Origin: an uncultured Gemmatimonadaceae bacterium
Lineage (GTDB): Bacteria; Gemmatimonadota; Gemmatimonadetes; Gemmatimonadales; Gemmatimonadaceae
Length of the DNA: 64,000 bases
NCBI GenBank assembly: GCA_963817955.1
Contig: CAWFQK010000004.1
Coordinates: 1,376,001 to 1,440,000 of the forward strand
Reading direction: 5' to 3'
The position numbers and the translations under genes were made by a program. The notes below the pieces were generated by a model that was given only the letters and a program-made list of their open reading frames with translations, was not told the origin of the DNA and made no database searches. Below are positions 1 to 64,000 of the stretch, piece by piece. Within the stretch, counting starts at the first letter, position 1. Each line of letters begins with the position of its first letter.

Positions 1-1
1 C

Positions 2-54
2 TTGCTAATATCGGAACCGGTCGCCATACTTAGCGGTATAACGCATGCGTTATA
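2..54 (+). promoter_or_regulatory. Probable sigma70 promoter and operator of the TAC operon
   Basis: TTGCTA(2-7)-17 bp-CATACT(25-30). A perfect 18-bp palindrome TATAACGCATGCGTTATA (37-54) overlaps the toxin start codon. Confidence 0.6.
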
Positions 55-491
55 ATCGCGAGGCCGCCGCCGACGACTGGCAATTATTTGAGATTGTCCT
101 CCGCAACGGTGCTGAGAGGCCGTGCAGCGACGCTTACGCTACCGCGAACGACGAGGAATTGGCGGACGTCTTCGACGCTTTGAGAAAGCTTCGCGCCTCC
201 GGTTTCCCCCCGGACCGAAACCGAGGCAATCCGGAGCTTGAGACCGTTAAGTACAAGTGCCATGGAGCGCATAAGAGCACAGCGTTTATTGTCCTCAAGG
301 CGAAGCCGAGCGGCTGGCGTCTTTACTTCTACATCAAAGAGCGTGAACACAAGCAAGCCGAGTTCCTCCACGCGGTCCACAAGAAAAAGTGGAAGCGCGA
401 CGATGACGACTTCAACCGCTGTTGCGCCTTACTCGCCGCCGCTCAAGGAAGGAATGGAGGTTGCGCCCCACTCTTCATCCCTGATCGCTAA
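45..491 (+). CDS. RelE/HigB-like (Gp49-type) toxin of a TAC system
   Basis: 148 aa with the C-terminal pattern LKAKPSGWRLYFY...EFLHAVHKK, typical of the RelE/HigB fold. First gene of a toxin-HTH-SecB triplet. Confidence 0.65.
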   Translation: MRYNREAAADDWQLFEIVLRNGAERPCSDAYATANDEELADVFDALRKLRASGFPPDRNRGNPELETVKYKCHGAHKSTAFIVLKAKPSGWRLYFYIKEREHKQAEFLHAVHKKKWKRDDDDFNRCCALLAAAQGRNGGCAPLFIPDR

Positions 492-969
492 GCGGCTGGG
501 TTCAGGAGCGAGAGGCTTCTGGCTTACATGGCTTCGTCGACCGGCGTCTGACGTCGCCGAGGCTGTTATGCGCCTGCGTCGGCTGCGCGGCCTGAGTCAG
601 AACAGTCTGGCGAAGCGAATGGGGACGCAGCAACCAGCGATTGCCAGAATTGAAGCTGGAGACGGGAACCTTCGTCTGACAACACTCGTTGCGCTGGCAA
701 AAGCACTGGACGCTACAGTACGCATCGACATCGAACCGACCGAACACCTAGAACAACAACAGCGGGCGGCACGGTGGTGGGAAACAACAAAAGCGCTCGA
801 CGTTTCTCACGTCACAAACTTCTTCGTGCACGCAACAATTAATCTGACTTTTCAGCCGCCTCCGGCGGCACAGCTCGGAGTCGCAAGAATTCTTTCTGAG
901 GAACACGTGCCGATCGCCGACTTTGATATCGAACGTGCAGCCGAAGCGTGCCTACTGGCGAAGGGCTAG
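454..969 (+). CDS. XRE-HTH antitoxin (HigA-like) with long C-terminal extension (candidate chaperone-addiction tail)
   Basis: HTH LRRLRGLSQNSLAKRMGTQQPAIARIEAG. In-frame ATG at 454 follows AAGGAAGG and overlaps the toxin end. About 75 aa aromatic-rich tail. Confidence 0.8.
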   Translation: MEVAPHSSSLIAKRLGSGARGFWLTWLRRPASDVAEAVMRLRRLRGLSQNSLAKRMGTQQPAIARIEAGDGNLRLTTLVALAKALDATVRIDIEPTEHLEQQQRAARWWETTKALDVSHVTNFFVHATINLTFQPPPAAQLGVARILSEEHVPIADFDIERAAEACLLAKG

Positions 970-978
970 GATAGAAAG

Positions 979-1482
979 GTGTCGAAGAAGACCAAAGACA
1001 AACCGCAGGCGACGGCCGCGACTGACTTGAGCAAACTGCCGGTGCGCCTCGACCGGATCGCGCTGCGTGCCGCAACTTACGAAGAGAAGGAGATTAGCTC
1101 GCCGCCACTTCCGGTCGCGCTTGGGCAGTCGGTGGCAATGGCTGTTGATGTGCAGGGAGGAGTTGGCACTCGAGGCGAATTTCTTGAATTACAGCTGCGA
1201 TTAACCATCGAGCCCGATTCGAGATACATCCCTGTGAAAGTGGCTGTGACATACAGTGCGTTCTTCGTAAGGCCGCCCACGATGGCAGACGACACTGCCG
1301 TCGACTTTCTGCACGGCGCCGGAGTGAGAATACTCTTTCCATACATACGCGAGACCGTCAGCAACTTGACGAGCCGCGGAGTCTTCGGGCCAGTCTGGCT
1401 TGACCCCATGGACATTCAAATCATCCAGGCGAAGAAGCAGAAGGCAAGCAGCGATCCCGACCCGCGGCCTAACGAACGCTGA
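979..1482 (+). CDS. SecB-like chaperone
   Basis: SecB signature ILFPYIRETVSNLTSRG..GPVWLDPMD. Confidence 0.85.
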   Translation: MSKKTKDKPQATAATDLSKLPVRLDRIALRAATYEEKEISSPPLPVALGQSVAMAVDVQGGVGTRGEFLELQLRLTIEPDSRYIPVKVAVTYSAFFVRPPTMADDTAVDFLHGAGVRILFPYIRETVSNLTSRGVFGPVWLDPMDIQIIQAKKQKASSDPDPRPNER

Positions 1483-1559
1483 AGCTGACAAGCGATCTAT
1501 TGATTGCTCGCTGCGCTCGCTCTATCTGACTCGCTTGCAGCTTCGCTGGGGCGTTATAC
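1467..1559 (+). repeat. attC site (complete)
   Basis: GCCTAAC-gaacgctgaagctg...gcagcttcgctggggc-GTTATAC; 93-bp imperfect palindrome. Confidence 0.9.
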
Positions 1560-1589
1560 GGCAACCTGACCACATGTTACATTAAGAGC

Positions 1590-1811
1590 ATGACTCTTCA
1601 ATTCACGGCGGTGTTCCGCCAAGTCCCCGAAGGGTATATCGGCTTCGTCGAAGAGCTTCCCGGCGCCAACACGCAGGGTGCGACTCTCGAAGAAGCGCGC
1701 TCGAATCTGCCTGAGGCCGTCGCCCTCGTCCTGGAAGCCAACCGTGCACTCGCCGAGGAAGATCTTCGCGGCGCGGACGTTATTCGCGAGCCGCTGCGCC
1801 TGACCGCGTAA
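1590..1811 (+). CDS. hicB: HicB-family antitoxin
   Basis: GYIGFVEELPGANTQGATLEEARSNL.EAVAL motif. Confidence 0.9.
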   Translation: MTLQFTAVFRQVPEGYIGFVEELPGANTQGATLEEARSNLPEAVALVLEANRALAEEDLRGADVIREPLRLTA

Positions 1812-1817
1812 CGTCGT

Positions 1818-2003
1818 GTGAAGCGGATCGATCTCATTAGGCACCTCGAGGCCCATGGCTGCTCTCTTCTTCGTGAAGGCGGCAGCCATTCAGTTTTCGT
1901 GCATCGCGCGAAGCGAAAGAGTTCCGCCGTGCCTCGGCACCGTGAGATCAACGAATACTTAGCTCGACAGATCTGCCGCGATCTCGAAATTCCAGAGCCT
2001 TGA
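1818..2003 (+). CDS. hicA: HicA-family toxin
   Basis: LIRHLEAHGC.LLREGGSH...VPRHREI motif. Confidence 0.9.
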   Translation: MKRIDLIRHLEAHGCSLLREGGSHSVFVHRAKRKSSAVPRHREINEYLARQICRDLEIPEP

Positions 2004-2017
2004 TCCCTCGACCTGCC

Positions 2018-2049
2018 GTATAACGAACGCTGAAGCTGCGGCGTTAAGC
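2018..2049 (+). repeat. Collapsed attC (32 bp)
   Basis: GTATAAC gaacgctgaagctgcggc GTTAAGC: both R boxes are present and the centre is deleted. Confidence 0.75.
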
Positions 2050-2076
2050 AGCAACAGAAATGGTTTAAGATCAGGC

Positions 2077-2334
2077 ATGCCTGTCATCTCTCGGTTCCTC
2101 GGCATCGCGATCGCCATCCTCTTCCGCGATCACGATCCGCCGCACTTTCACGCCACCTACGGCGAGTTCGAGATTACCGTCACCATCCGAGACGGGCAGG
2201 TGCGTGGTGAATTCCCGAAACGCGCCCGCGCGCTTGTGCTCGAATGGCTTGAGCTCCACCGCGACGAACTGCTGGCGGACTGGGACCGCGCCCGCGCCGG
2301 CCAGCCGCTCGCGCCGATTCCTCCGTTAGAGTAG
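2077..2334 (+). CDS. DUF4160-family protein (TA-like)
   Basis: MPVISRFLGIAI....DHDPPHFHATYG motif. Confidence 0.85.
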   Translation: MPVISRFLGIAIAILFRDHDPPHFHATYGEFEITVTIRDGQVRGEFPKRARALVLEWLELHRDELLADWDRARAGQPLAPIPPLE

Positions 2335-2357
2335 TTTCCCCTCGAGGAGCGCAAGAC

Positions 2358-2609
2358 ATGCTGAACGTCCGCAAAGTCGAACATCGGGGCGGCCACCGCC
2401 TCTGGGTCCAGTTGAGCGACGGTACCGAAGGCGAAGTGGATCTCCAGGCCTACCTTGACGGAGCCGTCTTCGAGCCGCTACGCGACGTCAGCTTGTTCGC
2501 GCAGGTGCGCATCGATCCGGAGATTCGCACCGTCGCGTGGCCCAACGGCGCCGATCTCGCTCCGGAGTTCTTGCGCGACCTGCTCGGCTCCGGCGTCGCT
2601 GCTGTTTAA
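2358..2609 (+). CDS. DUF2442-family protein (partner of DUF4160)
   Basis: LSDGTEGEVDL...VFEPLRD...TVAWPNGADLAPE motif. Confidence 0.85.
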   Translation: MLNVRKVEHRGGHRLWVQLSDGTEGEVDLQAYLDGAVFEPLRDVSLFAQVRIDPEIRTVAWPNGADLAPEFLRDLLGSGVAAV

Positions 2610-2640
2610 CGAACGCTGAACTTGCCACGCTGCGGATGGG
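2604..2640 (+). repeat. attC left half (truncated)
   Basis: GTTTAAC gaacgctgaacttg; no matching right half before the IS cluster. Confidence 0.6.
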
Positions 2641-2719
2641 CGGCTCACGACCATCACGACCATCATGGACATCTAAGCATGCGCTCCGTATCCGTCGCTG
2701 CTGTCGCGCTGGCGCTCCT

Positions 2720-3092
2720 CGGTTCGGCGGCGTGGAGACCTTCGCGCCGGAGCAGCGCGCCCAGCTCATTCTCGCTCAAGCCGCGCGCTTCGGTCACCAC
2801 GCGGAGCTTCTCCGCGCCCGTCCACCGCTTCTTCTTCTTCTTCGAGGAACCCATGCCCTCGACGTTACGCGCTTCCCGCAGCCATCGCGAGAGAGAGGCT
2901 GACCGACACCGACCTCGTGCGCGAGGGCGTTGGCACTCATCGCCGACGGCCCGATCAAGCGACGCAGCATTCGGTCCTTGAACGCCGGACTGTATTGCGG
3001 CATGACACTACCCACCTTTGACCCCCGAGGATGCTCTACGTTTGACCGCTTAAGCTACTGCGGTCGTACGACAACTATCCTGACACCGGGGG
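2720..3092 (-). pseudogene. IS3-family remnant (orfA, frameshifted and truncated)
   Basis: MPQYSPAFKDRMLRRL...(frameshift)...RWTGAEKLRVVTEARGLSENELGALLRREGL from ATG 3003. Boundaries are approximate. Confidence 0.65.
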
Positions 3093-4248
3093 GTCCGGGA
3101 TCGCGGACGTTAGGTCGCTTGCACCGTCAGTTGCCTTGGATCGTAGCGTTCTCCTCGTTTCCACAGTCGTAACGTGATCGCCGCGAGCTTCCGCGCGAGC
3201 GTCACCCGCGCCAGTTCCTCTCGCATGCCGCGGCTGACCAATCCCTGATACCACTCCCGCAACGCGGCCGTGGCGGCACCTTTGAACACATCCTTCACCA
3301 CGCGGGAGCTAATGTCGAAAGGTGTGGAAATAGACGGAAGGCGGTGACACCTTCTCGGGTGAGCCAATCACCCCCGGGAGAATCCCGGCAACGAAAAGGA
3401 GCCACCGCCCATGAAGAAGATGAAGGATGAGCCAGCCACGTCAAGCGCGACGTGGGACACATTGGAATCCTTTGCCCGGATGCATGTCCAAGGATTCATT
3501 CAGCAGCTGTTGGAAGAAGAGGTGACCGAGCTGCTCGGTCGAGCGAAGTCCGCGCGCCGTGGCGCGGTGGATGCGCCGGCCGGGGCGCGCAACGGGCACG
3601 GGAAGCCGCGGACCCTCGCGCTCATGAATGGGACCATCGTGGTGCGCCGGCCACGGGTGCGCGACCTGGATGAGCTGTTCGTGAGCCGCCTGCTGCCGCT
3701 CTTTCAGCGGCGCACCAAGGAACTGAGCACGCTGTTGCCCGAGCTGTATTTGCATGGCCTCGCGCTCGGGGATTTCGAACTCGCGCTCCGCGGCCTGTTG
3801 GGCGACGGGGCGCCGCTGAGTGCGAGCTCGCTTGTGCGCCTCAAGGCGACGTGGCAGGCGGAGTATGCGGTGTGGCAGCGGCGCGACCTGAGCGCCCTCA
3901 AGCTGGTGTATCTCTGGGCGGACGGCGTGTATGTGAAAGCGGGGCTTGAGCATAGCAAGGCGGCGCTCCTGGTGTTGATCGGCGCCGACGCGGAGGGGCG
4001 GAAACACGTCCTCGCGGTGACCAGTGGCGAGCGGGAATCGGTGGTGAGCTGGACCGCCGTGCTCCGCGACCTGAAGGCGCGCGGGCTCTGCGCCCCCAAG
4101 CTCACGACCCCGGCGGCCACCCAAACTCCCCCACCTGTGGCCACCTCAAAATCCCCCACCCGCTGATGGGTAGCGGCGCCTAATCCGAGGCGCCGAAACG
4201 GCAGGACGTACACTCCTCCTCGACTCTTTTTCGGGGAGTAACCACGGA

Positions 4249-5841
4249 GTGAACGTCTTGAAACCGCATCGACGCATCATGGTCGAGACGCTGCTGGCCA
4301 GCGGCGCGACGCACCGAGAGATCGAACGACGCACGGGCGTGGATCGAAAGACGATCCGCCGGTACGCGCGGGGCCCGGCCCCCAATGCGTCAAACTCCCC
4401 CACCCCGGCCACCGGCTTTGACGAGGCGGTTGCGCAAACTCCTCCACCCCGGCCACCGGCTTTGGCGGAGCGAGACGTCGTCGCGCAGGCGACGGTCACG
4501 GCGCCGACGCCCCGATGGACGCCCTCCGCGTGCGAGCCCCATCGCGCGTGGCTCGAGACCCAAGTCCAACTCGGGCGCAACGCCGTGAGTCTCTACCAGG
4601 AGCTCGTGGACGAGCACGGGTTCACGCATCACTACAACTCCGTCAAACGGTTCGTTGCCACGCTGCGACGGCGCGAACCGGAGCGATTCGATGTCTTGGC
4701 GTACCTGCCCGGCGAGGAGGCCCAAGTCGACTACGGCCAAGGGGCGTTGACGCTGTGGAAGCCCGATCACTACAAGCGACCGTACCTGTTCGTGATGACG
4801 CTCAAGTATTCCGGGAAGAGCTTTCGCAAGGTCGTCTGGAAGACGAATCAAGAGATATGGGCGCGGTTACACGAGGAGGCCTTCCGCACGTTTGGCGGCT
4901 GCCCAGCGTACGTGGTATTAGACAACTTAAAAGAGGGCGTACTCCGACCCGACCTCTACGAGCCCGAGCTGAACCCGGTGTACGCGGCGATGCTCGCCCA
5001 CTATGGCGTCGTGGCGGATCCGTGCCGCGTGCGGGATCCCAATCGCAAAGGGACCGTCGAAAGCGCGATCCAGCACACCCAAGGCACGGCCCTCAAAGGG
5101 AAACGGTTCGCGGCGATCGACGCGCAGAACGTGTATCTCGCGACGTGGGAAGAGCGCTGGGCCGCGACGCGCATCCACGGCCGCAAGAAGCGGCAAGTGC
5201 TCGAGATGTATCGCGAGGAGCAGCCGCACCTTCGCGCGCTCCCGGCCATGCCCATGCAGTACTTCACGCAAGGCACCCGCACTGTCGACGATAGTGGGCT
5301 CGTGCAAGTCAGCGCGTCGTACTACTCGGCGTTACCGGCCGCGCCGACGAGCACGGTCACCGTCCGCCTCTACGCGCGCGAGATCGAGATCCTCGATGCC
5401 GCCGGCCAACTGCTCCGCCGACACGAGATCGCCCCGCGCAAGGGGACCTTCACGATGGACGAGACGGATCGGCTCTTCAATCCCTCGCGCGAGACGGCTC
5501 GCTTGCTGAACAAAGCCGCGCGGATCGGTCCCCACACCGCCGCCTTCGCGCAGCATCTCTTTGCCCATCTCGGCCGGCCGGGCCAACGCGCGCTGTACGG
5601 CCTGACCAATCTCGTCCGCACCTACTCGTGCGCCAACATCGACGCCGTCTGTGCGCGCCTGGTTGCGGCCGAGTGTGTCACCTATGCCGCCGTGAAGCGC
5701 GCCCTGGAACGCACGTGCGCCCCGGACGCGTCGCCCACCCGGCCCATGCTGACGCAGACCGGCCCGGCGATCCGCGCCATCGCTGAGTACCAGGACTTCT
5801 GGGATACGCATTCACACACTCTCCTGCCGGAGCCCCGCTGA
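4249..5841 (+). CDS. istA: IS21 transposase IstA
   Basis: N-terminal HTH; PGEEAQVDYG, VLDNLK and KGTVE DDE motifs. Confidence 0.93.
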   Translation: MNVLKPHRRIMVETLLASGATHREIERRTGVDRKTIRRYARGPAPNASNSPTPATGFDEAVAQTPPPRPPALAERDVVAQATVTAPTPRWTPSACEPHRAWLETQVQLGRNAVSLYQELVDEHGFTHHYNSVKRFVATLRRREPERFDVLAYLPGEEAQVDYGQGALTLWKPDHYKRPYLFVMTLKYSGKSFRKVVWKTNQEIWARLHEEAFRTFGGCPAYVVLDNLKEGVLRPDLYEPELNPVYAAMLAHYGVVADPCRVRDPNRKGTVESAIQHTQGTALKGKRFAAIDAQNVYLATWEERWAATRIHGRKKRQVLEMYREEQPHLRALPAMPMQYFTQGTRTVDDSGLVQVSASYYSALPAAPTSTVTVRLYAREIEILDAAGQLLRRHEIAPRKGTFTMDETDRLFNPSRETARLLNKAARIGPHTAAFAQHLFAHLGRPGQRALYGLTNLVRTYSCANIDAVCARLVAAECVTYAAVKRALERTCAPDASPTRPMLTQTGPAIRAIAEYQDFWDTHSHTLLPEPR

Positions 5842-6608
5842 TGCCGATGTCCATCCCCGAGCTTGAACGCGCCCTCACCAATCTCCGCCTCTCCGGCATG
5901 ACGGCCACGCTGGAAGCCCGCGCGCTGCAAGTGGCCAGTCACGAGATGGGCTTTCTTGAGGCCTTCTCCTGGCTCGTGCAAGATGAACTCGACCGTCGTC
6001 GCTCCCGGCTGCTCGATCGGCGCCACACCCTCTCGGGACTCCCCGACCGCAAGGACCTCACGAGCTTCGACTGGACCTACAATCCGCGCCTCCCGAAACG
6101 CGACGTCCTCGACCTCGCGACGCTCAAGTTTCTTGACGCCAAGGAAGACGTGCTCGTCCTCGGTCCGCCCGGCACCGGCAAAAGTCACGTCGCCAAAGCG
6201 CTTGCCACCACCGCCGTTAGTCGAGGCTACAAGGTGCTCTATCGCGAAGCGCATCAGCTCATCGAAGACATCACCGAGGCGCGCGAGCTGGGAGAGATTC
6301 GGAAACTGCGTGCCCAGATCGCCGCCGCAGACCTACTCCTGGTCGACGATCTCTTTCTGCGCAAGCTCCCGACGACGGCCGGTGACGAACTCGCCGACGT
6401 CCTCATGGCTCGCCACGAAAAAGCGTCCACGATGATCACGTCCAACCGACCACTCGAGGACTGGACGCGACTCCTCGGGGATGTCGTCGTCGTCACCCCG
6501 CTCCTCGACCGCCTGATGCACCATGGCCATTTGCTCAAGTTTGATGGCAAGAGCTGGCGGCTGAAAGAGGCTGCCGCTCGGGCAGCCAAACAGAAGGCAG
6601 CGAACTAA
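5841..6608 (+). CDS. istB: IS21 ATPase IstB
   Basis: Walker A GPPGTGKS, Walker B LLLVDD, ITSNR, LDRLMHH. Confidence 0.95.
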   Translation: MPMSIPELERALTNLRLSGMTATLEARALQVASHEMGFLEAFSWLVQDELDRRRSRLLDRRHTLSGLPDRKDLTSFDWTYNPRLPKRDVLDLATLKFLDAKEDVLVLGPPGTGKSHVAKALATTAVSRGYKVLYREAHQLIEDITEARELGEIRKLRAQIAAADLLLVDDLFLRKLPTTAGDELADVLMARHEKASTMITSNRPLEDWTRLLGDVVVVTPLLDRLMHHGHLLKFDGKSWRLKEAAARAAKQKAAN

Positions 6609-8265
6609 CTTCCCCTCGTCCTGCCGGCCATCAAGTGGAGGAGTTTGACCCGGCCACAGGTGGGGGAGTTTGAGGTGGCCACCGGGGCTCACGATCGCCG
6701 ATGGGCATCTCGGCCTCTGGGGCGCTCTCGCGGCAATCTATCCGACGAGTGCCGAGCAGCGGTGTTGGAATCACAAGCTGCGGAACGTGCTCGACCTGGT
6801 GCCGACGAAACGCCAAGCCGAAGTCACCGTGCAGCTCCAGCAGATCGCCGCGGCGGAGACACAGCGGGCGGCGGAGCGGCTGCGCGACGCGTTTGCCCGC
6901 ACGTACCGTCGCGTGGTGCCCAAAGCCGTCGAGTGCCTCGAGCGGGATTGGGACCGCCTGGTCGCGTACTACGCCTTTCCGCAGGAGCACTGGAAGCATC
7001 TGCGCACGACGAACGTGATCGAGTCTCCGTTTGCCGCGGTGCGGCTCCGCACGACCGCGGCGAAGCGCTTCAAGAAAGTGGAGAACGCCACGACGTTGAT
7101 CTGGAAGACCTTACTCGTCGTCGAACAACATTTCCGCAAACTGAACGCCCCGCACCGCTGCACCGACGTGTACGATGGCGCCGTATTTCACGACGGAATC
7201 TGCACCGTGACCCCGACCCGGGAACGGATCGCCGCCTGACGCCTATTTACACACCAATTGACAAGAGCTCTCACCCGGTTGTGATTGCGATTGAGGCCAC
7301 GCGTCTGCACATACCGCCGCCGGCGGCGCACCGGCCGCTGACCGTCGAGCTCGTACTCGGCACTGGTCCGGGTGACGACCGCGAGGCCCGCGTAGGCCCA
7401 GAGGTGGCGCTTCGTGCGGAAGCGCCAGGGCGTCTGCAGCGTCGCGAGGAGGAGCGCGACCCGCACCGGTCCGAGATACGGAATGCTGCGCAGCCCGGCC
7501 CACGCCGGATCTCGTTTCGCTTCCGCGAGCATCGCCGCCTTCGCCTTGGGGCGTAGCTGCTGCAGGACCGCGAGTTCGTCGTACAATGTCGCGGCCCGGA
7601 ACCGCACGCCCCGCTCCGCCAACTGCTGCAGCCACGTCCGGCGCCGAGCTGTTTGATAGACGGCGGTGCCGGGCGTCTTGATGCCGCGCGCCCGAAACAA
7701 CGCCTTGAGCCGTTGCATCACGCGCGTCGAGTCCTCGACGAGATTGGCATAGGTCCGCGCCAGCTCTTTGAGCGTGGCCCGATCGGCACTGCCATGATAG
7801 ACAGCCCGGAGCCGCCCAGAGCGCAGCAATTCCGACAACTCGTCGGCATCCGGCTGATCGCCCTTGTTGCCTTGCGGGGCTTGTCCGCGCCGGTTGCACA
7901 CGAGGACCCGGTCCACCACGGGCACGAGCAGATCGTGCAGCCACTGCGCCTGCGTGCCTTCCTCAAACGCGACGTGGACGGAGCCACGCATGCCGCGGAA
8001 CCAGTCCACGATCGGCGCGGCCTCCGTTGGCAAAATGGTCCGCGCGATCACGCGTCCCGTCTCCTCTCGCACCGTCGTCCCCGTAGTTGCCTGGTGCACA
8101 TCGAGCCCGACATACTTCAGCGTCCGTTTCATGAGAGCGCCTCCTGGCTGGGAGCTGTGGTTGCTCAACAACTCCACATGACCCGTCAGGGGCGCGCGCT
8201 CAATATCCGTTAGCTCGCCACCTAGTAACGCTTTACGTTATGGGCGGCCAGCGTTATTATTGCAG

Positions 8266-8653
8266 GTGATCAAGAGCTTCGCGAGTCGTGACACCGAGCG
8301 CCTCTTCCAGCGGGAGCGTGTGCGGCGCTTTCCGGCCGAGCTCATGCTCCGAAAGCTCGTGGTGCTCGACGCGGCGTCCCGGCGAAATCCTCGCCGCCGA
8401 TTTTCTTGAGCCGCTCGGCCTGTCACAGTATCGTCTGGCGAAGGACATCAGTGTGCCGGCGCGTCGGGTGAACGAGATCGTGCATGGAACGCGAGCAATC
8501 AGCGCTGACACCGCGCTTCGGCTCGCGCGGTACTTCGGCACAAGCGATCGCTTCTGGTTGAATCTGCAGGCTCGCTATGACCTTGAGGTGGAGCGCGATC
8601 ATCTCGGTGCTCGGCTGGAGAAGGAAGTTCGAGTCCTCGACCGGGCGAGCTAA
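8266..8653 (+). pseudogene. higA: higB-higA module with internal deletion
   Basis: GTG 8266 gives MIKSFASRDTERLFQRERVRRFP...LDAA (HigB N-terminus). This joins directly to PGEILAADFLEPLGLSQYRLAKDI...FWLNLQARYDL (HigA lacking its start). Confidence 0.8.
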
Positions 8654-8670
8654 CGTACGCCGCAGCCGAA
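8648..8670 (+). repeat. attC remnant (R'' only)
   Basis: AGCTAAC is complementary to the cassette start at 8209; the rest is deleted. Confidence 0.55.
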
Positions 8671-8717
8671 CGGCGCGCCGCTTGACCACCGCCAGCCGCC
8701 ATCGTACTCTCCAAATC

Positions 8718-8954
8718 ATGGTGGCTCCCAATTACCACGACCGCATTGTCAGCGATCCGAACGTCCGGTTTGGCAAGCCGGTCGTGCGCGGAACGCGCAT
8801 TTCCGTCGGAGATGTGCTCGGTTATCTCGCCGGGGGAATGACCGAACCCGACATTCTCACCGACTTTCCGCAACTCAGCCACGAGGACATCGTGGCCTGT
8901 CTCGCGTTCGCTGCCGACCGCGAGCGACGCCTGGCGACCGTACCGGGCCTCTGA
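8718..8954 (+). CDS. DUF433 antitoxin (VapB45-like)
   Basis: RIVSDPNVRFGKPVVRGTRISV..VL motif. Confidence 0.9.
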   Translation: MVAPNYHDRIVSDPNVRFGKPVVRGTRISVGDVLGYLAGGMTEPDILTDFPQLSHEDIVACLAFAADRERRLATVPGL

Positions 8955-8978
8955 CATCGGCGTCGAGCCGTCTCACTC

Positions 8979-9311
8979 GTGAAACTGCTCTTCGACGAGA
9001 ACTTGTCAGGCCAGCTTCCGCGCCTGCTCGCTGATCTCTTTCCCGATTCAGATAGCGCCCTGCGCCTTGGGCTCGGTGGCGCCTCCGACGATGCAGTCTG
9101 GGAACACGCGAAACGCGCCGAGTTCGTTCTCGTCACGAAGGATGAAGACTTTCAACGCCTCAGTGTCTTGCGAGGCCCGCCGCCCAAGGTGATTTGGATT
9201 CGCCTCGGCAATTGTGCCACCGCCGATGTTGCACGAATGGTCCGCTTTCGGGTCGAGCAGATACACGTCTTTCTCACCGATTCGGAGGCCGCGTTCCTCG
9301 CACTCGGCTAA
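8979..9311 (+). CDS. DUF5615/PIN-like toxin (VapC45-like)
   Basis: MKLLFDENLS...SDDAVW...VTKDEDF...GPPPKVIWIRLGN. Confidence 0.9.
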   Translation: MKLLFDENLSGQLPRLLADLFPDSDSALRLGLGGASDDAVWEHAKRAEFVLVTKDEDFQRLSVLRGPPPKVIWIRLGNCATADVARMVRFRVEQIHVFLTDSEAAFLALG

Positions 9312-9329
9312 CGAGCATCCCGGCGCCCC

Positions 9330-9427
9330 GCACAACGATCATTGCAGCAGACGGGCGAGCTATGGATGCAGCGGCTTCACCGCTGCATCCTAATGTGTTC
9401 GCCCGCAGCTGAATTCGAGCGTTCGCC
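9330..9427 (+). repeat. attC site (preceded by a second R'' remnant GGCTAAC 9306-9312)
   Basis: GCACAAC...central hairpin GGATGCAGCGG/CCGCTGCATCC...GTTCGCC. Confidence 0.75.
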
Positions 9428-9478
9428 ACGCCACCAAAGTACGGTGTAAGTTGAAGAGGGCCTTCATCGGAGCGCCGC

Positions 9479-9703
9479 ATGCAGACCGATCAGCTTCCCA
9501 TTCATAGCGATCCCGAGATCATGGGCGGCACGCCCGTGTTCGTCGGTTCCCGCGTCCCCGTCCAGACGCTCCTCGATTATCTCGAAGCGGGCGATCCCCT
9601 CGACGAGTTTCTCGACAATTTTCCGAGCGTCTCGCGCGAGCAAGCCGTCGCGGTTCTCGAGCTCGCGAAGGATCTGCTGCTCGCGCGGGCCACGGCGGCG
9701 TGA
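9479..9703 (+). CDS. DUF433 antitoxin
   Basis: IHSDPEIMGGTPVFVGSRVPVQTLLDYL motif. Confidence 0.9.
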   Translation: MQTDQLPIHSDPEIMGGTPVFVGSRVPVQTLLDYLEAGDPLDEFLDNFPSVSREQAVAVLELAKDLLLARATAA

Positions 9704-9790
9704 CCTCGGAGTCCGGCCTCGCTCGTCGCGTTCTGCTGGATGAATGTGTACCGCGGCTCCTCTTGCGCGAATGTCGCCGCCAGCGGCATC
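9700..9790 (+). pseudogene. Truncated DUF5615/PIN toxin
   Basis: Only the N-terminal RRVLLDECVPRLL is recognisable. Confidence 0.55.
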
Positions 9791-9904
9791 GCGGTGATCG
9801 TTCTTCACGCCCGATCAAATCGCGTTCCCGATTTGTCGCCGTTGTTACCCGCACTTCGAGAGCAGCTTGCGGGTGCCAAGGTCGGCACGGTCGCGCATGT
9901 GGGT

Positions 9905-10004
9905 GGCTAACGGTGCATGAAGCTGTCGAGCGGGCTATGGATTGCGCCGCCCGACGCGCGGCGCTTTTATCTGATCCGCTCGCAGCTTCTGCTCGGCGTT
10001 AGGC
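9905..10004 (+). repeat. attC site (complete)
   Basis: GGCTAAC ggtgcatgaagctgtcgagcgg...ccgctcgcagcttctgctcggc GTTAGGC. Confidence 0.88.
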
Positions 10005-10062
10005 CGCACCGGCACTTCTCTCTCGAGTTAGTAAGATCAGTGTCAAAGGGCTTCGAGGGCTC

Positions 10063-11361
10063 ATGCACCGACCATCCTTGATCTCCACGCTGGCAGCAGC
10101 CTTGATTGCCACCCCCACGCTGCTCGCGGCACAAGACGCCCTCGGTGCGTGGCAAGGAACCCTCGCGACACCGGCCAGACCGTTGCGTCTCGTCGTCGAC
10201 ATCGCGCGTGACAACGGTCGCGTGAAGGTCGTGCAGTTCAGCATCGACCAGGCGGGTTTCCAGACCCCAGTCACGGCCGACACGATAACGATCGCATCCC
10301 GCACGATCCGGATCGTCTTCAGTCGGGCTCGCACCACTTTCGATGGCACACTCAACCCACGCGCCGACACGATCACCGGCACCTGGACGCAATCCGGAAC
10401 ACCCCGGCCGCTCGTCTTGGCCCGAGCCGATGCGAAGACGGCGTGGCGCGATTCGTCAGCGCACTCGATTCGACAGGTTGCCGTCGACACGAGCGTCTCG
10501 ATCGAGGTGCTCGATTGGGGTGGAAGCGGACGACCGGTCGTCCTGCTTGCGGGCGCCGGCAATACGGCACATGTCTTCGACCAGTTCGCCACGAAGCTCG
10601 TCGGCCGCTACCACGTCTACGGAATAACACGACGCGGATTTGGACGCTCGAGCGCGCCGATGTCCGGCTACTCGGCCGACCGACTCGCCGACGACGTGCT
10701 CGCGGTACTCGATTCGCTGCATCTCGTGATGCCTGTACTCATCGGGCACTCGATCGCGGGCGAAGAGATGAGCTCAATCGGATCACGACACGCGGAGCGC
10801 GTGGCCGGGCTCGTGTATCTCGATGGTGGCTACGCCTACGCGTACTATGACTCGACCCAGCAGAACACGCTGATCAACCTGTACGACGTCCAGCGGAAGC
10901 TCGCTCACCTGTCACCGGCGCTCAGCCCGCGTGCTCTCGAGAGCCTCCTCAAGGAGCTACTCACGACGAGCCTCCCGCTCATGGAGCGCGATATGCGGGC
11001 GTGGTCACAGAGTCTCGCGATGCGCCCAGACCGCGATGTCACGCCGGCTCCGTTCGCACGGGACTTTGTCGCCGATTCGCTGTTCGCCGGCGAGCAGAAG
11101 TTCACGGCGATTCGTGGACCGGTGCTCGCGATCTTCGCCGCGCCGCGTGAGCCGTCGCCCGCATTGCTCAAGGACTCCGTGGCCCTCGCACGGTCAGATT
11201 CAACGTATCTCGCGGATGTGATGCCGCAGATCACGGCGTTCGAGCGCGGTACACCGGGCGCGCGCGTGATCCGCATCCCGCACTCCAATCACTACGTCTT
11301 CCGGTCGAACGAGGCGGAGGTATTGCGTGCGGTCTTCGCGTTCATCGATGGCCTTCGCTAA
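10063..11361 (+). CDS. Secreted alpha/beta hydrolase cassette
   Basis: Signal peptide; RRGFGRS, nucleophile GHSIAG, C-terminal HSNH. Confidence 0.85.
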   Translation: MHRPSLISTLAAALIATPTLLAAQDALGAWQGTLATPARPLRLVVDIARDNGRVKVVQFSIDQAGFQTPVTADTITIASRTIRIVFSRARTTFDGTLNPRADTITGTWTQSGTPRPLVLARADAKTAWRDSSAHSIRQVAVDTSVSIEVLDWGGSGRPVVLLAGAGNTAHVFDQFATKLVGRYHVYGITRRGFGRSSAPMSGYSADRLADDVLAVLDSLHLVMPVLIGHSIAGEEMSSIGSRHAERVAGLVYLDGGYAYAYYDSTQQNTLINLYDVQRKLAHLSPALSPRALESLLKELLTTSLPLMERDMRAWSQSLAMRPDRDVTPAPFARDFVADSLFAGEQKFTAIRGPVLAIFAAPREPSPALLKDSVALARSDSTYLADVMPQITAFERGTPGARVIRIPHSNHYVFRSNEAEVLRAVFAFIDGLR

Positions 11362-11429
11362 TGCCTCGCAGCGATGAAGCGGCAATTGCTTCCCCCGAAG
11401 CATTCGCACGTAGTCGATCTCGACCTGCG

Positions 11430-11500
11430 GCCTAACGACCGTTGCTGCTGTCGAGCGGTCTGTCGGACTGCAGCTGCTCGCCTACGCTCGCCGACGCCGT
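11430..11500 (+). repeat. Degenerate attC (left half clear)
   Basis: GCCTAAC gaccgttgctgctgtcgagcgg; right half not recognisable. Confidence 0.55.
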
Positions 11501-11914
11501 TCTCGTTCACGGTGCTTGTCCGCGAGAACGCGATGCTCATTTATTGATGCGTCGTCCTGGCGCGCCACTGGCCAGCAACTGATTGCCTCCCGCGAGCTCC
11601 GTCCACCTCTGGACGGAGCTCTTCGTTTTCCGGCAAGGCGCCGACTATTGCGGAGACGGTGATGCCACATAGCATCTGGCACGAGCATTTGCTTCTGGGG
11701 ACAGTCGATTTGCCGCGTGGCCAATTTGTCGCCGGTCGCCCTCGTCGGGCCGCCGGATACCCTTCGTTGCCGAGGTGGTGAAACGATCAACAGTCGCGTT
11801 TCTCCATCTTGGGCTGTTCTACCGGGATTCCACCGGCCACACACTGCAGCCCGGCGCCGACCAGTGGTGACCGCACCCCCGACTACACCGCCGATGTTGT
11901 CCGGTGCGCCTGCC

Positions 11915-11946
11915 GTATAACGAACGCTGCAGCTGGGGCGTCAAGC
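11915..11946 (+). repeat. Collapsed attC (32 bp, R' mutated to GTC)
   Basis: GTATAAC gaacgctgcagctggggc GTCAAGC. GTCAAGCGGCAGC matches the cassette end GCTGCCGCTTAAC at 12737. Confidence 0.7.
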
Positions 11947-12195
11947 GGCAGCATCGATTCGCGTTGAGGCAAGAAGATGCGTGTCGACAACGGGCGCTCA
12001 CCGCCCTGGTCAGCCAGATTCCCAGAGACGGAGTTTCGAGCCGCGATCAAGAACGTCTCATCGGCTCGGTGACGGCTTCGGAAGGTCGATGGCGTCGCAT
12101 GCCACGACCACGGATTGAGCTGCCCGTCGGTGAGGCGTAGAGGCCGGCTACCTAACCGGTTGCCTCGCGACGGCCATCGAGCCAACTTCAGGCAC

Positions 12196-12438
12196 ATGCC
12201 CACGGTGCTCGGCGTTGGCCCGTATCGCTTCTTCTTCTACGCGAGTGATCGGCCAGAACCGGCGCACATTCATGTGGAGCGCGACGCCTTTCGATCCAAA
12301 TTCTGGTTGGACCCGGTTCGCCTTGAACGAAGCGGTGGCTTCAATCGCTCGGAGCTGGCTCGGATCACGAGCCTGGTCATCGAGCATCGAGATACCCTGC
12401 TGAGGAGCTGGCATGACTTCTTCCGCGAGAACGATTGA
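12196..12438 (+). CDS. DUF4160-family protein
   Basis: MPTVLGVGPYRFFFYASDRPEPAHIHV...KFWLDPV motif. Confidence 0.85.
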   Translation: MPTVLGVGPYRFFFYASDRPEPAHIHVERDAFRSKFWLDPVRLERSGGFNRSELARITSLVIEHRDTLLRSWHDFFREND

Positions 12439-12736
12439 CTCCGAGGAGCACCGACCGGAGCCGCTCGCGACCAGCGCCACGGTCACGGACGACTCACTCG
12501 TCGTAGAATTGAGCGACGGGCGGACGATCTCGGTTCCACTCGCGTGGTACCCACGACTGCTCCACGGATCGCCCACCGAGCGGGCGCATTGGCGGTTGAT
12601 CGGCGGTGGTGAGGGAATCCACTGGGCCGACCTGGATGAAGACATCAGCGTGGAAGGTCTCCTTGCGGGTCGACCCTCCGGCGAGAGTCAGCGATCTCTC
12701 AAGCAATGGCTCACGTCGCGCGGGGCTGCCGCTTAA
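12413..12736 (+). CDS. DUF2442-family protein
   Basis: LSDGRTISVPLAWYPRL...GIHWADLDEDISVEGLL motif. Confidence 0.9.
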   Translation: MTSSARTIDSEEHRPEPLATSATVTDDSLVVELSDGRTISVPLAWYPRLLHGSPTERAHWRLIGGGEGIHWADLDEDISVEGLLAGRPSGESQRSLKQWLTSRGAAA

Positions 12737-12820
12737 CGAACGCTGCACCTGACGGTCGAGCTTCGGATGGCGCGCGCTTCGCGCGCGCTTCTATTTGGCC
12801 CGCCCGCAGGTGAGTTATGG
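12731..12820 (+). repeat. attC site with damaged right end
   Basis: GCTTAAC gaacgctgcacctg...gcaggtgagttatgg. Confidence 0.65.
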
Positions 12821-13062
12821 CCAGCACACGGTCAACGATGTACGGAGCGATCGCAGGCATTCCGGGCGCCACCGCCCTTGCCCCTACCCCACTCTCCGGC
12901 CAAGCGCGAGCGCAGACGGATAGTGCGCAGCCACGGCGGGTGGTACACGTTTATGCGACTTGAGGCCGACTCAGGCCGTCGTGGTTTGTATGAACGGTGC
13001 AGGTCACGTGCCTTTTGGACAGCTTTAGCGAGAGCTCGAACCTAAGTGTCGAGAGCGCAATC

Positions 13063-13515
13063 ATGAGCCGGACGCTTTTCCTGATCGCACTGGCGATCGT
13101 ATTCATCGTCCTCGCACCGCTGCAGACCGCTCTGGTGCTCGGTATCGCCGCGGTGGTGATCCTGGTCGGGGGGTACGTCGCCGTCGCCGCGCTGACCGCG
13201 GCCCTCATGTTGCCCCTATTCATTGCCGGGAGCACTGGCGTTCGCGCGCCGGTTCTGGCGGCAAGCATCGTGGCGGCCGCAATCGTGTTCTCCATCCATC
13301 GCGCGAGCATTCGCCGACTGCGCACCGGGCAGGAACCTCGACTCGGCCGCTTCGGAAACGCACCACTGGCGCCGGGCGAGCGACCAGGCGTCGGGCTGTG
13401 GGCCAAGCCGGCGCCGCACGGGCTTCTTGGGCGAAGCGCGATGAGCGCCGGTGCGGCTCTGGTGATCATCGCTGCACTCGCCATCAGCGTCGTGGTGGCG
13501 GCGCGCTTCGGCTGA
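13063..13515 (+). CDS. Hypothetical membrane protein cassette
   Basis: Several hydrophobic segments; ORF lies between two attC sites. Confidence 0.5.
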   Translation: MSRTLFLIALAIVFIVLAPLQTALVLGIAAVVILVGGYVAVAALTAALMLPLFIAGSTGVRAPVLAASIVAAAIVFSIHRASIRRLRTGQEPRLGRFGNAPLAPGERPGVGLWAKPAPHGLLGRSAMSAGAALVIIAALAISVVVAARFG

Positions 13516-13589
13516 TGTACGACCGGGAGAAGAACGACTCGTTTGGATACCACGACGGCGATCCGACCGTAGAGATCACGGCCCGTGCT

Positions 13590-13688
13590 GGCTAACGAAC
13601 GCTGAAGCCGACGGGCGACTTATTGATTTATGATGCCTGCGGCATCACTCTTATCTGACTCGCCCGCAGCTTAGCTCGGGCGTTATAC
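13590..13688 (+). repeat. attC site (complete)
   Basis: GGCTAAC gaacgctgaagccgacgggcga...tcgcccgcagcttagctcgggc GTTATAC. Confidence 0.92.
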
Positions 13689-13825
13689 GGCGCCCCGTCT
13701 ACCGAGCGAACGAAATGAATCCGAGTGTCATCCTGCTTGGTTTCATAATTCCGATCAGCGTTTTGGTCTGGTTAGATCGGCGCCTCCGGCGCGAGCCCCC
13801 CTCGACAACGGCGAGCTAAGATCCC

Positions 13826-14328
13826 GTGTACGTAGGCCACTTCGCCCTCGCGCTCGCCGTGAAGGGTCGGCGCCCAAAGTTACCGCTCGCGACATGTTTG
13901 ATTGCGGCGACAGCACCCGATCTAGCAATGGCGATCATGGGCATATTTGCCAACAGCACAACTGCCGACGCCTACTCGCACTCGCTGATCGCGGTCGTCG
14001 CGCTCGCGCTAATCGGTGGAATGCTCGCGTGGAGTTGTCAGCTAGGTACGGGGGGAGCGCTCTGGATTAGCGCGTTGGTTGCGAGTCATCTTCCGGCGGA
14101 TTGGGTGACCAGCCGTCTCGCGCTGTGGCCGCACGGCCCCGTCTGGGGGCCGGACTGTACGCGCATCCTGGCATCGATCTGGTCCTTGAAGGCGTGCTCG
14201 CGATCGGCGGATGGGCGATCTATCGTCGAGGACTTCCGCGAGCCATGGCCATGCGTGCGCTGGCATGGGCGCCGCTTGGCGTTCTGCTAGCCTTGCAGGC
14301 CGTTTGGGATATCATGAGCTGGCACTGA
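13826..14328 (+). pseudogene. Membrane metal-dependent hydrolase-like protein, frameshifted near 14150
   Basis: MYVGHFALAL, PDL, YSHSL and SHLPADW motifs; continues in another frame as GAGLYAHP...LEG. Confidence 0.65.
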
Positions 14329-14359
14329 GTCTCAGGCCGCTCCGCCCGCGCCGTATAAC

Positions 14360-15025
14360 GAGGATGTAGGAAAACCCTAATTGGCTGGCGAGCCGACCGC
14401 GCCGCGTCGTCGATGCGCGGCGGCGGAACTGGTCAGGCGTGTGGCGGCGGAATGCCGGTGACGACCGTGTTTCGGCGCGTTGTACCCCTCGGAACGGTGC
14501 CCCGCACCTACGCCGCGTACCCGTAGTGTGCGAGTTTCTCGATGTTGTGCACGAGACAGAACAGCTTCCATTGCGTCTCGACTTTGCGGCGGCCGCGCAG
14601 GGTGAAGCGATCGAGCCCTTTGTTGTAGCACAGTTTGCCGAACACCGGTTCCACGGCGCCGATGCGTTCCGCATACCGCCGCCGCCCCTCCGGCGAATCA
14701 ATGCGCCGTTTCATGCGGGCGGTGTGCGACTCGGGCAGCGGGGCCGTCTTGCCCTGGAAGAACATGACGGAGCGCACCTTCGTGGTCGACGGCGTCTCGA
14801 GACACCGGGCGCGCAGGACGCACGGGCCACAGTCGCGTTGCTTCCCCTGAAAGCGCGTCCAGATGTTGTCGCGATTCACCCACTGGGCGCCGCTCCGGTT
14901 GAGCACCTTGCCCGCCGGGCAGATGCACGTCCGCGCCTCGGCGTCGTACGTGCAGGCACTCGCCGGAAACACGGCGGCTGCCTGCACCGGAGCAGGATCC
15001 GCCTTGTCGTGCAGCGGATTGTGGA
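14360..15025 (-). mobile_element. IS1182-family element, copy 1 (partial) inserted after attC R'' GTATAAC
   Basis: IR GAGGATGTAGGAAAACCCT starts right after AAC. C-terminal transposase R...VEPVFG...F.LRG. Near-identical to the start of copy 2. Confidence 0.85.
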
Positions 15026-15497
15026 TGATCGAGCGGGGGCTGGCGGGGCTGGCGCAAGCGATCGGGACGACGGGTGACTGTGATCAGTCATCAGTGCGTG
15101 GGTCCTCAGTCCTCAGTGACGGAGGACCCCGACAGCCCTCGATCGGGCGAACAGACCCACGACCATCCACGCCAGGCGACACCGCGATCCGTTTCTACTG
15201 CCACTCACGATGTTCGCGGTGGTGTTCGTGGCAGCCGGCCTCGGCAAGGCAGCGACGGGCGCCGGCATCCTCAACCTGGACCTGATAGCGGGCGTCCTGG
15301 CGAGCGTCGGCTTCGCCCCCGCTCTGGATGCGGGCTTCGGCGGCGATGCGGGCCTCAGCGCCGAACGGGACACGTCCAGAGGTCTAGACGGTGTTCGTGC
15401 GGAGTGTGGGCGTTGGGCCCGCGCTGTCCAACCTACGCTGCCCGTTGACGGCAGCCAGCCGAGCGGAGACCTTACTGGTAAGACTTCAGGAGATCCC

Positions 15498-15761
15498 ATG
15501 AGCGAGGCTGCAACCACGACTCTGTCTTCCAAGGGTCAGGTCGTGATTCCCGAAGAAATCCGAGCGCGGCTCGGCTTGAAGACCGGCGCGCAGTTCGTCG
15601 TCGTCGCCGACCGAGACGTCGTGATCTTCAAGGTCCTTGATCCGCCCAGCCTGAGTGAGTTTGCCCCCCTTGTGACCCATGCTCGGCGCGTCGCAAAGGC
15701 CGCTGGTCTGCGGCAGGCGGATGTTGGCAAGGCCCTCGCCAAGGTTCGCCGGTCGCGGTGA
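15498..15761 (+). CDS. AbrB/MazE-type antitoxin
   Basis: TTLSSKGQVVIPEEIRARLGL motif; AGGAG RBS. Confidence 0.9.
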   Translation: MSEAATTTLSSKGQVVIPEEIRARLGLKTGAQFVVVADRDVVIFKVLDPPSLSEFAPLVTHARRVAKAAGLRQADVGKALAKVRRSR

Positions 15762-16174
15762 AGGTTATTCTCGATACGAACGTCGTTGTTTCTGGCGTCT
15801 TCTTCGGTGGCGTGCCGGGACGGATCCTGGACGCGTGGGCCGCAGGCCGTCTGGCGCTGGTTCTGTCGCCCGAGATCCTCGCTGAATACCAACGCGTCGG
15901 CGCTGAACTGGGAGCACAGCATCCGGAAGTCACCGAGGCGTGGGAGCCGATTCTCGCGCACATCACGATACATGCAACGATCGTTGACGCGCCGCCGCTT
16001 TCTGAGCCCGTGAGCGACGATCCGGCAGATGACATGTTTCTTGCCGCCGCACTCGCGGCGCGCACTCATGTGATCGTCTCGGGGGATAAACACCTATTGC
16101 GAGTTTCTGGATGGCGCGACATCGTGGTATACACGCCGCGACAATTCTACGCGCAGCATCTCGCCACCGGTTGA
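15758..16174 (+). CDS. PIN-domain toxin (VapC-like)
   Basis: VILDTNVVVS, E.LAEY, DPADDMFL, IVSGDKHLL. Confidence 0.92.
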   Translation: MKVILDTNVVVSGVFFGGVPGRILDAWAAGRLALVLSPEILAEYQRVGAELGAQHPEVTEAWEPILAHITIHATIVDAPPLSEPVSDDPADDMFLAAALAARTHVIVSGDKHLLRVSGWRDIVVYTPRQFYAQHLATG

Positions 16175-16182
16175 CAGCTAAC

Positions 16183-17802
16183 GAGGATGTAGGAAAACCC
16201 TAATTGGCTGGCGAGCCGACCGCGCCGCGTCGTCGATGCGCGGCGGCGGCGGAACTGGTCTGGCGTGCGGCGGCGGAATGCCGGTGACGACCGTGTTTCG
16301 GCGCGTTGTACCCCTCGGAACGGTGCCCCGCACCGACGCCGCGTACCCGTAGTGTGCGAGTTTCTCGATGTTGTGCACGAGACAGAACAGCTTCCACTGC
16401 GTCTCGACTTTGCGGCGGCCGCGCAGGGTGAAGCGATCGAGCCCTTTGTTGTGGCATATATTGCCGAACACCGGTTCCACGGCGCCGAAGCGTTTCGCAT
16501 ACCGCCGCCGCCCCTCCGGCGAATCAATGCGCCGTTTCATGCGGGCGGTGTGCGACTCGGGCAGCGGGGCCGTCTTGCCCTGGAAGAACATGACGGAGCG
16601 CACCTTCGTGGTCGACGGCGTCTCGAGACACCGGGCGCGCAGGACGCACGGGCCACAGTCGCGTTGCTTCCCCTGAAAGCGCGTCCAGATGTTGTCGCGA
16701 TTCACCCACTGGGCGCCGCTCCGGTTGAGCACCTTGCCCGCCGGGCAGATGCACGTCCGCGCCTCGGCGTCGTACGTGCAGGCACTCGCCGGAAACACGG
16801 CGGCTGCCTACACCGGAGCAGGATTCGCCTTGTCGTGCAGCGGATTGTGGAAGGCTTTGTGGTGATCCTGCGTGGCGAAGCGCTCATCTCGGCGGCGCAT
16901 GTCGTTGTCCGCGATGAGCGCGTCGACCGACATCGCGGCGAGTTGCTGCACGTTCGCGTCGCTGTGGTAGCCTGCATCGGCCGTGATCAATGACTCCGCC
17001 GTGAGCAGTCCTTGCATTGCCGCGACGAAGGGATTCTGCTGGAGCCACTCCCGGACCTGCGCCGCATCGTTCTCCAGGCGCTCGACGCGTTGCTTCTCCT
17101 TCTCCAGCAGCGTCGGCTCCGCCGACAGCTGATCCGCTGCGCGATGGCGCGCGAGGATCGTCTGCGCGGCAGCTTCGAGCTTCGTCGCCTGTCGCTCGAA
17201 GTCGGCGCGCGTCCCGCTCCGTCGCTTCGCCGCGTTGCTGGGGAACTTCACCCCATCGATGGCGAACAGCTCGCGACCGATCAGTCCCTCGGCATCGCAG
17301 GTCGCCACCACGGCCGCGAACACGCGAGCGATGTCATCGCCCACCGTGCTCACGAAGTGCGCGATCGTGGTGAAATGCGGGGCCGTGTCGCCTGAGAGCG
17401 ATGAACGTGACCTGCTCGCGACAGGCGCGCTCGATGCCCCGGCTGCTGATGATCCCATGGGCGTAGGCGACGAGCACGACCTTGAGGAGCATCGCCGGTG
17501 GATACGCGGGCGCGCCGGTGTCGTCGTTCTGGAATCGCTCATCGAAGCGTGGGAGGTCGATCGCGTGATCCAGCAGGTGATTGACCGCGTGTTCGAACGT
17601 GCCCGGAAGCAGTTGGCGCGCGAGATCAATGGCCAAGAACTTCGGATTGGTGTCGATGTACTTGTAGCGAGCCATGGCAGGACACCGGAGGAGGGTCAAC
17701 CGCGATGTGCACAGCGCTCCACGCCCGACGCTTCTTCAACCCGCCAGTTGCTTCGCGAGTCACCTCACCACAGACTCTATCGCAGGCTTTTTCTACAGCC
17801 TC
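16183..17802 (-). mobile_element. IS1182-family element, copy 2 (both ends; transposase pseudogene)
   Basis: IRs GAGGATGTAGGAAAACCCT / reverse complement GAGGCTGTAGAAAAAGCCT; AAC duplicated at both junctions. Transposase from ATG 17675 has GAPAYPP.MLLK, IDGVK and ADAGY, with a frameshift near 17400, an apparent internal deletion and a stop at 16808. Confidence 0.88.
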
Positions 17803-17896
17803 AACGAGCGCTGAACTTGACAAAGGGGCCATTGAATACGCTCGCTGCGCGAGCGTTCTTATATGATCCCTTTGCAGGTTAGCTCAAGCGTTATGC
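17803..17896 (+). repeat. attC site split by IS1182 (R'' AGCTAAC at 16176-16182)
   Basis: AAC gagcgctgaacttgacaaagggg...ccctttgcaggttagctcaagc GTTATGC. Confidence 0.88.
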
Positions 17897-17917
17897 TGAA
17901 TCCTTCCCTCCGCTGCT

Positions 17918-18673
17918 ATGACAGTCGGTAGCCAACTCGACCTACGCCACTTCGCGCTGAGTGTTCTCGCATGCGATGCACCAGATGCGACACCTACGCA
18001 GATCTGCGGAACGGCCTTTGCGATAGGAGGCGGCTATTTTGTCACAGCCGCGCACGTGCTTGACACCGTGCTCGAGTCACGCGCTCCCTCTCTTGGCTTT
18101 CTACCAGATCAAGCCCCGCTCGGACCAGTAGCATACTACCAGGCTCCGATCACCCGGCATGAGATCGTGCGAGGCCTTGACCTCGGAATTATCGCGTGTG
18201 CTGGTGGACCCTACGGCACTTTTCAGTGGTTCGGCAGAGATGTTGCCCTCCTGACAAACGTCTTGGCTGGCGGCTATCCGTACGCGCTCGAGCGCGATCG
18301 TTTGCAAGTGTTTGTTCGCGCCTATCGTGGTTCCATCGCCTCAGCGCATCAGATATATCAGCTTCCCGACGAGCCTGGCGGATACGAACTTTCATTTCCG
18401 GCGCCGCGAGGGTTGTCCGGGGCACCGCTGCTACTTCAGCAAATGCCGCCAATTGTGGTCGGCTATATCGTAGAGAATGGCCGCTCTGGCATGCTGGTCA
18501 TGAGCCATCGTGAATCGATTGCTGAATCGTCCTCGGAGACGGTTGTTGAGCAGTATGAGTACCTGACTTACGGGATTGCCGTGAGCTCAAGTGCAGTGGT
18601 AGAGGTTCAGAGTGAGCTGCTGGGCGGGACGATCAAAGATCACTTGAAGCGTCACAACCTATTCATAGATTGA
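17918..18673 (+). CDS. Trypsin-like serine peptidase cassette (no signal peptide)
   Basis: GTAF.IG, TAAHV (His), LDLG (Asp), GYP, GLSGAPL (Ser). Confidence 0.85.
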   Translation: MTVGSQLDLRHFALSVLACDAPDATPTQICGTAFAIGGGYFVTAAHVLDTVLESRAPSLGFLPDQAPLGPVAYYQAPITRHEIVRGLDLGIIACAGGPYGTFQWFGRDVALLTNVLAGGYPYALERDRLQVFVRAYRGSIASAHQIYQLPDEPGGYELSFPAPRGLSGAPLLLQQMPPIVVGYIVENGRSGMLVMSHRESIAESSSETVVEQYEYLTYGIAVSSSAVVEVQSELLGGTIKDHLKRHNLFID

Positions 18674-18690
18674 TTTCGATCCGCGATGCA

Positions 18691-18780
18691 GCATAACGTG
18701 CGTTGCACCAGCCGGGCGAGCTTTGGTAGCTCGCTGCGCTCGCATTTTGTTTGATTCGCCCCCAGGTAAACTCGGGCGTT
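18691..18780 (+). repeat. attC site split at R' by IS110 type B (continues TAGAC at 20341)
   Basis: GCATAAC...ctcgggcGTT|IS. The reconstructed GTTAGAC matches the next cassette end GTCTAAC. Confidence 0.88.
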
Positions 18781-20340
18781 GATATGACTGGGCTGGTGTC
18801 AAACGCTTAGTTCATTCGACGGTCACTGCGTTGGTAGTTGTGATGTAAGTGGATCGTGGAACGACGGGGGGCCGAGGCAGCATCGACGATGAATCCTGCT
18901 GATATGCGCCGGTTGCCGCGACGCGGCAGAGCGGCAAGAATTGGATTCGTCGGGAGCTGGCTCATTCTAGGCTCGGGGATCCCGCTATCACATGGAACGC
19001 ACGGGCCGCCATAACGCCGTCGAGAGTACTCGCACATCGAGCCTCGGCACCGCACGTCGGACCACGATCACCTGGGTCATGCCGCTTGCACCGGCTCGAG
19101 CTCGCGCATCACGGCCCACAGGAAGCCGACGAGTTCGCGCGCCACGGCCACGACGGCGATCTGTGGGCGCTTCCGATAGCTCAGATGATTGTATCGTTGG
19201 TGCAGCCGCTGCTGCGCTTTCCAGGCGTGGGTGAGCACCGCGGGCGGTAGCCCTTGCTGTCGCCGCTTGAGATCGACGCTGATCTGCGGACGATGCCGAT
19301 AGCTCCACGCCGCCTGCACGAGCACATGGCGGCAATGACTGTTGGCCGCCGTCGTGATCGAACCAAGCCGCACCTGATTGCCACTCGAGTCTTCGCGTGA
19401 GACGAGCCCGAGGTAGCAGGCGAGTTGGCGCGGATGCTCGAACCGCCGCCAGCCGACGAACTCCGTGGCCTGCACCATAGCGGAGTACACCGAGATGCCG
19501 CGGAAGCACTGCAACTGCCTCACCATCGGGACGAGCGTTGGGAGTTCGGCGAGCCGCTCGATCTGTCGATCCAACTCCTCGCGCCGCTGCAGCTTGTACA
19601 GCAACAACGCGTGGAACTCTCGATAGATGAGCCGGTCATCCGAGGCGAGCGGCGACCCGTCCGTCGTGAGGTGCTGGAGCCATTGGAGGTGCGGCGTGCA
19701 CCAATTGGTGCCCTCGGGAAACACAAAGCCGCGACGCGCGAGGAACTTGAGGATGTAGTGCCGCGACTTGAGGATCTCGCGTTGAAAGATCTCACGACAG
19801 CGGACGACATCACGGACGCGCTCCTCAGCTTCACTGGGGATGCGCACGGGGACCAGCTCGCCCGCGCGATAGAGTCGCGCCAGGTCTGCGGCATCGCGCT
19901 TGTCATGTTTCCGTTGGACCCCGGGCCGCTTGGGAATCAGCGAGGGCGCGATCACGTCACACGCGTAGCCCCACTCGCGGAGCGCACGATGCAGCACGTA
20001 GCCCGTGCCACTCGCTGGCGTAACAGGCGCGCAGATCGCCGGCCCGGGCTGTCCGTGCCAGCCATTTCTTGAGGACCGGCAAGTCGTTGGTCAGCTTCTC
20101 GAGCCGGGTCGGCGTTGTCGCCGCCGCGGGTAAGACCGCGATGGTGATCGAGTCCTTGTGCACATCCATCCCGAGATGGATGATAGAGGGAGCAGCAGGC
20201 AGCACGACCGAAGGCAGTGATGACATGGGTTGGTCGCCGTGTACGACACGTCGGATCGTCGCAGGTGGCTCTGGGAACTCCGTCTCAACGCGTGAGGAAC
20301 TAATCCACGCTAAGATCGGAGGCCAGCCAGTCATAACTTC
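18781..20340 (-). mobile_element. IS110/IS1111 element type B (transposase 19077-20226, frameshift near 20020)
   Basis: HLGMDVHK, KHDKRDA and YLGLVSREDSSG motifs. Sub-terminal IRs TATGACTGGGCTGG / CCAGCCAGTCATA. About 295-bp non-coding region downstream of the transposase. Confidence 0.9.
18880..19050 (-). ncRNA. Candidate bridge/seek RNA of IS110 type B
   Basis: Stem-flanked loops contain matches to the attC core (TAACGCC 19012-19018; CTAGGC 18967-18972) and to the IS circle junction (AGAATT 18937-18942; CTGATATG 18899-18906). Boundaries are approximate. Confidence 0.6.
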
Positions 20341-20364
20341 TAGACCAACAGAACAGATTCTCCC

Positions 20365-20973
20365 ATGTCTCAGCAGCGCTGTTCCCGGTGCGGAGCCGAT
20401 GTCACGACGCGCGAGCTCCCCGGTTTGGGAGTGCGCGAAGTGCTCGTCGATCGTCCTCGTGTGCTCCACCTGTGCACCGGCACCCCCGGATCATCGCGTC
20501 CGGGGGGTAGGTTAGCGCCCGCGTCAGTCGCCCAGCTCGGTGAACCAAAGGGCATCTCCACGCCCGCCAATTCCGATCCCACAGTTCGCAGGCCAGTGGC
20601 AAAGCAGTGCCGGGAGTGTGGCTACCCCATACTCCTGGTCTGGGACAAGACACGTGACTGCTACATGCCCGTGGATCAGGCCACGCGCCAGCCCCATTCT
20701 TGCCGCGCGAGTGATCTAACCAGAAGTGCCGTTGACTGCCCGACATGCGGAGCGCGGGTGAATTCGATGTTTCATCGTGCATCCGGGAAACGTCGCCTCT
20801 TCACCCCGGATGATAGTACGAAGCTGCATCACTGCATCCCGCCCGAGATCGCCGTTCGTCGAAGCGGCGGCGGCAGCCGGTTGGGGTCAGCGGACGGACT
20901 GCAGTCGTATCAGCGTCCTTCCTCCATCGACTGCACGTGTGAGGGCAGCGGTTGCGCCTCGTGCCGCCGATAG
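20365..20973 (+). CDS. Cys/His-rich multi zinc-ribbon protein cassette
   Basis: Three CxxCG...HxC units plus C-terminal CxCxxxxCxxC; fills the cassette. Confidence 0.6.
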   Translation: MSQQRCSRCGADVTTRELPGLGVREVLVDRPRVLHLCTGTPGSSRPGGRLAPASVAQLGEPKGISTPANSDPTVRRPVAKQCRECGYPILLVWDKTRDCYMPVDQATRQPHSCRASDLTRSAVDCPTCGARVNSMFHRASGKRRLFTPDDSTKLHHCIPPEIAVRRSGGGSRLGSADGLQSYQRPSSIDCTCEGSGCASCRR

Positions 20974-20985
20974 CGTGGCGAGGTG

Positions 20986-21075
20986 GTCTAACGAGCGCTG
21001 AACTTGTCGAGCGATCTATGGAAGCTCGCTGCGCTCGCAGCTTATTGAATTCGCTCGCAAGTTAGCTTTGGCGTT
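20986..21075 (+). repeat. attC site split at R' by IS110 type A (continues GTTAGCC at 22621)
   Basis: GTCTAAC gagcgctgaacttgtcgagcga...tcgctcgcaagttagctttggc GTT|IS. Confidence 0.9.
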
Positions 21076-21229
21076 CTATGAGAGTGATTGTCAAGAGCGC
21101 TCTTCGTGCCGGCTGATCGTTTCACCTTTTTCTTCTTGGCAATCAGCCCCGACTCTTTCCTGGCGCGCGAGACCTTCCGCCGGGCAGTCTGCTTTGGCAT
21201 CGTTGTCCTCCCCGTCACTCCAAGGGTTC

Positions 21230-21460
21230 GATCGGACGTGTGCAAGCGATTGGGTCGCGCGGAGGCGAACCATGGTTCTATCTGAGACTCGGCCGCACGG
21301 GCCGGCCTGTCGCTTATTCGGGTTCTGCGGAAGGGCCTATGGTTAGCCGAGTGCCTCGGCGGGACTGCTTGGCCGGGCGAACGCCCAAGATGAGACTGTC
21401 TTCCGCACCCACGTCCCGAATCCTGGAGCCGAGCGGGGGGCAAACGCCCACCTCACGGCG
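21230..21460 (-). ncRNA. Candidate bridge/seek RNA of IS110 type A
   Basis: AACGCCC (21380-21386) and GTTAGCC (21342-21348) match the two sides of the attC core; GTTCTAT (21275-21281) matches the donor junction. The second donor guide was not identified. Confidence 0.5.
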
Positions 21461-21476
21461 TCCGGGATCGCGGACG

Positions 21477-22544
21477 TTAGGTCGCTTGCACCGTCAGTTG
21501 CGTTGGATCGTAGCGTTCTCCTCGTTTCCACAGTCGTAACGTGATCGCCGCGAGCTTGCGCGCGAGCGTCACCCGCGCCAGTTCCTCTCGCATGCCGCGG
21601 CTGAGCAATCCCTGATACCAGTCCCGCAACGCGCCCGGCCGCACGGACGCGGCCGTGGCCGCCCCTTTGAACACATCCTTCACCACGCGGTTGTGATTGC
21701 GATTGAGGCCGCGCGTCTGCACATACCGCCGCCGACGGCGCACCGGCCGCTGACCGTCGAGCTCGTACTCGGCGCTGGTCCGGGTGACGACCGCGAGGCC
21801 CGCGTAGGCCCAGAGGTGGCGCTTCGTGCGGAAGCGCCAGGGCGTCTGCAGCGTCGCGAGGAGGAGCGCGACCCGCACCGGTCCGAGATACGGAATGCTG
21901 CGCAGCCCGGCCCACGCCGGATCTCGTTTCGCTTCCGCGAGCATCGCCGCCTTCGCCTTGGGGCGTAGCTGCTGCAGGACCGCGAGTTCGTCGTACAATG
22001 TCGCGGCCCGGAACCGCACGCCCCGCTCCGCCAACTGCTGCAGCCACGTCCGGCGCCGAGCTGTTTGATAGACGGCGGTGCCGGGCGTCTTGATGCCGCG
22101 CGCCCGAAACAACGCCTTGAGCCGTTGCATCACGCGCGTCGAGTCCTCGACGAGGTTGGTATAGGTCCGCGCCAGCTCCTTGAGGGTCGCGCGATCGCGA
22201 CTGCCATGATAGACGGCCCGGAGCCGCCCGCAGCGCAGCAACTCCGACAACTCGTCGGCATCCGGCTGATCGCCCTTGTTGCCTTGCGGGGCTTGTCCGC
22301 GCCGGTTGCACACGAGGACCCGGTCCACCACGGGCACGAGCAGATCGTGCAGCCACTGCGCCTGCGTGCCTTCCTCAAACGCGACGTGGACGGAGCCACG
22401 CATGCCGCGGAACCAGTCCACGATCGGCGCGGCCTCCGTTGGCAAAATGGTGCGCGCGATCACGCGTCCCGTCTCCTCTCGCACCGTCGTCACCGTAGTT
22501 GCCTGGTGCACATCGAGCCCGACATACTTCAGCGTCCGTTTCAT
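21477..22544 (-). CDS. IS110-family transposase (intact)
   Basis: MKRTLKYVGLDVH, FEEG and KGDQPDA (DEDD RuvC); YAGL...TSA C-terminal domain. Confidence 0.92.
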   Translation of the reverse strand: MKRTLKYVGLDVHQATTVTTVREETGRVIARTILPTEAAPIVDWFRGMRGSVHVAFEEGTQAQWLHDLLVPVVDRVLVCNRRGQAPQGNKGDQPDADELSELLRCGRLRAVYHGSRDRATLKELARTYTNLVEDSTRVMQRLKALFRARGIKTPGTAVYQTARRRTWLQQLAERGVRFRAATLYDELAVLQQLRPKAKAAMLAEAKRDPAWAGLRSIPYLGPVRVALLLATLQTPWRFRTKRHLWAYAGLAVVTRTSAEYELDGQRPVRRRRRYVQTRGLNRNHNRVVKDVFKGAATAASVRPGALRDWYQGLLSRGMREELARVTLARKLAAITLRLWKRGERYDPTQLTVQAT

Positions 22545-22652
22545 GAGAGCGCCTCCTGGCTGGGAGCTGTGGTTGCTCAACAACTCCACATGACCCGTCA
22601 GGGGCGCGCTCTCAATATCCGTTAGCCTGCAACCCTGCCTCCCAACGGCTCC

Positions 22653-23009
22653 ATGACCACTCGCCTTTCTCTCGTGTTCGCCGTGCTGATCGCCGTAGGT
22701 TGCACCAGCGATTCGGCAGACTCGCATGTCGTTCAAGCCGCGGCCCCCGCCTACTCGGCGGAGCAGCGAGCTTCGACGGAGCTAGTCATGAAAAACGCGC
22801 GGGATATCTGCGCCATCCGCGTCGAAGATCCCCACCTAGTCGTTGAATGCAAAGCTGACATTTCTCACGAGAATCAGCTCGCCTTCGCGCGAGCTATCGC
22901 GGATGCGGATGTCGTCCTCAATGGTTCGCCACGCAACATCTATTTCTACCTTCCTGGCGGAGCACAGTTTGCCCAGGCGGACCCAGTAAACGGGATAAGG
23001 CTGAAGTAG
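22653..23009 (+). CDS. Hypothetical lipoprotein cassette
   Basis: Lipobox-like AVGC after a hydrophobic signal. Confidence 0.65.
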   Translation: MTTRLSLVFAVLIAVGCTSDSADSHVVQAAAPAYSAEQRASTELVMKNARDICAIRVEDPHLVVECKADISHENQLAFARAIADADVVLNGSPRNIYFYLPGGAQFAQADPVNGIRLK

Positions 23010-23027
23010 GACGCATCTCGATCTGCA

Positions 23028-23090
23028 GGCTAACGAACGACGCAGCTGTCAAGGGACTGTCCCACTCGCAGCTGACATTCAGGGGATACC
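23028..23090 (+). repeat. Terminal degenerate attC
   Basis: GGCTAAC gaacgacgcagctgtc...cgcagctgac; no R' GTT. Confidence 0.6.
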
Positions 23091-23263
23091 GCGCGGTGAG
23101 TCGGCTTACGCCGCGGCGGATTTCGTGGTGGTGAGGTTGTGCTGAAGCGCCTGCTTGAGCAAGGGCAAATGGCGATGGTTCTTCGCCCGGCAATACTGTC
23201 GCTCCACGGCCCACAAGGCCGCGGCACCGCTTGAATTGCAGCTAGCCCTGGGACTCCACTGCT

Positions 23264-24814
23264 CTATCGACGCGCCACCGCCGCGGGCTCTCGGCGCCAC
23301 TTGGTCGCCTGCTCGTAGCCATACGCCAGCCTGATCAGCCGCGGCTCATCGAACGCCCGGCCGAAGAACGTCATGCCGGCCGGGAGTGTGTTGTCGCGCG
23401 TATACCCCATGGGCACCGTGATGGCCGGCATGCCGGTGGTCGGCGAAAAGACCTGGCTATTGTCTCCTGCGGGGGTGTTCAGGTCGCCAATCAAACGCGG
23501 CGGGTTGCTCCAGGTGGGATAGATCAGCCCGTCGAGCCGCTCGCGATCCATCAGGCGCGTCACTGCTTCGCGCAGCCCGTCGCGGACGCGCTGCCGCGAC
23601 TGACAACCCGGCGTGGAATCGGGAGGCGTATCGACGCGGTTCGCCGCCTCGAGCCGCGCCTGAATGGACGGATGATAGCGACCGCTGCGTACGATCTCGT
23701 CGAGCGACTTCACCGGCACGCCCGGCCCTTGCGATGCCAACCAGGCATTGAACTCGAACCTGAATGGGTTGCAGCCGCCGCGTCCCGAACGCTGAATCGA
23801 ATCGAGCTCGGGCACGAGAACCGTGTCGATGACCGTCGCGCCGGCGCGGCGCAGATCCTCCACGGCTTTGGCAAAGACTCGCGCAACTTCTGGATCCAGC
23901 GTCGGCCTGTCATACGCCTGGCGAAGGATGCCGATGCGTGCACCCTTGAGCCCGTCGCGCACCAACGAGGCGGCGTAATTCGGCAGCGGCTTGTCCTTCA
24001 CGGCGGCCGTGACCGGGTCGGCGGGATCGTAGCCGGCCACCACCTGCAGCACGGCGACGGCGTCGGCCACCGTTCGGGCCATTGGACCAGCCACGTCGGC
24101 AAAGAGACTGAGAGGAGCCACGCCGCCGCGACTCGTCAGACCCATCGTCGAGCGAATGCCGACGAGGGCGTTGTGCGCACTCGGGCCGCGGATGGAGTTG
24201 CCGGTATCTGTTCCGAGTCCCACTTCACCGAGATCGGCGGCGACCGCCGCCGCCGTGCCGCCGGAGGAGCCGGCCGTCACTCGGTCCAGCGCGTACGGAT
24301 TCTTGGTGTAGCCCGGCAGAACCGAATTCACGGTCTCATATGGGCTGAAGGCGAATTCCGCCATATTAGACTTTGCTAGTACGATCGCCCCGGCCTCTTT
24401 CACGCGTTTCACCAGAAACGCGTCACGCGACGGCGCATACCCTTTGAGGGCGATGTTGCCGACGGCCGTCTGCAGTCCGATCGTCTCGAAATTGTCCTTC
24501 ACGATCATCGGAATGCAGTGCAGCGGGCCAACGAGTTGCCGTTCGGCGGCGAAGCGCCGGTCCAGGGAGTCGGCGATCGCCAGCGCATCGGGATTCACCA
24601 CCGTGATGGCGTTGATTGCCGGGCCATGTTTGTCGAACGCCTCAATCCGACGCAGGTAGTCGTCGACGAGGGCGCGGCAGGTGAGACCACCGCCGCGCAT
24701 GGCAGCATGAATGTCGGCGATGGTCGTCTCTTCCACTGGGAAGGGACGCTGTGCACCGAGAGGCACTGCCGCGGTCGCAAGCAGGGCGAGGGCTGAGAGG
24801 TGGCGTCGAAGCAT
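23264..24814 (-). CDS. Secreted amidase-signature enzyme
   Basis: VKDN, GSSGG, GTDTGNSIRGP; signal peptide. Confidence 0.92.
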   Translation of the reverse strand: MLRRHLSALALLATAAVPLGAQRPFPVEETTIADIHAAMRGGGLTCRALVDDYLRRIEAFDKHGPAINAITVVNPDALAIADSLDRRFAAERQLVGPLHCIPMIVKDNFETIGLQTAVGNIALKGYAPSRDAFLVKRVKEAGAIVLAKSNMAEFAFSPYETVNSVLPGYTKNPYALDRVTAGSSGGTAAAVAADLGEVGLGTDTGNSIRGPSAHNALVGIRSTMGLTSRGGVAPLSLFADVAGPMARTVADAVAVLQVVAGYDPADPVTAAVKDKPLPNYAASLVRDGLKGARIGILRQAYDRPTLDPEVARVFAKAVEDLRRAGATVIDTVLVPELDSIQRSGRGGCNPFRFEFNAWLASQGPGVPVKSLDEIVRSGRYHPSIQARLEAANRVDTPPDSTPGCQSRQRVRDGLREAVTRLMDRERLDGLIYPTWSNPPRLIGDLNTPAGDNSQVFSPTTGMPAITVPMGYTRDNTLPAGMTFFGRAFDEPRLIRLAYGYEQATKWRREPAAVARR

Positions 24815-24908
24815 GGCAGGATAGAGCCTATGCAAAAGGTGCGTCTGAGCCGGGGCGCCCATCGTGCTGCTGTGCCGGCCTCGCCGTATCCGGCGATGGC
24901 GAGGTCGG

Positions 24909-25367
24909 CTACTTGGTGACCTGGAGGCTCGCGGCGTCGTTTCGCACCAGTTTCACCCCGGGCAGGTTAGCTCTGATGAAGTAGGTGCCAGGCGTCAGCG
25001 TATCAGAAGCTGCACCGGCGGGGTTGATGCCAATGTGATCCCATCGCGTCTGTACTGTAAACGCCTCGCCAGCGGCCAATGTTTTCGCCGTCAGTGTTAG
25101 GAGACATCCCTCGTCCGCTGGCCGCTGCGGTCCGACGACTTGAGAGTCTGCGGCAACCACTTGAAAGATCGGGGTGGGGCAATCGCCAAAACCGACATCT
25201 TGCGCCGCGTCACCGACGTTCTGGATCGTGAAACTGACGGTGATCGTGTCGCCGAGCCGCACGCTCGGCCGGGGGACGCTCGCCGATACGACAAGGCTTC
25301 CAGACGGCCCGGTCTGTCCTGAACACGCAACAATGCTGATCGCCCCAATTATCGCGCGGATACGCAT
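24909..25367 (-). CDS. Hypothetical lipoprotein with Ig-like fold
   Basis: IVAC lipobox; beta-rich; LTPGTYFIRA. Confidence 0.6.
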   Translation of the reverse strand: MRIRAIIGAISIVACSGQTGPSGSLVVSASVPRPSVRLGDTITVSFTIQNVGDAAQDVGFGDCPTPIFQVVAADSQVVGPQRPADEGCLLTLTAKTLAAGEAFTVQTRWDHIGINPAGAASDTLTPGTYFIRANLPGVKLVRNDAASLQVTK

Positions 25368-25444
25368 TGCTGTGACCTCCTTACGGTCTGACCAGACAGA
25401 AGGTCAAGGATACGTATGGCACGACGGATAAGTAAGGGGGATCT

Positions 25445-27133
25445 TCACTGCTTGACCGTCTCCATCGCCCGCAAGGCCTGCTGCGCCTGCACGGTTTGTG
25501 GACTCGAGATGGCGGCTCCGCTCAACCCCTGAACGAGCGTGCCGTCGCGGGCGTAGAGATCGTTGCCGAAATACAGCGACCCGCCTTTGACGTACGTCGT
25601 GAAGTACACGATGTACACCGGAATCTTGCGCGGCAAAGTGACCTGGTGGTTGTCGGCGCCGTGCATGGCGCTGTCCACTTTCTCCAATGGCCAACCGAGT
25701 ACCCACTGCGCGAGTTGGTCCGCCTTCGCGACACGGATGCAGCCGTGGCTGAATGCGCGAATGTCCTTCTGGAATAACTCGTGGTTCGGCGTATCGTGCA
25801 GATAAATGTTGTAATCGTTTGGGAATATGAATTTCACGAACCCGAGCGCGTTCTTCGGGCCGGGACGCTGCCGCACCGACCGGCGACCCTGGTCGTAGTA
25901 AATCTCCATATCGTTCGCCGCGAGGTAACCAGGTCCCTTGGGGAACACTTCTTTGGCCGCGATGTCCGGGGTGACATTCCAGTAGGGCCGAAACACGACG
26001 TACTCCATGGAATCGCTGAACACCGGCGTCGCCTTGTCCTCGTACTCCTGGCCGACGATCACTTTCATCTCCAGCGAGGCCTGTCCACTGTCATACGCCG
26101 TGAGCTGAAACTGCGGCACGTTGACGATGATGTAGCGGTCGCCGAGTGACCGCGGCATCCAACGATAGCGCTCGAGATTGGCCGCGATCTGCGCGAGCCG
26201 GTATTGCGCGGGGACGTTCATCGCGTCCACCGTTTCCTTGCCGAGCATGCTGTCGACGTTGATGCCGTGCCGCGCCTGAAAGGTCGCGACCGCCCCGGCG
26301 AGCGCCGCGTCGTACACGCGGGGTTTCGTCGCCGAATCGACGGCATAGCCCTCTACCCGGAGTCGCGCGCGAAGCGCCTCGAGGCGTGCTGGCGACTCGG
26401 CGTCGCCGCGGCGAAGCTGCTTGCTGATCGACACGGTATCCCAGCCACCGTTCGTCACCAGCGTGCGGTACCGCTCCAGTTCCACGCGGAGCGAGTCGTA
26501 CCCGGAATCCTGTGGACGCATGCGCACGAGCCCGGCGCCGAGGTCGTCCTCGCGTAGCGTGAACGTGAGCGCGCTGTCCACGTGCTCTTCCAGCGGGTTG
26601 ATGTGCCACGACTGCCCAAGCGACACCGGACTCACCTGTCCGGTGAGCATGTTCTCTCCGTACGTGGCAAATGCCGCCGAGAGAAGGACGTCGGCATTCG
26701 CGAGCTGTTCGGCGGTTGGAGGCGTTCCGCCGAGGGCGTTCAATGCCCGTCCGAGCGCCGCCAACGGATAGCTGTCGAGGCGGAGTGCATCGCTGTCGGC
26801 ATTGGCGACCGTATTGAGCAGCGCCGCGACCCGAGGCTCGTGCACCCCTCGGTCGTTGAGCCAGAGCAGGTTCTCACCGAACGCCGCATAGAGCTTCTTC
26901 ACGTGCTTCCACACATCGGCAGTCACCGGCGGCGGGGCCGAATCGCTCAGCCGCTTCTGGATGGCTTCGTGTACAGTTGCCGCAGGCACGCCCAGGTACT
27001 CAGCCTGCTGCGGCGGCTGCCAGTTGCGTGACACCTCGCCGCTGGCGCGGCCGCCCTGCTTGCATCCGGATACGAACACACCGGCCACAGCGGCAGCGAT
27101 GAACGCGAGCCGGAGCGGGCGATCACAGTTCAT
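25445..27133 (-). CDS. L,D-transpeptidase, YcbB/LdtD-like
   Basis: Peptidoglycan-binding domain (FQARHG); NLERYRW; YLHDTP...SHGCIRV. Confidence 0.92.
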   Translation of the reverse strand: MNCDRPLRLAFIAAAVAGVFVSGCKQGGRASGEVSRNWQPPQQAEYLGVPAATVHEAIQKRLSDSAPPPVTADVWKHVKKLYAAFGENLLWLNDRGVHEPRVAALLNTVANADSDALRLDSYPLAALGRALNALGGTPPTAEQLANADVLLSAAFATYGENMLTGQVSPVSLGQSWHINPLEEHVDSALTFTLREDDLGAGLVRMRPQDSGYDSLRVELERYRTLVTNGGWDTVSISKQLRRGDAESPARLEALRARLRVEGYAVDSATKPRVYDAALAGAVATFQARHGINVDSMLGKETVDAMNVPAQYRLAQIAANLERYRWMPRSLGDRYIIVNVPQFQLTAYDSGQASLEMKVIVGQEYEDKATPVFSDSMEYVVFRPYWNVTPDIAAKEVFPKGPGYLAANDMEIYYDQGRRSVRQRPGPKNALGFVKFIFPNDYNIYLHDTPNHELFQKDIRAFSHGCIRVAKADQLAQWVLGWPLEKVDSAMHGADNHQVTLPRKIPVYIVYFTTYVKGGSLYFGNDLYARDGTLVQGLSGAAISSPQTVQAQQALRAMETVKQ

Positions 27134-27234
27134 CGTCAATTGTCTCACTCTCTTGTTCGGGGACCCCCGGTCCCATAGGGCGAAATACGGGCCAGAGTGG
27201 CCGAGCGCGCTTCATGTCGTCACATTTCGCGCTA

Positions 27235-28071
27235 ATGACTACCCTGACAGTGGCGCTCTTCGTCGCCATCGGTTCGTTCGGCGCCGGTCTACTCGGCGCA
27301 CTCACCGGCCTTGGCGGCGGCATCATTGTCGTGCCGATGCTCACCCTGGTCTTCCACGTCGACATACGGTACGCCATCGGCGCGTCTCTGGTATCGGTCA
27401 TCGGTACCTCGTCCGGCGCGGCGGTCGCCTACGTGCGTGAAGGATTCACCAACGTCCGCGTCGGCATTCTGCTGGAAGTGGGAACGACGCTCGGGGCGCT
27501 GCTGGGTGCCTCGCTGGCGGGGTTCATTCCAACGAGCGCGCTCGCAGTGCTCATGGGGGTGGTACTCCTCTTCACTGCATATCGCTCCATTCAGCCGCGC
27601 GCCGAGCACGCGCTACTCGACACGCCGGACAAGTGGGCAGCGAAGCTGCGCCTCGATTCGACGTATCCAACACTGAACGGACTGCAGCCATACTCCGTGC
27701 AACAGGTGCCGGCCGGCCTGTCTCTCATGTTTCTGGCCGGCATTCTCTCGGCGCTGCTCGGCATCGGGTCGGGGATCATCAAGGTGCTGGCGATGGATCA
27801 GATGATGCGACTGCCATTCAAGGTCTCGACGACGACGAGCAACTTCATGATTGGCGTCACCGCGGCAGCGAGCGCAGGCATCTACCTCCACCGAGGCTAC
27901 ATCGATCCCACACTCGTGTTCCCGGTCATGCTCGGCGTGCTCGGCGGCGCGCTGCTCGGAGCGCGCATTCTCGGGCGCGCCAACACGGGCGTGCTCCGTC
28001 AGATCTTCACGGGCGTCGTGGTGATCATGGCATTGGAGATGTTGTACAAAGGCATCACGGGAGCGGTCTGA
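27235..28071 (+). CDS. TSUP (TauE/SafE) family exporter
   Basis: GLLGALTGLGGG; LLGIGSG; TTSNFMIGVT. Confidence 0.9.
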   Translation: MTTLTVALFVAIGSFGAGLLGALTGLGGGIIVVPMLTLVFHVDIRYAIGASLVSVIGTSSGAAVAYVREGFTNVRVGILLEVGTTLGALLGASLAGFIPTSALAVLMGVVLLFTAYRSIQPRAEHALLDTPDKWAAKLRLDSTYPTLNGLQPYSVQQVPAGLSLMFLAGILSALLGIGSGIIKVLAMDQMMRLPFKVSTTTSNFMIGVTAAASAGIYLHRGYIDPTLVFPVMLGVLGGALLGARILGRANTGVLRQIFTGVVVIMALEMLYKGITGAV

Positions 28072-28457
28072 TGGCCAACACATCACGGTGGAGCGATCAC
28101 GAGGTGGAGCAGCTCATCAGCCGGTTGCTGCTGGTGGGCGTGATGACGTCGGCCGTCATCGTGCTGATCGGCGGGATTCTCCTGCTGATGCAGCACGGCG
28201 GCGAGGTCGTGTCCTACTCGGTGTTCCACGGACAGCCAGCCGAGCTGCGTTCACTGGCGAGCATCGTCCGCGGCGCCGCCACCATGAACAGCCTGGCGAT
28301 CGTTCAGTTGGGCCTGCTGCTGCTCATCGCCACGCCGGTGGCGCGGGTCGCGTTCACCCTCGTCGCCTTTCTGATCCAGCGCGACCGCATGTATGTAGTA
28401 CTCACGACGATCGTGCTGGCATTGCTTCTTTTCGGACTGATCTTTGGCAAGGCATGA
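28071..28457 (+). CDS. DUF1634 membrane protein
   Basis: QLGLLLLIATPVARV motif; usual partner of this TSUP subfamily. Confidence 0.85.
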   Translation: MANTSRWSDHEVEQLISRLLLVGVMTSAVIVLIGGILLLMQHGGEVVSYSVFHGQPAELRSLASIVRGAATMNSLAIVQLGLLLLIATPVARVAFTLVAFLIQRDRMYVVLTTIVLALLLFGLIFGKA

Positions 28458-29152
28458 AGCGTCATCATGCAGTGGTCCGCATCACCCATTGGGTGAATGT
28501 CGTCGCCCTGACGATCATGGTCGGCAGCGGCCTGCGCATCTTCAATGCGTACCCTGCATTCGCCCGGCGCGGTGACACGTTCTGCTGCTACCCGTTCGCC
28601 GGAAAGTCGATTCCCGCCAGCCTGACGTTCGGTGGCTGGCTGGCCGGCGCACGGAACTGGCACTTCGCCATGATGTGGCTGCTCGTTGCCAACGGCCTCG
28701 TGTATCTCGGCTTCATCTATCTCCACGGCGAATGGCGTGACCTGGTGCCGCGCCGCGGTATTGCACGGGATGCCTGGGAGATGGTGCGGTTCTACGTCAC
28801 GGCGCGGAAAGACCATCCGCGACAGGGCAGGTACAATGCACTGCAACGTCTGGCGTATTTCTCCATGCCGGTCGTGGGCGCGCTGGCAGTGCTCACAGGC
28901 ATCGCGATCTGGAAGCCAGTGCAGCTTGCCCCGCTGACCAATGTGTTGGGCGGCTATGTGTGGGCGCGGTACTGGCACTTCTGGGCCATGCTGCTGCTCG
29001 TGGCGCTGACGATCGGCCACGTGTTCATGGTGTTCACTGTCGACCCGTACTCCATTCCCTCGATGATCACCGGCCGCTACCGCGAAGACCGATCGCCGGA
29101 AGCGCGCAACGCGCGGCCGTTCATTCACCTGCGGCCGCGCAGACGAGCATGA
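28454..29152 (+). CDS. Cytochrome b/b6-domain membrane protein
   Basis: RITHW, WHFAMMW, YNALQR, WHF...H heme ligands. Confidence 0.88.
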   Translation: MKRHHAVVRITHWVNVVALTIMVGSGLRIFNAYPAFARRGDTFCCYPFAGKSIPASLTFGGWLAGARNWHFAMMWLLVANGLVYLGFIYLHGEWRDLVPRRGIARDAWEMVRFYVTARKDHPRQGRYNALQRLAYFSMPVVGALAVLTGIAIWKPVQLAPLTNVLGGYVWARYWHFWAMLLLVALTIGHVFMVFTVDPYSIPSMITGRYREDRSPEARNARPFIHLRPRRRA

Positions 29153-29925
29153 GACCACGAGACGCCGAGCGGCTGGCCGCTGCTCTCTCGGCGGGACACG
29201 CGGCGGAACGACTGGGACTCGACCGCCGAGGATTCCTGCTGGCGGCCGGCAGCGCCTTTGGCTTACTGCTCGCCGCCGCCTGCGATTCCGAAGGACCACG
29301 ATCGGCGCAGGGCCTTCTTCAATTCGCGATGCGCGAGAACGAAGGCGTGGAGCGCGCGCTGTTCCGGCATACGTCCATCGACACACCACCCCGCGGCGCG
29401 CCGGCGGCCGGGCAGCACTTTCCGTCGTACTTCGTGTCGGACAGCGTGCCAGTGTGGGACGAAGGCGCGCGTGGCGTATGGCGGCTCGAGGTAGACGGCA
29501 TGGTGCGCAAGCCGCTGCGGCTGACGCTCGCCGATCTCGCGTCACTGCCGCGCGTCGGATACAAGCTCGATCACTTTTGCGTCGAGGGGTGGACGGCGGT
29601 CGCCACACGCACCGGTGTTCGTCTGGCCGATCTCGCGCGGCTCGTGGGCGTGCAGCCGGGCGCGAGATACGTGGACTTTACCTCGTTCGACTCGGGCTAT
29701 CACGAAAGCTGGGATATCGAGTCGGCGCTGCACCCTCAAACGCTCGTGGTTTACGCGCAGGACGGCCGGTACCTGAATGCCGCATGGGGAGCGCCGGCAC
29801 GCATCTACTCGCCGGTGAAGCTGGGGTACAAGAACACGAAATACCTGACGCGTATCACGTTCTTGCCGGAGCGTACGGGAGGGTACTGGAGTGATAAGGG
29901 GTACGAATGGTACGGGGGGGTGTGA
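29149..29925 (+). CDS. Tat-exported molybdopterin oxidoreductase (sulfite oxidase/MsrP-like)
   Basis: DRRGFL Tat motif; CVEGW; HPQT; KLGYKNTK; GGYWSDKGY. Confidence 0.88.
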   Translation: MRPRDAERLAAALSAGHAAERLGLDRRGFLLAAGSAFGLLLAAACDSEGPRSAQGLLQFAMRENEGVERALFRHTSIDTPPRGAPAAGQHFPSYFVSDSVPVWDEGARGVWRLEVDGMVRKPLRLTLADLASLPRVGYKLDHFCVEGWTAVATRTGVRLADLARLVGVQPGARYVDFTSFDSGYHESWDIESALHPQTLVVYAQDGRYLNAAWGAPARIYSPVKLGYKNTKYLTRITFLPERTGGYWSDKGYEWYGGV

Positions 29926-29962
29926 GGCGCGTGGATTGCGGACGATAGTACTGAGCGACGCG

Positions 29963-30116
29963 TGTCATCCTGAGCGACGCGAAGGATCTCTGTGGGCCGG
30001 CTGGATGTCGCTGGCTGCTCCGTAGCGGTCGGCCCACCGGTCGGCGAGTTTCGAGTTTCCAGTTGCGAGTTGTGCGTTGTGAGTTTCTCGTGTCGCGTGT
30101 CGCGTGTCGCGTATTC
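29963..30116. repeat. Solitary REP-like unit plus 7-bp period repeats
   Basis: GTCATCCTGAGCGACGCGAAGGATCTC, then GAGTTTC/GCGTGTC heptamers. Confidence 0.6.
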
Positions 30117-30180
30117 CCGAACCTTCGCGAAAATCATTTGTAGAGCCAACGATAGATATCCAGCTAATAGAAGGGGAGGA

Positions 30181-30214
30181 ACGCGAACGGCCGCCCTCGG
30201 GCGGCCGTTCGCGT
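30181..30214 (-). terminator. Probable terminator hairpin
   Basis: ACGCGAACGGCCGCC ctcg GGCGGCCGTTCGCGT, just downstream of the - strand ORF ending at 30248. Confidence 0.6.
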
Positions 30215-30247
30215 GTACTGCGGATTGTGATCTCCTGGTGCGACGAA

Positions 30248-30764
30248 CTACGCGGCCGGCACCTCACTTGCCGGTGGAGGAGTCACCGATGGCGTGGTGG
30301 CTGGTAATGTGGTGACCGGTGGGATGATGACCGGCGACGGCGTCGTCGCAGTCGTCGACCCGATCTTGATGCCGGGTTTGCGCTGGATGCGTTTGGCGGT
30401 CTGCCAGGCGGCGAGCAAGGCCTGGTCGGCGCCGATGAGCGGCAGGAGTTGCGAATCGAGCTGCGCGATAAGATTGGTCGGCAGTCCGCCGTCGATCAGC
30501 ACGGCCTCGTGCCGCCGCGACGCCTCGGCCATTGCCGCCGCCGAAGCGAGCAACGGCTCCGTCGAGACATTGGCTCGCGGCAACGTCAGCGAGCTGAAGT
30601 CGGGGACTGCCTTGAGCCGGATCTTCGCGACCGCCGCGATGCCTTCCGTAGCATCGTCGAGCCGTTCGGGGCGGCGAACGAGACGGGGCGTGCCGCGACA
30701 AAATCTGCGCTGCGGCGGAGCGTCGCCAAGGTACTGCCTTCACGGTATTTCGTATGGCCTTCAT
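30248..30764 (-). pseudogene. Fragmented hypothetical gene (helical protein with P/T-rich tail)
   Basis: Protein-like segments in different frames (TLRRSADFV...; PLLASAAAMAEA...LIDGGLPTNLIAQL). Confidence 0.4.
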
Positions 30765-30869
30765 GTGGCCACGGGGACGCTGAAAAAGAGCTGCACCACG
30801 CCGAGCGCCGGATGCGCCGGAGGAAAGAGCGAACAACCGACGTGAGACGTGTCGCGATCTCCATCGGAA

Positions 30870-32180
30870 GCGACGGACTCGTCGTCGGAAGCGACGGAAG
30901 GGTCGTCGGGAGAGACGGAATGGTCGTCGGGAGAGACGGAAGGGTCGTCGGGAGAGACGGAATGGTCGTCAGAACCGACCGAGTCGCCTTCGGAAGAGTT
31001 GGAGTCGCGTTCGGAAGAATCGGAGCCTCGTTCAGACCGGTCGGTGTTTGCGTGAGAAGCGATGGTCTTGCGTGTCACGCGAGGAGTCCGTCCTCGACGC
31101 GAGCGCCTGCGCGCTTCACGATCGGGCGTGGGGCCTGCACAAGAGACGATTCCATCGGCTAGGTCAGCCATCCCTGCTGTTACGTCAGCCATCCCTGCTG
31201 AACGCGAGCGACTGGGTCCTGAACGCCGAGCCATTGCCTGTGGACGCGGACCCATTCCAGGTTGACCAGGATCTATTCCACGTCGACACGGGTCTATTCC
31301 ACGTCAATGCGGGTGAGTCCCTCGTGGCATCGCGCGAGAGAGGCCTCAACGGCCGAGAGTCTGACGTTGACGGCGACGACTCCTCACGTGACGCCCGTCG
31401 ATCCCTCCGGCACGGCGCGCAGTTGGTGGTGAGCACGCGGGCATCCGAGCTGAACGAGCCGGAAAGCCTCCTGGACGACCGCGAGTCCGATGTTGACTGC
31501 GAGGAGTTCGTGCTTGCACGCGAGCCGTTCGTGCTTGACCGCGAGGGGTTCGTGCTTGACCGCGCGCCGTGCCATCTCACCACGGGCGAGTCACCCCTCG
31601 ACACGCGTGGGTTCCCTCTCGACCGGAAGGACTCCGCCCTGACCGAGACGCACTCTCAGGTGGACGTCATGGCATCCCAGCGAACGGAGCGAGGATTGTG
31701 GGTGGACGCGCGGGAGAGGGGTGTTGACGAGAGACGGTCCGATGTGGGGCGAGCGGCATTCGGGCTTGACACCGGGGTGTTCCCTCTTGACCGGAGTGAC
31801 TCCACCCTGAACAGCGGCTGGTGCGAGCTGGACGCGCCGGAGTCCCTGCTCGACCGGCGCTCATTCCGTCTCGACCGCGAGGGATTCCTCCTGCACACGC
31901 GTCAATTCGGTCGAGACAGCGAGGACTTCCACCTTCACACGCGTGAATTCGGTCTCGACCGCGAGGACTTCCACCTGCACACGCGTCAATTCGGTCTCGA
32001 CCGCGAGGACTTCCCTATGAGCAGGCGGGGATTCCACCTGAACACGGGTGCATCCCCTCTGCACGCCGACCGATCCCTTCTCGGCGCGATCGTATTCCCT
32101 CTGGGTAGCGATCGATTCCTTCTCGCCACGCTCGCATCCCTTGTGGGTAGCGATCGATCCCCTCTCGCCACGCTCGCGTC
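30870..32180. repeat. Degenerate 21-bp period tandem tract
   Basis: GACGGAAKGGTCGTCGGGAGA units at 30872-31040; the 21/42-bp period continues, e.g. CTCGACCGCGAGGACTTCCAC. Confidence 0.75.
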
Positions 32181-32284
32181 GTGCGATGAGCGTAGTCCTA
32201 TATATTAGTTCCGAAAACGTGGGGTCAGCGCAAGGGCCAAGATGTCCGATTGACTAAAACCGACATGTTTTGATGATTTCGGCG

Positions 32285-33253
32285 TTAGTAGTTAGTAGAG
32301 AGACACGTCAGTCGCGATGCCGCGGACTCGTGTCCCGTGTCCCGTGTCCCGTGTCCAGTGTCTTGTCCCGCCGCCGGCGCCTTTGGCGACGGCAGACTGA
32401 CCAGGATTGCCGTGATCACCAGAACGATTCCAGCCACCGTCAACTCGACGGTGGACGACCGGTAGATCGACGTCGCTGCCGACTCGCTGCCGAGCGTCGG
32501 CCGTTGGCGGCGCCAATTCCATGATCCGAGGCCAAACACGAGCGCGACCACGCACAACTTCGCGATCAGGGTATAGCCGTACGGCGTCGTCCAGAGGGCG
32601 CTCAGCGTGTGCAGATGGCGCCAGCCCGTGATGACTCCGAACAGCACCACCACGCCACCCATCGTCAGCGCGAGCGGCGAGAAACCGTTCACCATGTCGG
32701 CAGCAATCTCGCCACGGCGCGCACGCGTCGGTTCGTCGCGCTGCAGGGCACGGAGGCCCGCCACGACGAGCACGAACAATGTGCCAATCCAGAGACCGGC
32801 GGCGAGGGAGTGGACGGGATTCACGAGCGACGACCACTTGCCGAGCAGCGCGGCGCGCAACCATCCCACGATCACCCCGATCGCCGCGATGGCCCAGCCC
32901 GCGCGCACTCGAGCCGCCGCCAGGAGATACCCAATGAAAGCAAGCACAAGGAATCCCACCTGCATCATGGTCGCGGGATCGCTCGTGACCAATGCCACTG
33001 CCGTCGTCTGCCGGCGTGCCGCTAGGTCCGGCACCTGCCAGGCAGAAAGCGCCAGGCCAATGACCACGCCGATCACCCCCAATATTGCGGCGCGCCCGGC
33101 AGCGTCTTCGTAGAACTGCCGGTCTGTTTCGATTCGCCGGCCGCGCAACGCGAAGTACCGAAAGCCGATCGCGCCGGCCGCGAGGAACAGTCCGGCGAAT
33201 CCGATGAGCTCGCGCACCGGATCGGACCACTGTAGCAGGGGTTCCGCTTGCAT
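32285..33253 (-). CDS. CopD-family membrane protein
   Basis: HSLAAGLWIG, FSPLA, TG, LWTTPYG.TLIAK. Confidence 0.85.
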   Translation of the reverse strand: MQAEPLLQWSDPVRELIGFAGLFLAAGAIGFRYFALRGRRIETDRQFYEDAAGRAAILGVIGVVIGLALSAWQVPDLAARRQTTAVALVTSDPATMMQVGFLVLAFIGYLLAAARVRAGWAIAAIGVIVGWLRAALLGKWSSLVNPVHSLAAGLWIGTLFVLVVAGLRALQRDEPTRARRGEIAADMVNGFSPLALTMGGVVVLFGVITGWRHLHTLSALWTTPYGYTLIAKLCVVALVFGLGSWNWRRQRPTLGSESAATSIYRSSTVELTVAGIVLVITAILVSLPSPKAPAAGQDTGHGTRDTGHESAASRLTCLSTNY

Positions 33254-33327
33254 GTCTGAGATCTCCAGATGAGTCAGTCATTCCTGACGGGGCTTCCAGA
33301 AATTCCCCGATGAGCCAACTTCTCTTC

Positions 33328-33735
33328 ATGAAAAAGACCATTACTTCCCTGCTGATGGTGACCCGCCTGCTCGGCGTCGTTCAAATCGTCGTTGGCCTCG
33401 CCATATGGTTCAGCCTCCGCAACGGACCCGCTGCAGTCCACTCGGGACCCGTTGCATTCCACTCGGCGGTTGGCTCGCTGTTTGTGCTCGTGATGGGGAT
33501 CATCAGCGTGATCTGTTTGTTTGTGCTGCCGCGGCGCGCTGTCGCGTTGTTCGCCCTGTTCTGGAGCGGTGTCGTGCTCTGGCTCGGCATGGCGCAGACG
33601 TCGCTGGCAGTGGGTAGCGCGCACTGGACCGTTCGCGTGGCACACCTGGTCGTTGGACTCGCGGCACTCGGATTGATCGAGGCGCTCGGCGGGGCAACCA
33701 AGCGCCATTGGGCGGCGCTGCACAGTGGTGCGTAA
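33328..33735 (+). CDS. Hypothetical 4-TM membrane protein
   Basis: Four hydrophobic helices with His residues. Confidence 0.6.
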   Translation: MKKTITSLLMVTRLLGVVQIVVGLAIWFSLRNGPAAVHSGPVAFHSAVGSLFVLVMGIISVICLFVLPRRAVALFALFWSGVVLWLGMAQTSLAVGSAHWTVRVAHLVVGLAALGLIEALGGATKRHWAALHSGA

Positions 33736-33768
33736 CGCGCGGGCCGATTTCCGGCTCTCGCGAGCGCC

Positions 33769-34563
33769 ATGAACTCTGACGCAGCAGCCCCCCGCGAGTG
33801 GAATGCGCAGTCCTATCACGCGCTGTCCGAGCCACAGTTCGAGTGGGGCAAGCACGTGCTGGCCAGTCTCGCTCTCGATGGCAACGAAGTGGTGCTCGAC
33901 GCCGGTTGCGGCACTGGCCGCCTCACGGCCTTGCTCGACGATCGGCTGCCGCGCGGCCACACGGTTGCGCTCGACAGATCGGAGAACATGGTGCGGGTCG
34001 CGAAGGAAATGCTCGCACCACGTGCAGCTCGCTGCGACGTCGTCCTCGGCGACCTCTCCGCGCTGCCCTTCCGCGCGGCGTTCGACGTCGTCTTCAGCAC
34101 GGCCACCTTTCATTGGGTGCCGGATCACGACGTGCTGTTCGCGAATCTGTTCGCGGTCCTTCGCCAGGGTGGACGGGTCCATGCGCAGTGCGGCGGCGGC
34201 GCCAATCTGGAACGCATCCACGAGCGTGCCGATCTCCTCAGGCGCACGCCGGCGTTCGCCGGCTACTTCGCGAATTGGCGCGAGCCGTGGGAGTTCGCAA
34301 CCGCCGAGCTGACCGCGCAGCGGCTGGCGCGCGCCGGCTTCCGCGACGTACGCACAAGCGTCCAAGCCGCACCAACGACGTTTCGGGACGCCGCGGCTTA
34401 TCAGTCGTTCGTCTCAACTGTGGTCCTGCGCCCGTTCCTGTCGCGCCTGCCCACCGAGGAGCTTCGGACCACGTTTGCCGCGCGGATCACCGAGGCGGCC
34501 GCACATAACGATCCGCCATTTACGCTCGACTACTGGCGCCTGAATATCCAGGCAACAAAGTGA
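33769..34563 (+). CDS. SAM-dependent methyltransferase (trans-aconitate MT-like)
   Basis: VLDAGCGTG; FSTATFHWVPDH. Confidence 0.9.
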   Translation: MNSDAAAPREWNAQSYHALSEPQFEWGKHVLASLALDGNEVVLDAGCGTGRLTALLDDRLPRGHTVALDRSENMVRVAKEMLAPRAARCDVVLGDLSALPFRAAFDVVFSTATFHWVPDHDVLFANLFAVLRQGGRVHAQCGGGANLERIHERADLLRRTPAFAGYFANWREPWEFATAELTAQRLARAGFRDVRTSVQAAPTTFRDAAAYQSFVSTVVLRPFLSRLPTEELRTTFAARITEAAAHNDPPFTLDYWRLNIQATK

Positions 34564-35326
34564 GCCGGTCGTTGAGCGCTTTGTAACGCTCCCGACTCAC
34601 CGGGACTCGCGCGCCATTGGCGAGCAGGGCGCTGTAGCTGTATTGGGATTCGGCGCGCAGTTCGCGAATGCGGTCGATACGCACGAGCGCCGAGCGGTGC
34701 GTTCGATGGAATTGCGAGGGGTCGAGGAATGCCTCGAGACGCGAGAGCCGTTCGCGTAACAGACGCACGCGGCCCTGTGCGTGCACTCGGACGTAATACG
34801 TGTCGCCCTCGATCCAGTCGACGTCGTCCACTGGTATCACCAGTTGTCGCCCGCGCTCGGGAATCACCAGTTGCCGGAGGTATTGCGCGGGCACCGCGTC
34901 CGCGGGCGGCTCGAGCGTTGCGCGCAAGGTTCGTCCCTGATTCACGCGGCGGACCGCGCGGTCGAGCGCGACGTGCAGCCGTTCGTCGCGCACCGGCTTC
35001 ACGAGGAAGTCGATCGCTTCTGCCTCGAATGCACGCACGGCGTGCTCGTCGTACGCCGTCACGAAGATCACCGCTGGGGGCGTCGCTTCAGGCTCCAGTC
35101 GCTCGAGCATGGCAAATCCGTCCAGCACCGGCATGGCGATGTCGAGCAACAGAATATCGGGAGCCTGCGCGTGAATCACCGTGAGCGCCTGCATCCCGTG
35201 CTCGCAGAGCGCAATGACTTCGACGCCGACGATGCCCAGCCGGGCGACGGCATCACGAAGCCCTTCACGCGCCAGTGGCTCGTCATCCACGATCACGACG
35301 CGGTATCCATCCGGAAGAACGGTCAT
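34520..35326 (-). CDS. LytTR-family response regulator
   Basis: IVDDEPLAR, LLDIAMP, FVTAY, RTHRSALV, VPVSR. Confidence 0.92.
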   Translation of the reverse strand: MTVLPDGYRVVIVDDEPLAREGLRDAVARLGIVGVEVIALCEHGMQALTVIHAQAPDILLLDIAMPVLDGFAMLERLEPEATPPAVIFVTAYDEHAVRAFEAEAIDFLVKPVRDERLHVALDRAVRRVNQGRTLRATLEPPADAVPAQYLRQLVIPERGRQLVIPVDDVDWIEGDTYYVRVHAQGRVRLLRERLSRLEAFLDPSQFHRTHRSALVRIDRIRELRAESQYSYSALLANGARVPVSRERYKALNDRLTLLPGYSGASSRA

Positions 35327-36773
35327 GACGGGGCAGCGGGGCCGAGGGGAAGCGATATCGTGACACGCGCACCACCGCCCCTTCCGGGGCCCGGAAGGCG
35401 AACCGCGCGCGACCATCATACAAACGATCGAGCCGCTCGCGCGTGTTCGCCAGTCCAATACCGGCGGATTCTTCGGTTTCGCCAACGGCGGGCCCATCGT
35501 TCTCTATGACCAGCTCCAACTCGTCGTCAAGGCGCTTGGCGGTGATCCGAACGACTCCGCCGTCAAGGGTCCGCGCAACCCCGTGCTCCACCGCGTTCTC
35601 CACGATCGGTTGCAGGAGCAACTGTGGCACGGGCGTGGTGCGCACGGTGGCGTCCGCGTCGATCGTGAAGCGCAGCTTCGCACCAAAGCGCACCTGCTGC
35701 ACCTGAAGATACTGTTCGGCGAATTGGAGCTCGTCATGCAACGGCACCTGGCCTGGGCGTTCGTCGAGCACGTACCGGAGGAGCGAGGAAACGCCATCGA
35801 GCATGTGCGTGGCATCCTCCGTCTTGCCGGCCCGCGTCAGCGTCTGCACACCGTTCAGGGCATTGAAGAGAAAATGTGGATTGAGACGCGCACGAAGGGC
35901 CCCGAGCCGGCTGGCGAGCGACTCGGTGCGCAACAGCGCTTCGCGGTCACTCGCTGCACGCCGACGTCGTTCCGCGTCGGAGGCAAAGCCCAGGGTGAGA
36001 ATGGCGAGATACGCCAGCATGTCGAGCGGCAGATACGTCACGAACGCGGTCTGATCGAGTACCCGCCACCCGGGCACGATCGGAATGAAGAGTGCGGCCG
36101 TCACGGCTTCGACGAGCACGGCATGCACGGAGGCCAACACCCAGACAATCGCCAGATGAGACAGCAGGTCTATGGCGCGGGGGCCGCCAGCAGCCGCACG
36201 CGCCGCATGCCAGAACGGTCGTTCCGCAAGAATGATCGGTGTCGCACCAATCCAGCCAAGCAGCGTCATGATCTGCCAGACGGTGGCCAGCCAGGACGAC
36301 AGGGGATGCCCTGCCCCGTGGAGCGCCATTGCCACCATTGGCCAGCCGGCGATCGCTATGGTGGTCAACGCGACGGCAAGCAGCGCGCGCGTCGAGAGTG
36401 CGCGCCGGTACCAGGGATTACCTTCGTCGCGTGGAAGCTCGACGAGCGTCGATGCCGCCGTATCGAGCAGTCGGCCGGCGAACCGGCCTCCTGCCGCGCC
36501 AATGAACGCCGGAATCAGCAACAGCGCGAACATCGGGCTGGCGTCGTGCCGCACCACGAGGTGCACGAGTGGCAGCCCGATGGACGAGCACACTGCAACG
36601 AGCGGGATGGGCGCGCGGCCCGGCAACGTGAGCGCAAAGGTGACGAGCAGGAGCACCGTCACGGGTCCTTGCACGTCGCTCGCCGACGCATCGATCCACG
36701 CGACCAGCAAGCCTCCGATGATCGACACACCGGCCCACGCAGCAATCTCTGAACGGCTTCGACGATTTCGCAT
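35283..36773 (-). CDS. LytS/YehU-type histidine kinase
   Basis: LNPHFLFNALN; LQPIVENAVEHG; GIGLAN; N-terminal TM segments. Confidence 0.92.
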   Translation of the reverse strand: MRNRRSRSEIAAWAGVSIIGGLLVAWIDASASDVQGPVTVLLLVTFALTLPGRAPIPLVAVCSSIGLPLVHLVVRHDASPMFALLLIPAFIGAAGGRFAGRLLDTAASTLVELPRDEGNPWYRRALSTRALLAVALTTIAIAGWPMVAMALHGAGHPLSSWLATVWQIMTLLGWIGATPIILAERPFWHAARAAAGGPRAIDLLSHLAIVWVLASVHAVLVEAVTAALFIPIVPGWRVLDQTAFVTYLPLDMLAYLAILTLGFASDAERRRRAASDREALLRTESLASRLGALRARLNPHFLFNALNGVQTLTRAGKTEDATHMLDGVSSLLRYVLDERPGQVPLHDELQFAEQYLQVQQVRFGAKLRFTIDADATVRTTPVPQLLLQPIVENAVEHGVARTLDGGVVRITAKRLDDELELVIENDGPAVGETEESAGIGLANTRERLDRLYDGRARFAFRAPEGAVVRVSRYRFPSAPLPRHDRSSGWIPRRDRG

Positions 36774-36900
36774 GAGAGCACGGTGGCGCAGTGACGGCCG
36801 GGGCACCAGTCGTCGTGCCACGAACACCCGCCGGCGTGCAACGAACGATTGTGGGTCTTCGCCGAACTGAGTGGCGAATTGTCTGTCATCTGAGCGACGG

Positions 36901-37419
36901 CCTGGTCATCCTGAGCGCAAGCGAAGGATCTCTGTGGGCGTATAGACCAGCTGAGCGCAAGCGAAGGATCTCTGTGGGCGTATAGACCAGCTTTTAACGC
37001 AGAGGTCGCAGAGAACTGCAGGAGGTCGCAGAGAACTGCAAGAGAACTGCAGAGAACCGTGAAGGATTGTCTCGCCTGGAAGGCTTGGATGATGCCGTCG
37101 TGAGGCTCCGATGGTATCGCCCAGGTCGGGATCATCAACGATATGGGCGGCCTGATTGTGGACTCGGCATCCACAGTTCATTCCACCGATACGCGCTTCC
37201 TCTTCCGTACGCTTGCAGTTCTCTGTTGCAGTTCCCTTTTCCAGTTTCTCTTTTGCAGTTCTCTTGCAGTTCTCTTTTGCAGTCCTCTGCAGTTCTCCTG
37301 CAGTTCTCTGCGTCCTCTGCGTTAAAAAGCTGGTCTATACGCCCACAGAGATCCTTCGCTTGCGCTCAGGATGACAGGGCTTCGCTCAGGATGACAGGGC
37401 TTCGCTCAGGATGACCAGG
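36901..37419. repeat. Composite palindromic element, copy A
   Basis: Long inverted arms (GTCATCCTGAGC...GAAGGATCTC, AACGCAGAGG, GAGAACTGCA repeats) around core 37057-37210. Confidence 0.85.
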
Positions 37420-37457
37420 CATCGCGTCTCCCCTGTCCCGTGTCATTAGTTTGCGCC

Positions 37458-38420
37458 ATGCTTTCTCGCGCCAGAGCACATCTCACCAATCGCAGCGCAT
37501 ACCTGTCGCTCGGCCTTGGCGTGTTCGCCATCGGCTGGTCGGCCATTCTGGTGCGTTGGACCGCCGTGCCGGGGTTGGTCTCGGCATTCTACCGGCTGGC
37601 GTTCGCCAGCATGGTGTTCATTCCGTGGCGCATGTACTCGCCTCGGTACCGGCTCGGCACGGTGCCGAGTGGTGACGGCGCGGTGGTGTTGGCGCGACGG
37701 GCGATCACCGCCCGCCATGCCGCCATCATCGCCGGCGTATTTTTCGGCGCCGATCTCGCCTTCTTCAACTCGGCCGTAATGGCCACGACCGCCACGAACG
37801 CGGCGCTCCTCGGGGTGAACGCCCCGATCTTCGTCGCCATCGGCGCGTGGTGGATGTATGGCGAGCGGCCGGCGCTGCGCTTCTGGCTCGGCTTCCTGCT
37901 CGCCCTGGCCGGCATGATCGCCATCGTCGGGACCGATGTCGTGCTCCATCCGCAGTTGGGCTTCGGCGATCTGCTGGCGATCCTTGGCGCGCTCTGCTAC
38001 GCCGTGTACCTGCTCTTCGTGCAACGCAGCCGGTTGACGATGGACACGTTGACGTTCAGCGTCTGGTCCGCCGCGGTCGGCGCGCTCTGCCTGCTGCCCG
38101 TGTGCCTGTTGTTTCGAGCGCCACTCGGCGGCTTTAGTGAACGCTCATGGGCGGCGCTCGTCGCGCTCGCCCTCACCACGCAGGTGGTTGGGCATGTCCT
38201 CGTGGCACACGCCATGGGTCGTGTGCCGGCGACGCTCTCGTCCATCGTACTCCTCGCCCAAGCGCCCCTCACGGCCATCCTCGCCTGGCCGCTGCTTGGT
38301 GAGCCCATCCGCGCGTCGCAGCTCGTGGGCGGCACACTGGTGCTCGCCGGCATCATGGTGGTGAACGTGAACCGTCTGTCAGCGACTACGGGTTTACCGT
38401 CATCGGCACCGGGCGATTGA
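37458..38420 (+). CDS. DMT/EamA transporter
   Basis: Two EamA repeats; about 10 TM segments. Confidence 0.88.
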   Translation: MLSRARAHLTNRSAYLSLGLGVFAIGWSAILVRWTAVPGLVSAFYRLAFASMVFIPWRMYSPRYRLGTVPSGDGAVVLARRAITARHAAIIAGVFFGADLAFFNSAVMATTATNAALLGVNAPIFVAIGAWWMYGERPALRFWLGFLLALAGMIAIVGTDVVLHPQLGFGDLLAILGALCYAVYLLFVQRSRLTMDTLTFSVWSAAVGALCLLPVCLLFRAPLGGFSERSWAALVALALTTQVVGHVLVAHAMGRVPATLSSIVLLAQAPLTAILAWPLLGEPIRASQLVGGTLVLAGIMVVNVNRLSATTGLPSSAPGD

Positions 38421-39003
38421 GGTAGACCGTCTTGGTCTCGCTGCGGAACTGCAGTATCCGCGAGAACCAGGATTCATCGCGCGGTTCCCCGCCATGATCC
38501 ATCAGGTAACGCGCCACATTGTATGCGTCATCGGGGTCCATGCGTAGGCATCCATGTGACGCAGCCTCGCCAAGGCTCTCTTCCTCGTTGGTGCCGTGGA
38601 TGTAGTAGTCAGGCTCCTTGAAGAAGATCTTCACGACCTGCATCGGATTGGTGGACGCGCCTGGCGGCTGCGGCCTCTCGCGTCTGGCCCAGGGTTGGTT
38701 GGGCGGCACCCAAGCCGGATTCCACTCGATGTGCCGGATCGAGTAGCTCCCGACCGGGGTCGGCATGCTGCCTCGACCCACCGCAACGGGATACGACGCG
38801 ACAACGGAATCCCCGCTCTTGATGTAGAGCTTCCGTGCGCCGAGGTACACCTCCACCCTGACGCCAACGGCGTTGGGAAGCGGGGCAGATGGACGGCGCG
38901 CAACCACGGCCAGTCCGCCAACTGAGAGCGCGGCGAACGCGGCCGTCGTGGCCACGCGCCGCGCTCGCATCACCTTCGACTTCGTTCCGACACCATGCTC
39001 CAT
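38386..39003 (-). CDS. YkuD-type L,D-transpeptidase
   Basis: YPVAVG, TPVG, YIHGT...ASHGCLRM. Confidence 0.9.
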   Translation of the reverse strand: MEHGVGTKSKVMRARRVATTAAFAALSVGGLAVVARRPSAPLPNAVGVRVEVYLGARKLYIKSGDSVVASYPVAVGRGSMPTPVGSYSIRHIEWNPAWVPPNQPWARRERPQPPGASTNPMQVVKIFFKEPDYYIHGTNEEESLGEAASHGCLRMDPDDAYNVARYLMDHGGEPRDESWFSRILQFRSETKTVYLNRPVPMTVNP

Positions 39004-39094
39004 CGACGCTGCGCCTGCTCAGGGTCATCGCACAATGTGACGTCTGGCGTCACGCGGTGAATCAAAAGCAAGCCACATTCCAACTCGGGCCTGA

Positions 39095-39985
39095 TCAGTG
39101 CGCGCTCGTGACCCAAGCGGTCCACCAGATGTCGCGCAACATGCGCGCGCCCGCGGCGAGCCGATCCGCGGTGAAGCTCTTGTTCTCGGGCGCGGTCGTC
39201 GTCGCGTCAAAGGGATGCGCCTTGTCGAGTTGATAGAGATGTTCCACCTGACCATTCGTCTGCGTGAGGTACGAGACGATTGCGGTGCGCAGATCGGGAA
39301 GCACGTGCGCGGACGTATCCATGCGCGACAGCAAATCGCCGAGCTTGATGTTCGCGCCCACGTAGGCCGTCTCGAAGCGCGAGTGCAGACGCTTGTCCGT
39401 GGCGTACCCGTTTGGATTCGGGCCGGTCCACCCGTTGAACTGAATGCTCGTGTGCGTCGGGTTCGATCCGTCCGCGACATAATGTCCGAGGATGCCAGCG
39501 TCGTTGATGATGCGGGCCTCGATCCATGGACGCGTGCTGTCAGGAGCGGCGCGCCACAGCCGGAACTCCTCACGCAACTGTTGTGAAAGCTCGAGCATGC
39601 GGAACGGCAGCAGGCCCATCGTCGCGCCCTTCACGCCGGCCGCGGTCAGTGTATCGACATAGGCAAAGCGGTTCGGCGCCTTGAGTGCGGCGGCAAGTAC
39701 CGCGGGCGGAACCAAGTCCATGTCGATGAAGTGCTCCGGCGCGGTGCCTCCATCGAGTGCAGGATCCAACGCCTGTTCCGCGCGATCCCGCCAGCGATCC
39801 GGCTCCGGATTGAGATACGCGAGTTGGCGCGTTGCGTTGCGCAGGAACGCGGGCGCGGACGCCGGCAACTCGAGTGCGGCGGCCTCGCCCGTGAGACGGT
39901 GCCCCGCCTCACCCCACGCAAATACGAGCGCCGGCGCCATGAGGACGCCGGCAACAGTCAGCAGAACGACAATGCCCTTTTTCAT
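39095..39985 (-). CDS. S1/P1 nuclease-like Zn protein, secreted
   Basis: Signal then WGEAGH; HFID; HYVAD...PTH; HSRFE. Confidence 0.85.
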   Translation of the reverse strand: MKKGIVVLLTVAGVLMAPALVFAWGEAGHRLTGEAAALELPASAPAFLRNATRQLAYLNPEPDRWRDRAEQALDPALDGGTAPEHFIDMDLVPPAVLAAALKAPNRFAYVDTLTAAGVKGATMGLLPFRMLELSQQLREEFRLWRAAPDSTRPWIEARIINDAGILGHYVADGSNPTHTSIQFNGWTGPNPNGYATDKRLHSRFETAYVGANIKLGDLLSRMDTSAHVLPDLRTAIVSYLTQTNGQVEHLYQLDKAHPFDATTTAPENKSFTADRLAAGARMLRDIWWTAWVTSAH

Positions 39986-39988
39986 TTC

Positions 39989-40759
39989 TCAGGTGGCCTT
40001 GGGAGTGTGCAAGGCAAATGTAGCACCTTGTGCGTCGATGCACTGAGCGATCCAGTCGCCACCCGGGACTTCCGTTGGACCCATGACGACCTTCCCGCCC
40101 AGGCGGGTCACCTCATTGGCCGCGCGATGGACGTCCGGCACGCGGACATACGACAGCCAGTTTGGGGCCGGCATGTCGGGCGTTCTATTGAACATGCCAC
40201 CGTACGTCTGTCCGTTCTTCCCGAAAATGAAGTACATGCCCATGAGACCCATGTCGAATTCGCGGATCTTTTCCCACTGAAAGATTTCGCGATAGAACTC
40301 GAATGCCGCTTTGTAGTCGGCGGCCATGAGCTCGTGCCACGAGAACTCGCCGACGCCCGGCGTCTCGCCGCCCGCCGGCGCCGCGCCGTCGGGCTCGAAT
40401 AGTCCAATCAACGCGCCCTGTGGGTCCGCGACGACTGCCCAATCGCCAACGGTCGGAATCTCTGTCGGAGCAAGCCGCACCGTTCCGCCGATCGCGGACA
40501 CCTGGCGCGTACACGCGTCCACGTCATACACGCACACGTAGGGGAGCCAGTGTGGACCAATGTGCTCTGGTATGAGGGCATCAGATAGCTCCTCGACCCC
40601 GCCGACCGGGATGCCGTGGTTCGTCCACATATCGTACTTGGGCGACACCTCCGACTGCTGGATACCCCACGATGTGATCGCCGGATAGAACGACTGCGCG
40701 GCCTTACGACTCGAGGTTTTCAGGTCGTGCCAAACGAACTGACCGTGCGCGCTGGGCAT
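39989..40759 (-). CDS. Tandem VOC/glyoxalase protein
   Basis: Two FVWHDL/FSWHEL...WL.YV...DPQGA domains. Confidence 0.88.
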   Translation of the reverse strand: MPSAHGQFVWHDLKTSSRKAAQSFYPAITSWGIQQSEVSPKYDMWTNHGIPVGGVEELSDALIPEHIGPHWLPYVCVYDVDACTRQVSAIGGTVRLAPTEIPTVGDWAVVADPQGALIGLFEPDGAAPAGGETPGVGEFSWHELMAADYKAAFEFYREIFQWEKIREFDMGLMGMYFIFGKNGQTYGGMFNRTPDMPAPNWLSYVRVPDVHRAANEVTRLGGKVVMGPTEVPGGDWIAQCIDAQGATFALHTPKAT

Positions 40760-40783
40760 ACGATGCGTTGGTGAATGGTGAGC

Positions 40784-41634
40784 TCAAGGAGTCACGGTAA
40801 CGTCGAACCAGGTCCGCGCTGCGGTGAACCGATCCCGTAGCTCGGCCGCATCCGCCCGCTGCAATGCACCGCGAAACGAGGCGATCTCCCGTTCCGTCAC
40901 CGCGAGCGCCGCATCGAGCGCCGCTGCATTGTCGCGCGCAATCGCCGTCCATACCTCGGGCGAGCTGCCTGCAAGCCGCGTGACGTCACGGCCGCCCGGA
41001 CCGAGGTCCTCGCGCATGACGCCGGACTGCGCGAGGGCAAGCGCCAGCGCGCTCGAGAGGACGTGTGGCAGATGGCTGGTCAAGGCCAGCTTTGCGTCGT
41101 GATCGCTGGCGCCCATGACCAACGGGCGCGCGCCGAGCATAGTCCAGAGTTGTTCGGCTCGTTCCACCGCCAGAGCCGTGGTCTCGTGGGCCGGACACAG
41201 GTAGACGCGTGCGCCGGCGAACAACCCGCACCGCGAGGCCGACCAGCCCGACCGGTGGTCGCCAGCCATGGGGTGCGAACCGACGAACTGTGCTCCGATG
41301 CCGATCGCGCTGGCATCCCGGACGATGCGCGCTTTGGTGCTGCCGACGTCGGTCACAAGGGATGTTCCGCTCAGGTGAGGCACCAGGCGGCGGAGCACCT
41401 CTGCTGCGGCATCAACAGGTACGGCTATTACGATGAGATCGGCCTGGCGTACGCCCCCCCCCCGAGCGCGGCGTCCATCCGCTCCGTCACCACCTTGTCA
41501 CGTACGGCGGCATCGAGGCGCTCCGGATTCTCGTCATAGGCCGAAACCTGCACGCCGTGCGCGGCAAGATCGCGGGCCAGCGATCCACCCACCAGTCCAA
41601 GCCCAACCACCGCGGCGCGACGCAATTCGCTCAC
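40784..41634 (-). CDS. tyrA: Prephenate dehydrogenase, frameshifted in a G10 run (41454-41463)
   Basis: GLGLVGGS N-terminus in one frame; ADLIVIAVP, TDVGSTK, HPMAG and SHLPH in another. Confidence 0.88.
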
Positions 41635-41927
41635 TTCTGCTCCTGCGCGTGGCGCGACATCCCGACGATCTGCCAGAAAATCTCGCGCACCGGCTCGGGC
41701 GGCAATCCGGCGTCGCGTGCCACAGTAGCCACGCGACGAATGACCGCAGCTTCACGCGTCGGATCGAGAATCGGCAGTCCAGCCGCGCGCTTCAGTTCGC
41801 CCGTGCGCTTTCCCAAAGTGAACCGCTCGGCAAGCAGGCGAATGATGTCGACATCGATGCGTTCAATCTCGCCGCGACGGAGCGCAAGCTCGGCCAGCGC
41901 ACTCTCCTGCTCGGACCGTTCGCTCAT
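41631..41927 (-). CDS. Chorismate mutase (AroQ type)
   Basis: [15 protein letters not shown]...GELK...DPTRE. Confidence 0.9.
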
Positions 41928-42982
41928 GCCACGGCTCGGTGTTCGAGGGTCTGGGCATCCATCGACCGGCCCGCCGCTTCGGCAAAGGCAGCAAGACGCT
42001 GCATGATGCTCGCGAACGCTGGCGGTGCGAGGGACTGGTCGCCGTCGGACAACGCGTGTTCCGGGTTCGGGTGCACTTCCACGATCAGCCCGTCAGCGCC
42101 CGCGGCGATCGCTGCGAATGCGAGTGGCGCGACCAGCAAGGCATCGCCACCGGCGTGACTCGGGTCGACGATGACGGGCAGGTGGGTCTCTCGTTTGAGC
42201 ACAGGAATCGCCGAGACATCCAGCGTGTTGCGCGTCGCGGTCTCAAAGGTACGGATGCCCCGTTCGCACAGGACGACATCGTGATTGCCATTGGCCATGA
42301 TGTATTCGGCAGCCATGAGCAACTCCTTGATCGTGGCCGACAACCCACGCTTGAGCAGAACCGGACGCTGGACGTGTCCGAGTTCGGCAAGCAGCGAGTA
42401 GTTCTGCATGTTTCGCGCACCAACCTGCAGCATGTCCGCATGCTCGGCAACGAGATCCACCTGCCGTGTATCCATCACTTCCGTAACGACCGGCATCCCA
42501 GTGGCCTTCCGCGCTTCGGCGAGCAGGTGCAGCGCTTCCTCGCCGAGCCCCTGGAACGCGTAGGGGGACGTGCGTGGCTTGAAGGCGCCCCCTCGCAGCA
42601 TGGTCGCGCCCGCGGCGCGCACAGCCGTGGCAGTTTCGAGCAGCATGTCGCGGCTCTCGACCGAGCAGGGGCCGGCGATGACGGTGATGGTCGAGCCGCC
42701 GAACGTCGCGTTCGCGTCACGGCCGCCGACGCGCACGATGGTGGGATCGACGGCGAATGCGCGCGACGCGAGCTTGTATGGTTTGAGCACCGGCGTCACG
42801 GACTCGACACCGGGAAGCGAACGGAGCGGGATCTCTTCGAGCAGCGATTCGTCACCGATACAGCCGATGATCGTTCGCTGTTCGCCGCGCGACAGGTGCG
42901 TGCGCATGCCGACGGACTCCACGCGCTCGCGGATGTGGTCGACTTCGGCGTCGGTGACATGGGGTTTGGTGATGATGATCAT
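41924..42982 (-). CDS. aroF: DAHP synthase (type I beta, with N-terminal regulatory domain)
   Basis: [34 protein letters not shown]. Confidence 0.95.
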
Positions 42983-43038
42983 TGATCGATGACAGGTTGA
43001 GGATTGGCGAACGACGAAGGTCGAACTGCATTGGGCAT

Positions 43039-43070
43039 AAAAAAAACGACCCGTGATTTCTCACGGGTCG
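43039..43070 (-). terminator. Attenuator terminator upstream of aroF
   Basis: On the - strand CGACCCGTGA-GAAA-TCACGGGTCG followed by T8. Confidence 0.88.
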
Positions 43071-43099
43071 CTGGGGTTGGTTTGCGGAGTGGGCTGACT

Positions 43100-43180
43100 C
43101 TACCGCGTACGACTCCAACCACGGCCCGTGGAGCGGGTCGCGAGGTAATAGTAATACCGATAGCTGGCGGGGCGAGTCAT
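43100..43180 (-). CDS. Tyrosine-rich leader peptide MTRPASYRYYYYLATRSTGRGWSRTR
   Basis: 5 Tyr codons within 6; lies just 5' of the terminator; contains CACGGGCCG able to pair with the terminator 5' arm. Confidence 0.85.
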   Translation of the reverse strand: MTRPASYRYYYYLATRSTGRGWSRTR

Positions 43181-43240
43181 GGATCGGAGGCTAGGGGAGG
43201 GGCGGCGCGGTGTCAAGGCTTGCCCAGCCGCGTCCCTTAA

Positions 43241-43888
43241 CAGACTGTTGAAAGAGGGCTGGACAGGAGTCAGAAGCTCGAGGGCATGCGCATCACTTCG
43301 AGGGCCGGAACAGCTTTCTACCGCAGAGCGGCCGAACAGCTTTCTACCGCAGAGCGGCCGAACAGCTTTAACGCAGAGGTCGCAGAGAACTGCAAGAGAA
43401 CTGCAGAGGACTGCAAAAGAGGACTGCAAAAGAGGACTGCAAAAGAGAACTGCAAAGAGAACTGCAAAAGAAGACTGCAAAAGAGAACTGGAAAGGGGAA
43501 CTGCAAGAGAACTGCAAGAGCGAACTGGAAGCGTACGGAAGAGGGAAGCGCGTATCGGCGGAATGAACCGTGGATGCCGAGTCCACAATCATTCCGCTCA
43601 TATCGTTGATGATCCCGACCTGGGCGATACCATCGGAGCGTCACGACGACATCAGCCAAGACACCCAGGCGAGACCATCCTTCACGGTCCTCTGCAGTTC
43701 TCCTGCAGTTCTCTGCGACCTCTGCGTTAAAAAGCTGGTCTATCGGTCACCGAGATCCTTCGCTTGCGCTCAGGATGACAGCCCGTCGCTCAGGATGACA
43801 GCCCGTCGCTCAGGATGACAGCCCGTCGCTCAGGATGACAGCCCGTCGCTCAGGATGACAGGCGATTCACTCGTAGTTCAACAGTCCG
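43241..43888. mobile_element. Composite element copy B, MITE-like
   Basis: Ends CAGACTGTTGAA...TTCAACAGTCCG; core in inverse orientation at about 43531-43687; 20-bp tandem CGCTCAGGATGACAGCCCGT about 5 times. Confidence 0.8.
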
Positions 43889-43907
43889 TTGACACCAAGA
43901 TACTCCC

Positions 43908-44354
43908 ATGCCTCCCCTTCTCCACGACCCTGCCGTTCGCGACGCGGTCCGCGGCCGCATCCTGACGCTCCGCTCGGATTCACCGCGCAAGTGGGGCAAG
44001 ATGAGCGTCGACCAGATGCTATGGCACTGCAGTCAGAGCATGGGCCAGGCGCTCGGCCAAGTGCCTTCGACGCTGGTCAGGGTGCCGGTTCCGCGCTCGA
44101 TGATGAAGTTCTTCGTGCTCAATATGCCCTGGCCAAAGGGCGCGCCGACCGCGCCCGAACTCACCGCCATCAAGCGCTATTCATTCGACACGGAGCATGC
44201 ACGCTGCCTGCAATTCCTCGACGCGTTCACGACCAAGGGAATCGACGCTCATGACTGGGGTAGCTCGCCGGCCTTTGGTCCACTGAACGGCACGGAATGG
44301 AGCCGGTTGCAAGCGAAGCACCTGGATCATCACCTGCGGCAGTTCGACACCTGA
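43908..44354 (+). CDS. DUF1569/DinB-like protein
   Basis: WGKMSVDQML.HC; FG.L...EW...KHLDHHLRQF. Confidence 0.88.
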   Translation: MPPLLHDPAVRDAVRGRILTLRSDSPRKWGKMSVDQMLWHCSQSMGQALGQVPSTLVRVPVPRSMMKFFVLNMPWPKGAPTAPELTAIKRYSFDTEHARCLQFLDAFTTKGIDAHDWGSSPAFGPLNGTEWSRLQAKHLDHHLRQFDT

Positions 44355-44369
44355 CCATAAGAGGAGATG

Positions 44370-44406
44370 GAACGGGGCCGAGACGCGTAGCGTCTCGGCC
44401 CCGTTC
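44370..44406. terminator. Bidirectional terminator-like hairpin
   Basis: GAACGGGGCCGAGACGC gta GCGTCTCGGCCCCGTTC between convergent genes. Confidence 0.7.
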
Positions 44407-44446
44407 AGTATTCAGTTACAGCGCGACGTGCGCCGTATTGCCGATC

Positions 44447-46129
44447 CTAGAACAATCCCACGATCTCGCCGCTTGGCAACCGGGCCATCCGCTCGGCCGC
44501 AGGCTCCTTCGGCAAACCAGGCATGGTCATGATGTCGCCGCACTGCGCAACGATGAAGCCGGCGCCGGCCGATGCACGAACCTCGTTGACTGAGACGCGG
44601 AAGCCGCGGGGACGTCCGAGTTTCGTGGCGTCGTCGGTGAGCGAGTACTGTGTCTTCGCCATACACACCGGCGTATTCCCGAGCCCGATCGACTCGAGAT
44701 ACTCGATCGCGCGATCGGCAGCCGGCGTGTAGTCGGCACCGTCGCCGCCGTAGATCTGCCGAACGATGATGTCGATCTTCTGCTTGATCGGCCAGTCGGT
44801 TGGGTACAACGGACGGAATTCGGCGCCCTTCTTGTCGAGGACTGAGAGCAACTCTGCGCCGAGTGCTTCACCGCCAGCGCCACCCTTCTCCCAGACCTCC
44901 GTGAGTGCAACGGGCACGCCGAGGCGAGCGGCATAATCGGCGACCATCTGCAGCTCGGCCTCCGTGTCGGACGTGCGCCGGTTGAGCGCCACGATGCCCG
45001 GCACGCCGAAATGCTTCACGTTCTCGATGTGCTTCTCGAGGTTGGGCAGCCCGCGCTCGAGCGCGGCCAGGTCTTCCACACCGAGATTCTTCTTGTCGCC
45101 GCCGCCATGCATCTTGAGCGAGCGCACCGTGGCGACGATGATTGCGGCTTCCGGCTGCAACCCGCCCGCGCGGCACTTGATGTTAAAGAACTTCTCCACG
45201 CCGAGATCGGAGCCGAAGCCTGCTTCCGTGACCACGATGTCGGCGAGCGCGAGCGCCGAGCGCGTGGCGAGAATGCTGTTACAGCCATGCGCAATGTTGC
45301 CGAACGGGCCCGCGTGGACGAACGCCGGGCCGCCCTCGAGCGTCTGCACGAGATTCGGCCTGATGGCGTCCTTGAGCAGCAGCGCCATGGCTCCGGTCGC
45401 GCGCAACTCGCCGGCAGTCACGGGACGGCGGTCCTTGCCGGCCGTCGAACCGACGATGATGCGCGCCAGCCGTTCTTCGAGATCCTGCGGACTCGATGCG
45501 AGCGCGACGATCGCCATGATCTCGCTCGCAGGAATGATGACGAAGCGTTCCTCGCGTGGAATACCGTCGCCGACTCCCCCCAGACCAATGATGCAATGAC
45601 GCAGCGCGCGGTCATTCATGTCGATGGTGCGCGGCCAGGTGATGCGGCGCGGATCGATATGGAGCTCGTTCCCTTGCTGCAGATGGTTGTCGAGCATGGC
45701 CGACAGCAGCGCGTGCGCCGTCGAAATCGCGTGGAAGTCGCCGGTGAAGTGGAGGTTGATGTCATCCATCGGGACCACCTGCGCATATCCACCGCCCGCG
45801 GCGCCGCCCTTCACGCCGAACACCGGGCCCAGGCTTGGCTCGCGAATACAGAGGGCAACACTCTGGCCCATGCGCCGGAGCGCCTGCGCCAGGCCGACGG
45901 ATACGGTGCTCTTCCCTTCTCCGGCCGGTGTCGGATTCGTCGCTGTTACGACGACGAGGCGGCCGCGGATGGGACGTTGCGACACCTCGAGCGGAATCTT
46001 CGCTTTGTATTTGCCATACAGATCGAGCTCGTCGCGCTGGAGTCCCAACTCCGCGGCAACGTCCTCGATCGGACGCATCTTGACGCGCTGTGCGATTTCA
46101 ATATCGGAAGGAACAGTGGATACGGCCAC
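44447..46129 (-). CDS. fhs: Formate-tetrahydrofolate ligase
   Basis: PTPAGEGKST, REPSLGP.FG.KGGAAGGG, HAGPFGNIAHG, IMTMPGLP. Confidence 0.97.
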   Translation of the reverse strand: MAVSTVPSDIEIAQRVKMRPIEDVAAELGLQRDELDLYGKYKAKIPLEVSQRPIRGRLVVVTATNPTPAGEGKSTVSVGLAQALRRMGQSVALCIREPSLGPVFGVKGGAAGGGYAQVVPMDDINLHFTGDFHAISTAHALLSAMLDNHLQQGNELHIDPRRITWPRTIDMNDRALRHCIIGLGGVGDGIPREERFVIIPASEIMAIVALASSPQDLEERLARIIVGSTAGKDRRPVTAGELRATGAMALLLKDAIRPNLVQTLEGGPAFVHAGPFGNIAHGCNSILATRSALALADIVVTEAGFGSDLGVEKFFNIKCRAGGLQPEAAIIVATVRSLKMHGGGDKKNLGVEDLAALERGLPNLEKHIENVKHFGVPGIVALNRRTSDTEAELQMVADYAARLGVPVALTEVWEKGGAGGEALGAELLSVLDKKGAEFRPLYPTDWPIKQKIDIIVRQIYGGDGADYTPAADRAIEYLESIGLGNTPVCMAKTQYSLTDDATKLGRPRGFRVSVNEVRASAGAGFIVAQCGDIMTMPGLPKEPAAERMARLPSGEIVGLF

Positions 46130-46144
46130 GACAAGGTCCTCAGG

Positions 46145-47002
46145 TTAGGGCAGTCCGGAAATGCGATGCATTCCGGTGTACACGTTCGCGCTTCTTCCCC
46201 TCAGCAATCCCACCAACGTCATGCCCGCCAACTCGGCATATTGAATGGCCAAGCCAGTGGGCCGTGAGACCGCGGCGATCAGCTCGACGCCGATGGCGGC
46301 GGCCTTCTGCACCATCTCATAACTCGCACGGCTCGTGACGACCACCAACCCGTCGCACGTCTGTGTGCCGGCCCGTGCGAGCGCACCGAGCACTTTGTCG
46401 AGCGCGTTGTGCCGCCCGATGTCTTCGCGTACGACGTGCAACACGCCGTCGGAGGTACCCCATCCGGCGGCGTGCACGGTGCTCGTCACGTGATTCAACG
46501 ACTGGCGGCGCGTCAGTTCGCCGCCAGCTCGCCACAGAGCCTCCGCGCTCACGTGAAGCGCTGACTGAACGCGGCCCGGTACGCGGAGCGCGTCGCCGAT
46601 CGTTTCGACGCCGCACAATCCACATCCGGTGCGCGCGGCAAGCATGCGCGCCCGATCCTGCAAGCGGTCGGCGTCGGCCGCGGCAATCTCGATCTGCACC
46701 TCAACCCCGTGACTGGCGCGGACCACGTCCACACGACCGACCGCCGACGCGTTCGCGACAACACCTTCGGTGATGCTGAACCCGATGGCCAGATCCTCGA
46801 GGTCCGCCGGCGTGCTCATCACCACCACGTGCGGCCGTCCGTTGTACACGAGCGCGACGGGGACTTCTTCCGCGACGACTACCGATGCCGGCTCGACGCC
46901 GGCGTCGCTCAAGCGAACGATCGAACGCTCCGATGACGGCTCGGTGTAGCCAAGCCCGAACAGCAAATGCTCAGCGGCGTCCATTCCCGCCATTATCGCC
47001 AT
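46145..47002 (-). CDS. fdhD: Formate dehydrogenase sulfurtransferase
   Basis: EEVP, GCGLCG, REDIGRHNALDK, TSRASYEMVQK. Start is uncertain. Confidence 0.93.
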   Translation of the reverse strand: MAIMAGMDAAEHLLFGLGYTEPSSERSIVRLSDAGVEPASVVVAEEVPVALVYNGRPHVVVMSTPADLEDLAIGFSITEGVVANASAVGRVDVVRASHGVEVQIEIAAADADRLQDRARMLAARTGCGLCGVETIGDALRVPGRVQSALHVSAEALWRAGGELTRRQSLNHVTSTVHAAGWGTSDGVLHVVREDIGRHNALDKVLGALARAGTQTCDGLVVVTSRASYEMVQKAAAIGVELIAAVSRPTGLAIQYAELAGMTLVGLLRGRSANVYTGMHRISGLP

Positions 47003-47987
47003 TTGTGTCGAGGTTCTGCACGAAGCGCCAACCGAAACGGCCTTTGATGCACAGGTTGCCCTGCGTGATGGTGTTCTCGAGCGGCGAGGTCGCTTTCACG
47101 ATCTCACCGTCGTCGACATGCAGGCGCAGCGTGCAGCCAACGCCGCAGTAGGGGCAGATCGTGTCTGTCGTCGTCACGCGGGACTCATCCCACGTTCCCG
47201 CGCCGCGCTTGTCGAACTCCGTCTTTGCCATGAGCGCGCCCGTGGGGCAGACGGCAATGCAATTGCCGCAATAGACGCACGCCGACTCCGGCAGCGGCAC
47301 GGCAAACTCGGTCGAGATGTGCGCGTCGAAACCACGGCCGGCTACGGCAATCGCGAAGCTGTTCTGATGATCAGGTCCACACGCTTCTGTGCACTTGTAG
47401 CAGAGGATGCACTTGGCGTAATCGCGCACGTACAGATCATTGTCGATCGTCGCCGGCTCGGCGACGGTCGCCGCGACCTCGGGACTGGGAGGCGCATGAT
47501 GTCCGGGCACGGATGCGTCGCGCGTCCCGGCAGGCGCCGGCGGTGCGGGCGGCCCGAACCGTTCCGGCTTGGCGCCATATTCGTCTAGCCACTCGGCGAT
47601 CTTCGGCGTGGTGGAGAGATCGACCGAGGACGCCAGCAGCTCGAGGACGAGCTTGCGGCTATGCTTGACGCGCTCCGATTTGGTGTGCACCACCATGCCC
47701 TCCTCGGCCGCGCGGGCGCAGGACGGCACGAGTACCCGCGCGCCCTCGAGCTCCACGACACAGATCCGGCAGGCATTCACGGGGTGCAACGTCTCCAGGA
47801 AGCACAGCGTCGGGATCTCGATTCCGATCTCCCGGCATGCGGCAAGGATGGACGTCCCCTCGATCACGCTGACGCGTTGTCCGTCGATCGTGAGCGCAAT
47901 GGTGCGCGTCGACTGACGACGCGACTGGTCGGTCGCGTAGGTCGGACGCTGCAATTGCACGAGCGGGCCAGTGTGGACGGCGGTCAT
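46971..47987 (-). CDS. FDH Fe-S subunit (2Fe-2S + 2x4Fe-4S + molybdopterin-adjacent 4Fe-4S domain)
   Basis: IPTLC, CRICVVE, CILCYKC, CVYCGNC...CPTGAL; ends with TICPYCGVGC...LCIKGRFG. Confidence 0.9.
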   Translation of the reverse strand: MTAVHTGPLVQLQRPTYATDQSRRQSTRTIALTIDGQRVSVIEGTSILAACREIGIEIPTLCFLETLHPVNACRICVVELEGARVLVPSCARAAEEGMVVHTKSERVKHSRKLVLELLASSVDLSTTPKIAEWLDEYGAKPERFGPPAPPAPAGTRDASVPGHHAPPSPEVAATVAEPATIDNDLYVRDYAKCILCYKCTEACGPDHQNSFAIAVAGRGFDAHISTEFAVPLPESACVYCGNCIAVCPTGALMAKTEFDKRGAGTWDESRVTTTDTICPYCGVGCTLRLHVDDGEIVKATSPLENTITQGNLCIKGRFGWRFVQNLDTNGDNGGNGRR

Positions 47988-47991
47988 GGCA

Positions 47992-49902
47992 TCACGATCC
48001 GGTGAGCAAATCAACTCTATGAATTGCCGACTCGATCGCCGCGTATGCAGCCTGGCCAAGTCCGCAGATTGACGAATCCTTCATTGCCGCGCCCACGTCG
48101 TCGAGCAGCGCAATCTCCGCCGCCACGCCGCCGCGCGTCTTACCGCACGCAATGCGGTGCAGCGCCTCCTCCTGCCGTACGGTTCCCACGCGGCACGGAA
48201 CGCATTGGCCGCACGACTCGTCCCGGAAGAACGCCGCAATGCGCAGGAGAATCTGCGTCATGTCCACGCGATCGTCGAACGCGACGATGACACCGGAGCC
48301 GAGCGTCGCCTTGGCGGCTCGCACGCCCTCGAAGGTGAGCGGGATATCGAGGTCCTGCGGGCCGACGAACACGCCGGCGGCCCCGCCGAGCAGAATTGCC
48401 TGAAGCGACCGCCCGTTCGCCACCCCGCCCGCCATGGCGAGCAGGTCGCGCAGCGACTTGCCGAACGGTACCTCGTAGACACCGGGGCGCGAAACGTTGC
48501 CGCTGAGACAGAACAATTTCGTTCCCGTGGACTGCTCCGTGCCAATGCGCGAGAACGCCTCGCCGCCACGCAGAACGATATCCGGGATGTTGGCCAGCGT
48601 CTCGACGTTGTTGATCACCGTCGGCAGACCAAAGAGTCCAGCCTGCACGGGGAATGGCGGCTTGTTGCGCGGCTCTCCGCGATAGCCTTCGATGGAGTTG
48701 AAGATCGCGGTCTCTTCGCCGCAGATATACGCGCCGGCGCCGCGACGAATTTCCATGTCGAACGCGAACCCATGGCCGAGAATATTCTCGCCCAGGAATC
48801 CGTGCGCGCGTGCTTCACAGATGGCATGCTGCATTCGTGCTGCGCCAAGCGGATATTCACCGCGAATGTAGACGAAGCCGCGCTCGCAGCCGGTGGCGTA
48901 CGCCGCGATGATCATGGCCTCGACGACGGCGAACGGGTCTCCATCGAGTAGCACGCGGTCCTTGAATGTCCCGGGCTCCGACTCGTCCGCGTTGCAGACG
49001 AGATAGTGCGGGTGCGCAGCCTGTTTGGCGACGGCCTCCCACTTGCGGCCGGTGGGGAACGCAGCACCGCCGCGGCCCATCAGCTTGGAGTCGACCACTT
49101 CCCTGATCACCGCATCGGGTCCGATCTCGAGCGCGCGACGTAGCGCAGCGAAACCGCCCGCGGCCCGGTACGCGGAGATGTCGGAGGGATCGACGGTCCC
49201 GACGCGTTTGAGCAGCGACAGGGATGGGTCACCGCGTTGCGGGAGGTCTTCCTGTGAGAAGCCCTGCGTCTGACTGGCCGGCGCGGACGCGAGATCGGTC
49301 GCGACGGTCGGGATGACGGTCCTGGCCTTTTCCAGCGTCAACTCGCCAATCAGATACTCGCGTGGCGTCACGCCGGCCTGCTGAACGAATGCCGCCGGCG
49401 CATGATCACATAACCCTAAACAGGGCGAGCGCATCCACGTGGCGCTATTCGGATGCACCGTGACGTGATCGCCCGTCGGTCCGTGCGCATGAGCGGGGCC
49501 AACGGTGCGCTCGATCTCTGCGATCAGCTCTGCCGCGCCCTTGCACCGACACGCGACGTCATCGCACACGTGCAGGACCCGGGGGGCGCGCGGCGTTGTG
49601 GAGAGCAGCGCGTAGAATGTTGCCACGCCCCATGCATCGGCGGGTGGCACCCCGAGACGCGTGCACACGTACTCGAGGCCCGTCTCACTGATCCAGCCAA
49701 CGCGCGCCTGCAATGCCCGGAGTGCCGGCAGAAGCAGGTGTCGCTTCTCCCGCATGTCGCGTCCGCCAAACGCCACGCGAGCATCGCTGGGATCGCCACG
49801 CGCGCCGCCGTCCCATTGTGAGTCCGGAGCGCCAAGCAGCGCATCCACCGCGGCGCGCTCGTCTTCAGTTGGCGTAGCGTTCCGCAGATGCAGATCCATC
49901 AA
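47992..49902 (-). CDS. NuoE-NuoF-like fused diaphorase subunit of NAD-linked FDH
   Basis: ATFY, CLGLCDHAP (NuoE-like); GRGGAAFPTG.KW, NADESEPG, GAGAYICGEE, ESCGQCVPCRVG (NuoF-like). Confidence 0.92.
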   Translation of the reverse strand: MMDLHLRNATPTEDERAAVDALLGAPDSQWDGGARGDPSDARVAFGGRDMREKRHLLLPALRALQARVGWISETGLEYVCTRLGVPPADAWGVATFYALLSTTPRAPRVLHVCDDVACRCKGAAELIAEIERTVGPAHAHGPTGDHVTVHPNSATWMRSPCLGLCDHAPAAFVQQAGVTPREYLIGELTLEKARTVIPTVATDLASAPASQTQGFSQEDLPQRGDPSLSLLKRVGTVDPSDISAYRAAGGFAALRRALEIGPDAVIREVVDSKLMGRGGAAFPTGRKWEAVAKQAAHPHYLVCNADESEPGTFKDRVLLDGDPFAVVEAMIIAAYATGCERGFVYIRGEYPLGAARMQHAICEARAHGFLGENILGHGFAFDMEIRRGAGAYICGEETAIFNSIEGYRGEPRNKPPFPVQAGLFGLPTVINNVETLANIPDIVLRGGEAFSRIGTEQSTGTKLFCLSGNVSRPGVYEVPFGKSLRDLLAMAGGVANGRSLQAILLGGAAGVFVGPQDLDIPLTFEGVRAAKATLGSGVIVAFDDRVDMTQILLRIAAFFRDESCGQCVPCRVGTVRQEEALHRIACGKTRGGVAAEIALLDDVGAAMKDSSICGLGQAAYAAIESAIHRVDLLTGS

Positions 49903-51887
49903 TCGTCTCCAGCAGCAGCAAGGGATTCGGTCCGGTGCGCCATGTGGGATGGAACAGTTTCCGCCCGCTCGACGCGCACCGCACAGGCCTTGTATTCGGC
50001 GGTGCCCGATTTGGGATCGGAGGCATCGATCGTCAACAGGTTCGTCGCGACAGCGTCCTGAAAATGAAACGTCATGAACACGACGCCTACCGGCAGCGCG
50101 CGATCGATGCGTACCGGCGCCCGGACGCTTCCTCTTCGCGACGTCACGCGAACGGTATCGCCGTCTGCCACGCGAAGCCGTTGGGCATCTTCCGGCGAAA
50201 TGTCCAGAAATTCCCCACGATGCAGTGGCGACAGATAGCCGCCCGTCTGCACGCCCGTATTATACGACTCGAGCGAGCGTCCCGTTGTCAGAACGAGGGG
50301 GAATTCATCGCAAGGTGGCTCGGCCAGCCCCTCATGGTGCACGATCGAGAAGGGCGCGAGCCGGCCGCGCTTTGCTAGATCAGTGTCCCAGAGCCGGGCG
50401 TGCAGGAACTTGGTGCCCGGGTGCGACTCGTCGGGACAGGGCCACTGTAGCCCACCAAGCGCCTCGAGGCGGGCATAGCTCATTCCCGCCAGATCAGGCG
50501 CGAGCGACCGCAACTCGTTCCAGATCTGCTCCGCACTCTGGTGTTCCCACACATAGCCCATACGACGGGCGAGCTCGCCGATGATCCACAGCTCGTCGCG
50601 CGCGTCACTGGGAGCATTCACTGCCTTGCGCACGCGCTGTACCCGGCGCTCGCTGTTCGTGACCGTTCCCTCTCCCTCTGCCCACGTCGCGGCGGCGGGG
50701 AACACGACGTCCGCGAGTTGCGCGGTCTTGGTGAGGAAGATGTCCTGCACCACGAGATGGTCGAGCTGCGACAGCAACGCGGTAACGTGGCCGGCGTCGG
50801 CGTCCGACTGCACGGGGTTCTCCCCGATGATGTAGAGGGCCGTGAGGTCCCGGCGCTCCATTGCCTCCATCATCAGCGTGAGCGTCCAGCCATTCTCAGG
50901 GAGAATGTCGCGTCCCCAGGCGCGCTCGAACTTTGCGCGATGCTCAGGATTGGTCACGTCCTGAAAGCCGGGCAGCTTGTTCGGCAACGCGCCCATGTCG
51001 CCGCCGCCCTGCACGTTGTTCTGGCCGCGCAATGGGTTACATCCGCAGCCGTACCGACCCACATGGCCGGTGAGCAACGAGAGGTTGATCAACGCGAAAA
51101 CGTTGTCCGCCGCGTTGTGGTGTTCGGTAATGCCGAGCGTCCAGCAGATGGTGGCGCGATCGGCAGTCGCGTATGCGTGCGCCGCATCGCGAATCACGTC
51201 GGCCGGCACACCGGTGATGCGGGCGACGTAGTCGAGCGTGTACGGCTCGACAGCGTCGCGGTATGCGGCGAAGTCAGTCGTTGCACGCGCGATGAACGTC
51301 TCGTCGGCCAGGCCGGCGTGAATGATCTCGCGTGCCATGCCATTGGCCAGCGCGATGTCAGTGCCCACGTTGAGACCGAGCCACACATCGGCCCATTCCG
51401 CGGAGCTGGTCCGCCGCGGATCGACGACATAGAGCGTCGCGCCGTTCTGGATTCCCTTCAGGAGATGATGGAACCAGATCGGATGCGCCTCACGGGCGTT
51501 CGATCCCCAGAGGAACACGAAATCCGTGTGCTCCATTTCCTCGTATGAACTGGTCGAGCCGCCCGCTCCAAAGATTGCCGTCAGACCGACGACGCTGGGA
51601 GCGTGTCAGGTTCGATTGCAGCTATCGATGTTGTTGTTACCGAACACCTGCCGAGCGAATTTCGAGGCAGCAAAATTCACCTCGTTGGTCGATTTCGAGC
51701 AGCTGAAGATTCCAGTCGCCTTCCGTCCACTCTGGGACAGATTGCGCATGAATCCTTCAGCGGCGCGGTCGAGCGCTTCGTCCCAGGAAGCGGGCCGGAG
51801 AACTCCGTTATCGCGAACGAGGGGCTGCGTGAGGCGGGGGTACGCGCCCGGCGGGCTGGAGCGAGACTTCTTCACGTGCATCTCCAT
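49899..51887 (-). CDS. Formate dehydrogenase catalytic subunit, selenocysteine-containing
   Basis: Two ORFs join in frame through TGA 51606-51608: NNIDSCNRT-U-HAPSVVGL. Also LRGQNNVQG and GTVTNSERRVQ. Confidence 0.92.
51563..51605 (-). promoter_or_regulatory. Bacterial SECIS element
   Basis: Immediately 3' of the UGA: GCUCC...GUCGUCGGUCUGACGGC...GGAGC stem-loop with a GGU apical loop. Confidence 0.75.
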
Positions 51888-52059
51888 AAGATAATTGCCG
51901 TTACATGGAGATTGGCTGCACGGCCACGAGGAGGCAAGCCCTTGTGTATGGGGAATTCCTGAGCACGGCGTTACAGCGCCATTATTCGTCGATTTTCTCG
52001 GATTCTTGGACCTACTGTTTGCTGTCGCCAATAACCGTTGGTGGCCCATCACAGCCTAA

Positions 52060-52531
52060 CAGACTGTTGAACGACGAGTGAATCGCCAGTCATCCTGAGC
52101 GAAGCGAAGGATCTCTGTCAACGATAGACCAGCCTTTGAACGCAGAGGTCGCAGAGAACTGCAGGAGAACGCAGAGAACTGCAAGAGGACCGTGAAGGAT
52201 TGTCTCGCCTGGAACTCCTGGCTGATGCCGTCGTGATGCTCCGATGGTATCGCCCAGGTCGGGATCATCAACGATATACGCGGAATGATTGTGGACTCGG
52301 CATCCACGGGTCATTCCACTGATACGCGCTTCCTCTTCCATACGATTGCAGTTCTCTGTTGCAGTTCCCTTTTCCAGTTCTCTTGCAGTCCTTTTGCAGT
52401 TCTCTTTTGCAGTTCTCTGCAGTTCTCTTGCAGTTCTCTGCGTCCTCTGCGTTCAAAGCTGTTCCGGCCCTCGAAGTGATGCGCATGCCCTCGAGATTCT
52501 GACTCCTGTCCAGCACCGTTTCAACAGGCTG
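52060..52531. mobile_element. Composite element copy C, MITE-like
   Basis: Ends CAGACTGTTGAA...TTCAACAGGCTG; abuts the mgtE TAG; core at about 52190-52345. Confidence 0.8.
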
Positions 52532-53944
52532 CTACCGCAACAACGTATTTCGGAGCATTACCAGCGCGACGCCGAAGTAGATCGTCAGTCCGGTCACATC
52601 GACGAGTGTCGCGACGAACGGAGCGGATGCGCTGGCAGGATCGAAGCCCATGCGTTTCAGCAGGAACGGGAGCATCGATCCGGCAAGCGATCCAAAGCCG
52701 ACGATGCCGACGAGCGCCAGCCCGACGGTGATCGCGACAAGTAGATGTGCCGGCCCGTAGTCGAACAAGTGCAGATGCTGCCACAGCTCGATGCGTACGA
52801 AACCGATCACGCCGAGAATGGCACCAAGGGTGAGGCCAGTGGGCAGCTCGCGCAGCGCGATGCGCCACCAGTCGCCCAACTTGAGCTCGCGCAACGCGAG
52901 CGCGCGAATGATGAGCGACGTCGCCTGGGATCCCGAGTTGCCGCCAGAGCTCATGACGAGCGGAATGAACATGGACAGCACGACGGCCTTCGAGATCTCG
53001 CCCTCGAAGTGCTGCATTGCCGTCGCGGTGAGCATCTCCGACACGAACAGCGCGCAGAGCCAGCCGGCGCGTTTGCGGATCATCGGCAGGAAACCGATGT
53101 CGCTGTACGGTTCGTCGAGAGCCTCCAAACCGCCGAACTTCTGGACGTCTTCCGTCTGTTCGTGCACGATGGCGTCGATCACGTCATCCACCGTCACGAT
53201 GCCGAGGACGTGATTGTCACCGTCCACCACCGGTAACGCGAGCACGTTGTACTTGGAGATCATGCGCGCCACTTCTTCGCGATCCATGGTCGTGGGGACG
53301 GCGAGCGGCTTGCGCTGGCTACCGACATCGCTGACTCGCGTGCCGCGGTCCGCAACCATCAGATCGCGGAGGGACACGACGTGGACCAGCCGACGAGTCT
53401 CCGGATCGAGGCAATAGATGGTATAGATCGTCTCCTTGGTTCGGCCTACCTCGCTGACGTGCACCAGGGTTTGATCGACCGTCCACGTCGCCGGAACCGA
53501 GACGAATTCAGTCGTCATGATGCCACCGGCGGTGTCCGGCGCATAAGCCAGGAGCAACGACAGCGTCTGCCGAGTGGGGGGGGCGAGCAGTGCCAGCAGT
53601 CGGACGCGATTCTTCGCGGGCAATTCGCGGAACAGGTCGGCCTGCTGGTCGGACGACATGGCGTCGATCAGCCGGCCGGCGACCTCCGTAGGCATGTGCG
53701 TCACGATATCGCACCGCTGCGGGGCTATCTCCGGTTCGTCGAGCACCTGCACGCCGAGGTCGAACGGCAGCACGGCGACGACCTCGGCGGCGGCAGCCGG
53801 GGCGAGCTGGCGAATGAGGTCGGCGAGATCGGCGGGACGGACACCAGAGATCGCCGCCGCCAATTCCGCTGGGTCGCCATGCAGCAGGTACAGCAGCTCC
53901 GGAGTGAGTTTGTCCGTGGAACGGTCAAGCGTGATCGGGGCCAT
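52532..53944 (-). CDS. mgtE: Magnesium transporter MgtE
   Basis: TAGGIMT, CBS pair, GIVTVDD, GGNSGSQ, DPASASAPFVATLVD. Confidence 0.96.
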   Translation of the reverse strand: MAPITLDRSTDKLTPELLYLLHGDPAELAAAISGVRPADLADLIRQLAPAAAAEVVAVLPFDLGVQVLDEPEIAPQRCDIVTHMPTEVAGRLIDAMSSDQQADLFRELPAKNRVRLLALLAPPTRQTLSLLLAYAPDTAGGIMTTEFVSVPATWTVDQTLVHVSEVGRTKETIYTIYCLDPETRRLVHVVSLRDLMVADRGTRVSDVGSQRKPLAVPTTMDREEVARMISKYNVLALPVVDGDNHVLGIVTVDDVIDAIVHEQTEDVQKFGGLEALDEPYSDIGFLPMIRKRAGWLCALFVSEMLTATAMQHFEGEISKAVVLSMFIPLVMSSGGNSGSQATSLIIRALALRELKLGDWWRIALRELPTGLTLGAILGVIGFVRIELWQHLHLFDYGPAHLLVAITVGLALVGIVGFGSLAGSMLPFLLKRMGFDPASASAPFVATLVDVTGLTIYFGVALVMLRNTLLR

Positions 53945-54065
53945 AGCGCACCAGGTTATGAGACAAGAACAGCCGACTGCTCGGTGATGTATGCGTTTGC
54001 TTGACCGCTCGCGCCCTGTTCGCTACGGTGATCGCATACGCATCATCACCTGATCGGCCACTTCC

Positions 54066-55009
54066 GTGCTGCTCGACGAAACCATTCGCGTGGCGCTCGC
54101 TTCGTTGCGGGCGAATACGTTGCGATCGCGCCTCACGATGCTCGGCATCGTGATTGGCGTGGCCGCGGTCATCGCGATGGTGGCGCTCGGCAATGGCGCC
54201 GAAGCGGCCGTCAAGGACCGGATCGCAAAGCTCGGCACGACGGTGTTGCAGATCAACGCGCAACGCATCCAACAGGGCGGCATCGGCACCACGTCGACGG
54301 CCAAGCTGACGATGGCGGATGTGCAATTGATTCTCGAACGCGCGCCGAATGTGCTCGGCGTGAACCCGCAGCAGGATCGTTCGCTCCAAGTGGTCTGGCG
54401 CAACCGGAACACCAACGTTCAGGTGACCGGCACCATGCCGAACTTCCTCGCTGTGCGCGGCTTCCGTGTCGCCACTGGCGAGATGTTCACCACGGCGGAC
54501 GACATTGGCCGACGGCGCGTGGCGGTGGTCGGTGCTGACGTGCTGCCGCTGTTGAACGCGGAGAGTCCGGAATCGCTGATCGGTGAGCAGCTGAGAATCG
54601 CGAACCGGCAATTTACCGTCATCGGCGTGCTGGCGCGCAAGGGCACGACGGGTTTCGGCGATGCCGACGAGCAAATACTCATTCCGTTCAACACCGGCCG
54701 CTTTCAAGTATTTGGAACGGACCGGGTGAACGACATCTGGACCTTGGTCTCTTCGGAAGACTCGATTCCACCAGCGATCGGTGAGATCTCGCTGGCGCTC
54801 CGGCGATCGCACCGGCTGCGCCAGGACCAGCCGAACGACTTCTCGATTCGCAATCAGGCGGACATGCTGAACGTGCTGAGCGAAACGACGGCAACCTTCA
54901 CCGCGCTGCTGGCCGGCATCGCCGCGGTCTCGCTGCTCGTGGGCGGCATCGGCATCCGGCACGGCGCGCGGCCCGGCTCGATCCCATCACGGCGCTCCGG
55001 CACGAATAG
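54066..55009 (+). pseudogene. MacB-like ABC permease with internal deletion
   Basis: LTMLGIVIGV...SLLVGGIGI jumps, out of frame, to the terminal PARRAARLDPITALRHE*. Most of the FtsX domain is missing. Confidence 0.8.
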
Positions 55010-55013
55010 GCAA

Positions 55014-55577
55014 TCAACCGGGTGGACGTCCAAATCCCCCACCCGATCGGCCGCGGGATGCATTCTGCTTCTCCTCATCGATGGCCTGCTGCGCTTTGGA
55101 CTCGAGGTCCTGCGCACGGGTCAACTGGGTCACCGATAGCAGGGCGAACGCCTTGTCGCGCGCGGTGCCGACGTTCTCGCGCACATCGGCCATCGTCATG
55201 TCCGCCAGCGATCGTGCGCTGGCGAGGGAGTCGCGCCGGGCCGCGCTCGGTGCGCTGAAGATCGGCTCGGCCTTGAACAGGCGCTGTAGCGAATCAAGCC
55301 GGCGGAGCGACAGCGCATTGGTCGAATCGAGCACGCGTTTGATGGCGATGACGCGTGTGAACTGCGAGTCCGTCAGGGCGAGATCCTGCCGGTGCTCGAT
55401 CATGAGATTCACCGCATTGACGTATTTCGGGACCGTGAGTCCCGGCTCACGAGCGATGGTGCCGAGCTTCCCGCGCCCCATCCCACCCATCATACCACGT
55501 TGCGCGTACGCCGGCAGCGCGAATGCGGCAAGCACCAGGCCCAGGGCCCCCGATCGGATCATCATACGTATACGCAT
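55014..55577 (-). CDS. Hypothetical secreted helical protein (Spy/CpxP-like)
   Basis: Signal peptide, GM-rich linker, LALTDSQ and LLSVTQ motifs. Start is uncertain. Confidence 0.55.
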   Translation of the reverse strand: MRIRMMIRSGALGLVLAAFALPAYAQRGMMGGMGRGKLGTIAREPGLTVPKYVNAVNLMIEHRQDLALTDSQFTRVIAIKRVLDSTNALSLRRLDSLQRLFKAEPIFSAPSAARRDSLASARSLADMTMADVRENVGTARDKAFALLSVTQLTRAQDLESKAQQAIDEEKQNASRGRSGGGFGRPPG

Positions 55578-55642
55578 ATAAGCAGACTCTCGTAAACAAT
55601 GCGCCCGTGCCGGTGACGGCACGGGCGCCATTCCTCCGTCAA

Positions 55643-56152
55643 TCACTTGCTGGTAATGAGAATCGCGCCGCCGGCGTTGTTCGTTCCGAACTTCACAGCC
55701 GCGTCGGTGCCGTTCAGGTAACGCACTTCGCGAACGGTCGACACCTGGATCTGGCGCAGGTCGTCGACACCACTCAGCCGTACGTTGTCCTTGTACACCA
55801 TCACCGCGGGGGGATCCTGCAGCTGTGCCGACGCCGACGTGCCGCTGGCCGGCACGCCGCCACCGCCACCAGGCGGATTCTCAGCCATGAACCCGAGTCG
55901 ATCCGAGCGCCCGCGCAGAAATTCCGGCCGGAGCCGTTTGATGGCGTCGTACAGGTTACCGTCCTGGTTTCGGGCTAGATCGCTTTCCGTGATGAAATAG
56001 CGGGAGGAGGGCGCGGCGGTGGACCCGGCGGATCCGGCGGATGATGAGGCCGGTCCAGCCGCACACGATATGGCTGGAATGACGGCTGCGGCTAGGGACA
56101 GAAACCCGAGCACCGACAGAACACGCGTCGGACGTTGCGTTAGATGGGACAT
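55643..56152 (-). CDS. Stand-alone TonB plug-like lipoprotein
   Basis: IT..DL...NLYDAIKRLRP; EVRYL...A..KFG...GGAILIT. Confidence 0.7.
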   Translation of the reverse strand: MSHLTQRPTRVLSVLGFLSLAAAVIPAISCAAGPASSSAGSAGSTAAPSSRYFITESDLARNQDGNLYDAIKRLRPEFLRGRSDRLGFMAENPPGGGGGVPASGTSASAQLQDPPAVMVYKDNVRLSGVDDLRQIQVSTVREVRYLNGTDAAVKFGTNNAGGAILITSK

Positions 56153-56200
56153 CTAAAGCTCCCAAGAAAAAGGGGTGAGACTGATAAGCTGGTCGCCAGG

Positions 56201-56932
56201 TCAGCGAGACGCCAGATGGAACTCGAACGATTGCTCGGTTCGTACTCGTACGCGTTTCCCGGAGAAATGTGCCGGCGAGAATCGCAAGCGGTCGAGCGCG
56301 CGCTCAACGGCCGCGGCAAACAGCGGGTGCGACGCGTGGACGATGCGCACGGTAGCCAATTCGGCTCGTCCCAGCGTATCGATCACGAAACGCACGATCA
56401 CGATACCGTCGAGCGCGCTGAATCGAAGGGAATCGGGATAGCTGGGGCCCATCTGTCCCGGAAGCATGTACGGCGGCTGGTCGGCAGCCTCTAAATCGAT
56501 TGGGTCGCCAAGATGCAGTCCGCCATCGGCAATCGTTGCTGGGGCGATGCCCGCCGACAGGCCGCCGAGCACGCCGCGCCCGCTGTAGTCTTCGGGTCTC
56601 GTCACCGGCGCGACGAGGTTGATGCGCGGGAGTTCGGCAGGCAGCTCGACCGGCGCCTGCAGCACTTGAAAGCCTTTCGGTGTCGGTGCGGCACGCCTCG
56701 CCGCCGCAGGCACGGGTTGGGCAGATGCTGGCGGCACATACACCGCCAGCTCCACGAAACGGAGCGCCTCGTCATCGTGGTCCCTTGCCGCACGGCGGGG
56801 ATCGAGCGTCGTCCACACGGCCAAGCCGATCAATATGCCGTGTGCAACGACGCTCATGAGGAGTGGGCGCCCGGACCGTGAGGACCGCGGCGCCGATTCG
56901 ATGAGGTGCCGGCCGATGACTTGAGAGTCCAT
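56201..56932 (-). CDS. TonB-family energy transducer
   Basis: N-terminal S...H TM; P-rich linker; YP...G.VIVRFVIDTLG. Confidence 0.85.
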   Translation of the reverse strand: MDSQVIGRHLIESAPRSSRSGRPLLMSVVAHGILIGLAVWTTLDPRRAARDHDDEALRFVELAVYVPPASAQPVPAAARRAAPTPKGFQVLQAPVELPAELPRINLVAPVTRPEDYSGRGVLGGLSAGIAPATIADGGLHLGDPIDLEAADQPPYMLPGQMGPSYPDSLRFSALDGIVIVRFVIDTLGRAELATVRIVHASHPLFAAAVERALDRLRFSPAHFSGKRVRVRTEQSFEFHLASR

Positions 56933-57005
56933 GCCCTGGAGAAGCTAACGTGGCGGCCGGATCTGGTCATCTGCGGTAGGGCTCGTCGCCGCCAAGCAAA
57001 CTCTC

Positions 57006-57281
57006 CTACGGCTTTCGGCCGCGCTTCTTTCCCTTACCGCGCCCGTTCCGGCCAGTGACCCGTCCTACGTCGTCGCGGTTCTCTTCGATCAGCTCGCCGA
57101 TGTGCTGTGCGTTCAGGCCCGCCTGCGGTCCGGTATCGGCGATTGCGCCACCCAAGCGTACGTCGTCGCGCACGAAATCGATGCCTCGGGGGTCTTCCAT
57201 CAGGTCGTCCACGTCCACCTTCTTGACCTGAAAATGCCCGTCGAGGTCGCGCCCGTTGTGGGTCTTGCGATGATCTGCCAT
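57006..57281 (-). CDS. Small hypothetical protein
   Basis: GGAG RBS; protein-like composition. Confidence 0.55.
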   Translation of the reverse strand: MADHRKTHNGRDLDGHFQVKKVDVDDLMEDPRGIDFVRDDVRLGGAIADTGPQAGLNAQHIGELIEENRDDVGRVTGRNGRGKGKKRGRKP

Positions 57282-57371
57282 CTGCTCAGCTCCACTCAGG
57301 AGGAAGATTACGTCGCGCTCGCGCGACGCAGGCTAATCATGTCGCAAGGCGTGGGCCTATGAGTGCCTCGC

Positions 57372-59367
57372 TTACCGTGACCAGAGCAGCAGCACGCCGC
57401 ACTCACTTGCCCGAAACTGCGGCGGCCTGGCTGCATTCCCGGGGTAGTACTCGACGCCGCCCAACTGCGCGCCCGCGAAATCGCTCAGGTTTGGCGGCGG
57501 CGTGCGCGAGTCTGTCGTATTCAGATCAAATAACATCAGGCCATCCAAGTAGACGGTTGCGTAGCATCCATCGGGCAGTCCACCGCGGGATTTTTGGCCG
57601 CCGCCCGGAAGGAGCGACGATGTGTCGCGGGGTCGCCATCCACTCAACGGTTTGCAAGACACTGTCGCGCACGACAATCGTCGTGTCGGCAAAGCCCTCG
57701 CTGGTTACGACGTGAAGGTGAACCGGACGCTCGCGCGCAACACCGCACAGGATGAAACGACCACGATCGTCGAGGTCCACGGCTTGTTGAGCACCATTCA
57801 CGACGGCCGTCGGCGCGTTGCCGCTGCCGTTCAGCTCGACCATCGACCCGTTGTTGTACGTCGCCTGCCAATCAGTGTGGAGTGCGGCATGCCGCAGCAG
57901 TTCGCGGTCGGCAAAGACGACGCGGCCAGCGACCGCCGTCGTGCGCGACAGACTCGCCTGTCCCTTGCACAGTCGACCTGTCAGTTCGCGCTGCGGAATA
58001 AGCGACGGCGTATACGCGGACATGCCACCACGCCGGACGTCGATCTCACGCTGTTCCACGCGCTCAGCCAGGAATAGCGCGAGGGACGTATCTGCCACGG
58101 CGATCGCGTAGCGTCCTGGAATGAGCGGCGTCATGCTGAACGCCCCGGTCACATCCGTCGTAACGGAATCGGCAGTGCCGCGCAGCGTGACGATGGCATT
58201 CGCGATGGGCGCACCGCTGCCGCGTTGTGTCGCCACGCCGGCGATTCCCGTTGCCGGCTCGTGCCAACTCGTGCCGTCGCTCCATTTCGCCTCGAGCAGC
58301 ACGCCGCCGTTTTCGTGGATGCGGTCAACGCGCAGGTCGAGTCGATCCTGCCGGCGATTGGTCCCCGGCACCGACTGACGCCGGGAGGAGCTGGCGGGTA
58401 TTGGCGACATCACGGGCAACCGAAGCGCCCAGCGTTCAATGAACGATACGCCGTTCTCTACGGTGTGGAACTCGAGATGTCCTCCGGCGCCGGCGATCAT
58501 TGCCGCCGGTTCGAGTTCAGTGAAGCGGAAATCGAGAGCACGCAGCTCGGGTCTCGCCGCATCCATCCACAGGACGCCGGATACGTTGACCAGCGTGTCA
58601 CGCGCGAGCGGTGCAAACGCGAGTCCGACCTCGCCTACGTGCTCGTCATCGATTCGCAAATGAAAGCAGTGCGTCGCGGCGAACGATTCGTCGAACAGCA
58701 CGTCGGCATCCGGACCATTGAATGTTCGACCTGTCGCATCCTCCTCCATGTAGCCGCGCGCTGCAAACACCGACGGTGCCCGCGCCGCAATGAAGGGACG
58801 TGTTGTCCGGCCGGAGCGCGGAGTCATCGTTTGGTTGAGCACCAAGCCAGTCGCCGGCGCGGTGCTACGCTCGTACAACAACGTCGTAGCGATCGCCGGA
58901 TTCGCATCGCGCGCGACGATCGCGGCCAGCAATCCGGCACGCGCCTGTTCCCATAGCAGGAATGCGCCAGTGCGATCCGTTGAGCCGGGGCACAGCTCCT
59001 GATCGGACACGCGCACGGCATCCAGCATTGGCGGGATCGCCAACAACGAGAGCACGACGGATGCGTCGCCCGGCCCGGCGGGAAACGTGACGTCATGCGG
59101 CTGGTACCCGATGCGAATCACACGCAGGCGTGCGGCGCGCGGTGGCCGGCCGAGTGTGAACCGACCGGCACCGTCGGCAATTGTCCGCTGGAGCGTCTGC
59201 CCGGCCGAATCGACTACCGATACTACGGCGCCCGGCAAAGGGGCGGCCGCTGTACTGTCGCGCACGACTCCGCGCACCTGTTGGGCGCGGAGCACGCCGG
59301 CGCCCAACAACAACGCGAGCACGGGGAGCAATCGCTCAGTGAACCACATATCTATCTGTAATGACAC
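57372..59367 (-). pseudogene. Secreted carboxypeptidase-regulatory-domain protein with C-terminal plug-like domain, broken near 57620
   Basis: GVVRDS...PLPGAVV repeats; C-terminal VYLDG...VEYY...CGVLLLWSR is in a different frame. Confidence 0.6.
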
Positions 59368-59443
59368 GGGACCTCTTCCCGCCCCTGCTCTCGGACCGCA
59401 AATGGATCCCAGTGAGTACCTGCGCCGTTCATGACGTGTTCAC

Positions 59444-59487
59444 AAACGAAAACCCCCGCCGAGGATGCTCGGCGGGGGTTTTCGTTT
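59444..59487. terminator. Rho-independent terminator
   Basis: AAACGAAAACCCCCGCCGAG...CTCGGCGGGGGTTTTCGTTT, downstream of the porin-like gene. Confidence 0.85.
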
Positions 59488-59502
59488 GGACTGCGAGGTC
59501 GA

Positions 59503-60891
59503 CTAGAAGCCGATCGCACCCGAGACCATGAAGCCACTGAACTTGCCGCCACTGCGGATGTCGGTGAGCGGGAAATTGTCATACGTCTGATTGACCCACT
59601 CGGCCTTGGCGAGGACGTTCGGCGTCACGAACCAGCCGCCGCCAATCTGATACCGGCTCGTGCTCTCGTCCGCTGAACTCTTCGAGATCAGTTGGCCCTT
59701 GAGCGTGTTGTAGCGGCCACCGACGTAGAACTTGTCGCGCGCGAAGCGGTACAGACCCTCGTATACGTTCTGGTGCAAGGTGCGGAGCTTCGGTTCGGTG
59801 AAGGCGCCGCCAGTCGCGGTCTCGAAGTTCCCGAAGAACTCTGCGCCGCCGATCTTGACGAACGGATTGATGACTTCGGCGTTCACCTTGTTCGAGAAGC
59901 CCGGATGAATCTCGCCCGACCAGGCGTTCGCCGTTTCGGTGGAGGCGGTGTTCTCGAGGACGTCGTAGTATGGCGAGCCGCCACGGTCGCCGCTGAACAG
60001 CGTGTTGCTGGCGGCCTTGTTATTCGCATAGAACGATCCGGTCAGACGGACGCGGACATTATCGGCAACTTTGGAATCGAACCCGAACTTGCCGAGCGTC
60101 GACAGCGTGCGCGCAGCCGGCGCGGTCACCTGACCATGCACTTCGCCACCCGTCGCTCCGAGCATCGCGAGCCACGGGCCCTTGCGGAAATACGCCTCGG
60201 AACCGATTTCGGTCGTGAAGTCATCCAGGATGTAATTGCCGACGAACGGGTTGAACATGGAGTTGCCGTTGTCGCTGCGACGGAAGTGCGAGTCGCCGTA
60301 GTTGATCTCGAAGTGGCCAACGCGAAGCGTGGTGTACTTGAAGAGGGTGTTCAGAAGTTCGTTGTCGATCGGCGACGCATCAACGAGCAGGTAGCCGTCC
60401 TTGACCCACGTTTCCTGATGGTGGCGCGCCGAGAGGTACGACGTCATGGCAACGCGAATCCCTGGGGCGATCTGCGCGTTGATGTACAGGTTTGCGACCG
60501 CGTTGTTGAAGCCGTGTCCGATCGTAATGAGCTGATTCTGATTGACGCCACTCACGAGCACCGGACTGGCCGCGTTCTGGTGCGCCAAGCCCTGAAATTC
60601 CTGCGTGAAGGCGCCGCCGAACGACAGGTTGAAACCCGTAAACGGCACCGTGCTCTCTTTCAGCGGTTCGAACATGTTGAGACCACGCTCGTCGTTCGGA
60701 CGGATGTGATCAATATCGATCGCGCGGAACAAGCTGACCTTCTGCGCATCTTCCTTGGCGTTCGCGCTGTCTGTGCGCGTAGCTGCTGCGGTCGACTTGC
60801 CGGTGCTGTTGACAGGCTGCTGCGCGGTCAATACGCCTGCAGCGGATGTCGCCACAAGGGCGGCGAATCCGAGTCTCGTTAGATGTAACAT
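59503..60891 (-). CDS. Outer-membrane beta-barrel (porin-like) protein
   Basis: Signal peptide, alternating aromatic/Gly strands, C-terminal Phe. Confidence 0.7.
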   Translation of the reverse strand: MLHLTRLGFAALVATSAAGVLTAQQPVNSTGKSTAAATRTDSANAKEDAQKVSLFRAIDIDHIRPNDERGLNMFEPLKESTVPFTGFNLSFGGAFTQEFQGLAHQNAASPVLVSGVNQNQLITIGHGFNNAVANLYINAQIAPGIRVAMTSYLSARHHQETWVKDGYLLVDASPIDNELLNTLFKYTTLRVGHFEINYGDSHFRRSDNGNSMFNPFVGNYILDDFTTEIGSEAYFRKGPWLAMLGATGGEVHGQVTAPAARTLSTLGKFGFDSKVADNVRVRLTGSFYANNKAASNTLFSGDRGGSPYYDVLENTASTETANAWSGEIHPGFSNKVNAEVINPFVKIGGAEFFGNFETATGGAFTEPKLRTLHQNVYEGLYRFARDKFYVGGRYNTLKGQLISKSSADESTSRYQIGGGWFVTPNVLAKAEWVNQTYDNFPLTDIRSGGKFSGFMVSGAIGF

Positions 60892-61219
60892 GGGGGAGGA
60901 CCTCTGGTCGGGGGGATCGTACGGTTCGAGCGTGAACTGGTCTGAACCAGTCTTTGGACAACGCTCGAACTGGCGATGAAGCTATTCCCGATCAAACCAC
61001 CATTCCGTCCGGTAAGGTGCCCGCTCCTAGTGCGGAGTTGCTTGTTATTTGGTGAGGAGAGTCCCTACGCTCCGGGAGTCCAGAACGGATGATTGCCTTA
61101 CTGCACAATGACGTGACCTTTCATGCCAAGCGCTGCGTGCGGGACGACCAGTCGAGTCCAAGCAGTGCTGGGTCGTCAGTGTGAATGTGACTTGCACCCT
61201 AGAGGTGATTCACCATTCG

Positions 61220-61508
61220 GATGATCCCAGCTCTTGACCCCATCACGCAGATGATCCCAGCTCTCAGCTGCGCGACTCCAAGCGTCACGACGGCATCATC
61301 CAACACATCCAGGCGAGACAATCCTTCACGGTCCTCTGCAGTTCTCTTGCAGTTCTCTGCAGTTCTCTGCGTTCAAAAAGTTGTTCTACCGGCCACCGAG
61401 ATCCTTCGCTGCGCTCAGGATGACAGGGAGCGAAAGAGATCCTTCGCTTCGCTCAGGATGACAGCATCGCTCAGGATGACAGGCTTCCCGTGTCCCGTGT
61501 CCCGTGTC
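61220..61508. repeat. Composite element copy D (partial core) plus CCCGTGT heptamers
   Basis: GCGTCACGACGGCATCATCC...CCAGGCGAGACAATCCTTCACGG, TGCAGTTCTC repeats, GAGATCCTTCGC..CGCTCAGGATGAC. Confidence 0.75.
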
Positions 61509-61578
61509 TTCCAGCCGGTCAACGACCCGGAGTCCATTCCACGTTGCACCACCCGGCGATATACCTGAAGGTCAATAC

Positions 61579-63498
61579 CTAGACTCGAAGCGGTGATGAG
61601 TCTTTCCCGTTGCTCGCGGCGTCGCCTCTGGGATGCGCTGCATGCTCCACGCTGTGCGGCTCGCGGCGGAAGGAATCGGGCTCGCGGGCGCTCCGCAATG
61701 CGTTCACGATCACGGCGACGTCGATCAATTCCTGCAACGCCGCGCCGACTGTCGGCGAAAGGCCGCCAAATCCTGCGACGAGCATGGCGACACCACTCAA
61801 GCTGAGACCAGCGATGATGCTCTGTCTGGCAATGCGCAGGGTACGCGCGCCGATTTCGATCGCGTCGATGACCCGCTCCAGCGAGTCGACGAGAACGATG
61901 ACGTCGGCCGCTTCGGCAGTGATACCGCCGCCATGCCCGGCGAGCGCCACGCCCACGTCGGCGGTGGTGAGAGCGGGGGCGTCATTGATGCCGTCGCCCA
62001 CCATCATCACGCCCTTGCCCTCCGCCTGGAGACGCTCGATGAACAGCGATTTGTCGGCGGGGAGTAGATCGCCGTACGCCTCCGGAATGCCCGCACGCTC
62101 GGCCACGGCGCGGGCGATTGGCGCGTGGTCGCCGGAGAGCAGTACGATCCGATGGATGTTCAGCCGATGCAGTCCTTTGAGCAGCGCAGGCAGTTCGGGG
62201 CGCACGAGATCAGCGTACTCGATGATCCCGGCGAGATGGCCGTCAATGCTGACATACGCACGCAGCGTCGCCCCGGAATGCTCGAGCCCGGCGGCCGTGA
62301 GCACCCCGTCGTCGCAATACGGCAGCACGAACGAGCGCGCACCAACGCGTACGGCGTGTCCGTCCGCAACTCCGGAGATCCCCTGACCCGGCGCTTCGAC
62401 ATGTTCCGCGCCGCGCGGGAAGGCAATGCCACGTTCTTCGGCGTGACGCACGATCACGCGTGCCAGCAGATGACTCGACCCCTGCTCCATAGCCGCCGTC
62501 AGACGCAGCACTTGATCGCGATCGTAGCCGCGGGCAACATGTATGTCGGTGAGTTGTGGCATGCCGACGGTGATCGTGCCCGTTTTGTCGAACACCGCCG
62601 TGTCGACGCCGCCAAGTTTTTCCAGCGCGCCGCCATGCCGCACGATGATGTGGCGGCGCGCCGCGCGATTGATCCCGCCGATAATGGCCACTGGTGTGGC
62701 AAGAATGAGCGGACAAGGCGTCGCGACGACGAGCACCGCAAGGGCCCGCAGCCAATCGTGCGTCAGCGCGAACACGATGCCACAGATCGTGATCGTGAGC
62801 GGCGTGAACCACAGGGCGTATCGTTCAGCCAGGCGCTGGAGTGGCGCCTTGCTCGCCTGGGCGGACCGCACGAGAGCGACGACACGCGCATACTGACTCT
62901 GCTCGGCAAGCGCAGTCACGCGTACGCGAAGCACACCAAACCCATTCGACGTTCCGCTCATCACCGCGCTACCAATGATGGCACGGACGGGCGTCGCCTC
63001 GCCGGTGAGTGAGGACGTGTCGAGCTCCGACTCGCCCTCGATGACGATGCCATCGCACGGGATCAGATCGCCGGGACGGATGAGCAACACGTCACCGACG
63101 GCCACGTCGGAGGCACGGACCTCCTCGACGCGATCGCCAGCCACGCGGTGCGCGATCCGCGGTGCGGCTTCTTCCAGCGCGCGGACGGCAGCCGACGCCT
63201 TCCCCTCGGCGTACCGTTCGAGCGCTTCCCCGCCCGTCTGCATCAGGACAATGACAAGGCCAGCGAGCGGTTGGCCGAGCAGGGCCGCGCCGATAATGGA
63301 CAGGGTGGCAATGACGTCGGTGGCGAAACGCCCGCGCGTCGCCTCTCGCAGTGTTCCGAAAACGACGGGCACACCGGTGACGAGCAATCCCGCCATCCAG
63401 ACCGTGTGCGCCGCGGAAACCCCGACGGAAACGCGCAAGAGCGCGCCAGCAAGGATCAGCAGTGCGGCCAGTGCTGGCGGCAAGAACCGGAGTTTCAT
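61579..63498 (-). CDS. P1B-type heavy-metal ATPase
   Basis: LTGE, TPCPL, DKTGT, HLLA, GDGINDAPAL. Confidence 0.93.
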   Translation of the reverse strand: MKLRFLPPALAALLILAGALLRVSVGVSAAHTVWMAGLLVTGVPVVFGTLREATRGRFATDVIATLSIIGAALLGQPLAGLVIVLMQTGGEALERYAEGKASAAVRALEEAAPRIAHRVAGDRVEEVRASDVAVGDVLLIRPGDLIPCDGIVIEGESELDTSSLTGEATPVRAIIGSAVMSGTSNGFGVLRVRVTALAEQSQYARVVALVRSAQASKAPLQRLAERYALWFTPLTITICGIVFALTHDWLRALAVLVVATPCPLILATPVAIIGGINRAARRHIIVRHGGALEKLGGVDTAVFDKTGTITVGMPQLTDIHVARGYDRDQVLRLTAAMEQGSSHLLARVIVRHAEERGIAFPRGAEHVEAPGQGISGVADGHAVRVGARSFVLPYCDDGVLTAAGLEHSGATLRAYVSIDGHLAGIIEYADLVRPELPALLKGLHRLNIHRIVLLSGDHAPIARAVAERAGIPEAYGDLLPADKSLFIERLQAEGKGVMMVGDGINDAPALTTADVGVALAGHGGGITAEAADVIVLVDSLERVIDAIEIGARTLRIARQSIIAGLSLSGVAMLVAGFGGLSPTVGAALQELIDVAVIVNALRSAREPDSFRREPHSVEHAAHPRGDAASNGKDSSPLRV

Positions 63499-63592
63499 TG
63501 CTTGGCTAGACTGAGAGGCTCCGAGAACATGCGAACGGCCGCGCCGACCGTCACGACCGCCCGCATGCCTCGTTTACGGAGCTTGCAAACAG

Positions 63593-63939
63593 CTAGGCGA
63601 GCGTCAGTAACGTCTGACCATCGCCATGCGCAATCCGTAGCGCCTTGTCGCGTCCGCGCTCGTCCGACAGCAGATCGATCGCGGTGACTCCACCGATACT
63701 GCGCGTCAAGTGACGATCGAGGTCGCCGAGCTCGCCGAACATGAGCTCTACCCGATGGTCGTGCGGATCGTACGCTGCACCGAGAAGCGGGTAATCGTGC
63801 TCCTGCGCCTGCGCGCCGATCTCGGGATCATCAACTTCGAGCAAACCCCTACGCCCAACGTTTCGGCGCGTGAACTCATCCAGCTTCTGAGCCCAGTCAA
63901 GCCGCCCCAGCGACTGCACGACCGACGACTCTGCGCTCA
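63593..63939 (-). CDS. DUF5335-like hypothetical protein
   Basis: W...LDEFTRRN.GR...IGAQ...PLLGAAYDP motif. Start is uncertain. Confidence 0.6.
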
Positions 63940-64000
63940 TGCGGACGCGGGCGATCGCCGCGTGGTGCGGCACTGTCAGCACGCTGCACGTTGCGCAGCG

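Follow-up and report, generated by a model that had tools for sequence, protein, structure and literature searches.

Evidence That an Environmental Clade of IS1182-Family Insertion Sequences Inserts Site-Specifically into the R Box of Integron attC Sites

Introduction

Integrons are the main platform by which bacteria capture genes. To our knowledge, only two kinds of mobile element specialized on the attC sites of integrons have been described, the IS1111-attC insertion sequences (IS) and the group IIC-attC introns. The DNA analyzed here, hereafter the window, is a stretch of 64,000 nucleotides of contig CAWFQK010000004.1 from an uncultured bacterium of the Gemmatimonadaceae, and it contains two copies of an IS, each of which begins directly after the AAC of an attC site. 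Their position raises the question of whether an IS with a classical DDE transposase selects attC, as the original prediction made for this locus proposed, or whether a short target word, hairpins in general, or a local rearrangement accounts for what is seen.

The Integron Array and the Two Window Copies

An integron integrase gene is located at C4:1373624-1374562, 1.4 kb upstream of the window (TIGR02249, 414.6 bits; cut-off 265), and at least eight similar attC hairpins, all in the same orientation, are found between window positions 1467 and about 21080. Those on the plus strand at 1467-1559, 9905-10004, 18691-18784, and from 20986 are of the same type, as is an intact neighboring attC at 13590-13688 (plus strand) that served for comparison. 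Cassette open reading frames (ORFs) with Pfam support terminate just ahead of attC sites in the window. Both the window sites and the rebuilt sites of relatives (below) have an R'' box (RYYYAAC) and a complementary R' box (GTTRRRY) within the 50-150 nt spacing of attC sites, around an imperfect palindrome; in the window type, the 5' arm of the plus strand has two bulges of a single base each. Two markers of such sites were discarded: the motif TTATNTGATCC recovered only two real sites, and a first scan that required 6/7 R-box matches returned mostly noise.

IS copy 2 (16183-17802, minus strand) is full length at 1620 bp, and its terminal inverted repeats, GAGGATGTAGGAAAA and GAGGCTGTAGAAAAA, occupy 16183-16197 and 17788-17802. 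It splits the attC of a toxin-antitoxin cassette on the plus strand (15498-16174; MazE-type antitoxin, 15498-15761; PIN_3 toxin, 15758-16174). The R'' box AGCTAAC (16176-16182, plus strand) immediately precedes the IS, its last three bases (16180-16182) forming the first AAC of a target duplication; the second AAC is at 17803-17805 (plus strand), and the remainder of the attC follows at 17806-17896 (plus strand) with a spacer, an L'' arm with two extra bases, the loop, the L' arm, a further spacer, and the R' box GTTATGC (17890-17896). The transposase gene of this copy (16178-17675, minus strand; DUF772 and DDE_Tnp_1_6) is a pseudogene that shifts frame near 17400 and is interrupted by an in-frame TAG (16808-16810; CAG in copy 1).

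IS copy 1 (14360-15025, minus strand) is a 666-bp fragment that retains the terminal repeat farther from the start of the transposase gene, along with that gene's 3' part; a short MITE-like repeat (15027-15170) of about 126-145 bp, with over 20 genomic copies, abuts the point of truncation. The outer flank of copy 1 is the R'' box GTATAAC (14353-14359, plus strand), belonging to the attC that follows a YdjM-like cassette ORF (13826-14290). Both window copies are dead relics. They share their orientation at a distance of 1.8 kb, and copy 1 matches the corresponding end of copy 2 at 97.8% identity. Sequence comparison found their flanks to be unrelated upstream of TAAC, which excludes a local duplication that carried the flank along; the original prediction had named an origin of copy 1 by local duplication among the outcomes that would count against it.

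That prediction had placed two copies in the same orientation right after the AAC of two attC R'' boxes, and the junctions at GTATAAC (14359) and AGCTAAC (16182) are exactly so arranged; equally, its statement that copy 2 duplicates AAC and leaves the rest of the attC downstream agrees with the hairpin that continues to 17896. The interval it marked, 14353-17896, does contain two copies; copy 2 ends at 17802 and copy 1 is truncated. It had also counted five attC-precise insertions by three elements in 23 kb, a count not supported as stated; the IS110-type junctions inspected had no obvious attC on both sides. A search for an empty-site allele, using the toxin-antitoxin cassette of copy 2 against 30 genomes of the genus, gave only a single weak partial match and no insertion-free site. 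Four public sequencing runs, which contained no more than a tenth of the sampled words, yielded only short contigs across positions 13600-18900, none of which spanned an IS junction, and no joints.

Family of the Element

The three pieces of the window transposase matched PF05598 (DUF772; E 2.9e-9), PF13751 (DDE_Tnp_1_6; E 2.2e-23), and, weakly, PF01609 in Pfam, and the same three domains are present in the precomputed Pfam annotations of 120 homologues. The window transposase gave no match to PF01548 or PF02371, domains that are encoded elsewhere in the window by other ORFs. An intact homologue, P0001, scored 269 bits over positions 6-487 of 488 on the NCBIfam IS1182 model NF033551, whose cut-off is 270; its next-best family was IS5, at 52.8 bits. 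Like window copy 2 (1620 bp), 64 of the 80 related loci have terminal inverted repeats at both ends, 15-18 bp in length, and the element measured 1624-1909 bp among the related loci. In keeping with the family originally proposed, the element is an IS1182-family IS of 1.6-1.9 kb with the repeat consensus GAGGCTGTAGAAAAA, and it encodes a single DDE transposase about 510 aa long. The clade to which it belongs is abundant and is spread across the Gemmatimonadota, the Beta- and Gammaproteobacteria, and other phyla: of 8000 candidates scored, at least 7854 protein clusters passed E 1e-50. Many homologues are on contigs of about 2 kb.

Insertion Sites in the Genome and the Genus

A genome-wide search with the repeat motif returned five exact matches, four of which are ends of this IS type. 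All four ends come directly after YTAAC, a stop codon lying 1-24 nt upstream, and two of these four relics occupy the R'' box position on another contig, C1. An intact copy of 1785 bp in the same genus has GCGCTAAC on one side and AACGAACGC on the other, followed by the rest of an attC. Insertion into the R'' box was seen only in the genus of the window.

Insertion Sites in Related Loci

A set of 80 related loci (genome contigs) from the Gemmatimonadota, the Proteobacteria, and other phyla was surveyed. Their common junction is CTAAC-IS-AACG: left ends are flanked by AAC (65) or CGTT (8) in 73/73 cases and right ends by AACG (59) or GTT (8) in 67/68, and a perfect 3-bp repeat borders 62 of the 63 elements having both ends, the target attC being otherwise intact. 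Across 55 unique target sites, the base at +1 is invariably G (55/55), a result not forced by the method, with T at -4 in 51/55 and C at -5 in 48/55; position +2 is T or C in 46/55, and the unused arm usually has A there. Both orientations of the IS occur. At one locus (L132), the IS sits in the ...TCAAC/G junction of another IS (here and below, a slash marks the point of insertion). The same behavior extends to a relative from Pseudoalteromonas piscicida, the transposase of which is 42% identical and which is inserted at ATATAAC/G of a 99-nt attC hairpin.

Most of the empty sites rebuilt from these loci fold as attC hairpins, and their sequences are unrelated between loci. A strict attC test was passed by 32/55 IS sites compared with 40 of the 540 YTAACG sites of the window's own genome (Fisher p = 1e-18), and a relaxed test by 42/55 compared with 120/540, both tests being a heuristic of our own rather than IntegronFinder; this heuristic misses obvious cases and admits false positives (22% of controls in the relaxed form). 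Such an enrichment is not what would be seen if most copies were at generic AAC or TAAC words or at terminators, the outcome that the original prediction had named as contrary to it. About six of the 55 rebuilt sites (L046, L066, L067, L073, L086, and L105) are unconvincing as attC and yet have CTAACG or ACAACG, suggesting that sequence alone may suffice for insertion. The surroundings of the IS are also those of cassette arrays: the 125.8 kb of DNA flanking the IS at the 80 loci contain another 39 attC-like hairpins by the strict test (0.31 per kb), a 35-fold enrichment over the genome-wide density of 0.0088 per kb. An integrase above the cut-off is encoded by four of the five genomes checked; the distance between intI and IS copies is 2.5-14 kb in two of the five and 72-82 kb in a third. 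Taken across the 80 loci, the shared junction, the attC-like folds, and the arrays support the proposal that a DDE transposase can be specific for attC.

The end of attC that is used differs between the window and most of its relatives. In the relatives, a count of pure single-arm bulges, for the most part G and T, assigned them to the 3' arm in 36/53 sites and to the 5' arm in 0/53, and most of these relatives are inserted in the R' core box; these R' and R'' assignments rely on predicted bulges and on the canonical attC geometry, with the position of intI in agreement in only three genomes. The IS is antisense to the cassettes in 32 of 36 classifiable sites, as are the window copies. For IS1111-attC elements and group IIC-attC introns alike, PMC3001079 places the insertion close to the 5' end of attC. 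The suggestion that the present element uses the opposite end of the site from these known elements was consequently wrong for the window, where the R'' box is that same end, and fits the clade instead.

Proposed Mechanism and Alternative Explanations

It is probable (about 0.8) that the 7-bp R box of attC is the specific insertion target of a large environmental clade of the IS1182 family. Integration would take place at 5'-CTAAC/G-3', with staggered cuts that would leave the AAC triplet duplicated. The usual target would be the R' core box, C/GTT/RRRY on the top strand, whose GTT triplet is the crossover point of the integron integrase. An R'' box followed by G, as in the attC type of the window, would offer an alternative target, one that appears to have been used in at least two events in this array and in two more on contig C1. 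The transposase most likely reads TAACG directly, and some feature of the attC context probably aids recognition; in the folded site, the target triplet is predicted to be at the junction of the R-box helix and the unpaired spacer, and IS1272, also of the IS1182 family, has hairpins as its targets. With AAC kept at each junction after insertion, and the IS end together with AAC giving ...TCAAC, the attC may stay usable by the integrase, and the IS may then travel as part of a cassette. A bolder form of this proposal, in which the clade recognizes folded or integrase-bound attC, inserts at the crossover triplet, rebuilds a usable R box with its terminus, and rides on cassettes, is unlikely.

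The main competing account is that the transposase reads only a short word, about CTAACG(Y), and that selection does the rest, attC R boxes being the commonest harmless carriers of the word with no sensing of structure. Its appeal is in the invariance of position +1 and the near-invariance of positions -4 and -5, in the few non-attC sites that still bear the word, and in the IS-in-IS insertion at L132, and even the choice of R' over R'' could be explained by sequence through the preference at +2; purifying selection against insertions in genes would likewise enrich attC insertions. We consider this account possible but not likely: only from 40 (strict) to 120 (relaxed) of the 540 YTAACG sites look like attC as against 32 to 42 of the 55 IS sites, all four relics in the window's own genome are in attC, and selection alone would need to purge nearly all insertions in intergenic regions and dispensable genes.

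Two further accounts were weighed. Some IS1182 members target palindromes, according to a review cited in PMC4923244, and IS1272 and TnSha1 of staphylococci, from the same family, are described in PMC4923244 and PMC5678879 as using palindromic or hairpin DNA targets; attC sites, being hairpins downstream of ORFs, might thus be no more than abundant local stem-loops to an element of this kind. Generic hairpin or terminator targeting is nevertheless highly improbable: for IS1272, PMC4923244 reports no primary sequence preference, no duplication, and loss of some of the hairpin, whereas the present clade inserts at a point fixed to one nucleotide in a near-invariant TAACG, makes a clean 3-bp AAC duplication (62/63), and leaves its target intact; the targets, moreover, have R boxes, bulged bases, and an array context. 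The proximity, shared orientation, and near-identity of the window copies, together with an insertion point at or beside the integrase triplet, might also be read as the product of local duplication or rearrangement, or the element itself might be a gene cassette that the integron integrase put in place. This has only a negligible probability against flanks that diverge directly upstream of TAAC, two more relics on another contig, the presence of terminal inverted repeats and a 3-bp duplication on an element with no attC of its own, the occurrence of both orientations, and independent insertions in 80 loci with unrelated attC sequences.

Comparison with Known Elements

Site-specific insertion into the attC R box by the IS1182-type clade has partial parallels in both of the known attC-specialized systems. 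As described in PMC3001079 and PMC11187229, the IS1111-attC group (ISPa21, ISPst6, and ISKpn4) likewise inserts at one fixed attC position and antisense to the cassettes, the latter as in most members of the present clade. Those IS have a DEDD transposase with a seekRNA guide, lack the usual terminal inverted repeats, and occupy a position close to the 5' end of attC; in contrast, the present clade has a DDE-type transposase, repeats of 15-18 bp, and a 3-bp AAC duplication, and its target is the triplet of the R box, in most cases that of R' at the 3' end. The group IIC-attC introns (e.g., S.ma.I2) are also attC-specialized and antisense, with insertion into the bottom strand (PMC3001079). Unlike the present clade, they are retroelements composed of a ribozyme and a reverse transcriptase that home via RNA, and they lack a transposase, inverted repeats, and a target duplication.

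With the IS1182 family as represented by NF033551, the clade shares DUF772 and DDE_Tnp_1_6, a transposase of about 510 aa, and terminal inverted repeats. Its protein identity to other named plasmid-borne IS1182 members, such as ISPpu20, is at most 29%. When the ends of three distant plasmid-borne IS1182 members were sought as outgroups, they were clear in ISPpu20, an ambiguous pair was found in the second, and none in the third; ISPpu20 has unrelated repeats and no AAC flanks, a weak check given that it is the one outgroup with clear ends. Literature searches returned no description of attC targeting by IS1182-type elements, with ISfinder and TnPedia, where a named member with a recorded target may be listed, outside the search. 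A widespread attC-targeting clade of IS1182-type elements is thus apparently undescribed.

Implications for Integrons

A classical DDE IS that targets the attC R box to the exact nucleotide would add a third kind to the two attC-specialized mobile elements already described. Should the bolder form of the proposal prove true, the clade would represent a third and mechanistically distinct class of integron parasite, one spreading horizontally via cassette exchange. It may shape the cassette arrays of soil and freshwater bacteria by splitting arrays and silencing downstream cassettes, and it may seed rearrangements and attC clusters without an integrase. Given its homologues on contigs of about 2 kb, it may also account in part for the poor assembly of integron arrays from metagenomes. 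Finally, the clade offers a natural system in which to study the means by which a DDE transposase recognizes a short word, or a DNA structure, so precisely.

Two Insertion Sequences in a Chromosomal Cassette Array

The region between 13.6 and 18.9 kb of the window is part of a chromosomal integron cassette array. On the plus strand, from position 1467 to approximately 21080, a fold-based scan detected at least eight attC hairpins that resemble one another. In general they open with nnYTAAC and a 6-nt spacer, continue through a stem whose 5' arm has two extra bases, a loop and the returning stem, and close with an 8-nt spacer and GTTATRC. Cassette genes with Pfam support terminate just 5' of these hairpins, as exemplified by the MazE/PIN pair at 15498–16174. 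The integron integrase gene (G000:C4:1373624–1374562 of the source genome, G000; TIGR02249, 414.6 bits with a cut-off of 265) is located 1.4 kb before the start of the window, upstream of the array and codirectional with the cassette genes; in the textbook integron layout, the integrase is divergent from the cassettes. The end of the array is marked by a last attC-like site (23027–23100; CTAAC GAACGA ...), beyond which lie ordinary genes (amidase, L,D-transpeptidase, TauE).

The two IS1182-type insertions originally predicted at attC are real, and both follow the AAC of R'' boxes (RYYYAAC, the 5' end box of attC). Copy 2 (16183–17802, 1620 bp) carries its transposase gene on the minus strand and has terminal inverted repeats that agree at 13 of 15 positions; it is flanked on the left by AGCTAAC and on the right by AAC and then the remaining attC, to 17896. 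The transposase gene is dead: it is frameshifted near 17400 and interrupted in frame by a TAG at 16808–16810. Within 16178–16300, its frame crosses the terminal repeat, the only stop being a TAG from the flanking R'' box. Copy 1 is a 666-bp fragment (14360–15025) in the same orientation, with 97.8% identity to copy 2 and preceded by GTATAAC; the sequences that flank copies 1 and 2 upstream of TAAC are unrelated. Exactly at the break point of copy 1 is a repeat of approximately 126–145 bp (15027–15170) that resembles a miniature transposon and is present in more than 20 copies (88–97% identity) across contigs C1, C2 and C4 of the source genome.

Genome-wide, the terminal repeat motif has five exact matches in the source genome, of which four are ends of this kind of IS, all preceded by YTAAC with a stop codon 1–24 nt upstream. 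Two of the four are short relics (approximately 20 and 93 bp) at G000:C1:51916 and C1:52487, 571 bp apart, and these follow the R'' boxes of two different cassettes. They lie in a second attC cluster on this other contig, where the cassette between them encodes the end of a HicA-like protein.

The transposase pieces in the window match DUF772 and DDE_Tnp_1_6 (Pfam). Against NCBIfam IS1182 (cut-off 270), an intact homologue of 515 aa from a congeneric genome scored 269 bits, far ahead of the next family, and 120 homologues are named in databases as either 'transposase' or 'IS1182 family transposase', and nothing else.

Other mobile elements in the window include nested insertions at 3090–8214, where an IS110-type element (3090–3270 and 7272–8214) is interrupted by an IS256-type element (Transposase_mut halves at 3411–4163 and 6670–7236), itself interrupted by an IS21-type element (IstA-like, 4249–5838; IstB, 5841–6605). 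The window also carries, at 21457–22626 and 19080–19997, a second copy of the IS110-type element (98% identity over 943 bp) and a further gene of the IS110 family that differs from both. At the window junctions inspected, a clear attC was not seen on both sides of the IS110-type elements, and the attC-precise IS110 insertions originally counted are therefore putative.

Conservation of the Insertion Junction

The intact same-genus copy (1785 bp, approximately 75% DNA identity) is inserted between GCGCTAAC and AACGAACGC, followed by the rest of a window-type attC. Its orientation is opposite to that of copy 2, and therefore the AAC belongs to the target rather than to the element. When one genome per species was scanned under protein guidance, 568 relatives were confirmed, and the best 80 (57–78% identity) were kept; these came from assemblies labelled Gemmatimonadota, Thiobacillus, Rhodocyclaceae, Gallionella, Steroidobacteraceae, Polyangiales, Phycisphaerales, Methylomirabilales and others. 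Among these best 80 of 568, all 73 left ends with enough flank adjoin AAC (65) or CGTT (8), 67 of 68 right ends adjoin AACG (59) or GTT (8), and the 3-bp repeat is perfect in 62 of the 63 two-ended elements, with one changed base in the exception. The target in 55 unique sites is C (48), T (51), A, A and C, followed at +1 by G (55/55), a base that was not imposed by the method. A copy from Pseudoalteromonas piscicida, with a transposase only 42% identical, is likewise found in ATATAAC/G (the slash marking the junction) of a 99-nt hairpin. Other named IS1182 members on plasmids share at most 29% identity with the clade transposase; ISPpu20, which differs in its repeats and has no AAC flanks, provides a weak check as the sole plasmid member with clearly found ends. 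At four loci from different assemblies (L011, L110, L122 and L133), a common conserved outer flank with TTGACA ends in ...AGTCATATCAAC beside the IS, and this could represent either a widespread beginning of cassettes or the boundary of an array.

Recognition of the Targets as attC Sites

Joining the flanks rebuilds hairpins of 57–150 nt in which the RYYYAAC and GTTRRRY boxes are complementary. Using our own hairpin heuristic, the strict automated test recognized 32 of 55 IS sites compared to 40 of 540 control YTAACG sites of the source genome (odds ratio 17, p = 1e-18); the relaxed test recognized 42/55 and 120/540, respectively. When the 13 relaxed-test failures were inspected by eye, approximately six were plain attC sites mis-scored at the folding step, and approximately six (L046, L066, L067, L073, L086 and L105) were unconvincing as attC. 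Leaving out the 200 nt adjoining the element, the 80 loci have 39 more strict attC-like hairpins in 125.8 kb of flanking sequence, a density 35-fold that of the genome as a whole. IS copies are on the cassette side of the integrase gene in three of five genomes checked, at 2.5–14 kb in two and 72–82 kb in the third. The attC specificity proposed for this DDE element was right and is general, the same junction recurring among the 80 relatives and most of the rebuilt sites being attC-like.

The End of attC That Is Used

Placement at R'', as originally predicted, holds for the window, where this box is the 5' end of attC, but is the less common situation. With the window and same-genus copies, extra bases occur on the insertion-side arm and the cassette genes are codirectional, and because of these two features the element is assigned to R''. 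At most other loci, however, it is assigned to R' (GTTRRRY, the core box). There, the strand reading RYYYAAC/G...GTTRRRY has single-base bulges, typically a G and a T approximately 6 nt apart, on the 3' arm in 36 of 53 cases and on the 5' arm in none, with 17 undecided. A separate family-level sample had 3'-arm bulges in nine sites, and 5'-arm bulges in just two, those of the window copy and of the relative from its genus. In canonical attC geometry, the strand with such 3'-arm bulges is the bottom strand, and the triplet of the R' core site is where the integrase exchanges strands; these bulges would thus place the element in the core site, at the exchange triplet. In three genomes, intI has a position and strand consistent with this placement.

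The choice of arm can be explained by sequence. In proteobacterial sites, G follows the R' side only; in Gemmatimonadota sites it follows both sides, the unused side usually having A at +2. Among used sites, this position is T or C in 46/55.

With respect to the local arm, 54 elements are oriented one way and eight the opposite way, the latter being the most divergent (57–60% identity). Of the 36 elements that could be classified, 32 are antisense to the cassettes, as is every window copy, an orientation also reported for IS1111-attC elements and group IIC-attC introns (PMC3001079). This bias may arise from targeting or from selection.

Proposed Mode of Targeting

The clean 3-bp repeat together with the terminal repeats points to ordinary DDE integration, in which the cuts would flank AAC. 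Because TAACG is invariant, the transposase probably reads the sequence directly. A further feature of attC probably adds to the targeting, given that attC is in excess compared to sequence-matched control sites and that all four source-genome relics are in attC; a live alternative is that sequence alone plus selection explains the attC insertions. In a folded attC, the AAC triplet forms the final part of the R-box helix, ahead of the unpaired spacer. IS1272, also of the IS1182 family, targets hairpins, reportedly with no sequence preference, no duplication and loss of the target sequence (PMC4923244, PMC5678879), whereas the present clade has an invariant TAACG and a 3-bp repeat.

Following insertion, the outer junction restores CTAAC/G and the inner one reads ...TCAAC/G. 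At locus L132 (approximately 1383–1387), two IS copies adjoin with AAC alone between them, one lying inside the junction made by the other. This second IS landed in exactly a ...TCAAC/G-type junction, which suggests that the split attC may remain usable.

Targeting of attC by an IS1182-family element, or by any DDE insertion sequence, was not found in the openly available full-text literature. The portions consulted of three papers mentioning both IS1182 and attC contained nothing relevant, those of a 2022 integron review listed no such element, and Cury et al. (2016) reported only the frequency of IS presence in integrons. The most fitting description of the element is a new, DDE-based kind of insertion sequence that targets attC, and two dead copies of it lie in the window at the less common R'' position.

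Follow-up and report, generated by a model that had tools for sequence, protein, structure and literature searches.

Our comparative analysis indicates that the window, by which we mean the whole stretch of 64,000 nucleotides analysed here, very probably carries a decayed RNA-guided insertion sequence (IS) of the IS1111 type, which is part of a lineage frequent in Gemmatimonadota and would have been inserted in the R′ core of an integron attC site by means of a predicted RNA with two internal loops. Covariation across about 200 related loci, both in the stems of this RNA and between its guide segments and the flanks of the elements, argues for a natural attC-programmed bridge/seek RNA, as the first-pass annotation had proposed from the window copy. 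It is already established that RNA directs IS1111 elements to their targets, attC among them, and the mechanism is not new. What seems to be new is the Gemmatimonadota lineage, together with its insertion at the crossover and its naturally occurring examples of retargeted guides.

An insertion sequence in the R′ core of a cassette attC

The window is part of the cassette array of a chromosomal integron, and the attC that bears the IS lies about 20 kb into this array. The integrase gene intI, which has the orientation of the cassettes, lies 1.4 kb ahead of the window and scores 414.6 bits on TIGR02249 in a profile search (cut-off 265). Canonical plus-strand attCs at about 1550, 9995 and 13679 form imperfect hairpins and have the 3′ ends GGCGTTA(G/T)(G/A)C. 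The insertion and its surroundings comprise the following features.

17918..18673, plus strand: upstream cassette ORF, trypsin-like peptidase (Pfam PF13365, 31.1 bits); its attC is the one invaded
18691..18780, plus strand: left part of the attC, with R″ GCATAAC (18691-18697), the central hairpin, L′ and the start of R′ (G18778 T18779 T18780); from the sequence and attC relatives
18781..20340, minus strand: body of the IS1111-type IS, 1560 bp plus one shared A/T per junction; from junctions conserved in homologues and empty sites in relatives
20341..20346, plus strand: right part of R′, (T)AGACC; from the sequence and empty sites of relatives
20365..20973, plus strand: downstream cassette ORF, zinc-ribbon protein (PF13240, 24.8 bits, slightly below the cut-off)

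The IS had been placed exactly in the R′ box, and its junctions bear this out: GGGCGT of the attC (18774-18779) is followed by T 18780, which is the base common to attC and IS end, by the IS body (18781-20340), by T 20341 and by AGACC (20342-20346). Without the IS and one shared T the site reads GGGCGTTAGACC. Its R′, GTTAGAC, fits the consensus GTTRRRY, and R″ GCATAAC is off the consensus RYYYAAC at one position. By the rules of integrons, (T)AGACC at 20341-20346 is the start of the next cassette. When the IS is removed, the occupied attC does not give a canonical hairpin by minimum free energy; the neighbouring attCs fold canonically. Compared with attCs in related genomes from the same genus, the occupied attC shows 74-88% identity. 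Empty attCs in relatives from the genus and the order (G414, G405 and G023) read GGGCGT/TAGGC, the slash marking the insertion point here and below, and the two nearest attC relatives (86-88% identical; G406 and G337) carry the same IS family inserted at the same base. The integron crossover is G^TT, and the IS therefore lies 1-2 nt from the crossover used by IntI.

Within the IS, three further features can be delimited outside the RNA described below.

18781..18796, minus strand: right-end subterminal inverted repeat CCAGCCCAGTCATATC; from the sequence and homologue comparison
19077..20226, minus strand: DEDD (IS110-family) transposase gene with a frameshift at about 20017-20020; from translations and Pfam PF02371 and PF01548
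20227..20340, minus strand: left end and 5′ leader, 114 nt, with a subterminal inverted repeat at about 20323-20336 that is one G short relative to the family; from homologue comparison and the leader fold

This layout is that of the IS1111 group, with a 3′ non-coding region of 296 nt (19076-18781) against 114 nt on the 5′ side (20340-20227). Subterminal inverted repeats of 16 nt, within the 7-17 bp of IS1111 elements, lie a few bases inside each tip (left TATGACTGGGCTGG(CC), right CCAGCCCAGTCATA). The transposase of the window copy scores 52.1 bits on PF02371 and 24.3 bits on PF01548, the latter match being partial because of the frameshift. An intact homologue of 381 aa (L018) reaches 66.1 bits on PF02371, 54.6 bits on PF01548 and 221 bits on NF033542, ‘IS110 family RNA-guided transposase’ (cut-off 140). 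The enzyme is thus a DEDD (RuvC-like) transposase with an IS110-type C-terminal domain, as in the IS1111 group. The frameshift, already noticed in the window copy, is one extra base at about 20017-20020 in comparison with six of six intact homologues. By DNA similarity, the genome contains one full copy of the IS and two left-end stumps. The frameshift, the loss of 1 nt in the left inverted repeat and the status as sole genomic copy together imply that the window copy is inactive; it is dead, with its RNA module intact.

A family of related elements in Gemmatimonadota

When one genome per species was scanned with the protein as seed, 78 genome loci with 48-89% amino-acid identity emerged, nearly all of them titled Gemmatimonadota MAGs, and a scan with a 20-nt pattern added at least 120 further metagenome loci, which gives a family data set of about 200 loci. 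An ORF of at least 370 aa is present in 36 of the 51 complete elements. Genome loci and listed metagenome loci have their junctions in common: xCT/A or xAT/A followed by GAAGT.. on the left, and ..CAGTCATATC followed by A/ACGCC on the right. The consensus of the 127 distinct right flanks among the matches listed is ACGCCCAAGTTCAGCTGCGAGCGAAT, the reverse complement of the L′-R′ arm of the attCs in the window. In this consensus the right flank is the L′ side of the attC, which means that the transposase runs antisense to the cassettes. The window has the same fixed antisense orientation, with cassette ORFs on the plus strand and the IS on the minus strand.

Among plasmids, a blastn search with the IS gave no match, and all 883 records matched by tblastn were below 60% identity (best 42%). 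A match on a Klebsiella plasmid (H58) lay outside any integron and was dropped.

A two-loop RNA predicted from the 3′ region

Folding of the 3′ region on the minus strand, as suggested by the first-pass annotation, gave a structure of about 200 nt with two internal loops (19059-18862). Its parts and the four candidate guide segments are listed in the direction of the transposase.

18862..19059, minus strand: predicted bridge/seek RNA, about 200 nt, with the outer stem P0/P1 around two modules; from RNAalifold and covariation
19031-18954, minus strand: target-binding module of the predicted RNA; from RNAalifold
19012..19018, minus strand: predicted right-target guide GGCGUUA, 5′ side of the target loop, which would pair with TAACGCC of the IS-sense strand, the attC bottom strand; from right-flank covariation
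18965..18972, minus strand: predicted left-target guide GCCUAGAA (GCCUAG(AA)), 3′ side of the target loop, identical in sequence to xCTA of the left flank followed by GAA, with which the IS begins; from covariation at position -2
18952-18884, minus strand: donor-binding module of the predicted RNA; from RNAalifold
18937..18942, minus strand: predicted right-donor guide AAUUCU, 5′ side of the donor loop, which would pair with AGAA of the left IS end; from AGAA pairing in homologues
18899..18906, minus strand: predicted left-donor guide CAUAUCAG, 3′ side of the donor loop, identical in sequence to ATATCA of the right IS end followed by the base with which the left end begins; from identity over 6 nt in homologues

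The fold is based on an alignment of 45 distinct 3′ regions (47 were found, two of which were left out since the contig ended). RNAalifold predicted 46 pairs, 18 of them with compensatory changes. In the consensus fold 97.2% of the paired cells can pair compared to 88.2% after shuffling, and the covariation score is 0.252 compared to 0.089, a value reached by none of 500 shuffles; sliding the partners by 1-3 columns lowers it to 0.02-0.06. Moreover, frequent G-U pairs fit the transposase-sense strand only. In each module, a hairpin with strong covariation closes off an internal loop, and none of the four guide segments is paired: the first loop has GGCGUUA and GCCUAGAA as its two sides, and the second AAUUCU and CAUAUCAGCA. 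The consensus agrees with the earlier reading of the single copy, in which the two donor matches had been assigned to one internal loop: the donor loop is closed by CGACG.AUCC and GGAU..CGUCG and capped by the apical UGCCGC/GCGGCA hairpin.

In one metatranscriptome, a contig of 162 nt, which gives neither strand nor ends, spans the equivalent of 18857-18984 in a relative and weakly supports transcription of the 3′ region. Among the sequencing runs searched, none contained at least a fifth of the sampled words, and the source organism is not represented in them.

Target guides follow the flanks of their own elements

A conserved fold could also belong to a structured region which does not guide at all, for instance one that stabilises the mRNA, ends transcription or is bound at the DNA level, with a protein that picks attC by sequence or structure and with matches that are due to chance or are relics of insertion. 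An Rfam search of 17000-22000 at a permissive threshold found no family, and the 3′ RNA is known here as a prediction from sequence. Furthermore, the four matches, all of which are present in the window copy in the order first noted, do not exceed chance expectation when this copy is taken by itself: the summed longest matches amount to 26 compared to 23.1 ± 1.9 in dinucleotide shuffles and are reached by 110 of 1000 shuffles, while, taken singly, GGCGTTA is equalled in 138 of 1000 shuffles and CATATCAG in 40 of 1000. The significance of the matches comes from the homologues only.

For the right-target guide, we used a register-free comparison that requires a perfect complement of at least 6 nt between the flank and the guide of the same element, applied to the 129 distinct elements among the matches listed. 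The flank ACGCC is present in 92 of these 129, and 89 of the 92 have a matching guide of at least 6 nt. Among the 37 other flanks in the same set, 15 are complementary to their own guide, compared to 1.8 expected, and none of 5000 shuffles reaches 15. Counted from the guide, 19 elements of the matches listed have a non-consensus sequence, which matches the own flank in 15 and does not in four (L027, L066, L123 and L186). The altered guide/flank pairs include GUAGUUA-ACTAC (in two elements), GACGUU-ACGTC, AUCCGUU-ACGGAT, AACAGCU-GCTGTT, AAAACGUU-ACGTTTT and CACACGUU-ACGTGTG. The remaining 18 non-consensus flanks are mostly ACGCT with a GGCG guide, where a G-T wobble is possible. A different segment of the target loop, CCCGAG, was compared with the right flank by eye and gave no sign of tracking it, the loop segment being near-invariant and the flank variable. 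That 15 of 19 altered guides lie at complementarily altered flanks is predicted neither by a protein-only reader nor by insertion relics, and we regard a non-guide role of the 3′ region as highly improbable.

The proposed comparison of homologues was also informative for the left-target guide, though for part of its length only. Position -2 of this guide equals the flank in 58 of 63 elements, compared to 48.0 after shuffling, and none of 5000 shuffles reaches 58; of 6 guides with an A at this position, 5 lie at A-flanks, compared to 4 of the 57 other guides (Fisher p = 1e-4). At positions -3 and -4, covariation with the flank is not significant. GCCUAG had been described as the reverse complement of TAGRC in the flank, but the left flank of the window copy itself, GGTCTA, mismatches the guide GCCUA at -3, and of this motif CUA alone is supported. 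The 3′ side of the target loop runs on as GAA, and CCUAGAA corresponds to the left junction after insertion.

Read 5′ to 3′ on the predicted RNA, GGCGUUA, which is complementary to the top strand, precedes CCUA, which has the sequence of the top strand. This is the order of IS1111 seekRNAs, in which the guide complementary to the top strand is 5′ of the one complementary to the bottom strand (PMC11187229).

Evidence for a donor loop

In 79 of 89 elements the left-donor guide and the final 6 nt of the IS are identical, and two of these elements have compensatory ATAGCA/ATAGCA double changes; in the other 10 the guide mismatches the own IS end. The right-donor guide is the weakest of the four. 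The similarity of AAUUCU to the left donor end, as first noted, holds for pairing with AGAA, found in 60 of 65 elements, but the match of the window copy amounts to four invariant pairs only, as in 48 of the 65; a 6-nt match, GCUUCU-AGAAGT, is present in 17. Moreover, guide and IS end are inherited together, and their agreement is therefore weak evidence.

These limits leave some room for a shorter seekRNA in which the target loop is the sole guide, the protein reads the IS ends via the subterminal inverted repeats and the donor matches have another role, e.g. as a protein-binding scaffold. In favour of this reading, the right-donor match is 4 nt in most copies, co-inherited identity proves little, and two compensatory events stand against 10 one-sided mismatches; in addition, the seekRNA paper describes target matches in a short RNA (PMC11187229). 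On the other hand, both donor segments are unpaired in an internal loop with conserved closing stems, they keep the strand order of the target loop (top, then bottom), and the two ATAGCA/ATAGCA changes are exactly compensatory. Bridge RNAs with a donor loop have also been predicted for 93% of IS1111 elements (PMC11208160). We therefore consider a target loop acting alone improbable and favour an RNA with both a target and a donor loop.

In such a two-loop RNA, the 5′ side of the target loop, (N)GGCGUUA, would pair with 5′-TAACGCC(N) of the attC bottom strand, which comprises the R′ core and the L′-R′ spacer, and CUA on the 3′ side would bind the strand opposite xCTA of the left flank. In the donor loop, UUCU (GCUUCU in some copies) on the 5′ side would pair with AGAA(GT) of the left IS end, and AUAUCA(G) on the 3′ side with the strand complementary to the right IS end. 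The two target guides have an overlap at TA and the two donor guides at CA; of these dinucleotides, TA is retained at the left junction and CA at the right. The junctions suggest a YA core in which strands would be exchanged at the shared A, where the DEDD transposase would join the circularised IS to its target. Insertion would always occur with the transposase antisense to the cassettes, at a distance of 1-2 nt from G^TT, where IntI crosses over. By analogy with published work on IS621 and ISEc11/ISKpn4, we presume that the transposase binds the RNA, that the IS passes through a circular intermediate and that strand exchange follows the same chemistry.

Comparison with known attC-targeting and RNA-guided elements

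That some IS1111 members target attC, as stated in the first-pass annotation, is in print: Siddiquee 2024 (PMC11187229) describes ISKpn4 and ISPst6 with seekRNAs that match their attC targets, and PMC3001079 describes a monophyletic IS1111-attC subgroup inserting near the attC 5′ end. The Gemmatimonadota family resembles this subgroup (ISPst6, ISPa21, ISKpn4 and ISPa62) in its DEDD transposase, subterminal inverted repeats, long 3′ non-coding region and attC target, as well as in the top-strand match located 5′ of the bottom-strand match. The transposase is also antisense to the cassettes in both, as seen for ISPa62 in a class 1 integron and as stated in PMC3001079. In the subgroup, the 3′ region yields a transposase-bound RNA (PMC11187229), of which the RNA of the Gemmatimonadota family is the predicted counterpart.

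The differences are equally clear. We used ISPa62, from a plasmid locus, as a stand-in for the ISPst6/ISPa21/ISKpn4 group in the protein comparison, and the Gemmatimonadota transposase is 26% identical to it over 270 aa. In the identity matrix published with PMC11187229, transposases of the ISPst6 subgroup share at least 76% identity with each other, with 76-89% in the ISPst6 row and 78% between ISPa62 and ISPst6; at a pairwise identity of 26% against 76-89%, the Gemmatimonadota family falls outside the ISPst6 clade. Unlike the subgroup, which inserts near the 5′ end of the attC at R″/L″, the Gemmatimonadota family inserts at the 3′ end, in the R′ core GT/TAG, and not near the attC 5′ end. In a class 1 integron, ISPa62 lies antisense 5 nt past R″ of the aadA1 attC, with the junction GGCTTGAA/../(C)GAATTGTTAGAC; two segments seen by eye in its 3′ region, UAACAAU and GGCUUGAACG, correspond to the flanks of this element. 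The two groups also have different guides and inverted repeats. The low identity and the opposite end of the attC therefore point to a separate lineage. A second attC-targeting IS1111 lineage, represented by ISPa25, is 46% identical to ISKpn4 (PMC11187229). ISPa25 illustrates how transposases that have diverged may still have an attC target and a similar seekRNA in common; unlike the Gemmatimonadota family, it is reported to use the ISKpn4 site.

With the bridge RNA of IS621, from the IS110 group (Durrant et al. 2024; PMC11208160), the predicted RNA shares two internal loops, one for the target and one for the joined IS ends, each with two guides on opposite strands that overlap a short core. 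In contrast to IS621 as described there, the predicted RNA is located 3′ of the gene and the guide order is reversed, and instead of the core CT of IS621 the junctions suggest YA with a single shared A. Group IIC-attC introns (PMC3001079) are likewise mobile elements that home to attC using RNA and lie antisense to cassette transcription, but they are retroelements (ribozyme and reverse transcriptase) with an unrelated mechanism and insert near the attC 5′ end. A full-text literature search, whose range lay outside the founding IS1111-attC papers (Tetu & Holmes 2008; Post & Hall 2009), returned neither R′-end insertion by IS110-family elements nor the Gemmatimonadota family.

A second IS110-family lineage in the same array

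The array contains another intact IS110-family element at about 21076-22620 in the same orientation, with a transposase of 355 aa and a 3′ region of about 395 nt. Its transposase is 23% identical to that of the first family. It is inserted in the next attC at GGCTA/A..A/ACGCC, so positioned that a very distant IS occupies the attC spot used by the first. A truncated copy of this second lineage is present at about 7275-8212. Relatives were found in 20 of the 401 genomes of the phylum that were searched and share the junctions xCTA/A...A/AC. In eight elements of the second lineage, the complementarity to the own flanks sums to 36 compared to 19.7 after shuffling, which was reached by 15 of 2000 shuffles.

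Implications for integrons of Gemmatimonadota

The presence of unrelated IS110-family lineages at the same spot of the attC raises a broader and distinctly speculative possibility, namely that RNA-guided IS lineages which diverged deeply, two of them in this one array, came to use the integron crossover by convergence, with guides that track the attC families of their hosts. On this view, each insertion would leave the cleavage triplet of G^TT (AAC) intact upstream, and the IS would thereby become the first part of the downstream cassette; IntI could then move it as cargo, and the IS would be a parasite that uses its own RNA-guided recombinase as well as the integron of the host.

The about 200 loci make the guide rules of one bridge RNA of the IS1111 type readable from evolution: the right-target guide spans 6-9 nt and the left-target guide about 3 nt, and one A is shared. 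The intact homologues represent ready-made, naturally reprogrammed pairs of recombinase and guide for further study. For the integrons themselves, landing of these elements on the IntI crossover probably fuses or immobilises cassettes in environmental integrons.

A second IS110-family lineage in the same array

The cassette array of this chromosomal integron holds a second IS110-family lineage, very different from the IS1111-type family of the frameshifted element. Its copies, inserted in other attCs of the array, share the R′ box insertion base and the orientation of that element. The integron integrase gene, just upstream of the window, is co-directional with the cassettes rather than divergent.

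Window 21076-22620, minus strand: second-lineage IS110-family element, inserted in an attC R′ box
Window 21477-22544, minus strand: its intact transposase, 355 aa
Window about 7275-8212, minus strand: truncated second-lineage copy
Contig C4 of this genome (G000), 1373624-1374562, same strand as the cassettes: integron integrase gene

The transposase of the second lineage is 23% identical to that of the first family, and its 3′ non-coding region, about 395 nt long, contains UGGGCGUU and GGCUAAC, both found by eye. Among eight relatives of this lineage, the agreement between guides (putative RNA segments of the 3′ region) and flanks (the DNA beside the insertion) exceeded that of shuffled pairings, being reached in 15 of 2000 shuffles. 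The truncated copy is itself interrupted by another element (window about 6645-7275), with the junction CACAACCGGGTGA/GAGCTCTTGTCAATTGG.

Related insertion sites and element ends

The attCs closest to the one occupied by the first family (86-88% identity) lie in two other genomes of the genus, at loci L251 (G406) and L252 (G337). The cassettes preceding them differ, and each is occupied at the same base by an element of the first family. Three attCs of lower similarity (76-80%) have no insertion. The pattern may reflect a preferred attC subtype or chance. Elsewhere in G000 the family is represented by two left-end stumps.

C4:720.5-720.7 kb (locus L002, 1410-1545): stump in which about 130 nt remain, comprising left end and leader
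C4:1661.7 kb (locus L210): second left-end stump of the family

The site of the former is attC-like, with CTCTGGCGT on one side and TAGGCGG on the other, and the entire right part of the IS is cleanly absent. At the opposite end, four loci of the family (L122, L123, L152 and L153) carry an extra GTCATATCA between the right IS end and ACGCC, apparently part of a right end repeated in tandem.

The 5′ leader

Contigs of 61-79 nt from one plant-associated metatranscriptome (X20) match the left-end leader (window 20244-20328) with 0-4 differences, some bearing adapter-like loose ends. Their word depth ranged from 46 to 2552, with three of the five at 1458-2552, compared with about 9-10 for contigs over the transposase body and 3′ RNA module; contig depth is not the true level, which, like strand and ends, is not readable from contigs.

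Window 20227-20340, minus strand: 5′ leader, with left inverted repeat UAUGACUGGGCUGGCCUCCG and ribosome-binding/start region CGGAGACCAACCCAUGUCAU

Within this leader, UAUGACUGGGCUGGCCUCCG can pair with CGGAGACCAACCCAUGUCAU through 15 base pairs, each formed in 45 to 51 of the 51 copies, and this near-invariance leaves no covariation to test. Such a pairing could block translation of read-through transcripts originating outside the IS.

Follow-up and report, generated by a model that had tools for sequence, protein, structure and literature searches.

A 64,000-nucleotide stretch of DNA from an uncultured Gemmatimonadaceae bacterium, hereafter the window, carries in its integron array an insertion sequence (IS), type A, that looks active and very probably belongs to a deep and abundant lineage of IS1111-type (IS110-family) elements guided to the attC GTT. 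For type A we document the anatomy of the element, its insertion point, covariation between guides and flanks, covarying RNA stems and equivalents of the empty site. The features discussed are the following.

3090..8208, minus strand: second type A copy (3090-3305 and 7272-8208, 97-98% identical by BLAST)
18781..20337, minus strand: type B IS of about 1.55 kb; its subterminal inverted repeats measure 14 bp (TATGACTGGGCTGG)
20986..21075, plus strand: upstream attC, read from the sequence as R'' GTCTAAC (20986-20992), an L''/L' hairpin, then ...TTTGGCGTT
21073..22623, minus strand: type A IS, 1,548 bp plus one extra GTT (self-BLAST and genome BLAST)
21089..21094, minus strand: TTGACA, -35 hexamer of a promoter predicted to form at the circle junction, with its -10 partner GATATT at 22614-22619, minus strand
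21240..21425, minus strand: seekRNA/bridge-RNA-like region with two internal loops and covarying closing stems (RNAalifold, 55 relatives)
21275..21281, minus strand: donor-end match (AUAGAAC in the RNA), second internal loop, 3' side, with the same sequence as the IS right end ...CATAG-AAC
21342..21348, minus strand: B guide (GGCUAAC in the RNA), first internal loop, 3' side, complementary to GTTAGCC (R' box, 22621-22627)
21380..21391, minus strand: T guide (AUCUUGGGCGUU in the RNA), first internal loop, 5' side, reading like the attC top strand ...CTTTGGCGTT
21477..22544, minus strand: type A transposase gene, 355 aa, intact (ATG 22544-22542, stop 21479-21477)
22621..23090, plus strand: downstream cassette, whose initial GTTAGCCTGCA and R'' region (CTGCAGGCTAAC, 23023-23034) are complementary to each other

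The terminal motifs of type A lie where the preliminary description had placed them. Both type A copies in the window terminate CAATATCC|GTTAG, at 8208 and 22620, and the intact copy has CGTT at both junctions (21072-21075 and 22620-22623); either GTT, at 21073-21075 or at 22621-22623, can be assigned to the element. There are exactly two occurrences of the end sequence CTCAATATCCGTTAG (8199-8213 and 22611-22625), compared with an expectation of 0.04, and none of 100 shuffles contained two. The element has the layout that PMC11187229 gives for IS1111, with a short left end (76 nt, 22545-22620), the transposase gene next and a long non-coding region last (404 nt 3' of the stop, 21073-21476). 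Its relatives keep the ends AAC-G[G/C]AT[A/G]TTGAGAGC... and ...CCCTTGACAATCGCTCTCATAG-AAC, as well as subterminal inverted repeats, TGAGAGC[G/A], that lie 9 nt (left) and 5 nt (right) away from the AA of the junction and, at 7-8 bp, fall at the short end of the 7-17 bp range (PMC11208160).

The transposase gene is intact, as had been proposed: its 355-aa product has the length of its homologues (354-359 aa, identity up to 92%). It combines an N-terminal DEDD/RuvC-like domain (DEDD_Tnp_IS110, PF01548, 9.7e-11, 42.1 bits, cut-off 29) with a C-terminal Transposase_20 domain (PF02371, 1.7e-9, 38.4 bits, cut-off 21.3), the architecture of the IS110 family, while the NCBIfam model of IS110 RNA-guided transposases (NF033542) scored 117 bits, under its 140-bit cut-off. 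The C-terminal motif reads GLAVVTRTSA, and 96 of 122 proteins examined share the form GLAVVxxx[S/T]A. In a tblastn search of 72,556 plasmid records, the best identity to any plasmid-borne IS110-family gene was 28%, and matches at 95-96% coverage, including an ISAzs32-family gene, were only about 26-27% identical. A match on a Klebsiella plasmid, considered as a possible ISKpn4-like reference, was dropped since it is not in an integron. From these comparisons with plasmid-borne genes, the type A lineage appears to be deep and set apart from the described IS1111-attC elements.

The lineage is also very abundant in Gemmatimonadota and Acidobacteriota. Among 8,000 candidates scored, 6,212 proteins belonged to it at E <= 0.001. 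The hosts are metagenome-assembled genomes (MAGs) of Gemmatimonadota, Acidobacteriota and Myxococcota, and the lineage is thus one of soil phyla. We found no published description of it.

Type A resides in a chromosomal integron. An IntI gene (TIGR02249, 414 bits, cut-off 265) lies at C4:1373441-1374565, about 1.4 kb ahead of the window, beside a co-oriented array whose attC sites run on the plus strand from 1467 to 23090; the type A transposase gene, on the minus strand, is antisense to both. Of two attC finders run across the window, one was too strict (0 sites) and one too loose, with many false sites in GC-rich coding DNA. The insertion point is the R' GTT at the 3' end of the upstream attC, with GTT on either side of the IS, and the R' box of this site now runs into the element (GTT+CTAT). 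Since this is where IntI cuts, the attC body is left whole. The bottom strand of the hybrid site still folds in silico with its L stem and a 4-bp AACG/CGTT R stem, in agreement with the earlier proposal that the upstream attC keeps its AAC/GTT pairing. The downstream cassette holds a 118-aa ORF (22653-23009) with no Pfam match and is closed by an attC (23026-23090) with R'' GGCTAAC, in which a GTT R' box is not recognisable.

Of 70 other genomes from the same taxonomic family, 24 contain homologous attC sites without an insertion. The four sites that we read continue from ...GGCGTT| into AGCC, AGAC, AGCG or AGAT, which matches the expectation for a site with the IS removed, and one of the four (L120) matches the type A T guide at 10/10 positions. 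In the genome of type A itself, no unoccupied target matched both guides at <=1 mismatch. Relaxing the search there to <=3 mismatches was uninformative, with 384 matches against 636 for a reversed-pattern control.

We then turned to the 3' non-coding region. The three motifs listed in the preliminary description, GGGCGUU (21386-21380), GGCUAAC (21348-21342) and AUAGAAC (21281-21275), do occur on the minus strand in the 5'-3' order claimed. An RNAalifold consensus of 55 relatives contains 30 pairs, 13 of them with compensatory changes, including the stems P1 (GCGGRRG/CYYCCGC) and P3 (GAACC/GGUUC); double changes numbered 22 at pair 38/125, 18 at 130/202 and 19 at 131/201. An Rfam scan of 18000-23500 at E <= 1 matched no family, and the single-sequence minimum free energy of the type A non-coding region was no better than that of shuffles (z = -0.43), so support for the RNA is comparative. 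The public sequencing runs listed for the stretch included no RNA run.

The two sides of the first internal loop follow the DNA into which each element is inserted. In type A, the T guide matches its own site at 9/10 positions and the B guide at 7/7. Across 50 distinct elements, the T guide matched its own site at a mean of 8.26/10 positions, compared with 5.48 for mismatched pairs, and at least 8/10 positions agreed with the element's own right flank in 40 of 52 relatives. The B guide matched at 7/7 in 23 of 33 distinct relatives; among 16 elements with non-consensus left flanks, 10 matched at 7/7 and 5 at 6/7. For each guide, 0 of 5000 permutations reached the observed mean, a figure that overstates significance because the relatives are non-independent. 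The donor-end match of the second loop is nearly invariant in the alignment and hence offers no variation in which covariation could be sought. The 5' side of this loop was considered as a possible guide to the left end of the IS and rejected, as it matches that end at 6/10 and does not follow the G/C polymorphism found there. Guide-flank covariation, RNA stems and uninterrupted sites agree with guide targeting as in seekRNA and bridge-RNA elements, and on this comparative evidence the type A non-coding region is predicted to encode such a molecule.

Not every relative occupies a recognisable attC. A clear attC fold was present at the insertion site in 21 of 59 evaluable relatives, and a complement of R'' upstream of the insertion in 13 of 58, where 4.8 are expected. 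Both tests are strict but conservative, and on these counts the term attC-specific describes many members but does not extend to the lineage in its entirety. An energy z-score test at the same sites was uninformative, as minimum energy favours long spans.

The ends of type A are also predicted to form a promoter when joined. The preliminary description had foreseen a circle junction reading TTGACA-17 nt-GATATT; this geometry is present in type A (21094-21089 with 22619-22614) and was kept in all 43 relatives with both ends, with TTGACA (32), TTGACG (10) or TTGACC (1) at -35 and, 17 nt away, most often GATATT (17), CATGTT (11) or CATATT (9) at -10. In its linear form, type A yielded no sigma-70-like promoter. 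Type B likewise has its hexamer at a similar distance, as had been noted (TGTCAA at 18797-18802, 16 nt from the end, compared with 13 nt in type A). Contigs of four soil metagenomes with small shares of the stretch contained short pieces of relatives and no joints that would bear on circles or empty sites.

We propose the following mechanism, in which the formation of a circle, the activity of the promoter, the processing of the RNA and catalysis by type A are predictions from its sequence. Type A would excise as a circle that joins the right-end TTGACA to the left-end GATATT and thereby builds a promoter, and its 3' non-coding region would be made into a seekRNA/bridge-type RNA. In the first internal loop of this RNA, a 10-12-nt guide would pair with one of the strands immediately upstream of the GTT in attC and a 7-nt guide with the other strand across GTT and the four following nucleotides (R' box). 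The two guides would overlap on GTT/AAC, a triplet that should be found at the circle junction too, and the DEDD transposase would recombine circle and target at this triplet, so that GTT stands at either side and nothing further is duplicated. Because mutation of the guide to the attC body is unconstrained, each sub-lineage is probably tuned to the attC family of its host integron, and a few appear to have drifted to sites unlike attC.

The preliminary description had stated that type A hit the same attC GTT twice. This stands for the intact copy (A1) at both junctions and for the second copy (A2) at its right junction only: A2 is cut off at 3090, where the whole non-coding RNA region is absent, and is split at 3305/7272 by an IS256-like element, itself split by an IS21-like element. 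The loss of the left junction of A2 leaves no two-sided proof of independent insertion, and the two copies might stem from duplication or recombination of an array segment. We consider this very unlikely: to the right of GTTAGC the sequences of A1 and A2 diverge at once (CTGCAACC vs TCGCCACC), the cassettes downstream of them are unrelated, and a third copy, an internally deleted stump on contig C3, sits in yet another attC (junction attC...GGACGTT|CTATGAGAG). Mapping all genomic copies, which had been suggested as a check, thus placed three of three against attC sequence and none at a non-attC site. Type B, whose transposase gene is frameshifted, follows ...CTCGGGCGTT of the preceding attC, and it had been read together with type A as two divergent lineages converging on one target. 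The divergence (23% identity over 176 aa), the shared attC position and the shared orientation hold up, whereas convergence is not separable from old shared ancestry. Descent from one attC-targeting ancestor, with no convergence, is a serious possibility to which we give somewhat less than even weight: the two elements have in common the IS1111 layout, their orientation, the upstream half-site ...GGGCG-TT and a ...CUCUC/GUCUC motif preceding the guide, but their proteins are far apart, their subterminal repeats measure 7-8 bp in type A and 14 bp in type B, and the right half-site of type B is CTAGRC, not AGRC.

A further reading, put forward in the preliminary description, concerns IntI: an IS at the cassette boundary would leave a usable upstream attC, and the integrase would excise and reinsert the IS together with the downstream gene as a single composite cassette, a route by which some copies would have arrived. 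Such hitch-hiking is compatible with the geometry as modelled. The insertion falls exactly at the G|TT cassette boundary and keeps the attC body in one piece, the hybrid attC folds with both its AACG/CGTT and L stems, and by a crude finder the natural attC of the array themselves form just 2-3 of 4 distal R-box pairs, against one plus one G-T in the hybrid. Nevertheless, the hybrid R' reads GTTCTAT instead of GTTRRRY, and the attC that would close the composite cassette has no recognisable R', which makes 21073-23090 a poor substrate for excision and weakens the idea at this locus. Moreover, the upstream flanks of relatives fit their own guides, as RNA-guided insertion predicts, whereas relocation by IntI would tend to break the match. 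We regard this hitch-hiking reading as unlikely, and RNA-guided insertion remains our preferred explanation. With similarly low confidence, one may imagine that the type A lineage (and type B, independently or not) took the IntI crossover triplet as its recombination core, and that it fills a cassette slot while the structure of the upstream attC stays whole; the IS and the next gene could then be moved by IntI as one composite cassette while the mutable 10-12-nt guide tracks the host attC family, which would make the element a parasite of integron shuffling.

The landing at the R' GTT alters the expected effect on the integron, as upstream cassettes may stay mobile and the IS comes to occupy a cassette position; if the composite-cassette reading were true, the IS would be a parasite of shuffling beyond a mere disrupter of attC. 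About 50 natural guide-target pairs also give a rule of one 10-12-nt and one 7-nt guide together with its tolerated mismatches, and this series could inform work on programmable IS110/IS1111 recombinases.

The closest known systems are the IS1111-attC elements ISPa21, ISPst6 and ISKpn4, with ISPa25 more distant (Tetu & Holmes 2008; Post & Hall 2009; both as reported in citing papers). PMC3001079 describes them as site- and orientation-specific for attC and antisense to the cassettes, and PMC11187229 adds a seekRNA from the 3' non-coding region with matches to both target strands, top and bottom. Type A shares with this group the DEDD transposase, the insertion into attC, the antisense orientation and, as predicted from its non-coding region, such an RNA. 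The group is reported to insert 'near the 5'-end' of attC (PMC3001079), whereas type A and type B occupy the R' GTT at the 3' end, which is the crossover point of IntI; it is found in Pseudomonas and enterobacteria, whereas type A is found in MAGs of Gemmatimonadota, Acidobacteriota and Myxococcota. Group IIC-attC introns are likewise RNA-guided, specialised for attC and antisense to cassettes, but they are retro-elements with another mechanism and are reported near the attC 5' end (PMC3001079).

Compared with IS1111-type elements as characterised in PMC11187229, type A has the same 3' non-coding region, subterminal repeats and order of matches, top-strand 5' of bottom-strand. Its repeats of 7-8 bp are shorter than the usual 11-13 of the IS1111 family, and its C-terminal GLAVVxxx[S/T]A differs from the family motif GL-P----S/T-G, of which PMC11187229 mentions occasional TA variants. 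As in ISEc11 and ISPa11 (Siddiquee et al. 2024, PMC11187229) and in the IS110/IS621 bridge RNA (Durrant et al. 2024, PMC11208160), the sides of an internal loop in type A would pair with opposite target strands and overlap at the core; circularisation builds a promoter, predicted in type A, and guides can be re-tuned, which in type A appears as natural variation. Unlike those elements, type A scores below the cut-offs of the Rfam and NCBIfam models, and its donor loop matches a single IS end. Altogether, type A represents a new branch of a known attC-targeting habit, with a landing position that is also new, and not a new kind of system.

The occurrence of an insertion sequence (IS) at the GTT of an integron attC site is real and non-random. 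The intact type A element, of the IS110/IS1111 type, is located in the last-but-one attC of an array that occupies window positions ∼1-23100 and is co-oriented with an integron integrase gene ∼1.4 kb before the window (score 414 bits, cut-off 265):

L001:7441-8565 (C4:1373441-1374565), plus strand, intI, TIGR02249

The window itself is C4:1376001-1440000. The attC sites begin YTAACG... and finish ...GGCGTTA.., and the cassette genes are of the usual small kinds (HicA, DUF4160/DUF2442, MazE-like, hydrolases). In the classical clinical integron classes the integrase is divergent from the cassettes; here intI and its cassettes share one strand and are not divergent. Two neighbouring stretches, 14356-14699 and 16179-16525, are 94-100% identical, which suggests a duplicated cassette start. 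The terminal attC (23026-23090) carries R'' GGCTAAC and an L hairpin without a GTT R' box, and the array end abuts a convergent amidase gene (23264-24862). Beyond the main array, further members of this attC family occur at C1:50024-50115, C1:52714-52766, C4:490670-490699 and C3:124700-124800 of the source genome, possibly as satellite clusters that lack a nearby integrase. A composite repeat resembling a MITE-like element is present in at least five copies (36911-37435, 43365-43860, 52134-52457, 61281-61360 and L001:8870-9290), one of which falls in the interval from intI to the first cassette. It combines 20-nt tandem units (GCTCAGGATGACAG...) with a palindromic stretch and short repeats of the CTGCAGTTCTCT type.

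The intact type A copy measures 1,548 bp. As the preliminary description reported, CGTT is read at each junction, ...TTTGGCGTT/CTATGAGAG at 21075/21076 and ...CAATATCC/GTTAGCC at 22620/22621, and the 15-mer CTCAATATCCGTTAG is present twice, at 8199 and 22611, with 0.04 occurrences expected. The 404 nt behind the transposase stop likewise hold GGGCGUU, GGCUAAC and AUAGAAC on the minus strand in the order proposed. The other genomic copies are a split second copy and a 290-bp stump on contig C3, the latter preceded by the attC GGCTAAC...GGACGTT/CTATGAGAG. Mapping these copies for locations away from attC, a check suggested at the outset, found none outside attC sequence, with both junctions visible in the intact copy only. 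The second copy is 97-98% identical, lacks 384 bp on the left, RNA region included, and is interrupted at 3305/7272 by an IS256-like element, which an IS21-like element in turn interrupts. Positions 2640-8208 are a nest of mobile elements:

3411-4166, Transposase_mut of the IS256-like element, with its C-terminal part near 6645-7239
4249-5841, istA of the IS21-like element
5841-6608, istB of the IS21-like element

At the IS256-like element, a 7-bp overlap (3299-3305 = 7272-7278) has the appearance of a target duplication. Two short ORFs without a Pfam match (2663-3015) adjoin the truncation point of the second copy at 3090.

The 355-aa type A transposase has both IS110-family domains, scores under the NCBI cut-off for the IS110 family, and reaches a best identity of 28% among 72,556 plasmid records. 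The lineage is not rare: 6,212 of 8,000 candidate proteins examined score at E 0.001 or better, and the best 120 listed are 75-92% identical. A scan over one genome per species gave 80 loci, by title 54 from Gemmatimonadota (including Longimicrobiales), 18 from Acidobacteriota/Thermoanaerobaculia, 3 from Myxococcota and 5 others. They share with type A the ends AAC-G[G/C]AT[A/G]TTGAGAGC... (left) and ...CCCTTGACAATCGCTCTCATAG-AAC (right, both in transposase orientation). Two more IS110-family transposase genes, adjacent to each other at C2:1119670-1121797 of the source genome, are related to neither type A nor type B within the level searched.

When the non-coding regions of the relatives are aligned, two short stretches vary within a conserved scaffold. 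RNAalifold, run on 55 of 63 distinct sequences (5 aberrantly aligned and 3 near-duplicates were left out), predicted 30 pairs, of which 13 show compensatory changes; double changes numbered 22, 14, 10 and 5 in stem P1 (GCGGRRG/CYYCCGC) and 18 and 19 in stem P3 (GAACC/GGUUC). The variable stretches form the two sides of an internal loop between P1 and P2. On the 5' side, the T guide (AUCUUGGGCGUU in type A) resembles the DNA directly upstream of the insertion point; on the 3' side, the B guide (GGCUAAC in type A) resembles the opposite strand across the junction. Both terminate on GUU/AAC, the triplet present at both junctions. In 40/52 elements, at least 8 of 10 T-guide positions agree with the element's own flank; the own-flank mean over 50 distinct elements is 8.26, all wrong pairings giving 5.48 (0/5000 permutations reach 8.26), and the B guide matches 7/7 in 23 of 33 distinct elements (0/5000 permutations attain the observed mean); these permutation figures overstate independence because the relatives are kin, and the guide-flank pattern is still plain by eye. 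Among 16 elements whose flanks are unusual (GCGCAAC, CCGAAC, CGTAAAC and others), the B guide matches at 7/7 in 10 and at 6/7 in 5. A second internal loop contains AUAGAAC, the same sequence as at the IS right end; a match between its other side and the IS left end was not convincing. Type A very probably moves by RNA-guided insertion of the IS1111 type.

Of 70 other genomes in this taxonomic family, 24 contain homologues of the interrupted attC (20988-21075), 74-87% identical to it. The four uninterrupted sites read end in ...GGCGTT/AGCG, /AGAT, /AGCC and /AGAC, the sequence that IS removal would restore at the type A site (...GGCGTT/AGCC), and at one of them (L120) the T guide matches 10/10. 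Where the left flank of relatives is known, the R' form GTTRRRY is present in 37/57 (exactly GTTAGGC in 28). With conservative detectors, a clear full attC fold was found at the insertion site of 21/59 relatives and an R'' complement upstream in 13/58, against 4.8 expected. By these counts many relatives lie in attC sites and some clearly do not. An integrase gene falls inside the fetched flanks at 3 of the 80 loci. At L032 (3540-4100), a relative ends ∼120 bp away from the intI 3' end, at the expected position of attI; 8/12 positions of the relative's T guide agree with this site, and the relative may represent a sub-lineage tuned to attI.

The R' triplet is the point of IntI strand exchange, and the preliminary description proposed that the IS could hitch-hike on integron shuffling. 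IntI might still use the upstream attC, in which case the IS would move together with the gene that follows. Owing to the position of the IS at the cassette boundary, this attC retains R'', both L boxes and GTT, and only the four distal R' bases are changed, from AGCC to CTAT; the bottom strand of the hybrid folds with AACG/CGTT paired, and natural sites of the array, as located by a crude finder, likewise have imperfect R boxes. However, the attC that would close such a unit is without a recognisable R', and the good agreement between guide and flank in relatives speaks for most copies having come in by an RNA-guided route of their own.

In a circle, TTGACA (21094-21089) would stand 17 nt from GATATT, as predicted in the preliminary description. 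Across 43 relatives with both ends, the predicted -35 is TTGACA in 32, TTGACG in 10 and TTGACC in 1, followed 17 nt on, across the would-be junction, by GATATT, CATGTT or CATATT in 37. No sigma-70-like site was found in the linear type A element. This candidate promoter is consistent with the junction promoters known for the IS family.

The neighbouring type B element (18781-20337) is frameshifted, is assigned to the IS110 family by Pfam for its C-terminal part, and shares 23% identity with the type A protein over 176 aa. Of 301 genomes sampled across the phylum, 24 carry relatives, its own genome included. The nine with both ends have 14-bp subterminal repeats and junctions reading ...GCG-TT-GATATGAC and ...CATAAC-TT-CTAGRC, and the presumed guides follow the flanks in three of them. 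Since the junctions read ...GCG-TT-, type B shares the upstream half-site of type A, whereas its downstream half is CTAGRC as against AGRC in a normal R'. In type B elements (18781-20337 and loci L085-L108) the downstream side is always ...TT-CTAG(G/A)C and the RNA carries CCUAGAA, from which the target seems to be CG-TT-CTAGRC, exceeding a normal R' (GTTAGRC) by two bases. Among the 10 CGTTCTAG sites in this genome, none was seen to be a free site of this form.

IS1111 elements that target attC (ISPa21, ISPst6, ISKpn4, ISPa25) were described in 2008-2009, and their seekRNAs were shown experimentally in 2024 (Siddiquee et al., PMC11187229); bridge RNAs have been predicted in the right ends of IS1111 elements (PMC11208160), and IS1111-group transposases have been counted among environmental cassettes too (PMC11089894). 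Type A resembles the IS1111 type as outlined in PMC11187229 in its layout (short left end, long 3' non-coding region), its subterminal repeats (7-8 bp in type A) and the order of its target matches. No published description of the 3' R' landing position or of the type A lineage was found in the literature searched, and the founding 2008-2009 papers may show such cases. According to Leon & Roy (PMC3001079), these attC-targeting elements lie "near the 5'-end" of attC, antisense to the cassettes; type A shares this orientation but lands at the 3' R' triplet. Type A represents a lineage that is new, deep and abundant, and its landing point is a new one within a type of target already known.
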